Assembly: GCA_021613535.1 (NCBI GenBank)
Contig: CP075494.1
Span: forward strand, 10,602,001-10,666,000
DNA length: 64,000 nucleotides
DNA from: Adineta vaga
Taxonomy: Eukaryota; Animalia; Rotifera
Direction of reading: 5' to 3'
Both the position numbers and the translations under genes were made by a program. Of the stretch, positions 1 to 64,000 are shown one piece after another; the stretch's first letter is position 1; each line of letters starts with the position of its first letter. The notes beneath the pieces are model-generated. The model was not told the DNA's origin. It saw only the letters and a list, made by a program, of their open reading frames with translations, and searched no databases.

Positions 1-687
1 AAAGCACTACCAGTTCCATTCGTTATCGTACTACCATTGGGTGTAGTGGTAAATGTAATTGGTTGATTTGTTCCTGATCGGTTAATAGAGATTGTTGGTG
101 AATCTGGTCGAGAAATACGAATTTCATGTAACGTTGATTTGGTCGTTTTTGGTACGGATGAAAAACGAATTTGTTGACGATTTGTTGAACCACCTGATGC
201 AATCGTAATCAATGGTGATTGAGATGAACTAACACTGATTAATGCTAGAAAAAGAGATATTCTTGTCAACATTAAATTCAATGCACGTACGTGATTAATG
301 ATTTCAGATAGTTATCAATAGAGAAAATCATCCATCATTTGACTCACCACTACGTTGATTATTATTTGCTGATCGATATTGTTGATGATATTGTGGGTAC
401 ATGGAGATTGTTGGAGATGATGGTTCATGATCAGATAAATACGAAGTTGCAATTGGTGTACCTAAATTATATTGAATGAAAACATTTTCGACTGTGATAG
501 AAGTATTGTTTTTTTGTTTACCATTTATTTGATTAGCTGAATGTTGACGTTGTAGTGGATATTGTTGATTATTATTTGTATTATTCGAATAATCAAATGG
601 ATCAGGAGTAATTTGTGATCGATAGAAAGGTCGAGGACTTACTAATCGAATTGTTGCTGGACTTGGCGAATGTCGATCCAGATTCAT
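1..687 (-). CDS. 5' part of an uncharacterised Ser/Thr/Pro/Asn-rich protein, running off the window edge
   Basis: ATG at 687 (MNLDRHSPSPATIRLV...). A GTGAGT..TAG intron at 347-245 joins in frame to an open exon 244-1 (ALISVSSSQSPLITIASGGSTNRQQIRF...). No recognisable domain. Confidence 0.6.
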
Positions 688-1713
688 TGTGGAGGTCAAA
701 ATGTCATTTTCTTGATTCCGAAAGTATTGCTTAGTTTTGTGTAGAAAAATGTTTTGTCGATGAAGAAGAGAAAGACATCGATATATATGGAATACAAAAA
801 AAAATAAGATGATGTGTATATACTTGGTGCGTGCGTATATGAGTATCAACACCGACAATCAGAGACCACCCACATACCAAAATAGACGACAGGAAAAAAA
901 ATACGGTAGACGAACAAATCAAGCGGTATCATCTAAATCAATAGACGAATGGCAAAGAACGGGAAAAGAAAAGACAAAAAACAAGTTTTCCGATGTGTTT
1001 TTCCTTCGAAGGATATGACGATATGATATCGCATGTTCATTTATATGAGTTCTTCTTTTTCCTTTCGTATTAAGTAGAAATATTCTAGACAGTCAGATAC
1101 TTATAGTGCATTGGATATTGCTGAAGTCCTGATATATCAGCTGACTTATTCTGACAACAAATGTCGAATAGACACAACAATATTGCCAGTCTAGATGACT
1201 TTTCTATGAAGAGAAAAAAAACACTTCGTATTATGATATTTAGAACGAATAAGAAGAAAGAAAAACAGATCAAACATCAAAGGTTTTCAAAAGTAATATT
1301 ATCCATAGAGATAATAATTCTCGATCATTTTCGGATGATCTAGAATGTCAAAATCGAGGATTTCTTTTTACCATGATTTTGAATCTTTGTATTATATTAA
1401 GTCGTTCGATACACTTTTCAGAACTAATGATTTTTCTCTATCATACTCATCATTGGTGCAAGAATCTAATCCAGAAACTTCTAGGAAAGTTTCAATTTCA
1501 TATGTTTCTACAAAATTTACACCAATTATGTGCGTCTTTTAGGAATATGTTTCTCACCCACACCTATCCCACCCTTAACACTACGAAGGTGAACATTGTC
1601 AGCGCAGACGGACGAGAATGCATTTCTACAATTAACCTTATTCGTAGGAAAAAAATGAAATATATGTACATATTTACATATTCCATCTTGCTCAAGCGTG
1701 AATTTCGACACAT

Positions 1714-3613
1714 ATGGATGATAAAATTGCTTGTATTCTTAGTTTACCGGACGAATTATTGCTTGCTATTTTGAAGAAACTCAACAATATTGATGCATTA
1801 TATTCACTGGTTGATATTCATGAGAAACTTGACAGAGTCGTATGTGATGCTAATTGCAGTAGAACTGTTGATCTAACGACAATATTACCACATGGCGGCT
1901 TGCATGATTCATTGGAAGACCATATTATCAATCGATTTCAAACATTGATATTATCTCATATCCATAAATACTTGAAGTCTCTTACTGTTGAAGCAGTATT
2001 ATTTCAAAATATTCTTCATATGAACAATTATCCGAACTTGCACATGCTGACTCTTCATAATCTTGAAGGCGAAGTGGCTTGCCGAATTTTTACTAGTATG
2101 TTACTGGATTTGTCTATTCTGACACAAATTATCAGAAAACTCATTGTTTGTTCGTTCTTACAAACATCAAATCATGCATTTAGCGATGACGATCAAGGAT
2201 GGATTTCAAATTAGATCAATGGAAAATGCTATGTCTCAAACTTATGTTGCTACTTTTACGTGGTTTTCGAAACTACAATATTTCACTGTTGATGGTATGA
2301 ATGATAATCGCTATTCACGGAGAATGCTGCGTGGTCTGTCACCTTCGAGTTGTTATTCTTCGAATGTTACTCATTTATCTATTAAAATACACGATCTTCA
2401 TGATTGTTACTGTCTACTCGATGACCATCTTAGTCAATTAGAAACATTATATGTTCAAGTTGATTACGTTCGTTTTTCAAGGATCACTATCAGTAATGAC
2501 GTAAAGAATTTGATAGAAAGGACAATTCTTTTGTTTAAATATTTACTCGAACACTGCTGGTAAAGTGAGTGAATCTCATTCATCGAATGACTGAGAATAT
2601 AGGAGAATCGTTGAATACATAGTTCTCTGAAAATCGAAGCATAACTTATCAACTAAGAGATGTATGGAAGAGGAATTGATTGTTCTATAAATTACTGATG
2701 ATGATATCAGTTCAGAAACTAATCTATACATATGTTAGGGATGATAGTAAATGCAGATTTTGTTATATTTTTAGAATACTCTACTAAAATTGAAATGTTT
2801 CTCATTTAAAAGTATCTCGCCCAACTGTCGACTTTCATGAGAAAGTTGTACCGATCCTTCGTCGAATAAAAAATATAGAAGAATTGAAATTATGTTTTCG
2901 TGTTCGTCGACAAAATTCATTTATTGATGGTAATTATCTTTCCAATGAAATTGTCTGTCATTTACCACGTCTTCATGAATTTACATTCGACATTATCAGC
3001 GATCAGGCAAGAATAAATGTGTATCCTAAACCAACTTCTGATGATATTCGACGCACATTTGTCGAAAACGGATATTGTGCTGATTGTTATATTGATCATA
3101 ATGATATAGATCATACAATAGGACGATATCATATTTATTCACTTCCATATATGATGAAACGTATACAATATGTTACTTCCGGATTTCCAGGTGATATCTT
3201 TACGAATGTCCGTGTTTTGCGTATTTGGGATATTGATCGCTCCTTTGAAAACTCATTCTTTGTTAAAATCTCACGTTCGTTTCCATTACTACATCAATTG
3301 TCGGTATCGTATATGATTGAAAGAATAGAAAAACAAAGATACATCCTCGGCCATTGAATTTCCTCATCTTACAGAACTCTTCATGGATTTCGTGCATATC
3401 GACTACGTAGAACAATTTCTTTCTTATTTGAATACTCGCCTACCTCGTCTTAATGTCCTTCGGGTGCAATATGTACAATTGGTGACTGTTACAAAAAATT
3501 TCACAAGAGATGAAACGCGTACCAATTGTGAAAAACTCAAACATATTTTATTCAACGATCGAGTGAATCTAGTACACTCAAAAAGCTTTTATCTCTATTT
3601 TTCTTCTATCTGA
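1714..3613 (+). pseudogene. F-box/LRR-like protein of an expanded rotifer-type family, with apparent frameshifts
   Basis: N-terminal F-box-like LSLPDELLLAILKKL; introns 2096-2135 and 2501-2774; family-typical segments LKLKCFS, VPILRRIKNIEELKL, FIDGNYL, HIYSLPY, IEFPHLTEL, HIDYVEQFL. The reading frame shifts near 2820 and near 3340 with no plausible intron. Confidence 0.7.
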
Positions 3614-5149
3614 AAATATACTATTTGTTATATTCATAATAGGAAAGAATAATATTTGCTAGAAAATAAACATAGTCTTTCGCAAGACTCGATGATTTGT
3701 CCATTTTTCACATTGATTGTCAAATACTATAACGATTGTAATTTTCACATATCTCGAAGAGCAGTATTGAAATATGTTAAAACTCGAGTTTGGCTAATGG
3801 TAGACATGAGAATAAATCATAAATGGGAACGACTAGGTGTTGATTTGAGAAGCTTATCATCGGTGCAATAAGTGAGTTTGGGTGCTTGTAAAATTGTTAA
3901 ATGATTCGATTCATAAGCGAAAATAATTCTTTGTGAGAGTTGGAGCGGAACGAAATCTATTGAGTAAGAATTGATTAGCCAAATGTTATGTTACTTACTC
4001 ATATTTATGTGATTGTGCTGAGATAAAAACTGTGACAAAGATTTCTGAATCGACTATTTCGAAAAAACATTATTCTTTAAAATCGTGACACGTGGTGATG
4101 GTTTCAACTGTGTGTCATCACTCTGAATACGATAGTAAACATGCAAACGCATACTGATTACTTTACTTTTCTTTCTTACGATTATATCCAGACAACACTT
4201 AACCTTTTTTTGATTATCTGATTTGCACCTGTAGTAAATCACCATAGAGTTCAATTCATTCTACGATAGAATTTTAAATATAAAAGATTAGTACTCTAGG
4301 AGAGAGTGATAGTTTTATTTAAGAGAGGAAATCTTTAGACATCTCTTTGTAGTAACAAAGCACCACATTTACTCAAGCCTATAAATAGAGATATACAAGT
4401 TTTTGCCTTTGAAGTGTGACTTTTGCACCATTGTATATAAATTGAAAAAAAACGGAAGGAAATCATCTATATATTCTGAAAAGATTATTTCTTTATTTAT
4501 TATTCGTTTTACATATGTCTAACGGACCCTTATGTTATGGGAAAAGTACGATGGCGCTTAAGTTTGTCGAATTTGATTGTAGTAAATATTACGTACAAAT
4601 GTCTGTTCGATATTTTCTGAAATAACTGTTGTCGATAATAAGCTGCATATACAATTTCATTCAAATTTCTAAATCATTGATTGACTTTTGTCATTTTTAC
4701 AAAACTAATATCATGACTTTGGCAATGAAAACATCCCTATCAATGTTTCGAAATTGTTGAAACAATCGTTAGACAAAAACCTTGTACACATAAAAAAGAG
4801 CTACAACTCTTTCATTTTGTTGGAAAACTACAAAACATTAATGATATGCATCGATGCATGTATAATTGAATTGTATGAAAAACTGTCTTCGCTCGTCTCT
4901 TCTCTTCTCTTCTCTTATGCAACGTTTTGACCTTCTATTGGTCGATAACAGTTACCATTCGAATCAATATCGCCATTTTGTTTTGACATTCAAATTCCTT
5001 TCATTCTGGTCTCCAATATTTGATTTTAAACGTACAAAAGCAAACTATTGGTTATTTCACTGACTTTTATTTACCCTTTTTAAATAGATATATCGAATAT
5101 CGTTTCACTACTACCGATACCGACCGAGTGCTATTACTTTCACCTCATC

Positions 5150-5908
5150 ATGGTAAGAGCAGTCCTCTTTTTTCGAATGACAAAAATCTATTGATTCTCT
5201 ACTTTAGACTAAAGACAATCAAAAAAAAGATAAATCTAACTTTGATCAAACAATGAAGAAAAATTCATCAAAACCAAAAGGACGTTCATTCTGTTGTTCG
5301 ATGTTTATTTATACCTTTGTTTTCGTATCTGGTGTTATTGTTGGTAAGTAAAACTCAAATTAATTTTTACTATTTTCGACTATTGATTATAAAATCTTTT
5401 CAGCAACACTCTTACCAGATTTAGCTGGCCATCATTTCAAACAACCGTATGGCAAAGAATATGGTAGGTGAAGATAACGATGATGGTGATGATGATAAAA
5501 TGTCTCTATTTTTGTAGGTGCTATGGCTGAACGAATCTTTCAAGATGTACCAAAACATTTAAAAACTTTGAAAGAAACTGCTTTAGTAGTTGCTCGAGAA
5601 GTCACTGATCGTGCTTGGGACTTAAAAGCCGAAATTGAACGACGAATTGCTGATATGAGTAATAAAAAAGATGAGAAAACTAAAAGTAAATTTTGAATAC
5701 TATTCAATATCATATCATACCATTTTTCTTTAGCGAAAACCGCTACTCCACGTTCTGCTTCACATAGTAAGTTCTGATTTCCCTTACATTTTCTCGTCTA
5801 TATTCTTGCATTCATTCAATAGATCATGATCACGTTCATTCATCACGAGCACATGATGCTAAACATGCATCAAATGCTGATCGACATGCTAAAGCCAACG
5901 ACTTCTAA
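5150..5908 (+). CDS. Orphan single-pass (type II-like) membrane protein with His-rich C-terminus, 6 coding exons
   Basis: ATG|GTAAG at 5150-5152, then five more exons with canonical splice sites give one frame: MTKDNQKKDKSNFDQTMKKNSSKPKGRSFCCSMFIYTFVFVSGVIVATLLPDLAGHHFKQPYGKEYGAMAERIFQDVPKHLKTLKETALVVAREVTDRAWDLKAEIERRIADMSNKKDEKTKTKTATPRSASHNHDHVHSSRAHDAKHASNADRHAKANDF*. Not in the ORF track. Confidence 0.8.
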
Positions 5909-6173
5909 ACACAATGTTGATGCTACTCTGTGACTTCTCATCCTAAGATGATTAGTAACCCAAACGTTTCTTTTTTTTTCATAGTTTTCATTTTTATTGT
6001 CTTTCATTTCATTTTCTTGTTTCATTGTTTTACTCATTAAATAGATTCATATCAAAAACCATTTCTTCGGAACAAATGACCAAAACGATTGTCAAACCTT
6101 GACAATAATTGATAGAAAAAACAATACATTATAACTTCGAATTTTATTCCTCTTCACTGAGATAAAAATGAGT

Positions 6174-6996
6174 TTAACTAATCGTTGTTGATTTTGATCG
6201 TTTGGGTTCATCTACAGATAAAAATATTTGATTTCCTATTGTAGATTCTTGATAAGGTTCAACAAAAATTGATTGAGAAGTATTGGATAACGCAGATCTG
6301 TAATTATTATCAGTTGATTTCGTATCGGGCAAGAATTTATTTCGTAATTTAGAGATTATGGTTTCATTGGTTGAAGGTTTTTGTTCTTTCTTTTCTTCTA
6401 TTGAACTAATCTTAGATGGTGTCATACTACGAAAAGAAACAACAATATGATAATGATCGTTTGTGGGGAAAAACTTACTGAAAGAAAGCTGTAGAGAGGA
6501 AATTTTGTAATGAAATCCAAAAAAGTTCATTCCATTGCTTCGAAAAATAAACTCGAAAAGTTGCATTTTCTTCTGGATTTGGAATAAATGGTAATGTAAA
6601 CCATTCTTTGGGCCATTCATTTGATTGTTGAAGAATTTTAATTAATTTTTCAAAGAATTCATTGATTTTATCTGTTCTTGATGATTGCACGGCTTGAATT
6701 AAATAACATTTGTACAAATAATGACGAATTTTTGTTGACACATTCAACAATTGTGAAGGATTAATCGTTAATGTTGAAAGAAGACGTTGTTCGATTTGTG
6801 TCCAATAATCGATTAAACTATTTAATTCAAATTGATGAATATCAAGTGTTAATTTTTCAATGATTTGATCAGCACGATAATGTTCAAATGGTAATTTCGA
6901 TAGTTCATTATCGAAAGTACGTGTTGTGAAAGTTAAATTACGATAATGAAAATAATCACGTAGAAGATCATCAATGAATGAGAATGACGTAGCCAT
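6174..6996 (-). CDS. WDR91: WDR91-like protein (N-terminal LisH/CTLH-like region only, no WD40 repeats)
   Basis: DDLLRDYFHYRNLTFTTRTFDNE, YRADQIIE, DYWTQIEQRL and EWFTLPFIPNPEENATFRVYFSKQW..SLQNFLS match the WDR91 N-terminus. Intron 6478-6427; exon 2 ends in a stop at 6174. Confidence 0.8.
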
Positions 6997-7292
6997 TATT
7001 GACTATGATAGGATTTTAAAATGATGCATAGCATGTGATGAATGTTCTGATTGGTTATTTTCGTTTATTTACTTGTTTATTTGTTCTTAAGTGAAATTGA
7101 AAAGATTTTCATAGGCAATCAATCGAAATCAATTTTGAGACATTAAGTGTTAATGATGATTCAATTTTCAACGATAGATGGCAGAGAAAGCATTGACGAA
7201 AGGATTAATGTTTAACGTGAACAAATAGATTGACACCCAGAAGATTGAAATTAAACAAAGAATGTATCGTATACTTTTCATTTAGATAGAAG
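6997..7292. promoter_or_regulatory. Probable bidirectional promoter between the WDR91-like gene and UNC-45
   Basis: Divergent ATGs are only ~300 bp apart. The gap contains a CCAAT box (CTGATTGG near 7046-7053) and an AGATGGC motif (near 7176). Confidence 0.55.
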
Positions 7293-10200
7293 ATGACCGC
7301 AACGATACCGAATCCAGACGATCTTCGTGAACAAGGAAATCAAGCATTTAAACAAGGAAAATTTCAAGAAGCAATCGATCGATATACTGAAGCATTGAAT
7401 ACTCTTCTTGAACTTCCATTGTCGGAAATAATTAAAATTGATCTCACTAAATGTTATAGTAATCGTTCACAATGTTATATTAATTTAAATCAATATGAAG
7501 AAGCTATTGACGATGCTACACGAGGTAATGAAAAGTTCATTTCTTTTTCTGTCTTTTGAATTGATGTGATTTTGTTTGTTTAGCATTGGAATATACACCA
7601 GCAGATCAGAAATCGTTATATCGTCGAGCAAACGCGTTCGAACGCTTAGGAAAATCAAATGAAGCTATTTCAGATGCACAACGATTGATATCTGTTTCAC
7701 CAAAAGGTGGATCCGGTGATGAACAAACTAATATTCTTTTGAGAAAATTACGTGAAAATGCACAGAACAAAGTAAGAAGACTATCTGTCTTTAGATTTAT
7801 TTAATTCATTTTGTCTGTTTGTTGATAAAAAGCATACGCAACAAACGCAATTAGCATCTCAAATTCAACAAATGTTTGAAACAGTTCAATCAAATTCAAA
7901 TTCAGTAACGGTATGTGTACGAGTGGAAAACATTCATTGAGATGAGAGTAGGTGATTTTAATAGGCATTGAATAATCTTCTTGTTATATCGCGTGAAGAT
8001 GCTGGTGCAGAAGGAATTCTAACTTACGATCCTGAACTACGACAAATAATCGATTTTATGCAAAAAAATGAACGTACAATTATTCTGGGTACTACACGAG
8101 TGTTGGCTTCGTTAATCAAAAATTCATACAAAAGAGTAAGAATTATCATAGACGGTTTTATGAAATTTTAAAATAAATATAGGCGGAACTCGTTTATCTG
8201 AAACTTGGCCTTCCATCTATTGCTCGTTGTCTTGCTATGAATGATACAGAGATTCCTGCCAGTGCTGCTGTATTACTTCATAACATGATTATGTCAATAT
8301 GTGATCTTGAAAATCGTCGAAAAATTCGTAAATCTACAAATGTTCCTTTTAACTTTGGTATTCATTCTTCTATTTCATTTCACATTCGAAACCATCTGTT
8401 TCTTTTTTTTCTCTTCAGATCAATCAGTGATTGAGTTTATTAATAATACATTTCGTATGCTAAATGGATTGATTGATGATAAGACATGTTCAAGTATTGG
8501 TCGTGATTGTTGTCTTGATCTTGTTGTGAAATTTGTTGATCGAGCAAATGGTTGTAATTGGGTGAATAAATTCGTTGTCTCAGGTAATATTTTAGCGTTT
8601 ATCGATTCTAAGTAGATGGTTTCTTTGCAAATAGGTGTACCAAAGGTATTGCGTGTTGCAGCAACGGTTCCAAATTTAGCAGATAATGACTCGAAATCAT
8701 ATTTAATCACAGAACAAACCAAAATGCACATATCATGTGTACTTAGTGTTGTTTATCATGATCTATGTTCAGATCAAGAACGTGAAGAATTTAATAATGA
8801 ATGTATAGAATTTATAAAGTATGTTATCAATTGTTAAGAATTTGAAAAGTATATTATATATAAATTTAGAGCTTTACGTGAAAAAGATGATGATCAATCG
8901 AGAATACGAACAATATCTGTTCTAGCTGTTCTTTTACAAGGTCCTTTTGATACTGGTAATGCCATTTTAGGCAGTCAGAATTTAGTTGATTTAATGATAC
9001 AAATGGCTGGTTCAGATGATGTTGTACAACAAGTAATCAAGATAATGATATTAATTTTCACCTCATTTTTCTTTCGTTTATCTTAGCGTATTGCTATTGA
9101 AGCAATTGTTTTATCAGCTTCGAAGAAGGATAAAGCAGCTGGTATTTTATCGCAAGGTGCTGATATTCTGAAGAATCTCTATCGCTCGGCAAATGAAGAT
9201 ATTCAAGTGCTTGCTCTTGTGGTATGATCAATTCATTCTTGTACGATTATAGTTTGATGTTCATTTGTTTCAGGGTCTATCAAAAATTGCATCGAGTAAA
9301 GGTACAGATGCAAGTGGAGGTATTGTTGCCGAAGGATCTTGTCAAACGCTCGGTCGTGCCTGTTGCAAGTAAGAAACAAAGGACTTGTTTGTCATATAAT
9401 AATTCGTGTTGTTTAGATTTCTAACGACTAGCGAAAGTTTTGATATTCGTCGTTGGTCATCAGATGGTTTAGCTTATTTAACACTAGATGCTGATGTAAA
9501 AGAAGAACTTGCTGATAATCAACCAGCTTTAAAAGCACTTTTCAGTCTCTGTCAATGTCAAGATGCACATGTTTTATATTCTTTAACAACAATTTTTGTC
9601 AATCTTACAAATACATATGATATAAATAAACCCGATAAAGAAATGGCTGAATTAGCAGCATATGCAAAACAACATATTCCAAAAGATCATCCGAAAGTAT
9701 GTAGGAAAAAGAATATTCAATAGAAATAAAGATGATTTCATTTTAGGATGAAAAAAGTTTCTTTGATGAACGTCGAAGAAAACTTATTGAAGCAGGAATT
9801 ATTCCAGTTTTAGTGCAATTATGTAAACATAAAAGTGAAAATTGTCGAGAACAAATTGCAAGGTATGTGGATAATTTAGTACTTGTATGACGTTGAAAAC
9901 TTGTACATTCTAGAGTATTTCTTGGTCTTTGTGAAAATGAAAAATATCGTGGACCTATTGTTGCTGGTGGTGGTGCAAAAGTAAGATTGTCTATTCTTCT
10001 ATCCATTCAATCATCTTTCTTTCAGGCATTATTACCACTTGCTCTTGAAGGTACATCGGTTGGTAAGACCAAAGCGAGTCAAGCATTAGCAAAGATTTGC
10101 ATTACAAACAATCCAGAGATTGCCTTTCCTGGACAACGCGTACGTTTTGTTTTCCTTCATTATCATTCCAAACATAATTTGAAACTTCGTCTAGATGCTT

Positions 10201-11107
10201 GAACTTGTTCGGCCAATCATCAAACTTCTAAAACCTGAACATACAGCTTTGGAAAATTTCGAAGCTTTAATGGCATTAACTAATCTAGCTAGTATTGGAG
10301 AGAATGTTAGAAAGCGAATTTTAAAAGAAGACGGATTTTCCAATATTGAACAATATATGTTCGAAGAACATGCATTGTTACGACGAGCAGCAACTGAATG
10401 TATGTGTAATTTAGTTATTCAAGAAGAAGTAAGATTATTGGACTAAATATATAATATCGGAAGAGATTTGATTTGAATTAGGTTGTGAAATATTTTACAA
10501 GTGAAAATGATCGAATAAAATTATTAGTTTTATTATGTGGTGAAGATGATGAACCATTGATCAAAGCAGCATTGGGAACACTAGCTGTTCTATCATCTTT
10601 ACAAGCAGATATTGAATATATAAAAGATTTAAATTTAGAAGATGAAGAACGTCAACGATTGAATAATTTAATGAATGACAATCGAATTATTTGTCAAAAG
10701 ATTCTTGATGTTCGTATCTTTAACTGGAAGTCATCTAGTTTTCATGAATAATGTCGCTTTGTATTTCTAGGTGAAATCATTGCCAGATATTTTCAAACAA
10801 TTATGTGCATGTAATAATCCTGATCTACAATTTCGGGCTCTTTATATCATCCGAAATATTGTTCAAGTGAACAAAGAATTTGCAATACAAATAGTTGAAA
10901 CTGATTTAATGGATGTTTTATTTGCAGTAAAAGAGATTAAAGATGCAAATCTAGTCAATGAAAAGGTAAATCCATCCTTTTTCATATAAAAAAAACCAAT
11001 TGTTTCTTTTCTAGAATCAAAAGATTGCTTCGGATATTGTTCAAATCTGTTTAAAATATGGTCTTATCCAACGAAATAAAGAAGAAACTGCTGCTTCTAA
11101 AGAATAA
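7293..11107 (+). CDS. unc-45: UNC-45 myosin co-chaperone (TPR + central ARM + UCS domain), ~17 introns
   Basis: [32 protein letters not shown]; UCS motifs [75 protein letters not shown]. Last exon ends ...TAASKE* at 11107. Confidence 0.95.
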
Positions 11108-11251
11108 ACCGAACGCTTTTTTCCCTATCTCTATTTACGGTGCTACATTTCGCTTTTTTAAATTTAATAAATATACATATATATCTTAAACTATATGAAC
11201 TATCCGATCATCCCTCTATGAATTGATAGATGTCACTCAGATGAATAATTG

Positions 11252-11265
11252 GTTTGCTAAGTAAC
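11252..11265. promoter_or_regulatory. RFX X-box-like element upstream of WDR90
   Basis: GTTTGCTAAGTAAC, an imperfect X-box palindrome ~100 bp upstream of a centriolar/ciliary gene ATG. Confidence 0.4.
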
Positions 11266-11360
11266 CTCTCCTTCGTCTTACATAGCTCATGGCAGGAGCA
11301 GGACAATAAAGAAAGACAATCATTAATTTTAAACATTTGAAGAAGAAGAATACGAAGAAA

Positions 11361-14300
11361 ATGAGTAATAGTACATGGCAACATCCGTTTGTGAATATAT
11401 TCAAACATTTCGATATTGGTTCGACGAAAAAATGTGCCAAACAAGGCGATGTAACTGCTCTCATGGTACGATATGTCTAAACTCTCTTTTAAATTCTAAA
11501 ATAGAATTGATTTTATCATCTCATTAGGATCGTGATTTGAAATGTACGGTATTCCGTATTCGTGGTCTCGTTCCAGCGAATAATTACATTCAATTTCCTG
11601 CTCAATTACCACAACAAAATCTCGCGTTAACAGGTCGTTTATTCTACATATTATTTCGACCAATTTATGATAAATTCTTTTCCATTCATCTTGATATTTT
11701 CACACATGAACAACATGTTGTTCGTATATCATTATCGAATTTATTTCGAGAAATGAAAGTGACACAAACTTGTATTCAATTTCCATATACATCAACAAGT
11801 CAAGATATTCGTTGGACAGTTTTATGTTTAGATTTAGAATCAATTCTATTAACTTACATGACAAATCAACACTATCATATGATTAAATCATTTCAATTAT
11901 GTGGAAATATGATGGTAAAAAATTGTTTTTCATCGCAATTTTTCTATGAACCAGGATTAAATCCACATAAAGCAAAACAGAAAGGTTTAAAATGTACAAA
12001 TATTCGTTTATTACCACGTGAATTATCTTATCCTATTGGTAAAGATGAATCATGGCATAGTAAATATGATTTTACCATCATTCCAATTTCATCATCATCA
12101 TCCTTAATTGATCAACAATCGACAGAAATTTCCAATGATGTTCGTTTACAAACACCAAGAGAAATCAGTCAATCATTGACTGATTTAACATTGAATACAC
12201 ATAGAACAATGTCACCAAGAGATAGTCAAGCAACTACATGGCGTTCAACAAATCATCCTGTTGATCGTTTTCCATCGTTACCTGCGATGCATGAATCATC
12301 ACTTCCATCTGTTTCTTCACGTAGTAATAATGAAGGTATTCATCTTTTTGTCAATCCTCAATCGATGGGTGATGAATCCAATTTTGATTTACCATTGTCA
12401 ACGGATCGTTCTCAACAACCACATATACCTGATTCAATGCTTCGACTACGTACTGTCATTGGTGTCGGTAATGGTACAACAAATTGTACAAATCTTCTAT
12501 GGACACAAGATGGAAATTATATTCTCTATCCATCGAATGCAATTGTTGTGCAAATGCATGTTGAAACTCAACAGCAATTGTTTTTTATTGGTCATACGGA
12601 TAAAGTTAGTGCGATTGCATTCAATGGTAATTCTTCATTGTTAGCGACGATACAAGCTGGACCGAATGGTAAACGAAAGAGAACGATTTTTGTTTGTATG
12701 ATTGATAATCTTCTATTCATTTAGGTATTCTTCGTTTATGGAAATTTGAGACGCGTCGTTGTATTTGTGTTGTTCGTGTGCCAGGCACATCTAATTTACA
12801 TGCACTTGATTTTGGTATTCGTAATCTTACGGATGCTTCATCATCATCTTTAATTGTTGTTGGTCATGGTGAACATCCTCAACAATCTCGTACTGTTGTT
12901 TGTGTTTATAATACATTAAATGCACATAAAGGTTCGATAGATTTAATCTGTCGAACAACAACAGATGCAACAATTACTCATATACGTTTTGTTCCATATG
13001 ATTCAACAAGATTTGTATCGATTGGTTCAGATAATATTCGTTTTTGGCGTATTAAAAATGGCAATGATTTAAAATCGATGAGTATATCTGTTGATGATAT
13101 TGATCATTTAGAATATACAGATTTACAATTTGAACATTTAACAACGAATAAATTAAATGAATTACTCGTTTATATTTCATCAAAAAGTGGTCATGTCTTA
13201 GAATTATTATATGATGAAAGACGTGTTACAAAAATTCATCGTTTATTACCAAAAAAACATTCCAATGGTTCAACTGAAAAGATTACTATGGCTAATGGAC
13301 CATCCATTGGTATTTGTGCATTTGCATGTACAAATACATTTTGTATTACTGGTTCAAATGATGGATATGTTCGCGTATGGTCGAACGATTTTACACAAGT
13401 TTATATTGAAGCAAAACATGATCAAGCTATTTGTGGTTTAATAACATCACCTGATCAAACACGTGTATTAATTTTGACAATTTCCGGTTCAATTGGAATC
13501 TTAAATCTTGTCAATAGAGAACATTTGAATTTAATTCGTGCACATACACAACGTGTAACTGATATTGATTATGATGATACAAGAAAACAAATGATTAGTG
13601 TCGGCGAAGATGGTACAATACGAATCTGGTGTTTTCGTACAGGAAAACAATTGTCTGAATTTATAGCGGAAAATGAAACGCCAGTTATTGTTACATATGC
13701 ACCCAATCGACAAGTATTTGCATGTGGATTTAATAACGGAACGATAAAAATTTTTGATTTGAATACATCAACTATTTCCACAGAAATTAAGTAAGTAGTC
13801 GAAATTGATATTTATTTCAATTTTTACATTGTTGTTCGTTAGAAATTATACAACAAGTGTGACTGGTTTACTCTATGCACATAATGGTAGTCGATTGATC
13901 AATAGCGATGAAGAAGGTAATCTATGTTTATTGGATGCGAATGATAATTATAAATTACAACGAACAATGTCGAAAGCGTTATGCTTGTTACCAAAAAATG
14001 TGGTAACATTATCGATTAGTTCAGATGGTAAACATACTGCTTATGTTGGTCCAACAGAATTTGTTGTTACTATCGTTGAAACGAATAGTTTAAATCAAAC
14101 ACTTCGAATTGATATCAGTAGCTGCAGTCAAATTACCAATGATCGAAGTACAGCCTCCTCTAGTGAAGCAGCTCTATTTGTTCATTTTGCACCAAATCGA
14201 CAGTTATTAGTGGCAACAACGAACTTGAAATTACTTAAATTTGATTCACATTCCGGCAAACTTTTAAATATTGTAAGATGAGACTTGTATTTACTTACAA

Positions 14301-17300
14301 CTTCCTAGAATTTCCGATTCATTTAGATAAGTAGTGTACACAAACATTCATTTGATTGTTTGGGTTTATCATCCGATAGCCAGTACCTAGTGACTGGTGG
14401 TGATAATATGCTGAAATTTTGGGATGACGTGAATTATCAAGTAAATTTAATCGAATTTCTTATTAACGAGAAGCATTGTTTTCTATGTAGAGTTTTGTTG
14501 GTCATTCCGAATCCATACGAAAAGTTTTCTTTACTGATGATAATATGCATGTTGTTAGTATTGGAGATTCGATCTTCATTTGGGATGTACTAGCATGGAC
14601 AACACCACGACCAGGTTTATTAAAGTTAGTTACATTTCTTTTTCTTATAATCCTGAGTTCTAAAGTAAGATTTATATTTTCAGTAACACACCATACATTG
14701 CTCCGCCGAAAAGTGAGTTTGATGAAACTGGAAATGATGAAAAACTAATAGTTTTATTTAGTTGTTCAACATGCACCTGTTCAATCGAATTTCGATAATA
14801 ATGGTCAACCAAGAAATCCTCCCGAACCATTTCAATACCATCAACAAACGAATGGAAATACAGCACAAGCGATAACACGATCATTATCAAATGCTGAATT
14901 AGATAAAACAACAAGTGTATTGCAAGGACAAAAGTAAGCAAGACATTACAATCGAGTTTTTTTTGAAGAAACTTCGATCTTTTTAAAGGAAAATAAACAA
15001 TAAAAAATCAACAAACAAACAAATAGATCATTCACCAACAATTCGACGTCATTTTATTCAACGAATCAATCATACACAATTAGCAAAAGTAATATACAAT
15101 ACTAATATTCCTATTGTGACTCTAATCTGTACTTTCTAGAAACGTTATGTCGCTCCACCTAATCAAGAAAGTCTGAAACTTCAATCTGTCATTGGTTACA
15201 ATGGCAATGGAAGAGAAAATCTCGTTTGGCATGCACATAGTGGATTCTTCGCATATACCGTCGGTTGTAATATCATTGTAGAAAATCTCAATAATAATCA
15301 TCAAACATTTTTAACTGGTAATATTTCTTTCTACTTGAGAAAAACAGGAGTGAATTTATAATTTAATTAGGACATACAGAAGAAATCTCAACTATGACGT
15401 TATCGAATGATGTAACGATCTTAGCTAGTGCACAATGTTCACTAACAACAATGAATAAAGATGAATTACAAACGAAAATTATCATTTGGGATATTAAAAC
15501 ACTTCGACAAAAATTGTTTCTTCATCAAACAGTTTATGCTATTCAATCCATGGCTTTCTCACGGTATTTGAAGAAGATTTTATGAAATTTCTCAATTTAT
15601 TGTTTCGTTTATTTTTGTAGAGACGATCGTTTTCTCATCACTATGGGTGATTATCGTAAACCTCAATTAACTCTATGGTCTACACAAGATTTTACTAGTT
15701 TACTCAATTGGCAAGATGAACTATCATCATCATATATCAATTGTCTTACTTGGAATCCTATGCGTGCCAATGAATTCTGTCTTGGTTGTTCAAATAATCT
15801 CATTCGTTTTTGTACCATTATCGAACAAACGAACGATACTAATCTACGTTTACAAGTTGTTAATGGTCAAGTCCCATCATCAATCAGTGAACATACGAAA
15901 AAGACATGTGAAATAACTGCATGTACTTATTTAATTTCCAGTACAAATCTTGTTCTATGTTCAACTAATTGTGGTTTTGTTACTTGCTGGAATACACGAA
16001 CAAATACATGTTTACTTCATTGGAAAGCAGATACGAATGAAATTTGTTTTATGACATCGATAAAACATCAATTAATTACAGGTTCATCAACGGGCTGTTT
16101 AAGATTATGGAATACGGAAAATCTTGAAATTAATCTAGGTTCACCCAATACAAATGATTCGTAAGTTCAGGTTCGAAACTAATTCAATAGAGAAAACATT
16201 GTTGTTTTCTTTGTCTAGAAATTATGGTTTAAGTATTCAGGATGAATTTCAACTTGATGATGGAATTATTAGTGGAGCATTTGATAATATTTTTGATATG
16301 GGAATTATTGGAACATCATGTGGATCTCTATGGTATATTTGTTGGACAAGTGAACGATCAAAAACTCGTCTTGTTGCCTCACATACTGATCGCATAACGG
16401 GTGTTATACCGATTGAAGATACACATATTGTTACAAGTAGTTTTGATGGAACAATTCGAATCTTTCAATTAGAAGATCGAAATGAAATTCTTCGTTTTGA
16501 TGCGAATGGATTAGTAAGTCGATTAATATGAACGAAAAGCAATGACATATTTTCTTTCGTCATATTTAGAAAGTCACCTGTTTAACGTCATGGGATAATT
16601 CTATTCTACCCACAGCTGATGCATTTGGGCCAACAAGTCCAATTAAAACTATTCAAACTACAATTCGATCTATTGTTGCCGGATATAACGATGGTACATT
16701 ACGTATATTTAATCTTCTGCATGGTCAAATGGTACTTAAATTACATCCACATACTGCAGCTATCAGTGCAATTCATACACCATCGAAAAGTTCGTTATAA
16801 AAACGCGTTTTCTTTCTCTAATCTTTATCTATTGTTTTTTTTTGCTTTTTAGCAATCATTTGTCTATCTGGTGCTTCGGATGGTTCTGTTGCTGTATCAA
16901 ATCTTGCTCAAGGTATTGTTTTACGTGTTCTCAATGATCATCGTGGTAATGCACCAATTTGTACAATTGATTCCAAACAAATCTTAGAAACAAATTCTTA
17001 TATGTGGTTAATTTCCAGTCATGATCGACGTGTTAGTTTATGGAAATCCAATCATCAATCTGATTTCTGTCAATTAATTGATTGGTTAACATTTTCAGCA
17101 CCATCCTATGCACCTGATGGAACAACTCAGGAAAATAATTGGCAATCATATCCACCAAGTTTAGCTCGATTTATTGACGTAAATCTTTTACTTTATATTG
17201 GTTATGGAATAGAGAAATCCATTCAAATTTATAATCTCGATAGCAAACAAATCGTTCGTACAATTCCATTAAGTCAATGGTGTTCATGTTTTGATCTATC

Positions 17301-17517
17301 AAATCTCAAACCTGATGATGATGAAAATCGTTTGATCGCAATTGGTACTAAAGATCGTTTAGTACAATTAAAAGATTATACTCAGGGTACTTTTCAGGAT
17401 TTTATTGGTAACAGTGATACATTATTAAATATCAAATTTATTCATAAAAAATCCCATGATTTATTAGTAACAACTTCATACAATGAAATATTCATTTGGA
17501 AAGTTCTTTTAACTTAG
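11361..17517 (+). CDS. WDR90: WDR90/POC16 centriolar protein (CFAP20/DUF667 domain + WD40 propellers)
   Basis: N-terminal WQHPFVNIFKHF...GDVTALMDRDLKCTVFRIRG..PANNYIQFP..LALTGR; KRYVAPP..ESLKLQSVIGYNGNGRENLVW; DWLTFSAP; QDFIGNSD; many WD40 repeats; multi-exon. Confidence 0.93.
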
Positions 17518-18408
17518 TTGGATTTATACATTCTATAGATGTTAGCTTCTTCATTGTTTTCTTTTTGTATAACATTTATCTTTAAAAGTAAAAAGAACAA
17601 TAAAATTCTTATAGAATAGAGACAAACAATTTGTTTATCAAATGTAGATCAGACTTCAATGTCATTACTAATGTAAGAACTTTTAGGAGAAAAAAAAACG
17701 TTGTCAATCATAAGACAAACTTAATTTAAATCTATTATTATAAATTAAAACATCAACTTAATCAGGAATTGAAGTAGTCTTATATTCAAGAAAATACCAC
17801 AAATTAAAACTAATGCGTGGATTGTATAAATTCAGTAGGAAAAGTTTACTCTCAAGACAAATTCTTCTCTAAATATGTATTCATTTCCATCTGGAAATAA
17901 CGTCTTGTCTCTGTTGGATAAAATAATATTCTGATCATTCTCCTTGGTAAAGAAGTTCATTGATCTACTGACAATCAAGTAAAACTATACTTCATTTAGT
18001 ATGTCTAAATTATCATCATTCATTCAAGTATTCGTCTTCTATCCATGTCATTTCTTTGTAGTAGATATATATATATATATATATATACAATAGAATATAA
18101 TTGCTTTTCAATGATATAATAGATGACACGTTTCTCTCAACAAAGTTGATTAAAAGTCTTCGTTAACTGTGCACGTGAATTAGTACGTCTGTCTGATAAT
18201 GGATATTTTATTTTTTTTAAAAACGCAATAGATTGATTCGTGTTTAAGAAGTCAATCTTTAACAAGACTAATGATTTCTTATTAGACATGACTTCTTGAA
18301 ATTATTTTGTCAATTACCGCCCACATCTTTCTTCTATAATATAATCAGAAATGAATTATGAATAGTACTTTCATTTCTACTTTGTCTTTAGACTAAACAA
18401 TTGTCAAC

Positions 18409-18705
18409 ATGGTTTCACCACGAATTTATCTTCTCCTTGCTCTTCTTATGTTAATACTTCCTGTTCAAAGTATTAACTATGTTGGAACATTAACAGCAAG
18501 CGAATGTAAAGCTTGTAAGTAGACCATGAATGTGATATTTTCAATAAAATCAATTGAAATTTTAGATTTTGCATCGGATGATGTTAATAAGAATCTTCAA
18601 GCATTGTTCAGTTGCCCAAAAAAATGGCGACCTTTGGCAAAAAAACGGATTTCACGCTTCGAACATCAACATTCATCTACTTCTGCCGATGAAGATCAGA
18701 AATAG
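18409..18705 (+). CDS. Secreted C-x18-C peptide precursor A (81 aa)
   Basis: Exons 18409-18514 and 18566-18705 (phase-1 GTAAGT..TAG intron): MVSPRIYLLLALLMLILPVQS-INYVGTLTASECKAYFASDDVNKNLQALFSCPKKWRPLA-KKR-ISRFEHQHSSTSADEDQK*. Signal-peptide-like N-terminus; paralog of B and C. Confidence 0.85.
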
Positions 18706-19326
18706 AAATGATTTGAAATCAACAATTAATACCTTAATGTATATACAATTATAAGTATTTGTATTTGATCATATTCGATTTATAGACAAATATTTCCTTT
18801 ATGCTACAAATAAATGAAAACAAGAAAAAAGAAATTCCATAACGTGAAAATTTGTTTCTATTCAAGAATGTAAATAAAACCATTCAAATATAGAACGAAA
18901 GAATGTAATAGATTCGATTTTTCGTCAAGTATTTGATATAGGGATATATGAAATTGTATTGATTAATTTTTAACGAAAAAAAAAAGGATATTCAAATGTA
19001 AGAACTCGTTGGCGGATTGATTGTTATTGCCAAAATTTGCCACACCTACTTTTTCTCCATAACAATATGCGTCGTTCACATTTTTTCTCATGAATTATAT
19101 CTCACATAGAATCACGTATGGTTCCAATTTCGTACGATAACTAAGTTTAAAAATATCTTTTGATTGTTTGATAAAATTCGTGCTCTATCTCTTTTTTCGT
19201 TTTAAAACAAGAGAAATGGCATGTCGATTATTCATGTGTATTTAATTGAGTTGTAGTAGATCGAATCAATTCATTTGTTATACAAAACGAACAAGATTAC
19301 TCTATCAAGTGATAGTATTTTCACTA

Positions 19327-19557
19327 ATGTCGATTTGTCTTTATGTGTTCATATTGATTCTTTTATATGCAATGACAATTTGTAGTTTTCCCTATTTTGA
19401 AACATTAACAGAAAAGGAATGCAGAACATGTAAGTTCGAAATTGTTGTTTTATTTTTAAAGAATTTCTTTTCTTGACTAGATTTCACTTCAAATGATCGT
19501 CGTAAAGTCATTTATGCTTATTTTACTTGTCCAAAAAAATTACAACCAAAACTTTAA
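19327..19557 (+). CDS. Secreted C-x18-C peptide precursor B (59 aa)
   Basis: Exons 19327-19429 and 19481-19557: MSICLYVFILILLYAMTICS-FPYFETLTEKECRTYFTSNDRRKVIYAYFTCPKKLQPKL*. Same intron position and phase as A and C; AATAAA near 19606. Confidence 0.85.
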
Positions 19558-20622
19558 ATAATAAAAGAATTGTCATCCGTAATTCGATGTTTTTTATTTT
19601 TGCTGAATAAAAGAAAAAAAAAGAAACTTGTTCATGTATTTATGATAATGTTCATCTCCAGTAAACAATCTATTTGATAAATATCTTGAAATGGTTGAAA
19701 AGGTTTAACTTGGAAATTTCTTAGGTTTTTTTCCTTTTTTGTGTCATGCGACGTTATTCATTGATGTTGTTTTATACAAATAATATGAAACTTTTTTTTC
19801 TCTCTCTTTCGTTCGTACTTATTTTACACAATGAATAATCAATAAAAACGACATATTTCTTCGCCCGAGTCGAAATAAATGTATCATGACACATATTCTC
19901 AATCAACATTGGTATCATACAATACACCTTCTTTCGTTCAGATCGGATTGTGAAGGAAACAGATAAAGAGTAGACGATTGAACTTGTTCTATTTAAAAAT
20001 ACATCCTCCAACGCTTATGCATATTCAAAGATTTTCTTCCCATTTAACTATCATTTAGAACTTTTCACTACATTGAGAATAGCTCATTGAAGCTAATTTG
20101 TTTTTTCCCCCTCGTCCTTGACACGCGTTTAACAAACCTACGCATATACATGTGATTTCACTACTTTCTTTCTTTCTTCAAAATAACGAATTAGACTGGT
20201 CATTGATCATCTAAAACTTGTATAAATAGAGCTAAATAAAATAGGATATTATTCACTTCATGGTGACTTGAAAATTTCCAAGCTCAGTTGGTATAAAGCG
20301 AGATATTAGTCAACAGTACGCATCAAACTTTGTCTTTTTCTGTTCTTTTCTTTGACACACATTGATGTTACATCATTATCGAAAAAAAAAACAGGTGTAG
20401 GTGTATTTCTTTCTTTATTGATTCTAGTGTTGTATAATTGGGAAAAAATATAGATTATATTCATTGTTATAGTTAAGGTTTAAATTGAATCAATAATAGT
20501 AAGTTTTGAATCATTCGTTTATTTTTGTCACTGAGTTTTTTTTATTTTCGCGCTTGTTATCATTTTCTTCATCTTTATTTTCAAGATAATAAACTTTTGT
20601 TTAATAATTTTAACAAGCAACT

Positions 20623-20870
20623 ATGTCGTTTTATTCATGGTTTATCCTATTTCTTTTACTGATTTATCAATGTTCAGCACATATAACAAGTTCCATGACA
20701 GAAAAAGAATGTAGGGATGGTACGTAATTAAAGAGCTATTCCACACTTTATATATATATATATATACATTTTCTATTCTTTCTATCACAGCTTTTGCGTC
20801 CGGCAATTACAAAAGATACCTTGAAGCGTATTTCAAATGTCCATCAAGATATCGTCCAAATGCTCAATAG
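20623..20870 (+). CDS. Secreted C-x18-C peptide precursor C (58 aa)
   Basis: Exons 20623-20719 and 20791-20870: MSFYSWFILFLLLIYQCSA-HITSSMTEKECRDAFASGNYKRYLEAYFKCPSRYRPNAQ*. Same intron position and phase; TATA-like GTATAAAG near 20292. Confidence 0.85.
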
Positions 20871-21466
20871 GTGTCTCCGTTTGCAGCTTATTTCAGTCAA
20901 GATTATCGATGATCTCGCTTTTTTTTTTGTTCATCCTTTATTCTGTGAATACATTTGTAAATTTAACTAGAGATAAACTAACTCGTGTCAGTAAATTTTT
21001 CTGAATCCTAAATAAAACGAAATATTTTTTTTTGACTGACCCTAAAGAACAGTTTTCAGGCTATGTTAACCTCCTACACTGATGTTTTGCTGTTTATTCT
21101 CACCATTACTTCTAAACGGTTAAGTACAGTTTGACGTCAATCATCTGATTCTTAACGAATCTGTCTGTTTTGAGAGAAAGAAAATTGGCCAAACTTCATT
21201 TTTTGCTTATATTAATAAATAGGTATTTTGAAGTAAAGTAGACGCCTACTTTATTTATTTGAATGTAAAACGAATCCTTTTCTCAATGAGAGAAAAGAAT
21301 ATATTAACGAGAGTAAAGTTTTTTTTTATTTTGTTCTTATTTTAAAAAAAGCAGTTTTTTATGCGTAAAAACAGTCTGACTTCTTTCGATAGTTTTTTTG
21401 TTGTCTCTTAAAGATGAATTAATCCTACTAGATAAAGGTTCGACTTTTAGATTAGAACGAATCACA

Positions 21467-22171
21467 ATGGATTTTTTAAGTTTTGGTAAAGATCAAATGG
21501 AAGATGGATCATTGGATGGCATGCTTCAGCAAGCTGGTATTGATGATGTGGGATCATTTGTGAATCAATTTCGAGGTCAAGCAAATCAACAAGCTCAACA
21601 AGTTCAACAATCACCTGACTTTATGTCCATGGGTGGTTCATTTTTAAATCAAGTATAATGAAATCAATGATTAATTAGATTCTACATTCCTTGTTTTAGT
21701 TTTCTGGCAGTAAAGATTCTCCTGATATGGTTCAAGGTGCTTTTAATGCATATAAAATGTTCTCTGGCGGTCAAAGTGGCGGTCAAGGTGGTGGTGTTTT
21801 GGATGATATTAGTACGTATAGTAAATTCGAACTATGAAATATAGAACAAGAATATATTTAGGTTCAACCTATGACAATGCACAGAAAATGTATGCTTTGT
21901 ATAAACAATTCGATAAAAATGGTGATGGAAAAATTACAGCTGAAGATATTCAAATATATCTTCAAGAAATGGGTCTTGGCGCCGTTTCTCCATGTACGTA
22001 ACTGAAAGCAATTGAATAGTTCATGTACCATTGAATTCTATAGATATGGCGAAAGGATTGTTCAAAGCTGTTGATAAAAATGGTAATGGTAATTTAGATT
22101 TTACTGATTTAATGGCCTTATCAGCTATGGTTAATCAATTATCGGGTAAATTTGGTGGTGGTGGTGCTTAA
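21467..22171 (+). CDS. Two-EF-hand calcium-binding protein with Gly/Gln/Phe/Met-rich N-terminus, 4 exons
   Basis: Canonical EF loops DKNGDGKITAED and DKNGNGNLDFTD. Three short GT-AG introns give one frame from MDFLSFGKDQ to GKFGGGGA*. Confidence 0.88.
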
Positions 22172-22760
22172 GAGACAATTGAATTCTTATTCTTACAAAT
22201 TCGAATGGCTTCCTTTTGTAGTTAGAATATTGTCACTTTCTTCAAAACGAATTTAATAATAAATAGTCTTTGATTTGACAAGTAAGACGCATATGGAGTA
22301 TATAACCAGGAGGAAGCATGTAGTTTGCTGATAGATATATATAAACTATACATAGTTATATCCAAAACGTTCATAGAATATTTCGCTAAATCAAGATGAA
22401 AACAACAACATAAATCAACATTTACTTTCAAAAGTAACATCACTTAGGAACTCTAATGTTTTCATTAAACAAACACTGTATTAATATGGATTCGACTTTC
22501 ATCATTTTTCACAATACTATTTACTCAACTGATAAAACAATGTAAAAAATCATCGATAACATATCAATAAATCTTCTGTGTGTTTTTTTACGAAAATATA
22601 AAATTGAAACATATCATCGTTTATACAATTGTCGATATATTTAAAAAGAAAAACAAAGTTTCACAATCATCAATAATTAATTCAGATATGTATGTAAATA
22701 CAAAAAATTTACCTGTATGAATAATCAAAAACGAATGATTATCGATATCAAATGCAAAAT

Positions 22761-25700
22761 CTAACTACTATTTGATCGTTTCAACCATACTCCACCACTT
22801 GATTCGACTGTAGTTGATTTCAGTATATTTCTTTTATTAGCTGCTGTTAATTGTTCATAATCATCAGTCGATGAAATTGCGTCTTGTCGTTGAATAATCA
22901 AAACAGTTTTTTTTCGAAGTTGAGGAGTTAAAATCGGTGTTTCTTCCGTTAATGCATCGGTTTGTTTCGAACTATTTGTAGATGGGCGTTGTTGAGAGGC
23001 ATGAAGACGAGGAGCTGAATAACATGGACGTAGTGAACGTGTTGGAGTCGTTGCAGCCGATTGTTGTGCTGAGAAATGTGGTGATGGCGATCGTGATGGA
23101 CGAAATCGATGTGGAGATGGTGAACGTTGTCGACCAGTAACTTGTGAATGAATACTTAATTGTGAATAGGGCGATATCGATGGCGAAACATAGAGTGGTC
23201 GTGCTGGTCCTGTTGTTGGTACACCACGTGGTACAGATGATTGTCTTGAATATCGATGATGATGCAGATGATGGCCATAGGGTGCCAAACTAGCACGTGG
23301 TGTATATAATTCAATAAGTTCACCAGTTAAAATTGAATTTCGTTTAATTAAATGTGATAATTGATGACTTCGTGAACTTTCACGTCGTCTTGAACTACTT
23401 GTTAATATATCATTAATACCACCATATTCACTTTCGAAATAAGTTGAACCCGTAAAGATTTGAGAGAAATATGATGATGCAAAATAGGATGATGTTGACA
23501 TTCGTTGATGTCGTCGTGAATTTGTTGAGGATTTTCTTAATGATAAATCATTTCCATTATGAATTTGTAATGTTAAATGACGCGAAAATTTCAATCGACA
23601 TGGAATAAAAAAACATGTATGACCCGATGGTCCAAGATAACAAAGAAGTGATTGAAGAAAAAATGTCGAATAGATCACACTTATCAATGAGGAAATTGTA
23701 TAAATCATTGCTGATTTCGAAAGATATGGCAATGATGAAAAGAAACAAGGAAAAGAGATAAGAAAGATTGAAAAGGTTATATGAAATAACGTTGTGCATA
23801 ATTGTTTAAGCGAATAAATCGTACGATTTTCACGTTGAAAGAAAAATGTCGGAGCTAATTTATAACTAAAATATCAAAAGAATTAGTTTAGAATTACAAT
23901 TCAATACTTTGACATACCTGATCGAATAGAGTACGGAATATTGTGAACAAATAATCAATCCAATTGTAAAAAAAGACATATTTTCGACAGTTAATTTATA
24001 TTTCATTAATGTAAATACGGCGATAGAAGTTAGAAAAGTGAATATTGTTGTTAATGTCACAAAGATTCCTAATACACCAGTGAATAAAACTAAGAAAATT
24101 AACATAATTGTAAATTTAATTCCTGTTAAAACATATTTTTCTTGTTCTAATTGTTCCATAAGTGTGTAAGTTGAAAATAATTCACTTGACCACCAAAAAT
24201 TCATATGTGGAAAGGTTTTCGTAAAGAATTTACTGATTTCATTTGTTTTTAAAATTTCATTTAAAATTTTCCATTCCATATAATTATTAATATCAGTTAA
24301 AATATCCCATTTGTAATTTATTGTTTGTAAGAGAAAACGAGGATTTGGAGAATCACTTATAAAACGAAGGCCATTTCTAATTAGAAATAAATCATCATAA
24401 GAATTCGAATTATAATATAATGAATTTAAACAAATGATACATTCATATGTAGTAAATGTTTGATTTAATGAACAAATATGTGAACAATTCATCGATTGAT
24501 TATGATGAGAGGCAATCACTGATGAAAATTTTGTATTGGAAGAAGAATAAGTCAGAATTGATGGAAATAAATCACCAAAACAATGAACATTGTTGATTGT
24601 TAATGGAAAATGAGTGAGTTTTTGAGATAAGATTGTAGGTCTAAAGAGAGATAGAAGTCAATATTTTGTTTTTATTTTCACTGATATCTTACTCATATAA
24701 GGAATCATTGATTGGTACATGTCGATGATAATGTCTATATGATAATCGTCTTTGATTTGGTTTATATTCATAATATTGTCGTTTCTGATCCGCAGTTAAT
24801 CGTGAACAAAATTCGATTAATTGTGTTAAATTTTTCTCTAAAGCATCTTCAAATCTTTGAAATACACCAGGTGTTGATGTTAACTTATTTTCTATATTAT
24901 AATCTAATACAGGAATATCTCTACTTGGTATCATCGCTTCATTTGGTACTTCCCAACGTGAACCAATATAATATGTTATATCAATATCTAATGATTTCAT
25001 TGTTGGAAGAAATTTATCATTTTGTAAATGATACGGTAATGCATCGAATGTAATTCGACAGACATTGAATTGTAATTTTGGCCATTGAAAAATAATAACA
25101 AAAGCTAAACAAGCAATTAATGAGAATAAAGTTAACCAAAATGCTTTTAATCGTATGATAAGAAAGGAAACTGTACGATCGATAAAACAATTCAATTTTG
25201 TTGTTGTTAATACACGATGTAAGAATTGTTCAATCGTTGGAATGGATGATTTATATCGAAGAATAAAAATAAATGAAACTAAAATAAAATAAAATAAAAA
25301 ACAATTGATGTAGATTATTGGTCATAACAGACAAAAGAATAAACCTCTTCTTATAATGAAAAGATGAAAGTAATGATTGTCAATAACAATCATGTCATTC
25401 GAAAAATTGATAAACATAGGATGTCAATGTCTATGCTCGAAATTATATTTCATGTCAGTATGATTATATATGATCGAATTAATGAATAAAATTTGACAAA
25501 TTGTTTTCTACGTCATAGAATTTGAACATTTCTTACCAGGATATAGAGTAAATGATATAAAAAATGAAATAACAATAAGTAAAATTGAAAAGACTGAAAA
25601 ACATTGTAATGCTATGATTTGATTTGTATATGTGATAATTAAAATAAGAATTGCTGTTAAATTTTTTGGTAAAATATAATAGAATGTTTGTGTTAATAAA

Positions 25701-27178
25701 TTTTCAATAATACGATTGATTGTACAATCATCTCGTCGATGATTATTAACGAACCAACATGTATACCAAAGAAATGAATCAATGAATGTAATGAATAAAT
25801 ATAATGTTATACTTGTATAATTGAGAATTGTCATTGGAAAATGTAAGAGATAGAGATAAATGAGAAAAGTGAAAACAATAGTTTGAAATATATGAAGAAT
25901 AATAATGAAAACAAAGAAGAGATTTTTAACAAATAATAGAAGACAGAAGATATAGAGAAGAATAGTTATGATTAGAAATGGTGAATAACGATAGAGAAGA
26001 TGTTGGAGAAGAATTTCTTCATTTTGAAAAATAAAATTCGTATGAATTAAAGAAAATGTTGAAGGAAATGATACTGTTTGAAGATAATCATAGAAAGATA
26101 ATAGTTGAGTGGAATTTTCAATATTAAGATAGATTTTAAATATAGAAGATGATCGAAGATGTTGAAGATAATGATGAAGACGATGATTTGAACATAATGA
26201 AGAATTACATGATAACCATTCTGTTTGATATTCTTCGAATTGAATTAGAGTAAGATTTTCACATTGTGTTTCTGAATAAAACGAATCACCAAAGAGAAGA
26301 GAAACTAAATAAAATTCATTTTTATTTTTTTTTGAATTTAAAAAATTGTTTTGCTATTTATTTACCTGGTCCAATTTCTTGACAACAAGTATCGTTCATT
26401 GATAATAAACAATCTGTAAATTTTAAACGTAAATTCCATTCTAATTTACATACTGTTTTGAAAGTATTAACATCATTAAATAATGTTGTCGTCAATTCAA
26501 ATATAAATTCATTATAATGAACTAGAAACTATGAAATTGAAATTTCTCTAGTTATTGAAAATATCTACATACGTATTGGACATGTTGGTAAATAAAATCG
26601 TTTCGAACAAGGATTGATATGTGGATTGAAAGACGAATATGGTATTTGATGTATTGTCTAAAAAAAGAAGATGTGATTAAAAGAAAATGAGTTTTATTCA
26701 CGAAATTTTAATTAATGTTCGTTTTACATGAAGAAATTAGTTAAACGATTTCCGATGGAATTTATTTATAGAGAGATGATTTACTTTGCTAGTTATTGAA
26801 AGTGGATGTAAATGTGCTGTTTGAGTTTCACGTATCAGTGCAATTAATTTTCGATATTCATCTGAAGATTTTGTTCCATGAGCTTGAAAACCCTTTTTAT
26901 TTGTTTGAATATAAATTTAAAAGAAAAAAACTATATCAAGAGAATATGAAAAGAAAATTCTTACTTTTAAAAGATGTTCAACATGTATTTGATCACGTTT
27001 ATAAATCAATAGAATAATCAAAATACCGGTCATAATAAATATCCAAGTAAAGAGAAATAAATGATATTTGATTAAAAATCGAGCGTATCTATTTCCCATG
27101 AAGTTGTTTTTTGTTATATTTTATTCACGAAACGTTTTCTTCAACTTACTTGGCTTTAAAATGATTACTACACACCAT
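22761..27178 (-). CDS. Divergent Dispatched-like (Patched/RND, sterol-sensing-domain family) multipass membrane protein
   Basis: ATG 27178 (MVCSNHFKAK|YARFLIKYHLFLFTWIFI), Cys-rich luminal loop (VCKLEW...TCCQEIGP...QCENLT), and two hydrophobic multi-TM blocks. NYTSITLYLFITFIDSFLWYTCW aligns with Dispatched [23 protein letters not shown]. Long S/R/P-rich tail. Confidence 0.7.
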
Positions 27179-30100
27179 CGCATACTGTGGACTATCTAGC
27201 CATGAATGTGCCTTGATGTGAATATTTTCTAAAAATAAAAGATGCAAATAATATCAGAATAGATATATATGTGTGTGCAAATTCCTTTCCAATTAAACAA
27301 GCTCCGACAAGACATACAAGAGATAAAAGACAAACTTCGAAATTCTTTATTAAATCACGCACATGCTAATTTCAACGATTTATTTATAACCAATACAAAA
27401 AAAATATATAGAAAAGAATTTCTAGTTCTCGATTACTCGTTCAATTGCTAGTTGCATGTCTAAAATTGCCGAATACAGCCTGTTATTTATCTTTCTGTTT
27501 TAAAGGAAATAAAAATGACATTTATAGACAGATATAATGACAATTACCTTCGAAAAAAAAAAGAGATAAGCTTATTTCTTCAGTCTGTTAATATATCATG
27601 CTCTGTCATACTAATTTTGTGCCATAGTGTTATGTATAGATCTTCTTTTTTTTTCTTTTCCTCTGGCATCATTATAGTAGAGTCTGGTTTCTTCGTTGCA
27701 ATGAATGCACCTTAGTTGGGAGAGAAGAATGCGATTATGATTACTCAATCATATATGTTGTAGTTCTTGTTGTCAGAGATGCATAAGAATAGGGAAAAAA
27801 GCTTTGCTTTATCCTTCAGTTTTCTTCTCTTTCGTCATTCTAACTAATTAATCGATAGGTTTATTGAAGTGAATAATTCAAGAACATCTCTAAGTTCATA
27901 TTTGACTTCTAAAGCTGTTTTTGATAGAAATGTTTTTATTCTAAATATAAACCATCTGTCAAATGTATATTTATAGAAATATTATTTTAAGATGAATTCT
28001 CATTGACAATTATAGAGAAGGTGACACATGGAATAATTGGACTAGAAATGGATGGCATAGGGAACAAAAAGAGGTTATTTGTACTTTTTCGATATAATTG
28101 AAAAACAAAGAAGGAAGAAATTTCAAACATCAATGCATTGTTGTTTTAATTAGATATTTTCTTTCATTTTACACTTGTAAAAAGTATTTCCTACTGTTTT
28201 CTTTTCTATAGCGATTGATCTCCTCGATGATAATTATCTACAAAAATAGACATTCCAAGTAGATAATATCTCTTTTTTTCTTGATAAATATTATCTTAAC
28301 CTAAAACTAAATAACTTTTCTCATACACATATGAATTGCTAATCCAATCTTCTGTCACGATTTTATTCATGTAGAAAATAATTTTCAAATATCTTTTACT
28401 TATCGTCCGTTGTTAAATACTAGATGAATTCGTCTACAAAAAGAAAACAACAATGAGAAAAAGAAAAAACTAACACATGTTAATGGTTTATTATTATCAA
28501 TAAGAGTTTCTTACGTCAATCATAATTTTTAATAGATTCACTTCCATTCTGTTGAAAAAGATGACATGTAAAATATAACGACCGATCTTGCAGGTTTTCC
28601 TTATTGACGTCATACTTATTCTTGTGCTTGTAATGAAACCTGCAGCAAAAAAGATGAGAAGAGTTCACGCATGAACTCGAAAGGATAAACTATCATAGGG
28701 CTAAAACATCAGTGGGATTGTTGGTATTTTTAAATACCAAAGTACTTAAGTTCTCTTTTCTTCGGTTTTACCAGGTAGTTTAATGACACAAATTTTTTTG
28801 TACACACACACGCACGCATTGAAAACAAAATGAGAAAGAAGAAGAAGGAGGAGGAGAAGAAGAAGAAAGATACTGAAGAAAAGGAAGGAAACTCACGAGC
28901 AGAAGGAAAAAGAAATGAGCGCAATGATGATAATGATTAGTACACACTACTTATGTGTATTGACATAAGTTGTAAGAGAAATCTTCGAGAAAAAAGAACG
29001 AAAGAAAGAAAGAAAAACTCGTTTTTCTCAAAATGCCTTTCGAGATATGATTCATAGTTATTAGTGGAAGAATACTAATTTAAGAACAAAAACAAAGCTC
29101 AAATGACACTTGAAATAAACAGAAAATAGAATCATCGATACTTCTTTTAACCATTTACATAGCCAAATATTCATCCAATCAAACGTTTTTTTATGATAAT
29201 TTTTCAAAAATCTAATTATATTTTGTTTCCTGTTCATCAAAGCAAACAAGCCGTAAGTATATATTATTACTAAACGAACGCATATGTTCTTCATCACCTT
29301 TTACTCACATAATAAATAGGTTAGATTCTTTCTGTCCTAATCATAATAATGTAAATAGCTTTGCTCAATTCATATAGACATACTTGCCATATTGTCAAGA
29401 GAAGATTTTTCTCTTTTTCAATCTTTTATTATTTGAAAAAAAGATTCATTCAAACAAACATCTGTTTTCATGATCACTATACACAATAATGTATAAAAAT
29501 AATTTCGTCTATTATTGCCACTCAAATTCTACAATTAATGATCTTTTCAAGAGAAATATCAAGGCAATAATTTCATGATATTTCACATCGACACCGGAAA
29601 TCTTGGTGCACATGAATGTATCGATTAAAACTTATCTATAAATACAACAGAGAACATGTTATTTTTTGAAATATTAACCATGTCATTTCTTTTGTTCAAG
29701 GACACATCTTCTTATTCGTTGATTTTCTTTGATATAGAATTTTTTTTTCTTAAAAATAGAACTTACCATTACGGAAGTTATGAATAATCCAGATGAAATT
29801 ACAGTGAAAAACGAGTACTTATTTTGTTTTGTTATCACTGAAAAATAACAGATGAATTGAAAGGATGAACGTGTTTAATATATTGAACATTTCTATCCAT
29901 TTTTGGCAAGAAGACAATGGACATAAATAACTTTTTTTCTTCTTTCATCAGTCTGACACATTTTTATATCTATATTTAATTTGAAGCGAAGATATTCTTA
30001 GAAAATGATATAGATTATCTATTTGTTACATGAAATTTTTTATAGATAGGTAAACAGATCCGTCGTTTTCATTCGGATTTATAATTTACTCTATGAATTT

Positions 30101-30308
30101 CATGTGTTAATCACTAATAAAAAGAAAAACGTGACTTTATTGAAAAAAATATTAAATGAAATTGGATAGGCAAAGGAACTATCATCTTTTAATCAGTCAA
30201 ACATCGAGAAAATTAGATTGAATTTCAAAATTGTATATTATGAATATAAAATTCTAATTGTCAATCAAGTGCATTCATTCTGATTGATATTTATTTGAAG
30301 AACAAAAA

Positions 30309-30962
30309 TTATTTCCTTGTTTTAATTGATATATTCGTAATTTTAATACAAAGTCTTTCTCCGGAACTTGTTTTAAAATCAATCTGTGCTTGATAACTTC
30401 CAGAAAGTACCCACGAATTGGATTCAATTGTGATAGGAAGTGTAAATGAATGTTCTCCCTGAATAATAAATCGATTAAGATTCAACGAATTTTTCATTTC
30501 ACTACTTACCACTTCCATCGAACAATTACATTGTGTACAAAGAGTACAGAGGTCATCGTATACACATGAACCAATACTTGCACAAGGCACGGGGAAATAT
30601 CCGATGAGAATATTTTTTCGTAATGATAATGTTGTCTATATAAAAATAAGATTGAAGTACTTTTGGATATTGATACAATGTTGTATACAAACTTTGATTG
30701 GATTAGTTAAATTTTGATTAGTATGAATTGTAAAACTGATGGAAATCAAACCAGGAGCGATAATTGGATCTGGATTCACTGTTAGATTGAGAAGTTTTAT
30801 ACCGTTTGCGCTCTTTTCACACTGTTCCCATGATATTCGACTAAAGACGATTGTCTAAAAAAAACTTGTATTTATATATTGATCACTTATGTAATATTTT
30901 ACTATCTGCAGGAATAAAATCAGATGAATCAACATTATAAGAAACGGTGAATTGTCGTTCAT
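30309..30962 (-). CDS. GM2-activator-like ML (MD-2-related lipid recognition) secreted protein, 4 exons
   Basis: Signal peptide, then SWEQC..LNLTVNPDPIIAPG, VPCASIGSCVYDDLC, WVLSGSYQAQ..GERLCIKI, the GM2A pattern. Confidence 0.85.
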
Positions 30963-31371
30963 TTGCTTGCTTACGTGACTGATTGTTTGTACGTCAAGTA
31001 TGTTGTTCTGTCTCTTTTCTTTTTCTTTTCTCGAATAGTCAAGTACTAATCTATCGAGTTTGGCAACTTTATTTATACTAACAGTATGATTCATTCAATG
31101 ACTTTACTCAAACATATCCGTGCCAGGTAATTCTTTTTCTTTCTCTTCCTTAGAAACAAGCATCAAACATCGCTAGAGACATTTTCTAACGCTTCCGGTG
31201 CTTTCCAATGAATGACTCACCTTGTTGACTAGTTACCGAGGATAATCTTTGCCGTATGTTTTTCTAACTTATGGAAAAAAAGTTCTTAAAGTCTATTCAG
31301 AAATGTGATGAGTAATTGTTGATTCAACTATGATTTATTCTATAAAAATTATATTTTTCTCTCGCTTCATG

Positions 31372-34134
31372 TCACTCAGATAAAATATGAATTCGCCCAT
31401 TTGATCCATTAACTTGAATAATTTGACCCGTATGAAATATATTCTTTGCATTTGCAACTCCTACAACAGCTGGTAAACCATATTCTCTTGAAACAATGGC
31501 ACCATGTTGAAGCATTCCGCCCATTTCTAATACTAAAGCACCAGCAATTGGAAATAATGATGTCCAAGCTGGATCCGTTGCTGTACAAACTAAGATCTCA
31601 CCCGGTTGTAATTGTGAATTCATTGGATCATCAACAATACGTACTTTTCCTTCGTAAACACCAGGAGATACTGGACTGCCAAGATATTCTCCTTCCATCA
31701 ATTCGATTTTATTTGAATTTTCATCAGGTATTGTTGTCGCATCATAATATGTTGTTCCATCGGAAAGTAATATCAATGGTACTCGCTTACATAACATTTG
31801 TTTTTCATATTCTGCTCGACGTTGTTCAATTAAAATCTTCCAATAATCTTTTTTATGATAGTTCTTTTGATCCGTATCCAAAGCTAATGAATAGAGTTCA
31901 TCAATATACAGAAAACAAATATCATCACATTGAGAAATAAATTGTTCATTCACTGCTAATTGAGCTTTACGAAAAAGTTCATAACGACATTTACCGAATG
32001 TTTGAATAATTCCATGAAATTTCGGAGACTCACGTAAAGAAAAAAGAATTTTCAATCGACTAAATAAAAAATTCAATAGTGGTTTTTGAATGATTGGCCA
32101 TTTCAATTGTTTTTCAATACGATGAAATGTTTCATAAGCACTTTGTTGACTTTGTTCATGAATTTTATTGATTGCTTTTTCAGGATTGATAATTTTCAAA
32201 TAATTTTTTATTTGTTCGATAATCACCAGTGGTTGTTCTGTCCAACGTTTACGGCCAAGATCAATTTCTCCAATACCACGACAGCCATAAACACGAAAGA
32301 ATTCATTCATTTCAAATTGAATCTGTTTTTCGAATAACTCATGTTTATACATATTCACTAAATAATCTGTCGATTCATTTTCAAATAGACTTCGAACTTC
32401 GCAATTTTCTTTGATTAAAACTGTTAATTTCCAAAGAATAAGATTCATCTCTGTTGTTGGATTCGATTCAACAGCACGTGTTAATGCTAATGCATCAACT
32501 GGATTTTGAGCTAATTTTTGTAGGATTTTTAAACTTATCACACCAGGAGCAATACATGAAACTGCATATTGTGCTAAAAAGGATGGCAATACTGAAAAAA
32601 TCTTTTGAAAATGACGAACACAATCTGTAAAACTTCGATTATGTTCATCAAGAAATCCTTGATCAATAAATTGATGATATTTTTCCATTTGTTGCAAGTA
32701 TAATCTTTTACCATATCGAGGAAAAACAATATTTCGTATTGATCTGATCATAAGTGGAATTATAAATAACATTAAATAGAAATAAGTTTTTATTGATGAA
32801 AATATCGATGGTGATGAAAAGTTTTTTGAACGTTTTACATAAGTAATGATTTGATTCATGCCTGTATCGATCATCGAAAGACCAAAGATTCGTTTTATTG
32901 GTGATGTAAATATACCAGATATATCAATCCACAGACGATTTGCAGCTGATTTAAAAATGGTATGTCGTGATGGATCAGAAGACATATCATCTTGTGCTGA
33001 CGCATGTCGATGAATACCAATCGTTCGAAGAAAATGACCAACTAAAGTGCGAATAGTGCTTTCACCTAATGGCGTCATAGGTTCAAGAAATCCTTGGATA
33101 GTACCAAATGATATCATACATCGTAAACCTGATTGTCCATCAGCATGTATTGGTATTGGAAAGAGAGTTGTAATTGGTCGAGCTTGTAAAATGTATAATT
33201 TTCCTTGAATAAAACTCCATTCTAAATCTTGTGGTCGATGATTATAACTTTTTTCGATTTGTTTAGCTAATATTGCTAATTGAAGAATATATTCATCCGA
33301 TAATGCTTCTAGCATTCTATCATTTTCTTTTGTTACTAAAGTATCCGTTCCACCATGTGATTTACCAATAATTTGAATACTTTTTTCTCCAATAGTTTTC
33401 ATACGAATCTGTGGTTGTTGATTTTCATTGAATATAATTTCGTAATGATCAGGTGTAATTAAACCTGAAACTAATGCTTCACCTAAACCATAGGTTGAGT
33501 CAATAACAACTTCATTTCTTAATCCTGTTATTGGATTAGCAGTAAATGCAACACCAGAAACTTCACTAGGAAGCATTTCTTGTACAACAACAGCAAGTTT
33601 AACAAGTTTATGATCAATATTCGATTTCTTTCGATAAGAAATTGCTCGTGCTGTAAATAATGATGCCCAACATTCTTTGATTTTTTCAATTAAATTCTCT
33701 TTTCTCACATGTAGATACGTATCTTGTTGACCAGCAAAAGAATTCTCAGGTAAATCTTCAGCTGTTGCACTACTTCGTACAGCAACATGAAAATTTCGTT
33801 GATCACTTTTTTCACATAAGCTATCATAAGATTTCAAGATGAAATCAATCATATCATTCGGTAATGTTACACTACATATTGTTGATCTAATATGACTACT
33901 AACATCTTCTAATTCGTTGATATTATCAACATCAACTTGATTAATTGCTGATAAAACTGATTTGACTTGATAATTGTTCAGTACATGTTCATATGCATGC
34001 GTAGTAAGAATAAAAGCGTCAGGAACACGAAATTTTCGTTGGTATAATATTGCTAAATTTGCTCCTTTACCACCAACAGTATCTAGGTCAACAGCATGTT
34101 GATCATTCAAATTGACAACGAATGGCATGGACAT
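31372..34134 (-). CDS. Intronless bacterial-type PEP-synthase-like / rifampicin phosphotransferase (Rph)-family enzyme, 920 aa
   Basis: ATP-grasp motifs VGGKGANL, VAVRSSATAEDLPENSFAGQQDTYL, QDLEW, LQARPITT; central domain MTPLG, YGCRGIGEIDLGRKRWTEQP, LRESPKF; C-terminal His-swivel TDPAWT..GGMLQHGAIVSREYGLPAVVGV. No pyruvate-binding TIM barrel. Confidence 0.9.
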   Translation of the reverse strand: MSMPFVVNLNDQHAVDLDTVGGKGANLAILYQRKFRVPDAFILTTHAYEHVLNNYQVKSVLSAINQVDVDNINELEDVSSHIRSTICSVTLPNDMIDFILKSYDSLCEKSDQRNFHVAVRSSATAEDLPENSFAGQQDTYLHVRKENLIEKIKECWASLFTARAISYRKKSNIDHKLVKLAVVVQEMLPSEVSGVAFTANPITGLRNEVVIDSTYGLGEALVSGLITPDHYEIIFNENQQPQIRMKTIGEKSIQIIGKSHGGTDTLVTKENDRMLEALSDEYILQLAILAKQIEKSYNHRPQDLEWSFIQGKLYILQARPITTLFPIPIHADGQSGLRCMISFGTIQGFLEPMTPLGESTIRTLVGHFLRTIGIHRHASAQDDMSSDPSRHTIFKSAANRLWIDISGIFTSPIKRIFGLSMIDTGMNQIITYVKRSKNFSSPSIFSSIKTYFYLMLFIIPLMIRSIRNIVFPRYGKRLYLQQMEKYHQFIDQGFLDEHNRSFTDCVRHFQKIFSVLPSFLAQYAVSCIAPGVISLKILQKLAQNPVDALALTRAVESNPTTEMNLILWKLTVLIKENCEVRSLFENESTDYLVNMYKHELFEKQIQFEMNEFFRVYGCRGIGEIDLGRKRWTEQPLVIIEQIKNYLKIINPEKAINKIHEQSQQSAYETFHRIEKQLKWPIIQKPLLNFLFSRLKILFSLRESPKFHGIIQTFGKCRYELFRKAQLAVNEQFISQCDDICFLYIDELYSLALDTDQKNYHKKDYWKILIEQRRAEYEKQMLCKRVPLILLSDGTTYYDATTIPDENSNKIELMEGEYLGSPVSPGVYEGKVRIVDDPMNSQLQPGEILVCTATDPAWTSLFPIAGALVLEMGGMLQHGAIVSREYGLPAVVGVANAKNIFHTGQIIQVNGSNGRIHILSE

Positions 34135-34848
34135 ATTTATCGAACCTTTCTATCACGATAACGAATACTGAAATATGAAAATAACTTATTTAAATAGTTT
34201 ATTAAAGACAGAACGTTAGAAACGATGTTTTATATACTCGATACCTTGTCCATGTCATCATACCTCAACGTACTTTTCGAAAAGAAAGAACGCAAAAGCA
34301 AAACAAACCTCATGGCTCATGTTTTATTTCTATTCGAATTGATGTTGACAATAACCTTTTTTTTAAATAAAGAAATTATACATTCACACTCAATTCTAGT
34401 AGTATTGATCAATTTCATAAAGCATTCATTCATTCAAATATTAAGATAAATAGATATATATATATATATATGTATATTTAAGTTTTCAATCCATACGAAA
34501 ACATCGAACTAGCCATGTATATATATATGAGGAAGAAGAAGAAAAAAGGAACGACGCAAGTACTTTTACACAAAACATCGAATATATATATTCAATTGAC
34601 CACAGTGATATATAACTGAATAAAAAGAAGACAAAACTCGTGTGTAATAGAGAGTTATAGATGACTAGAACTACTCGCGCGCATGCATTTCAAATCGTAG
34701 TAATTCTCCGGTAAGAAAAAAAGACAATAAGACATAAATGATCAAGATATACGTACAACCGGAATTCAAACATTCAAACACACTGTACGAACAAAACAAA
34801 GAAAAAGAGAAAGAGGGAGCACTATTGCAAAGATAAAATACAAAAATG

Positions 34849-36903
34849 TTAAATAAAATGTTTATCAATAAAGTCAAGAAAACGTCGCGCATAGATTTCG
34901 GGTCTAACAGTTGATATACCATCTGCATCTGAGCCTGATAATTTTGTTTTTGCAACATGTGCACTCTTTTTTTTCATTCCATAATTTGTTAAAATATCAA
35001 TAAGACCAAGATTATATAATTCTCGACGTGTTGATGCTGAAAAAGAAGGAGATATTCTTGTTTTTCTGCTATTCGAACAAAGATCAAAATTTACATTCGG
35101 CACTTCGCATTCGAAATGGTTCATCAAACGAATTATCGTCACCAATCTGTGTTGGACTTTCTATTCGGAACAAATCAAAAGATTGAATTTGCATGATTAA
35201 ATAAAGATGATATACCTGATCCATCCGAGGAATCATTTCCAGATAAATCTGATGTATTCAAATCTATACCTGATAATTTTCGTTCGCGTTCTAAAATAAT
35301 TCAAACATTTGATATTTTCGAGCTTCTCTCTCTCTCTCTCTATGAGAATTCTTACCGACACCACCTTGATCAAGATCATGAATACCAATTAATAATGAAT
35401 AACCCATTTTATGTTGATTAACAAGAAACTAAAATTTAACATTTCGAGATTATTTTCAAAATCATATTCAACTTACATCAACATCACGTTTAAGTCTTTC
35501 CATAAAAATATGTTTTTGATCAGAGCCTAATTCAATAATACGTTTGGTTTCTAAGAAATCATTATCTTTTAATGTTGGACATGGACTGGATTTTTCCTTA
35601 TCCGATGCACTTCTATCAACAGTTGAACCCTGGAAAGAAAAATATTTTCATTTTTTTTTCTCATTGAAACATTCTGCCGTATTTACTTTAACATCATATT
35701 TGTAATGAATTTTTAATTTACTTGATAAAATATTCCGCATAACTAAGATATAATTCTCTTTATCATCAACAGTTAATCTGTACATAGCATAATAATGAGG
35801 AAGTAATGTATCACCTTGAGTTTCGACAATATACTAAAACGAGAAGAAAAGTTCTTATAAATATTCTCAATTATTTTTCTGTTGATAAAAATTTAATCCG
35901 GATATGAATATTCTTAATGTTTTACATTTCGTGATATTTCCTAAAACACAAGAGAATTGCTTCGAGATCATCGAGTTTAAACAAATGATAAAGGATGTAA
36001 TTACAACTCTTTTCCTGTTTTCTATGTGTATTCCGTTCAATGAATTCTCGTAATCAGTCAAGTTTTCATGACTTTTCATAAATATTTCTTATATGAAAAG
36101 AATACATACTCTGTGATATTCGGGTAGAATATTATGAATTTGTTCGACATCTTCTTTTGAAATGCATCTAAGAACAAAACGACGATCATAAGATTGATAA
36201 TATGTTATATTTGATTTAGCCGAATCATTCAAAGGTATTGGTGGTTCCGTAAGAGAATCCTATGATAAAATTTTCTTGCATTGATTGCGAAGAAGAAAAA
36301 AAGCAATTGACTTACTCGAAAACTACTATCATGCACTTTCCAATACTCTCGAAAAGCTCGAAATACAAGTGGACAATATTCTTTTACTTTAAAATGACTT
36401 GGCATAACTTCCCTAAAATATAAAATCAATCAATCGAATTCTTATTTTTATACAAAGAAATATTTCATCATGCATATTAATAACTCATAATCGGAACTAT
36501 TATTGACATTTCTGTCGCATACGACAATTCTATTAAAAAAAACTTAATCCTATCCTTTCAGAATAGATTAACAAAAAATGTACTATTATCAAATGATAAA
36601 ATATTCATATACGAACTTGTTAAAATTTTGGTTGTCGATACGAATTTTAACGTATGCTTTGAAATGTTCCGGTAAAAGCATAACTGGAATATTGACATTT
36701 TCCAATTCATGAATCTAAATCAAATCATCGTTTGTACTCTTACATTGCATATATATATATATATATAAAGAAAATGAAGAACTTACAGTAAAATTAACAC
36801 CCCACATAAGTACAGAAAGTAGAGGATCATTTGCACGAAATAATTTATGTTTTTGATGGCGTACTTTGAATTTTGACTTCGTCTTTATTTTATGGCCTTC
36901 CAT
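34849..36903 (-). CDS. PIP4K2: Phosphatidylinositol 5-phosphate 4-kinase type 2
   Basis: QKHKLFRANDPLLSVLMWGVN, MPSHFKVKEYCPLVFR, YDVKGSTVDR, TLKDNDF, GYSLLIGIHD, GLIDILTNYGMKKKSAH, ISTVRPEIYARRFLDFI; multi-exon. Confidence 0.93.
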
Positions 36904-37699
36904 CAGTTTTATTCTAGAATAAGATATGTTGAGATGACAGATGAGACTTGATTGAATATGGTAGAAAATAAATGAACACTTCGGACAAGAAAAAGAAGAA
37001 GAATAGAAACAGGAAATATTCAAAGATTTGTTTTGTTTTCGACGCTTTCTATGTCTCTGGTTGGTATCGTATATAGCCTCAAGAAAGATGAATAATCAAT
37101 TATGTAGAAGAAAACCGTCGATAGTTGATAAAATAAAAGCCAATCAAAATTACTAATGAATAATAAATTCATTATTAAAGTTTGATTCGAAGATAAAATA
37201 ATTTAGAAATTATCGAGAAAAATATCAGGTAAACAATTTCAAAATAAACAAAAACATTAGGTTAACCTTCGATAGATGGCGATAGACGCTATATAATGAT
37301 ACGAAAACATTCTTCATCTGTTCGCGCAAAAAGAAAAGCAAGTATAAGCAGTCATTTGGAAGATTAATCGATTTTACAGATGTGTAATAAAGATATCATT
37401 AGTACTTTAAAAGATCTTCTGATTGATTTGACAGAAGAGAAAATATCAAATATATACGAATAATGTTGCTTCAAGACATTCTTTTACCAATATTCTGTAA
37501 ATAATCAAAAACAGCAGCAATGCTATATGTTAGACATAATGTGTATTGAAGCTGCATCAAGAAGTTTTTTTGCTTTCACTCATATTTGAAATCTTTTTTA
37601 TTGATATCGAATAAAGAAGATATTGAAATTTTCTACACACAAAACATATGTCAATAATGAATATATAAATTTAGCGAAAAAAAACAAACAAACAAAATG

Positions 37700-38769
<1,070 letters not shown>

Positions 38770-40909
38770 ATTGTTGCTAAATGAACAAAATACGTATGTA
38801 AAGAATCGCAAAAAGAAAAAGAATCAATGAGCAATGATTAAACTAATCATCATTAAAATAAAATGTATATGTGTGAAAAAATAAAAGAGAGAGTAAGGAA
38901 CAAACAGAAGTTTTCAGCAGGATATCATTTCTCCAAACCTTTGATGCTTTTCATTGTTTTGTAATCGATGAAAATTTTCATCCATATTCAATATTTCGAG
39001 TGGCACAAGTGATAATGATGCGACTTGATCATTAATCTCTTTCCTTTTCTCTCTCGTTCGTTTTTTTTTTCTCTCTTTTCACCAATCATATTTCGTTTCT
39101 CTTTCGGAAATAGATCGTACACGAACGAATTCTTTCAATCATGTCTAAGAATACAACACACATCAAATTTTCTTTTTCTTGTCAAATATTTTATGTGCTT
39201 TGAACATTTTCGGAGATAACAAAGTTTAATAATTAGATAATGATTTTCATTTCGACTCATATCGGACAGAACAATCGAAGTTCATTTCTTGTTGAATTAC
39301 TCAATATTACGAAGACGGATAGAGTATTTAGGAACAGTGGGTTATTAAGTGTTTATAGAAGTGTGAATAAAAAACGAGCAATGTAAGTTATGTTCATATA
39401 TCTTTCACTAAACTTCATTTTAGTTAATCAGATTTATTTCCATTCGATTCAATAACAAATTCATTGATATGAATCGAAAATTTATCATTTTCAATGATTG
39501 CAATTAATTGAATATTGAAGATGGGTATTTGTCCGAAAAAGATGATACATTGAAAGTGTCAAGAAGTATCAACAAATAAAAAAAAGGAAGAAGAGATATT
39601 TCATTTTAGATCTCACACATTAAAAATAAATGATAATAAACCAAATGATGTCCACATTCTCCGTCTCTATGACACTTCACTGATCTTCTTTTCAATAAAT
39701 CACGAAATGTTTGGTTTCTCTCGTCGATGATAGTGATTGGCATCGTTTAGAACATTCGACTATCCAAAAATGAAATGAATGAGAACATCAGCACGCACAT
39801 AGACAATCCAACAAGCAAATCACCGGAACGCAATGAGTTGACTACTAATCGATCTATACACATGCTGTTTGTTTGTATAGCAAGAAAAAAAAAGAGTTCA
39901 TCTTCATCTAATCTACTTACTATGTATCTATCTTCAACGAAACATGGTTCGATGCAAATGTCAAACGTGTCTATTTACGTACATAGATTGTTAATGATTG
40001 AATACAAGGCGAAAAAAAACTACTGTATATTAACGGCTTGATATAATATACAAAAAAAAATCTTCTTCATCATTCTTTTTTTCTTGCTTTACATCACTAA
40101 TTAAACTGTACATCAAGAGATAACGAACTGTATAATCTTTTTTTTTTCAAAATTATGTTGATTGTTGAGACAACTACGCCTAGAGGGATTGATGTGTATG
40201 TGCATATACATATATATATATAACGTCATTTAACTTGACAATTTTGATTGCGTCAACAACAAGAGAAAAAGGAGAAATGATCGTCGTTAACACTTAGATA
40301 CCTGCTGTGTATTCGTCGTCTTTAAGATGACACTCGTCATGATAACGGATCACTATTCGATCCCCAATGACTTCTCGATAGTTAGAAAAAGATGAAGAAC
40401 ACTCTTGGACATGTATTATTTCGTCATTGCTAGTTCGAAAAAATGACAATGATGATTATATCAGTCTGCGAATAGAAGAAATAAGAAACCGACAAATTAT
40501 TGACAGAACGAATTCATCAGCAGAATTGAAAAATGAAGGACACTTTTCCTACATTGTCAATCTAGATATGTCAAAAATAAATGTTCATAAACTTTTTATA
40601 GATTGAGTTTTACATTTAATGATAAAATAAAACCAAGTAGTTCACAATACACAGTTGGATAACTCAGGAAGTAAAATTATTTCCTCTCACTTTTAGTCAT
40701 TTGCAAATAATTTAAATTTCTTTTAAATTACGAACATTTTGACATTTCAAATATATTCTAATTATATTTTGTTTGATTTGAAAGTATAAATAGAAATAAA
40801 TGTCATTTTTATCTGATCAATAGTGTTTTGTATTTTTGAACAAAAAAAAAGAAGAAGAAGCAAAATAAAATATATAAGAGAGATGAAAAAGAAAAGCCAC
40901 ATTATCAAT

Positions 40910-42646
40910 TCAAACAGTATATCCCAAATCACTCGGATCAATTCCATTTGCATTTTCAGCTATGATCAATGTATTTAGTCCATCATTTGGAAGTTTTTTT
41001 GAATTTCGATTCATTTGTCCACGACGCATTGAACTCATGCGTAAATGTGTTATCGATGTTCGACTAGTTATACTTGTATTAGTCATACCATTTCGTAGTG
41101 TTGCTTGTTTTGGAGATTGTTGAGCACGTAAGGCCACATCGGAACGTATTTCATTCATACGCCATTGATCGAAACAATCGCAACGCCAACGCATTTTTTC
41201 AATTAAAACTTTCCGAAAACTTCGTCGAGAAATAACATAGAGAAAAAAATATAAGCTATAATTGAGCAAATAGAAAACTTCAGCAATCATTTTTGCTGAT
41301 TCAATATAAGCAGATGGTCTATGACCGCGTACACGTATTATACACGAAACTAGCCAAAGAATAAAATACGGAAAATTCAAAACTCCAAATGTAATAGATA
41401 TAACAACAAGCATCCATGTAACTTTATCATTTTCTAATTGATTTTTAACAATCATATTTACATATTCTTTATTTGCACTATCAATTTTTTTTGTTTGTCG
41501 TAATTGTTGTTGTTTTTTTCTTAGACGACCAGCACGTAGTAATTGTCTAACAGTTAAAACATTAACTATACAAACAATGCAAATGGGAAATGTCAATGTT
41601 AGATTACCATAAACAATGGTTAAATAAAAATAGATTCGATTAAATCTTTTCATTATATCACATTCGGGTAACTGACGATTTTCATTCACAATTACATCGG
41701 ACATAATAAATGAATAAAATGGTAAGAGAAATGAAAGTATAACGATAACGAAACAAATTCGTCGTGCACTACGTGGATTACATAAGACAGATGTTTGTAA
41801 AGGAAAATATACCACAATAAGACGTTCTAATGTAAATGCTACTACTATCCAATGAGCAGCAAAACGTAATGTATGACGAAAATATGTTGAACCTAAATGA
41901 TAATCAATATTCTTGGCATTCTTGAAGTATGTATGCTTTCTAGAGATAGTTTTTCTCATATTGACAAAGTGGCTACTTCAATTCAATTATATGAATAGAC
42001 AAAAAACGGTGCTGACGTCTTAGAAAATTTCTTTGAGTATCATCTTAAAAATAGTCAATAAAGTTCGAATAGAAAATAACTATTTCATGACCATTAAGTC
42101 TAGTCTTTTGTTATCTTTGCATGCTAGTCCTGATTCTTACTAATAGAAAAATCTATTCTTGATATGAATGTTAATCTTTTCTCTATAATACGATTAAGAA
42201 CTTACATTTACATAGTGGACCTGATAAGTCGATGAGATTTAATGGTAAATCAACATTGAAATCATGTACAAGAGCTCGAAGAACTTCGTCACAGAAGTAA
42301 TTGAATAGAAGTAAAGCCACAATAAAACTCACTAAAGAATTCCAAATTCGTTTTGTGTTAGAGAATTTTTTAAGAAGAAAGTTTCTTTACTTGTTATCAA
42401 ATATTCATTCGATGAATTCCGTCGAATTTTTGTCGAGGAAAAAACTTTTATTGAAAGTAATGAGCCAATCATTCCTAGACGAAAATGATTATAATCAAAT
42501 CGTTCACTACATATTTAAATCTTCTTACCAACAATAACAAGAATAATACTTGAATAAAATCGAAATATTGAACAAACATTTTTCAATTTTTCACCAAATT
42601 GATCTGTAGTTGATCGTTCAAGTGATACACTTATTGTTGTCTCCAT
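40910..42646 (-). CDS. Rhodopsin-family GPCR (FMRFamide/peptide-receptor-like), 4 coding exons
   Basis: METTISVS..YSSIILVIVG|MIGSLLSIKVF..RRNSSNEYLIT|MSFIVALLLF..GPLCK|STYFRH..WIVVAFTLERLIVVYFPL; TM5-7 TFPICIVCIVN, FGVLNFPYFI, NYSLYFFLYVISRRSFR. Confidence 0.88.
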
Positions 42647-45220
42647 AAGTTTAAATCATTTTACATTTTTATCTTTAAAAAAAGAAGAAGAAGAAAAGGC
42701 GATATTTTGATTTTTCTATATCATTCAATGCGAATAAACAGATGGTTTTATTCGCATCTTAGTTGTATCTGTCGTATATTGAGAGCGAGAGAAAAATTGA
42801 AATGTAACATTTTCTCATTTCTATTGGGAAATACAAAAATTAGAGCTACTCGTTTTTTTCACATCGAAGTCATTTGAGAATTCTCATATTCCCTAAAAAC
42901 GAAAAGCAATAAGGTTATAAAAGTATATCTCGATGTAATGTAACCTTTCATCAGTATTTTTCTTACTTACTAAGAGATAAAATCATGTATCTGGTCGTAT
43001 TTTAAGCTCTAGACTACAGAGATTAGAAGAAAATGCATTCATAGACTTAATTTCAACGACGGTAACAGATAGAAGACAAGATCAACGAAGATTAACAAAA
43101 TAGAATTCTATCGTCTCTACTTCATCGTCGAGTTTCCTTTTTTAGAAAATTGCAAAGATATTTTCAATGATTCTATTGAAATTGAAAAGATCATTATTGT
43201 TAATAGTAATTTCCGATTATCTCAAAATATAGATGAATAATAATTAAATAAACTCAACTCGAGTTTATTTAGAAAAAAAAAGAAGTATTTTTCTTATTCG
43301 TCACCATCATCTTCTCTGATGGAAGATTTGAATCGTATAAAATTACAGGAAATATCGGGTCTCTCTAATCAAGCAACATATTGTTAGCGACAGTAATGAG
43401 AAAAAAAGGAACGAGACTGACATTTATTTTACGTGAGCCATGAACTGAAAAAAAAATGTTAAGACTTCGAGGAAATTAATCGTAACCACAGGACAAAAAA
43501 CATAAACATACGTATTTGATAACAAAAAGTCTATCTGTCAATAATGAAGTTCATTTGATCTAATTGGAATTAAACACATCAATTTGACTTCATGGTCATT
43601 CGTTTTATATTGACTGAATTGTTTTTCTATGTTTCTGGCAAAATCTAATCAGCTAGCAGAAAAAAAAATCGACAGAGTACGTAATATGATTAGCCATAGT
43701 CATGAAGGCATGTTTCTATTTGCTAATAACGAATACATCATCACATTTCTATGGTGTGATGTTCTCAATGAAAATAATCAAATGAAAATAGAATTTTTTA
43801 AGTATATATGAACATACTTAAGTTCTTTTTCTCCTTCTTTCTTAAAAATAACATTAACTACTGAAATTTTCCAGTTCAGTAATGCACTAACAAATTGTCG
43901 TTTATATTCACGTTATTCTATCATGTTTATAGAAATTATGCATTCAATATCTTAATGAAATTGAAATCTTATTACTTGTTTAATCTGTATAAGAAAACAA
44001 AAAAAGAACTTTGGAAAATATGTTAGAATGTTATTACATTTCATTCCATTTCTCGAGTTCAGTTACTGGTATCAGCGTGGGTATCTTCTCTGTTAAGTTA
44101 CGAAAAAAAATAAAGATTGGAGAGATCTTTCTATTTTGTTTTTCATCAGTAAAGGATGTATTGTACGGTAATACTAAAGAAAATCATTTGAGTAAAAGTA
44201 AAATAAATGCGTAGGATTGTTGCTGGAAGTATTTAACCTCACGTCTTTGTTTTTTCTCTTTTAAATGCTTAAAAATATCTATTATCTTTTAATAAAAGGT
44301 AAAAAATTAACTCAAGGTTAATTTACAATGAATGCTTTTACTCTGTGCACAAATTCAAAGGTGATAAAAAAAAAGAAAAAGAATATTTCTTACAATACGA
44401 TTGTCATGTCTACTAAATGCACCAGTTCACAGTGTCAACGTAATATTATTTTGCTATTGCCAGGAAAAATACGACAGGTGTCATTTGAAGTTATGAAGAG
44501 TTGTTGGACACATAGACGGACAAGAACACAAGTGTTGGTTTGTATTCTAATAGTTTTTCAATTAACGTTTTTCTCTCTCTTCTATCTAAGCTTTTCCTTC
44601 TCATTCTCTTCAAGTTATTCTTCATTGCTTGCATCTTTTCTCCTTTTCTTCTCTCTCTCTCTCTCTCTTTTTCTTTTCTTCTATGAAAACTATTTATTAG
44701 AGTGCTATGACTATTCTAGTAACCGAAAACTACAGAACGACTTGTGACGCACATAGAATAGCATAAACGAGATGACAATTCTATTGACTCGACTTTCTTT
44801 TTATGAAGAAAGTCTCCAGATCGAATTGTCATCACATATGTTATTCTTAGTTTAGTAACCCATGCATTTTCCATTCCAGTAAATAATAAAAATAAAAAAA
44901 ACTTAAATGTTGTCTATAGGAAAGATAAAACATTGAAATCTCTTATCAATTAACTACTAAAATCATTGTGATGTTATACAGACTAAATATATAAATAGAT
45001 CTAAATATTATCATATTTTACATAAATAACAAGCAGATGTTAACACATTTATTTCCGCACTGTTTTCTAGGTTCTTTTTTTTCTGTTGTCTTCTTCTTCT
45101 ATAATGTATCTATATGCATTGTAAGACTTCAATAAGATAATGAGAATCAAGATCATGGAACGTTTCGTCTTCATTTCTTTTTTGCAAAACTCACGAGAAA
45201 AATACAGATTAGTCATATAT

Positions 45221-46780
45221 TCAAGCATATATTGTTGTCGTTGGTGGTCGTTCTCCTAATGAGACTTTATTCACATTGAGATTTTCGGAGATAAAATTCG
45301 GATTAATTATATAACGATGTCGATGTTTTGGCATGGTATTATAAAAAAACGTTTCTGATGCATTATAATGTATTTCAGTCGATGGCTTTGGTAACTGATA
45401 TTTATCGATCGATACTGTTTGATAATATTTTGGTCGTGGTGAGAGACTAATGGAAAGAAAGGTCAAACGATAAACCATCAATTAATCATCACTTACGTTG
45501 TATGTTGATTGAGTTTTTGTATTGTTGATGGATCAATATTATTCAAAACGTTGTAACGATGGTCTTTGATTAAATATAATCGACCATCAATGAAATACTT
45601 ATGAAGATTTGGTGATTTATCATCAAGTGTTAAACGAGGATCATACGTTAATTTGACATCTTCCGTTTCCACGGATAATTTTGTTTTGAGAGGCATTTGA
45701 GCGAGAGCAATTAATGGTTCAGTCCGTTTCTCTTGAGTATGTCTATGTTTCGTTGGTTTTTTTGTTGTTGGTGGCGTTTTTTTTGCTACAATTTTTTTCT
45801 CAATATTGTCAGCAGCAATCACACCCGGACGATGAACATAATGTGGATTGAGTGGAATAGGTAAAGGATCCATTAATTTTTGAAGTGAAGAAGTTGAAAT
45901 TTCATTCGGAAACCAAATTGCTGACTTTTTATAGACATAAATAGGTGGAGGTGGAATAGTTGATGGATCAGATTTAGTGAAAATAATTTGAACTGGTTGT
46001 TCAATTTGTTCTTCATTTATTAATTTTGGACATTGTTGACATTTTTCATCTGATAGTTTTACGTTATCTCGAGGAGAAAGTACTTGAGCTGATTGACTTT
46101 CACGATATTGTTTTTTACGATCATTCTGATCAATTGTCCCATAATGACCATTCGCTGATGATGAGCGACTTTTAGTTTGCGATACATCAATGATTTTCAG
46201 TACTGGAGTTGATATACTTTCAAGACGTGGTTCAGGAATGCTTAATACTCCAGATGGAGTAGGTGAACGAACGAGTGGTGCACTTTGTAATCGACGAGCC
46301 GATTCTTGTCGTATTAGTTCTAAATATTCAAAGAATAGGACATCTTTATTATACCGGAACACTATACAAAACAAAAGATATTTATGATTAATTGACAAGT
46401 TCTTTCTCTCATTTCCTACTTCTTTTACATATATACGTAAATCATTTACTTTTTTATACATTTTATGTCTCAAAGATATAAATATCAGGACATGAGATTT
46501 TTCCGCTGACTAGAGATTTTCTATTAGATGTGGTTAATTGCACATACTATCCGTTGAATTAGATACGAAATTTGGTGTAGCTGCTTGTCGTTTAGTATTA
46601 TAATGTAATGCCCAAGGTGGGTTCAATGCTTCATCAATCGTTAATGCGGAATGATAAGCAGGATGACTTGGTGCCATACTTTGTTTATAGCGTTGAAGAA
46701 TTTCACTAGTTAAATTACTTTTACTACGATTAGTTGGTACTAGAATAATGAAATTAAAAAATAGAATTATGGATTTCTTT

Positions 46781-46817
<37 letters not shown>

Positions 46818-47022
46818 ATATCCAATATTTCTTACATCGACTTGTTCTTGGCTTTTGTGTTAATAAATCTTTATCGAGACCTCTATAGAGATAAACATCC
46901 CGAGGCGTCATCGTTGTTGGAATAGCACTATCATTGACTCCTTCAGAAAAGGAAGCATAAAGACGGCCATTATTAGTTCGATTGCGTTGTTTTGATGTCA
47001 CAATCGGTGGTCGAAAACTCAT
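45221..47022 (-). CDS. Uncharacterised Pro/Ser/Lys-rich soluble protein, probably 4 exons
   Basis: ATG 47022 (MSFRPPIVTS). Three overlapping-in-order minus-strand ORFs (46534-47034, 45493-46473, 45221-45481) are linked by GT-AG introns. No recognised domain. Confidence 0.65.
46786..46813. repeat. (TA)n microsatellite (intronic); similar tracts near 18064, 20748, 34453, 36750 and 53790
   Basis: Direct reading of the dinucleotide run. Confidence 0.85.
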
Positions 47023-48817
47023 CTTAATCTTCAATAATAGAAATCTAATTGTCTTAAGACGTATAGATGGTTGAATATTCTCACTCTTTCTCTCTCTCTC
47101 TCTCTCTTTCTCGTTTTTGTTGTTAGTAACAGCGACTGACGTATATAAACAAGGTTAAGCATGCTACAGCCATCAGCAGAAAATCGGATGGCCATTTCTC
47201 TTTATTCAATAGAATATATTCTTTCTTAACGACATTGAGAGAAAAATGAGAAAATTTTAAAACAAAAAAAAAAGAATGTTCTTCTCTTTTTTTTTCTTCA
47301 TTTTAGACAACATTAGAATATAAGAAAATGTTATTGTTGAGATAGGAAAGAAAAGAGTCGAAATTGAAAATACATTACAGATGATCAATACTTTTCAAAG
47401 TAAACATTTTATTCACTTAACTTTGAATGAAAAAAATCCATTATGGTTACTAATACCTTGAAAAATATCTCGATTTACAATGTGATCAACATTCTGTTTT
47501 TCTACTGATCGTACTTGAATTGACTAAAATATTTCTGTTGTTTATCAGACTACTAACAATTTTAATTTCGTTCCCAAAGAGTTTCTCCGCTAAAATAAGA
47601 TATATAATTATTTCTTTAAAGATCTTTGTTTGAAGAATGCACCTACGCATATGATTCATTAGGATTTCCTTATAGTCAAATACCAGTTATTTGATTGTCA
47701 AAAATTAGATGAACACTATCATCAAGATGCTAATAATATTTCTTTTACAAGTACACCAAAATTACTGATCCACAATCATCAGAAGAAATGTGTCAATAGT
47801 AATAATTTTGTTAGTAAATGATGACAGACAGTAATGGTTGAAGCGGAGAAACATTCAAAATTAAGTTGTCATAGGTTCTTTTTCCAATAGTATCGATATG
47901 AAATGAATATAAAAAATGAACGACGAGAACGTTTTTCTAGATCGTTTCCATACTTGAATGAAAATAGGTTGTTATTACTTATATATGAAGTATGCATTAC
48001 GATGTGAAATGGTTTTATTCTGAAAGAACGATTTTAAATTGAAAACATATTTGAATAAAATCATTTGAATTGATTGATTTATCTAAGATATGCTTAATGA
48101 ATTGGGAAAAATTATTAAATGACATCTGTTAATAAAATTCTATTTTTATAAATAGTTCTCAATTATATCACGTAGTTTTCATTATTTATCAAATAGTTCA
48201 TTTCTCAGGAATAATCATATTGACAATATTTACATCTGTTCGAGAGTCTGGAAAGATAAACATGTTTCTTTCTGTGATATTATTGTGTATTCACCTTCAA
48301 GTTTCGAAAGAACTTGTACATGTGTGGACTAGTGTTTTTGTACAGTTAATATGATCTAGTAATATGCGGCATGTTGGAATCTGTTCCCAAGGTATATGTA
48401 ATAATATGAGAGACAGTGACAGGAATCAGTAGTTTTACAATATGGTGTACTTATAACAATAATTTATCTGAAGGAAGATTATTGCACTTGCATGGGAATA
48501 AAATCTTATATAGTAAGGTCTTCAAAAAGAGATTTGAGAAAGATTTTAGCGTTGCGACCTTTTTGAATACCATTTCTATTTAAACAATGTTCGCATGTAA
48601 TCAATACAAATGCACAAATAATTAGAGAATGACATTTATTTTACTTCACCATGTGTGAAAAATCTTGTTTTTCACAATTCTTATTCCAAGTTGGAAGTTT
48701 CGCAATGACTCACTTTGCTGTGATGTTTACTGATGTTGGTAGATAAAATAACGCATTTTCATTCTGTTTTTCTATTTCATCAAACACACACAGTATCATA
48801 AACGTCGCATTGAAAAT

Positions 48818-50443
48818 ATGACATCGATATCTACTAGCAGAAATCTTTGTAATACATGTAGCAAAGTAAAAGGTATTTCTAAATGCGAAGGCTGTAGGAA
48901 AATTTTTTGTTATAATCATTTTGGCAATCATCGTCAAGAATTAAATCTACAATTAGAAGAAGTTGAAGTTAATCGAGACGTTTTTCGACAAACTTTGACA
49001 GATCTTACAGACAATCCACAAAAACATGCGATGATACAGAACATAAACAAATGGGAACATAATTCAATTCAAAAAATTCAAAAAAATGCAGAAGAAGCAC
49101 GCCAGTTATTACTTGGACATTTGAAGAAACGTACCGGTGAGATAGAAGCGAAATTGAATGATTTGACCAAGCAATTGAGACAAAGTCGTGAAGAAAATGA
49201 TTTTGTCGAGACAGATATAAATTCTTGGGGAGGTCAAATTAATCAACTTAATAACGAACTTCTTTGGCCAGTAAATGTGAAAATCCAGTACGAAACAAAA
49301 CCACTTGTTACTGCAATCTCTGTTGATGTATCAGACAGTAAGTACCTTTTATCATATCCGGCTATCAGTTGAATTTTAATTCTTTTTTATGACTATAACT
49401 CAGTAGAATGAACTAGACAAATTTCAGTATCTATCCGATTTAAGATCACAGAACAACGATGCTTTATAATATGAAAACCATCATAATGATATTTGCAACT
49501 TCTTCATCTTTTCATAGAAACAATATCGATTGATCAAAATAGGACAAATCTCAGATATATACGATGGAAACCAAATGGTACTACAGTCGCTGGAGGTAAT
49601 GATACAGGAGATAGACTGGATCAACTCAATTTTCCATGGGGCTTATACATTGATAATGGTGATCAAGCTATTTATGTGGCAGATTCTTACAATCATCGTA
49701 TTGTAAAATGGAATTACAATGCCACAAGTGGTGAAATGGTAGCGGGAGGTAATAATGCAGGAAATCGAACTGATCAGTTACATAACCCGACCGATGTTAT
49801 TCTTGATAGACAAAGCAATTCACTTATTATCTGTGATTCAACTAATCGACGAGTAATACAATGGCCTTGTCGAAAGGGTATGTGTGGACGGATACTTATT
49901 TCTGGCGTTTGCTCTAACGGACTAGCACAGGATAATGCGGGATACATTTATGTGTCTGATGCAGAGAAACATGAAGTAAAACGATGGAAAATAGGTGATA
50001 CTACTGGTGTTGTGGTAGCTGGTGGTAATGGACAAGGAAATCGTCTTGATCAGCTTGATAGACCTGTGCATGTCTTCGTCGATCACGAGCATTCCGTTTA
50101 TGTGTCAGATCAGAACAATCATCGTGTGATGAAATGGACGAAAAATGCTAAACAAGGAACTATCGTTGCCGGTGGTCAAGGAGAAGGCAACGATTTATCA
50201 CAATTGTCCCTTCCTCGTGGAATAACTGTTGATCAGTTAGAAAATGTCTACATTGCTGACAATGGTAACCATCGAATAATGCGTTGGGCGAAAGGAGATG
50301 CGTATGGAAATATTCTTCTCGGTGGAAATCAGGCAGATAAACATCAACTCCATTATCCACAAGATCTGTCAATTGACCGACAAGGTAATCTATATGTCGT
50401 TGATATGGCTAATCATCGAGTACAGCGATTCGATATCGGCTGA
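48818..50443 (+). CDS. B-box/coiled-coil + NHL-repeat beta-propeller protein
   Basis: CNTC..CEGCRKIFCYNHFGNH zinc box and coiled coil; intron ~49338-49517; six NHL repeats (VAGGNGQGNRLDQL..P..VYVSD..NHRV). Confidence 0.88.
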
Positions 50444-51507
50444 AGTTCAAATTAACAACATACTTAAAAACTCTACATCCAACCCTTTAAATTCAGAAAT
50501 AATTCAAGTGAGACTATGGTATGAATAAAATATAAGAAAAGAATATTCTCCTTATTATGATGTAAGATTGATTGAGTTGTGAATTGTCCACCGGTGTATT
50601 CACACGTTACTCTAGGAAGAACATCAGAGAGATTCTTTGCTGTATATTATATAGAAGAGCATCACTGAATGCTACAACACATTATTTGTCTACAATTATC
50701 GAATATATACATCTGATCACGCATTGCAAGGATCAAAGCTTCTCTTTCCATCATCGATCTTCATGATGAGCACGCGTGTCACTACCCCCTTAGGCACAAA
50801 CAAAACGAAAGTTTGTCTGTCGCGTGCATTGACTACGTACAATATCCATTCAACACGATGTTGCCGACACACCTTCGATTATAACAAACATTCAAAGCAA
50901 TGAATTGATATATCTAAATATATACATGTATGATTTCTTTTTCCTTTGAAGTTTGTCATCGATGATATACATTAAAACTCATCAATCAATCAATGAACAG
51001 GAAAGTTGATAGATGATTTTTCATCATCAACGAGAGATAGGTAAAATTCAAGTTATATTTAAATCTCTATTTGGAATATGATTGTCACACATATCTCATC
51101 TAACTTTTCTTGATTAAATAACACCTCATGTATATTCGTGCTCCTATTTCATGCTTGATGATCATCACATCGATGTGATGCAATGCGAATAATCAAAATG
51201 GAACAATACATAAACTTTCTATTGACATTTCTAATCAGAAGATATGAATCACACCTACATATACATATACATCTATTCACACGCGTCATATCATATCTCA
51301 TCAGATTCTATATAGTATGAAATTAAATTTTGTTTTCAACAAAAGTTTTCATTCTTTCTCTTTATCTCTTATCGAACAATTGGTAGATTTTTTTTATTAT
51401 GGCCACTATGAAAACAAAAATAAAGAAACAATGTATGTATGTATATATACACAAAGGAATGTATTTTATCTGAATAAATTATATTTGAATACAAGAGTAA
51501 AAACAAA

Positions 51508-52323
51508 TCAACAATAATGTCCTGGATAATAATAAAATGAAGGATCAGGATATATGAATTGTTGTTCATTTGAATACGCATTTGTAGGAAATAATTGAGT
51601 TTGTTCAATCATTGTATTAATATCATCTGTACTACTATCACCAGCATATGATGAACTATGATCAAAACTAAATATTCCTGTATCATCTTCACTTTCACTT
51701 GTTAAATTCATCTTTTTTAAATTAATAAATTCTAATGGATTTTTTACGCGTGGATGTACTGATGATAACAAATATGTTTCATCTGATATTGGCATAGTTG
51801 ATGGTGATGATGCGGTGTCATTCTGTTGTAATATTCTTGGATTGAGAGAAAGTGTTGCAGCAACAAGATTCATTGTATTTGGTGATAAATCACGACAAAG
51901 TAATTGAGCAAAATGTGTATTATCAAGTACTTGATCACTAGAGATCATATGTGTTAAAGCTTCGATATAATTTTTTGCTAAACGTAATGTTTCAATTTTG
52001 GATAATTTTTGTGATAAAGAAAAACAAGGTATGGTTTCACGAAGAACTTCTAGTTGTTCATTTAGACCTTTCATACGTTCACGTTCACGACCATTGGCTT
52101 TGATACGACGAACTTTGAAACGTGCGACACGTGATGGTGTCATTTGTTTCTTTTTTGGACCACGTTTCTTGGGTAGTTTTGGTTCCATCTGTGATTTTTT
52201 ATTCATCAAAGATTGATATGTTGTGTCGTCTTTTGGGACTTCAATACTTTCATGATATTGTATTTCCATTTGTAATTGTTGTAATTGTCGTTGTTCTTCT
52301 TCTTGAGGTATTTTTGTTGGCAT
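51508..52323 (-). CDS. NeuroD: NeuroD-family bHLH transcription factor, single coding exon
   Basis: [51 protein letters not shown], and the NeuroD domain [25 protein letters not shown] at 52323. Confidence 0.93.
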
Positions 52324-54227
52324 TTGAAAATAATATTCAAGTAGATCACGTTGATTGAAGTGTGTTATCAATGATTGAGTTAAAGCGGAAATGTTCTTCT
52401 CTTCCTGTATATATACTCACTCGTTCACTTGTTTCTTTCCTCTTTTTCTCTCTCTCTCTCTCTTCTTTTTCGATGACCAATAGAAATTGTACAAAAACGG
52501 ATATCATCGATTGGTGCGATAGACACGTGTGAGATATGAACTAATCATTAAGCTCAATTTTTACACTTTCAGTAGGAAAAAATGAGCATATAATTATATC
52601 GACGTAGAAAAGACAAAAAAACGCCAATAATGTATTACCTAAATTATGACTTTATTTCCATTCATATTCGAATAATATCGAGTTTTTGTTGGACCTAGTG
52701 CAATATAAGATCTTTTTCAATGTGTCTATGTCTATTTTTGATGAGTTAACCATGATCAAATAAGCTAATCAAAGATCAAACAAATCGCAAGTGGGATGAT
52801 CAATGTCGCGTGTTGGTCGACTTATCAAAAAAATAAAATGGCATGTGCGTGCTCTACCGTCCGTGCAAAAGCACAATAGTAGGATGATACTCATTTTCTT
52901 CTTTTGTTTTGAATCTATCCGAATGGAAAACTAATGCCGCATATTTGATTCTTTCATCATTCATTTTCTTTTTCGATGAGATAAATGCTAATTTTCAATG
53001 GTCAACTGTCTCGGAAAACAAAAACATAGTGAAAAAAAATAATATTCATATTCTTCGTGACTTTTTCGACAAGTCAGTGTGAAGAAAAAGTGATGTCATT
53101 GTCTTGCACGCAAGAAGTTCATTTCCTGATAATTACCATGAAGAAGACAAATCTGATGTAAGAAACTTTTCTTATGCTTGAATGAATAAGCAAGTGTCAC
53201 ACGAGGAAAAAATCAAACTCATTATTTTTAATTGGACTAGTCGACGAAGAACGTCAATAAAACCAAATAATTATTGCTCATTTTCTTATGTAAAAGAAAT
53301 GATAGATTAAGTGACCTGAAGATATTTTGACAAGAATAACTTCATCTCATCATTGTCATTATAACGCCTTCTAATATCAATCAATCAGTAAAGATTACGT
53401 ATTTATATGATGATAACAACAAGGTGTACAACATCTTTTCTTTACTGAATTCATCAGTAGAATGACTTGTATTATTGACATACAGGAGTATGTATGTATA
53501 GCGAGGTGTCACGTCGTTATCGTCAAGATATAGCTAGTAGTCAATTGATTATTATAAATCGACAGATGGATGAATATTTACAATAGTTTTACAGCTTATG
53601 AATCAAGAAGGTATAATAAAATAGATTATTTAAAGATGAACGTTTTTTTCTTAAAATTTGAAAAGCATGTTCAACCAATTCAATAGTTGAATAGATTTCT
53701 TTTTTTTTCTATAGAAACAATGATCCGAGTGATTTATTCTTTGATACGCTTCTTTTCCTTGCAGGTGTCATCGTAATAAATCAGTATAGATATATATATA
53801 TATAGATTTCAATCAATTATTTAACAGTTAACCTGCTGGGTCGATCAAACAGCCACTCTTCTCAACTAACTAGTACTTATCCATGATGTAACAGTTTTTT
53901 TTTCTGTTACTTTTTTCTATCACTCAAATGCCGACATGAAGAGAAACAAATTTGTCACTTAATTCAATTGAGTGAATAATTTTCTTTGAATGTTCAAAAA
54001 ACAAAATTATCAACTATGACGTATATATTCAACAAGAAAGAAACCACTACTATTCACACATATACTTGTTTGTCTGTTCAACCTTGTCTACTTCTTCTGT
54101 TTCCCCAGTGAGGCACACATACACGAGCAAATAATTTATAAACATAAACGGACAATTGAATCGCAAATATACATTTGAACAGCACAACGGGACGCTAATA
54201 GTATAGTATTGAATGCACAAGAGACGA

Positions 54228-54246
54228 GAAGAAGAAGAAGAAGAAG
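54228..54246. repeat. (GAA)n microsatellite; a similar (CTT)n tract near 61565-61588
   Basis: Direct reading of the trinucleotide run. Confidence 0.8.
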
Positions 54247-54959
54247 GGGGAGGTGTTGTTTTATTTCCTGTTCTCTTCTCATTGAATTGTACTGTATAGT
54301 ATAGAAAATCTAATCAATTTTTCTTTTCTTCCATGTTGAAAATGCTTGATCGGATTCAAAATGAATGTGTATACTAATTGGAATGAATAATGGACACTTA
54401 TAAAAAGAATTGTCTTTTTTTGTTCTTCGCTCTTCTTGTTTTGAGTATGAAAAGCGACACGGAAATGAATTAGACTGGTAAAACTATTGCATCAATGTAT
54501 ATCACATGATATGAAATCAAAAGTCTTATTTATATGAATGATGCTAAAGATTTTGATTGCGTAGGATGTGCGAAGAGGCAGGAACAAATCTCTTATGCAT
54601 ATTTAATCTCAGTCTGTAGTTTAATCAAGAGTTGAACTTAAAAAGCTAAATTTAATGATAATTATAATCTACAAAAATGCAAGCTTAAGTTCTTTTTTTT
54701 TAATGAATCTTATTATTTTTAGTATCTGATAGTGCTGATTAAGATTGAGTACTTTCAGTGGAAAGGAAGTATAAGATTTTCTCATGAATATTAAACTTGA
54801 TAAACGTGACATCCTTTCCAAAAGTTGATCTTTATATATATAAAAAAAAATGATTGATAATATTATATTTTCACAAACTAAAGATATCAGAATCATTACA
54901 GAATTGAAAAAAAAAGAATTAATATGAAAAGAAGAAGTGTATTTTTTCATCAGAAGTTC

Positions 54960-55701
54960 TTATTGTGATCGACCAAGTTTGAAAACAAATAGACAATAAA
55001 GAATAAAGGAAAAGAATGTGAAAACTAAGGCGATGATTTCCAATCCAGATGCCCAACCAATACGTACTGTATATGCTGCTCTAGCTCTATTTCGAGCATT
55101 TTCCCAAGAATCATCATCTATACAAAACAAAAAAGAAACATCTGATTTCTTTGTTCAAAAATCGATACATACCAAAGATGGTTCGAAAAACTGCCATCAT
55201 ATCTCGCAATAAATAACTTCCAACAAGAATAAGTGTTATAAGTATAAAGATGAATGCTAAGAAAAGTAATACTAATGGTAAAAAACTTAATAATATTGCT
55301 GTTACACTTGTTTCATTTGTTTTAATTGAATGAATAAATAGTAAAATGATGGATATACCAAGAAAGACAGCAGCAATAATTGCACATGCTGCAATACCTT
55401 TGGTTGACGGTAAATAATCACATCCACAATTTTCAGTTAAATTCTTATTTTGACAATAAGACCAAAGACAAGCTCTATGAATAACTGGATACGTATTTGG
55501 AAAACAAGTTTCACCATAATGAGTATCACTAGGCACACATCGTGTAAATAAACCAATTGTTGTACGATTAAAACCAGTAACCGTAATATTCTCTCCAGTT
55601 ACATGTTTCCAATGATGATGACCCATAGCAGTGACATGAAAAATGAATGCAATGACCGCAAGAATAAAAACAGTGAAATAAAAGATTTTAGCTTTATGCA
55701 T
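54960..55701 (-). CDS. Claudin/PMP22-superfamily tetraspan membrane protein, 2 exons
   Basis: TM1, then W..IGLFTRC..C loop, TM2-3; exon 2 supplies YTVRIGWASGLEIIALVFTFFSFILY (TM4) and a stop at 54960. Confidence 0.8.
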
Positions 55702-57802
55702 TATTCTAATAATTAGTTGAATGTTAAGAAAAGAAAATGGATTTCACTAATACTTTGATTCAATGATGAAGTAAAGAAAAAAAAGTGAAGTTCATTCATT
55801 TGATAGAAGTATTATATTAGGTTTGATCCCTTCTCTCTCTTTTTCTCTCGAAAAAGAAATTCGTATGCAAAACAAGGTCAAATCATATCCGTTTGTCTAG
55901 GTAGTAGTAGCTTACATAAAATTTAATTCATGATTCATGTTCGAGTAATATTAGTGCAATGTATCACATGTAAAACTTTTTTTTTCTTCGTCTTGTTCTT
56001 CCTTTCCTTGTTTGACTATGCATATATTCTGTTTTGCATGTACCTTGTATGAATGCCTCACAATGATGTGAATGTATATACTTAAGTTGAAGAAAAGAGT
56101 AAAATAATGTTGGACTAATATTATATTGTTGATTATGCATGAATACAATCTTTTGCATGTTCTTGACATGATAAACTTTCCATAAGAATAATTGTAAAAG
56201 TGAAGTTTCAAGGTACATATTTTGACTCTTTACTTAATTTACTTTCTCGAGTAGCATGTCCATATATACTTCATGAATAAATCAACTTCATTGATATTGA
56301 AATTAACGTAGAAAAATGCGAACTTTAGAATTATCATATAATCAGTAAATATCATCTCACATTATGTTAGATTAGTATATGATGACATAGAATATACAAA
56401 TGCATTGGATTTAATAAAGAAATGTTGCTTTTTTCCTCTTAATAGAGTAAATGAGACTACATTCTGTTGATTGACAAAAAGAACATAATTTTCTTTAGTT
56501 CAATTACGGTTATTAGTCTGAAATACACATTCAACAGTGCATGTTTGAAGAAGAAAAAACATTACGCCGATGAGTGTGCATGATTGAATAGCTTAACTAT
56601 ATTAGTAGAAATTTTCGTTTTAGAAATAAAAGAAAAAGTCAGGAAAAAGAAGGAAGAAGAAAACGAGAAAGGTTTATTTCTACTAGAAAATAAATATATC
56701 CACCTTCAAGAATAATCTCATAAGTATACTTCTGATATATGTTATTTTTTATCATTACGGAAAATAACGTAAGTAGCGTAAAAAAACCGGAAATGTAGTC
56801 TTACTCAATGAGTCTATATTTGTTAGATTTTTTCAAGGTTGAGAGATGATGATGATTGATTGTAAGAGATGTTATCAAATGAAAATGTTGAAAAACAAGA
56901 AAAAAACGCATTCATCTATACTCGAAAGTAGAAAATTAACGAGATAGCTTAACTTCCAGGAAATTAAAGTCGTATATGATCAAGATCATCGCCTTAATGG
57001 TATTTTGATGGTCTTAGTTTTTCGAAAGAAAATCTTTTAGTCATCTACGTATAAATGATCAATCATAATGTTGACATGTTGATGCAGAATATTCATTTGA
57101 GAAATTAAAAAAGAAAACTAGAGAAAAAAAAAGAAATGTCATTGACTTTTGCATTCATTTGACTCGTGTTGACAGGTCTTTATTATATGAACTGAACGTT
57201 TAATGTTGAGAGTTTTTAGTTTGATCAATTGCAACCATATCTAAGCGGAAATGTGACTTTTCAAAAAACGATCTCATGCTCGACGTTATGTCTTGAGTTA
57301 TACTGAGTAGAAATAACGAACTGAAAATAAAAAAGATCAAGTGAACATTTTTCACTTGTATATCATTAAAATGATTGTATCTCTTGAGAAGATGCGTTGT
57401 TACCTGACGCTCCTATGTCAGAAACACAAGACACGCTTATTCTTTCTGTTGAGTTTATATCTTTTGCATGCAAACTCATTTGTCAATCCTTCGAGAAAAT
57501 ACGGCACTTTCTGTTCTTTTTTGCATTTAATGATATGACGCACATGATAGCTGTAGATATAGATACGTAAAACGTCTGTCAACTGGTTTATATTGACACA
57601 CTCGATGATCGTTTGAACATAACTTTGAATATTGTTCTTTCTTTCTTTATATTTATCGAATGGTTTTAGTATTCTCCGTGTTAATATTAATGAAGCAAAA
57701 AAACGCAGAGGGAAAATACATCTAGTATTTCTTCGTTTCTTTTTTTCTTCTCCGTTTTTTTTCTCTTTTTGTCTTGAACTTTTCTCTCTCTTGTTTTTTT
57801 CG

Positions 57803-60800
57803 ATGCATTTTTCTCATCATCGTCCATCACGGCAGACAATTAAGGACGTATCTCGATCGTTGAAGCCAGATCCTGATGTTGGTCTTTCATTTCTTTATCG
57901 TTCATCAAGACGAGGTTCACGCTTAAGTTATCCATCGTTTCCAACTTATTATTCCTTGGTATATATTCACATGCCGCACTTATCAAAGAATAATACGCGT
58001 TCGGCACATTCAAATTTCCAAATTTTATTATACAATTTTCTGGAACGACCAGCTGGTTACAAATGTTTTATCTATCATTTTACTGTGTACGTATAAGATT
58101 TCTGACAGACAGAAGAGAAGAATTCATTCGATTTATATTACCATCTTGACTAAAAAAGACAAGTGATCTTATCGAAGTTATGAAAAAGAACCTTTTTTTT
58201 TCAATTTAGGTTTCTAGTGGTGCTCGTTTGTCTGGTACTATCCGTTTTAACAACTATTGAAAAATTTTCTTCAAGTTTAAGTTCATATGTTTATTGGATT
58301 GAAATCTTTCTTGTTCTTTTCTTTGGTATCGAATATGTTTCACGACTTTGGTCAGCAGGATGTCGAAGTAAATATATGGGCATAGCAGGTCGATTTCGAT
58401 TTGCACGAAAACCAATTGCAATTGTCGGTAGGATTGATAGAAAAATATCTAACATTCAAAGATAACTTTTGTCTTCCATATTCAATATAGATTTACTTGT
58501 TGTTATTGCATCAACATTAATGATTACTTTAGCAGCCGATCGTCAAGCATTCGCTGCGTCTGCAATACGTGGTGTTCGATTTTTACAAATTTTACGTGTA
58601 CTACATGTTGATCGACATGGTGGTACGTGGCGCTTATTAGGAAGTGTTGTTTATATTCATCGACAGGTAAAGAAAAACGAAAGGAATTATTAAAACAACT
58701 CAAATTTCTTTTCTTCTCTTGTTTTATAGGAATTAATTACAACATTATATATCGGATTTCTTGCATTGATTTTCTGTAGTTACCTTGTTTACATAGCTGA
58801 AAAAGATGAGAAGGGCGCAGGAGATTTACGCGGTGCCAAAGGTAATGATAGTCATTTTGAATCTTATGCTGATGCATTATGGTAAGTTAGAAAAGAAAGT
58901 AATCAGTATAATGTATTTGAAAATACTTTCTATTCAATAGGTGGGGTGTGATCACGATAACGACGATTGGGTAATGAATATTTTAATAATTAATGTAGTT
59001 TTCATTTGGAAATATTTAGTTACGGTGATGTTTATCCGGTAACATGGTTTGTAAACGAATATGAATCGTGAAATAATTATTTATTCTATATTAAAATATT
59101 TAAGGGTTGGAAAGATAATCGCTGCATGTTTTGCTATATTTGCTATATCATTTTTTGCGTTGCCTGCTGTAAGCTGAAAGAAAATGAAATGGACTGAATA
59201 CCCAAATGAATAGTTTTGTCTTTGTTTTTCATTTAGGGTATTCTTGGATCCGGTTTTGCATTGAAAGTTCAACAAAAACAACGTCAAAAGCATTTTTCTC
59301 GTCAAATACCTGCCGCAGCAACACTAATTCAAGCTGCATGGCGTGCTTATGCAAGTGCTCCAGGTTCTACATGTGTTGCTACTTGGAATATGTATTTACG
59401 TTCGGCAGATTCAAATACAGTCTCATCAAATAATAAGACATATCCACCAAATAATCAAACATTTGGTGGTATGTTACGATTGATTTTTTGTCCTTTAGAA
59501 TAGATATGAAACTTGAAATTTTCTATACAGAAAAAACAGCTGAAAAACTCCGATATTTACGTTTGTCAACAGCACATCGAAAAAATCGTCAGAAACGAAA
59601 TAGTCAAATTCCACCATCACCGAATCTCTTACAATCACCCATGCTAAGTGAACCACGAGGTTCAACATCATCAACATCAAATACAACAGGTTTAGACAAG
59701 TAAAATTCCGTTAAATTTGATTAGAATTCTTTCATCTATTAAAGGTTGTTATCTATTGTCTAGTAATGATCATGATGATGAAGATTTCGAAGAAGAACCT
59801 ATTAAACTTTGCTCGTAAGTAATCAATGGATGCACGAATCTTCGTTAAAGTGAGCGTCTATGTATCGATTGTTTTTTCTTTCTCATTTTATTCCGATTCG
59901 ACAAAATAATCCACTGACTCAGTTAGTGTTTCTTCGAATATATATTTTAGTCTTTCTTTTCGGCATATAATTACGTTTGCATGTAATAATGAATCATTAA
60001 AAATGTTTAAACAATTATATTTAAAGAAGGAATGTTTTCTACTACGCCGAATGAAAAAGTTTCTTATCACGCACTAAAAACAAAATCCATCTGTTGAACG
60101 ATAAGCTCGTGAAGGAAACGAGAAAGAACTCTTAGTAGAAGATGAATAAGGTGATAATTTGATTGACATTGGAGTGTCTATGAGGCTTGTGTAATGAATC
60201 GGACGATTTCTCTTCTCTTTTTTTTGCTGAATACGTGATTGACATTGTTGCTTTTATTTTAATCTAAGAAAGTTATTTATTCTAAGACGTCTATCGCGCT
60301 TGTCTACGATCGAAAATGCGAGTCACATATTAGGAAATCGAAGACGCGGGTGATGTGTTATTTCCGACTTGTTAACTGAATAATTATTAATATCAACATT
60401 ATTTTCTGTTCTTTTAGTTTAACTGAAGATCATAAACGAATGATAAGATGTGTACGAAAAATGCAATTAATTGTTGCTCGTAATCGATTTCAAGTAAAGA
60501 AGCAAAATAAATAATATTAGTATCTTTATCAAATAATTTCCCAATGGTTTTTCTTTTATTCTTTTAGATAGCAAGAAAACCATATGATGTACGTGATGTG
60601 CTTGAACAATATTCTCATGGACATATTAATATGATGATGAGAATAAAAGAATTACAACGGAAGTAAGAGATTTGGATTGTTTTTAAGAGATATATTTTTC
60701 TATGTGAGAAGATGTACAGAAAAAGAATAGATGTTCATTGTTGATACAAAATAATTTGTGACTTCCATTTGTTGTTTTTTTCATTTAGAATTGAACATAC

Positions 60801-61044
60801 GATTGGTAAACCAGCTTCGGGAACAAGTGATGATCGTGCAAAATTAACTGTTCTTTCTCGAATGCAACGTGTTGAAAATGCCGTTGGTGATATGAGACAA
60901 ACAATGGAAAATATTTTAGGATTATTAAAATATGTTGATGAAAAAATTGATCGATTATCAGCAAACAACAGTCAGCGATCAGCAAGATCTATAGCAGCAC
61001 AGATGAACGTGAAATTTTCTTCTGTACCCGAAGAAATACCATAA
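57803..61044 (+). CDS. KCNQ1: KCNQ1-like (Kv7) voltage-gated potassium channel
   Basis: [21 protein letters not shown]4 [29 protein letters not shown], pore [68 protein letters not shown]. Start codon uncertain (57803 or a later ATG). Confidence 0.93.
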
Positions 61045-61118
61045 AAAAAAACTTATCTTTTTTTTTCATCTTTTCAATCAATATTTGCAGAGAAAAAAAA
61101 AGATACACAAAGATTTTT

Positions 61119-61523
61119 TTATAGATCAGAAACAAGTCGATTTGATATATGATATTGATTGGAAATAGATTGTTTTATTTCTTTCGAATTTCGGTGTTCA
61201 GTAAAAGAAGTTGTTAATATGTGTAAGGGATGTGTTAATTCATTATTTGCTCGTGATTGTCGTATCAATGTTGGTTCAATCGATTGATTAAGAACAATTA
61301 ATAGATGATCATTTAATTGTTTTTCTAATTCATGTTTCTTCTTTTGAGAACGAGTGTAACGTCGATAGGAGATAAAATTATAGACTAAATAAGAAACTAA
61401 GATTAAGGAAAGACTAAGTAATAAAGAAAAAATATAGAGATTGGTACGATCAGTCGATTGTTTTGGTGATGAAATAAAGATTCGATGTGTTTGATCAATA
61501 GATTTATTATTTGATTCAGTCAT
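61119..61523 (-). CDS. Small intronless single-pass membrane protein (134 aa), KCNE-like features
   Basis: No signal peptide, N-terminal NKS sequon, one TM (LYIFSLLLSLSLILVSYLVYNFISY), then RRYTRSQKKKH. Convergent with KCNQ1. Confidence 0.7.
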   Translation of the reverse strand: MTESNNKSIDQTHRIFISSPKQSTDRTNLYIFSLLLSLSLILVSYLVYNFISYRRYTRSQKKKHELEKQLNDHLLIVLNQSIEPTLIRQSRANNELTHPLHILTTSFTEHRNSKEIKQSISNQYHISNRLVSDL

Positions 61524-62630
61524 TGTAAAAGATAGAAATTCATCATTGTGAATGAAAATAATCGCTTCTTCTTCTTCTTCTTCTTCTTGAATATATTAAG
61601 ACAGAATCTAATAAATCGATCAACAATAAGATAATAATATATATCGATCAAAGAAGTATTCAAGTGTACCTGACAGTGTTAATACTAACAATAAGATTGA
61701 CTAATGTCATCGTCTTTTCTTCAATAATAGATTGTCATTGCTAACGGCTATTTTATCTTGTTCGCATTTTTTCCGATATGAAATAATTCTATTTGATTAT
61801 TTTCACAATTTTCTTATAAAAGTTCATCAATATTCTGCAAATGTACATCGAAGCTAAGTATGAAAAATATTCACGTCGTTCAATTATGGAGAAATACTTC
61901 TAGCAAAAAGAAAAAAAAAGAAGTTTTTCATTAATTAAATAAGCAAAAACAAAAGAAAAATCTTGGTGTTTTTTAACCTACTTTATATGTCTAATTTTGC
62001 TGTTGAGACTTCGGCAAAAAAAAAAGAAACTGAATTTGATGGATATATCCTTTCTAATGATTAAATTTTATGAATATTCCATTAATCGTGATGGGTAACA
62101 GAGGAAATGTGTTTCAAAACCATACAATATTAATATAATACAAGTGGAAACTTTTAGTTATAGTGTATTCAGGAAAATAAATATCCTGTTTTTCTTCTAT
62201 GCATAGCATTTATGTTGTAAGTTTACTTGATGTACTAAGAAACTCACTGATTTTGTAAAATTGATAATAAAAATAATGTTTCTTAACAAGTATGTTTTTG
62301 TTTTTCAATAATCACACTGAGTTGCAAACTTTGTACTATCAGCAATATTAAAGACATAAACTGTATTTCGTCTACTATTATCATGAGATTTATATGCGAA
62401 ATAAATAAGTTTTCATCCTTCAAAGTATAGAACGAGTACAGATTCAATTATACTCTAAGATAATTGAATCATCTAGAATATAATTATGTGATGTATTTCC
62501 TTTTTGTAGAAAGTCTATACTAAGATTCTTATCCATCATTATTTCATGAACCTTCTTCGATTCAAATCAGTCATTTCGACTCAACAATTATAAGAGTCAA
62601 TTGTATATTTCTTTTTTTTTAAATAGAATT

Positions 62631-62972
62631 GTTGCTCTGGCAGATTAGTGTCACCGCTGATCCGCACGTTTTTGTCATTGCAACATGTTTTCCGATGAAA
62701 AACAACCTATATCTCTTGGGAAGTCTAATAAGTAATTTCTTTACTGATTACACAGAGCACGACATCTGGTTACTTCGACACATTCTCCTTCCATAATCTC
62801 GCTCTATATATAGATGCGATGTGTAAGGACAAAGCAAGGTTTCTCTACTTTTAACTAATCAAATAATTACTTCTTACAATTTACCAAGAGGTAGAGATCT
62901 CTTTTAATCCAGAAGCATGTTGCAATGATGAAAAACAGCAGATCAGTGGTGACACAAATCTGCCAGAGCGAC
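62631..62972. mobile_element. Degenerate MITE/foldback-like element with ~65 bp inverted arms
   Basis: GTTGCTCTGGCAGATTAGTGTCACCGCTGATCCGC at 62631 versus the reverse complement of 62938-62972, GTCGCTCTGGCAGATTTGTGTCACCACTGATCTGC (31/35 identical). Similarity continues inward (TCATTGCAACATG). No TSD identified. Confidence 0.55.
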
Positions 62973-63251
62973 ATTTTCATAAAAATTACAAATGATTTGT
63001 TCACTTAAAACTTGTGTGATTCAATGAATTTGTTTTGCAACATTAAATTGCGTTATCCTCTTCTATTAAACAGATTATTGTTTTGTAATATAAAGCATGA
63101 TAAATGATGTTAAACATTGCCGAAAAAATCGAGGGTGTGGATGTGGGTATATCTTCTTGACTCACATCTATACCCACATTCTCAGTAAAGTGAATTCGCC
63201 ACAAAATCATATTTCTTATCATATGAGAAATATCATTTAAATGAACGATAT

Positions 63252-63931
63252 TCACAACAAATTAAACATTTCATGAAAAAACACCAAAATAAATATAATC
63301 AATCAAGAAAAATATTTCCTCAGTATAATGATGAAGAATTTCAATGGGCTTATTATGCAATAAATACACGATATGTTCATTTTGATATGGAAACAGATTG
63401 AAAAGAACAAGATGATAATCTTTGTCTTATTCCATATTTAGATTTTGTTAATCATTCAATTTAACCAAATACAATTTCAAAATCTAGCCTCAAAACACGT
63501 TCATATGAAATTCGTTCAATAAAACTGATTGAATTGAATGAAAAAAAATACTTTCCAATGAACAAATCCAAATTTATAAATCATATAATTATTGGAATAC
63601 ATTAGAATTTTATCCAGTTGATAATGATCTTTCATAGACAGTGATTAAAGCAATTGAATTAACTATTAATCAAACAGAATGGTCACTATATGATGATCCA
63701 TTAACAAAAGAATTAAAAAATAAACTTCAACAATATATTAAATTAGTTCAAGAAAATATTGAAAAAGATTTTCCACAATGGACTATACCGAACGTTTTTC
63801 TAATTATTCTTCATGATACATCTATTGTTATTAATAAATCAATTGTTAGAACTTATATTTTCTTTTCTTTTGTTCAGATTTGGATCTTCAATCGTAAAAA
63901 AATTGAAAAAATGTATACAGTAGACGGATGA
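63252..63931 (+). pseudogene. SET-domain (SETD4/Rubisco-LSMT-type) methyltransferase pseudogene fragment
   Basis: EEFQWAYYAINTRYV...LCLIPYLDFVNHS motif with in-frame stops TGA 63399-63401 and TAA 63462-63464. The downstream SET-closing Y-G motif is not visible and no 5' half is present. Confidence 0.75.
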
Positions 63932-64000
63932 TAAATATAGTGTAGTAGAAATTGATCACGATCACGAATCAAGTGACAAAATAAAACTCAAATACACTTA

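Follow-up and report, generated by a model that had tools for sequence, protein, structure and literature searches.

The window analysed here is a stretch of 64,000 nucleotides from contig CP075494.1 of the bdelloid rotifer Adineta vaga. Between positions 18409 and 20870 it holds three two-exon genes on the + strand, g1, g2 and g3, whose structures were read from the sequence and its translation (Table 1) and which encode proteins of 81, 59 and 58 aa. All three introns are of the GT..AG type and in phase 1, splitting the third codon after the first Cys in each gene. Exon 1 of g1 thus ends in Cys-Lys-Ala plus the first base of a split Tyr codon, while its exon 2 encodes the second predicted helix, the second Cys, the sequence C-P-K-K-W-R-P, a K-K-R site located eight residues past the second Cys and a mildly acidic tail of 18 residues. 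The g2 protein terminates 8 residues past the second Cys and has lost the C-terminal tail of its type B relatives. A signal-like hydrophobic N-terminus of 19-21 residues, judged by eye and by hydropathy, is present in g1-g3, in four further members on contig C2 (see below) and in all orthologues. Small residues occupy positions -1 and -3 of the predicted signal peptides throughout the members, with V-Q-S|I as the cleavage context read by eye in g1.

Table 1. Features of the three genes in the window.
Feature	Position	Strand	Evidence
g1 transcript (type A member)	18390..18850	+	contigs X1, X2, X6 on 18390-18514 and 18566-18844/18850
g1 coding exon 1	18409..18514	+	ATG 18409; translation
g1 signal-like peptide, residues 1-21	18409-18471	+	translation, read by eye
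g1 intron, 51 nt, GT..AG, phase 1	18515..18565	+	junction 18514>18566 (X1, X2, X6)
g1 coding exon 2	18566..18705	+	stop 18703-18705; translation
g1 AATAAA	18809	+	sequence
g2 transcript (type B member)	19211..19626	+	contigs on 19211/19217-19429 and 19481-19602/19626/19793
g2 coding exon 1	19327..19429	+	ATG 19327; translation
g2 signal-like residues 1-20	19327-19386	+	translation
g2 intron, 51 nt, GT..AG, phase 1; codon position as g1	19430..19480	+	junction 19429>19481
g2 coding exon 2 and stop	19481..19557	+	stop 19555-19557; translation
g2 AATAAA	19560 and 19606	+	sequence
g3 coding exon 1	20623..20719	+	ATG 20623; translation
g3 signal-like residues 1-19	20623-20679	+	translation
g3 intron, 71 nt, GT..AG, phase 1, with (TA)n run	20720..20790	+	junction in X1, X6
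g3 coding exon 2 and stop	20791..20870	+	stop 20868-20870; translation
g3 3' UTR	20871..21046	+	AATAAA 21011; poly(A) site 21046; contig ends 21033-21046

The initial annotation had proposed three spliced genes on the same strand, and the RNA bears this out, with the exact predicted GT..AG junctions found at all three introns. We used RNA-type contigs from runs X1, X2 and X6, which represent whole-animal RNA from two studies, together with the DNA-type control run X9. The junctions 18514>18566 of g1 and 19429>19481 of g2 are present in X1, X2 and X6. The g3 junction was detected in X1 and X6 as 20718>20790, a placement for which a shift of one base rightward fits equally well; the contigs upstream of it measure 135 nt (X1) and 76 nt (X6). 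Untemplated A-tails follow position 18850 of g1 (X2, X6) and position 21046 of g3 (X2), and a single g2 contig extends as far as 19793. X9 contained no splice junction although it covers 30/30 bins. The RNA-type runs reach just 16-19 bins out of 30 and leave most DNA between the genes uncovered, and they also contain the three introns of the neighbouring gene as junctions. From these data we conclude that g1, g2 and g3 are real, transcribed and spliced genes, and the A-tails at g1 and g3 establish polyadenylation for the cluster.

Next to this stands the question of how far the cluster had been "hidden", as the initial annotation put it. This applies only in part: g1 is already deposited as the hypothetical protein I4U23_025321 (UJR22260.1, 100% identical), while g2 and g3 were not returned from a collection of 5.8 billion proteins, despite fitting the length window and sharing search words. 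Four of the five A. vaga members detected by profile are absent from the protein collection searched.

The three proteins have exactly 18 residues between both Cys, and their cores align without gaps. The C-x18-C spacing is found in 19/19 tabulated sequences; across 11 aligned members S, A, C and P are invariant and F is nearly so, giving the family motif [FLM]-x-S ... A-x-F-x-C-P. The phase-1 intron sits at the same codon in the C2 members, in A. ricciae, in A. steineri and in metagenomic loci. An exon-2 profile recovers g2 (E 2.1e-8) and g3 (E 3.6e-9) from the six-frame translation of the 100.8-Mb genome. Additionally, a scan by structure only, asking for a signal-like start, a Cys three codons before a phase-1 intron and C-x18-C, was run over 188 kb on both strands and returned just the seven family members described below. 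Because of these genome-wide E-values and the specificity of the scan, the likeness of g1-g3 is not due to chance. The genes belong to an undescribed, lineage-restricted family of C-x18-C prepropeptides, which on their sequences are predicted to be secreted.

The family extends beyond the three genes first counted. A. vaga carries at least seven members at two loci, three in the window and four on contig C2, where they share the intron and span 7.9 kb (C2:7783211-7775265). The two loci are ohnologous, with 11.3-27.8 kb of the window collinear with C2:7791.5-7766.4 kb. Five A. vaga members were found by profile and two, c2c and c2d, by the structure scan. These two represent divergent types beyond the reach of profiles: c2c is without the Pro of the C-P motif, and c2d (type D) has two extra Cys, four in total. 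Profile and single-exon searches of the A. vaga genome gave nothing beyond the seven members; since these searches missed c2c and c2d, seven is a lower bound and further divergent copies are possible. The C2 counterpart of g3 could be c2c, judged by position, or c2d, judged by sequence (E 0.003).

Profile searching also brought up relatives in Adineta, Rotaria and metagenomic bdelloids. Orthologous clusters keep the syntenic position of the window cluster, flanked by a WD40/WDR90-like gene on one side and an EF-hand gene on the other: A. ricciae has three family genes there, two were found in A. steineri, and metagenomic bdelloid contigs yielded from two to four each. Rotaria carries family members as well. 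The exhaustive profile search yielded 34 cluster representatives at E<=1e-3; the named ones are all from Adineta or Rotaria and are labelled 'unnamed' or 'uncharacterized', and at this threshold the family was not seen outside bdelloids. The order of the four paralogue types on C2 of A. vaga recurs in a metagenomic bdelloid, which indicates a stable copy number. A tree built on 35 core columns supports g1, g2 and g3 as orthologue groups within Adineta (ultrafast bootstrap 86-99); the deeper forks are without support.

The initial annotation had recognised no described family in the pattern, and neither did our searches. At the gathering score, the Pfam-A models, among them those for insulin, CHH/ITP, calcitonin, NPY, PDF, vasopressin and the defensins, gave no match, bar one marginal, for the exons of g1-g3 and c2a or for ten full-length members. 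We rejected as compositional both a DnaT match to the acidic c2b tail (25.9 bits, with a threshold of 25) and 'Fungus-induced' and DUF5993 on the g3 signal peptide (E 0.14). A profile search of PDB sequences (nothing better than E 0.14), Foldseek against the PDB (no match with E below 5), a wide fold search with VIA-align (best Z 2.2) and an atlas shape search (generic HEAT-type hairpins only) are each uninformative for a hairpin of 30 residues. No publication on the family came up in literature searches with four family motifs, the locus tag and topics around secreted peptides of bdelloids. The CHCH hairpins, which have two Cx9C motifs and no signal peptide and are imported into the mitochondrial intermembrane space, do not match the family, given its single Cys pair at x18, its signal-like N-terminus and the lack of a Pfam CHCH match. 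As a weak lead, two members have language-model neighbours that almost all belong to clusters of neuropeptide precursors, with scores of 0.75-0.87 that lie below the trust line of 0.9.

The duplications are old and have been kept under selection, as had been supposed: the paralogues show saturated dS with dN/dS of 0.36-0.46, and an ohnologous copy of the cluster persists on C2. Between Adineta species, g1 has a dN/dS of 0.14-0.22 over the whole gene, which falls to 0.04-0.05 in the core (at dS 0.9-1.4) and amounts to 0.25-0.33 in the tail; the signal region gives 0.21-0.54. The g1 core is thus under strong purifying selection. In nine type-A sequences from different bdelloids, 16/37 core positions are invariant, including polar ones that are probably surface-exposed, at a mean pairwise identity of 75%, while the tails differ freely. 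A specific partner fits this combination better than a loose requirement for charge or amphipathicity. g2 and g3 evolve much faster than g1 (dN/dS 0.29-0.75), and g3 of A. vaga and A. ricciae share only 41% identity.

For the mature peptide AlphaFold2 predicts a two-helix hairpin (helices 9-17 and 21-30, core pLDDT 80-88), in line with the helical hairpin proposed earlier. Precursors of neuropeptides and peptide hormones typically carry mono- or dibasic convertase sites beside the conserved peptide; here dibasic sites are found in only some members. [KR]-K-R follows the core in 6/9 type-A sequences and [IV]-[AV]-K-R-S occurs in most type-B sequences; g2, g3 and the A. steineri g1 are without such a site. 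In the members read, neither a dibasic site nor a stop is ever preceded by Gly, so an amidation signal is missing. Amidation is common among neuropeptide and peptide-hormone precursors, though not obligatory.

Taken together, we favour, with a probability of roughly 40%, a reading in which the hairpin is released outside the cell and acts as a signalling ligand of the hormone or neuropeptide kind, the four old paralogue types having differing specificities. We infer that the hydrophobic N-terminus of 19-21 residues is a signal peptide, which would be cleaved from the pre(pro)peptide. The core of 37-40 residues would then fold as a pair of short helices that run antiparallel and are held together by a single disulfide, with Cys12 placed in helix 1 and Cys31 just past helix 2, ahead of the invariant Pro and a basic patch P-K-K-W-R-P. 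In type A (g1) and type B, a proprotein convertase may cut at the conserved K-R or K-K-R and so free the core from its tail, which varies and is mostly acidic; g2 and g3 stop shortly past the core and would need no such cut. The freed hairpin would finally bind a candidate receptor as an extracellular ligand. This is favoured by the dN/dS of the g1 core, the invariant positions, the conservation of the dibasic site, the stable copy number and the predicted hairpin. Against it speak the missing amidation signal, the members without a dibasic site (g2, g3, A. steineri g1), the faster evolution of g2 and g3, and the restriction to bdelloids, as most neuropeptide families are older than that. A fuller version, which we offer as a tentative but serious possibility, is a peptide-hormone system of the bdelloid stem: types A-D would have arisen by tandem duplication before the genome doubling and been kept in both ohnologous blocks, each with its own candidate receptor, and type B may also release a second conserved peptide, acidic and with D-D-F-Y-[LVI]-F-W at its end.

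A further point against the signalling ligand is that a cationic core, K-R and an acidic tail are also the classic layout of antimicrobial-peptide precursors in invertebrates and fish, so that a defence effector has to be weighed. Here a cationic hairpin would damage microbial membranes or walls, the acidic tail would neutralise it until the K-R cut, and the paralogues would broaden the spectrum. The net charge of the cores, about +1 to +8, and the tails after K-R, mostly acidic and down to -8, are what one would expect of it, and the order of signal, cationic peptide and acidic C-terminal propiece is that of the mytilins and myticins of mussels and the piscidins and pleurocidins of fish. The basic and aromatic patch K-K-W-R is typical of membrane binding, the cluster is tandem and lineage-restricted with fast-evolving g2 and g3, and tilapia piscidin 4 is among the best PDB sequence rows, but at an E of 0.31, which is not significant; solved antimicrobial peptides gave no sequence match. 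However, the net charge of g1 amounts to no more than about +2 to +3, its helices containing three acidic residues, and its almost frozen core, with polar positions invariant in nine taxa, is unusual for an immune effector. Nor do we see the turnover of copy number by birth and death, the four types being kept in order. We regard an antimicrobial role as possible but rather improbable.

Other extracellular roles that need no receptor appear unlikely as well. The peptides could be structural or adhesive (pedal-gland cement, egg shell, cuticle or trophi matrix), inhibit proteases or ion channels, or serve as a water-borne cue between conspecifics. They are small, predicted to be secreted and presumably clamped by a disulfide, and the contig word depth in RNA is high (83-356 for g1 against 35-82 for the neighbouring gene), a measure that cannot rank genes by expression. 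Helical-hairpin pheromones that act through water are known, the example being attractin of Aplysia, whose structure is deposited in the PDB. The peptides nevertheless do not match an attractin-type pheromone, having two Cys only and giving no attractin row at E<=10 among PDB sequences, a profile search in which no inhibitor family appeared either, and bdelloids are asexual, which makes a mating pheromone unlikely. Structural proteins would lead one to expect repeats, low complexity, a composition rich in Gly, Pro or Tyr, or cross-linking motifs, none of which is present, and the strict conservation of 16 core positions again argues for a specific partner.

It is very unlikely that the proteins are not secreted at all, with an uncleaved N-terminal anchor holding the hairpin as the lumenal domain of a tiny membrane protein (ER, Golgi, mitochondrial) or with an intracellular site of action. 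Small single-pass proteins are common and often unannotated, and to our reading K-K-W-R-P..K-K-R resembles a patch of the nuclear-localisation type. Yet the short h-region of about 12-14 residues, the frequent Pro at -4/-5 and the small residues at -1/-3 are marks of a cleaved signal, two invariant Cys at fixed spacing suit an oxidising compartment, and the signal region evolves faster than the core. That the genes are functionless, as transcribed young ORFs or decaying duplicates, is scarcely credible: this reading can point to short ORFs, to the tail that g2 lacks and its relatives have, and to the great divergence of g3, but frames and splice sites are intact in three Adineta species, Rotaria and metagenomic bdelloids, the ohnologous cluster is kept, dN/dS stays under 1 in g2 and far under it in g1, and for g1 the idea is largely refuted already.

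Peptide signalling in rotifers is barely charted. According to a 2024 preprint (10.1101/2024.07.20.604414), an AKH-like precursor was all that earlier work had turned up in these animals before its own homology-based search. Searches of this kind find only families known from arthropods, and a conserved, expressed, lineage-specific family is invisible to them; a scan for gene structure also recovers members that profiles miss. If the peptides are ligands, they offer a handle on physiology specific to bdelloids, such as dormancy, entry into and exit from desiccation, feeding or asexual reproduction. Should they prove antimicrobial, no gene-encoded peptide effector would have been described before them in bdelloids, which are known for horizontally acquired biosynthetic genes used against fungi (PMC11258130). 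In either case the locus is a clean example of tandem paralogues that both duplicates of the bdelloid genome have retained.

Three groups of known systems invite comparison. With the alpha-hairpinins of plants, the kappa-hefutoxins of scorpions and attractin of Aplysia the family shares secretion and, as predicted here, two short antiparallel helices tied by cystine. Those peptides differ in their two or three disulfides, formed by CxxxC pairs or by six Cys, attractin being a helical hairpin with six Cys and three disulfides. Most bdelloid members have one predicted disulfide, and the four Cys of type D are arranged differently again. None of those peptides was matched in the profile search of the PDB, and no fold match exceeded Z 2.2. 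The E-C-K-x of the family recalls the attractin motif I-E-E-C-K-T-S, a likeness to be treated as a lead only. The precursors of mytilins and myticins and of piscidins and pleurocidins are alike in their sequence of signal, cationic peptide, K-R and anionic tail, in the tandem multigene cluster and in lineage restriction. Unlike the bdelloid peptides, mytilins and myticins contain 8 Cys in a beta-rich fold and piscidins have no Cys; significant similarity to such precursors is lacking, and conservation of the g1 core goes far beyond what such effectors usually show. Finally, compared with the PDF, NPF/NPY, AKH and DH31 precursors, to which they have no sequence or profile similarity, the bdelloid proteins are restricted to one lineage, several members are without a processing site, the amidation Gly is missing, and a single C-x18-C disulfide is predicted, a spacing that none of these hormones has. 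At the same time, the overall layout is shared with these precursors: about 60-90 aa in length, with a predicted signal peptide ahead of a single conserved stretch of 20-40 aa and, in some members, a dibasic site and a spacer of variable sequence. As a weak indication, clusters of such small prepropeptide hormones are the language-model neighbours for two members, and the predicted mature hairpin of about 36-40 residues resembles the 'PP-fold' hairpin of NPF/NPY.

We re-derived the gene models of g1–g3, three small two-exon genes within window 18409–20870 (+), from the sequence and found that the initial annotation, which had described them as encoding peptides with a C-x18-C core, was base-exact. 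The genes are spaced by about 1 kb, and their introns are all GT..AG introns of phase 1 that cut the third codon past the first Cys. The N-termini are hydrophobic over 19–21 residues, with small residues at -3 and -1 (V-Q-S, I-C-S, C-S-A). In the cores exactly 18 residues separate the two Cys, and all three align free of gaps. One (TA)n microsatellite, at 18066–18089, is upstream of g1, and another, at 20748–20768, sits within the g3 intron.

Genes of the C-x18-C peptide family in A. vaga: g1–g3 in the window, c2a–c2d on contig C2 (locus L004)
Gene	Start	Intron	Stop	Strand	Length	Position in L004
g1	18409	18515-18565 (51 nt)	18703-18705	+	81 aa	
g2	19327	19430-19480 (51 nt)	19555-19557	+	59 aa	
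g3	20623	20720-20790 (71 nt)	20868-20870	+	58 aa	
c2a	C2:7783211					
c2b	C2:7781804					L004:7476-7634:-
c2c	C2:7780021					exon 2, L004:5765-5872:-
c2d	C2:7775522					exon 2, L004:1269-1343:-

Four public runs were placed on window 17000–22500 (5,501 letters), skipping both (TA)n repeats. The contigs of X1, X2 and X6, RNA-type runs from two studies, are RNA-like: they cover only 16–19 of 30 bins and leave out the neighbouring gene's introns (21653–21699, 21812–21861 and 21994–22043), and those of X2 and X6 carry untemplated A-runs at their ends. The junctions 18514>18566 (g1) and 19429>19481 (g2) are present in all three runs, and the g3 junction 20718>20790, for which a shift of one base to the right fits equally, in X1 and X6. 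A-tails follow 18850 in g1 (X2, X6) and 21046 in g3 (X2); AATAAA stands at 18809 for g1, at 19560 and 19606 for g2, and at 21011 for g3. The DNA-type run X9 covered 30 of 30 bins and gave zero junctions. Contig depth is unsuited to ranking the genes by expression. The three genes are spliced and polyadenylated, with spliced RNA contigs at each intron, and the objection that spliced transcripts might be lacking therefore fails.

The assembly around the window (C5:10602001–10666000) comprises 100.8 Mb in six contigs at 30% GC. The cluster had been called hidden; g1 is not, because an identical 81-aa protein, returned by an exon-2 profile search, is already deposited as UJR22260.1 ('hypothetical protein I4U23_025321 [Adineta vaga]'). 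From the same protein collection g2, g3, c2a and c2b were not returned, despite fitting the length window and sharing the search words, and they appear to be unannotated. Several deposited bdelloid models of the family look mis-built, namely P0037 (A. ricciae, 141 aa), P0055 and P0056 (Rotaria, 141–142 aa), P0022, P0029 and P0030; they show long N-terminal extensions or C-terminal fusions past the core that their relatives do not have.

Searches with profiles built on exon 2, or on the mature peptide of g1 type, detect five genomic places in A. vaga, g1–g3, c2a and c2b. A structure-only scan asked for a signal-like start, a phase-1 GT..AG intron lying three codons past a Cys, and another Cys 19 residues after that one. 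Run over both strands of the window and of 30 kb of C2 (188 kb in all), it returned exactly g1–g3 and four C2 genes, which occupy 7.9 kb (C2:7783211–7775265). In c2c, C-H-G replaces C-P-K and the Cys-Pro motif is missing; c2d has four Cys (C-x11-C-x6-C-x7-C). Because profile and single-exon searches fail to connect c2c and c2d to the other members, the count of seven is a lower bound.

Window 11.3–27.8 kb is collinear, inverted, with C2:7791.5–7766.4 kb, at about 50–75% amino-acid identity gene by gene (tblastx). The bdelloid genome doubling left two ohnologous copies, and such collinearity is the expected pattern. Across the blocks the partner of g1 is c2a and that of g2 is c2b; g3 matches c2c in position and is closer to c2d in sequence. 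Between the same WD40/WDR90-like gene and an EF-hand gene, A. ricciae has three genes of the same structure, and two family genes were found in A. steineri. A metagenomic bdelloid present in many samples (loci L018 and L030) has four genes in the order A, B, C, EF-hand gene, D, where the letters denote paralogue types (g1 is type A, g2 type B); its D member (L018, gene at 10320) has the four-Cys pattern of c2d. The upstream neighbour in the window (11300–17517, +) is a large WD40 gene of WDR90/POC16 type, whose A. ricciae and A. steineri orthologues have a CFA20 domain and which adjoins the cluster in all bdelloid loci examined. The small neighbouring gene at 21436–22289 (+) is expressed and has three short introns; its middle exon matches C2 at about 7778836, 7777326 and 7773627 and is thus locally triplicated there, and Pfam returned nothing for its first coding exon. 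In A. steineri the start of a 2,833-aa polyketide-synthase gene (L013:19080–20311) lies about 8 kb downstream of the cluster.

Searched exhaustively with a profile, 1.84 billion representatives yielded 34 matches at E<=1e-3. Names were looked up for 20 returned proteins, and 13 of the 13 with an organism name belong to Adineta or Rotaria and are 'unnamed' or 'uncharacterized'; most remaining returned proteins are metagenomic ORFs that start inside, or read through, the shared intron. No member outside Bdelloidea was seen in profile searches, which very divergent members would escape.

We calculated dN/dS by Nei-Gojobori on spliced coding sequences, where 60–80 codons per gene make the figures rough. 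Among Adineta species, the whole g1 gene gives 0.14–0.22, its signal peptide 0.21–0.54, its tail 0.25–0.33 and its 37-residue core 0.04–0.05 (dS 0.9–1.4); g2 gives 0.29–0.75. For g3 synonymous sites are saturated between A. vaga and A. ricciae, so that dN/dS is not estimable; protein identity is 41%. Paralogues within the window give 0.36–0.46 (dS 1.1–2.0). Nine type-A cores from different bdelloids have 16 of 37 positions invariant, polar ones among them, and average 75% pairwise identity, whereas their tails vary freely. For g1 these data refute a dN/dS near 1, which the initial annotation had named as evidence against function; for g2 they lend it no support.

Given the mature g1 peptide and a family alignment of 11 rows, AlphaFold2 predicts helices at residues 9–17 and 21–30 and a disordered tail (mean pLDDT 70.6; 80–88 across residues 11–40). 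In this model Cys12 lies inside helix 1, and Cys31 and the invariant Pro32 directly follow helix 2, in agreement with the suggested one-disulfide helical hairpin. Zero Pfam families match any exon or ten full-length members, no PDB sequence matches with E below 0.14, Foldseek gave no match, and the VIA-align fold search reached Z of at most 2.2; matches of the atlas shape search are generic HEAT-type hairpins. Four characteristic family motifs were found in no paper, and the rotifer families listed in the NP-HMMer preprint (10.1101/2024.07.20.604414) are arthropod-type only. For g1 and for a Rotaria type-B member, nearly every language-model neighbour is a neuropeptide precursor cluster (neuropeptide S, PDH, AKH, GnRH, NPF, DH31, corazonin), with scores of 0.75–0.87, under the trust line of 0.9; we treat these neighbours as reflecting general precursor layout, not kinship.

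The precursors would enter the ER co-translationally and lose their signal after residue 19–21. Oxidation of the Cys pair would then give a cationic hairpin of 37–40 residues, whose second Cys is followed by P-K-K-W-R-P, a patch of basic and aromatic character. Types A and B would also be cut by a convertase at a conserved site, [KR]-K-R or [IV]-[AV]-K-R-S, and so lose a mostly acidic tail. The type-B tail, acidic after [IV]-[AV]-K-R-S and ending at the extreme C-terminus in D-D-F-Y-[LVI]-F-W, is carried by c2b, P0001, P0002, P0004, P0007, P0012, P0041 and many metagenomic members, and is lost in g2. It may be a second product, a bioactive or sorting peptide. Its Tyr has acidic, sulfation-like surroundings. 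A match of the Pfam DnaT DNA-binding domain to the c2b tail (25.9 vs 25 bits, E 8e-6) was taken as compositional.

The initial observation is confirmed, and family, selection and fold bear out its interpretation in part; the roles proposed with it (hormone or neuropeptide, pheromone, antimicrobial effector) are candidate functions. We favour, with a probability of roughly 0.4, an extracellular signalling ligand, because the type-A core is near-frozen, four types are retained one-to-one without copy-number turnover and the precursors are laid out like prohormones. An antimicrobial or defence peptide is the main rival, suggested by the cationic core with acidic tail, the tandem cluster, the restriction to one lineage and the speed at which g2 and g3 evolve; set against that near-frozen core, we consider it rather unlikely. 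Another extracellular role seems unlikely, and an N-terminus retained as an uncleaved membrane anchor quite improbable. The genes g1–g3 are expressed, spliced and conserved, and we give hardly any credence to the view that they are junk.

In summary, the C-x18-C family is a solid and easily testable finding, though animal genomes commonly contain orphan families of secreted peptides. The family is undescribed and restricted to bdelloids, and its general kind is a known one, that of small secreted peptides stabilised by disulfides.
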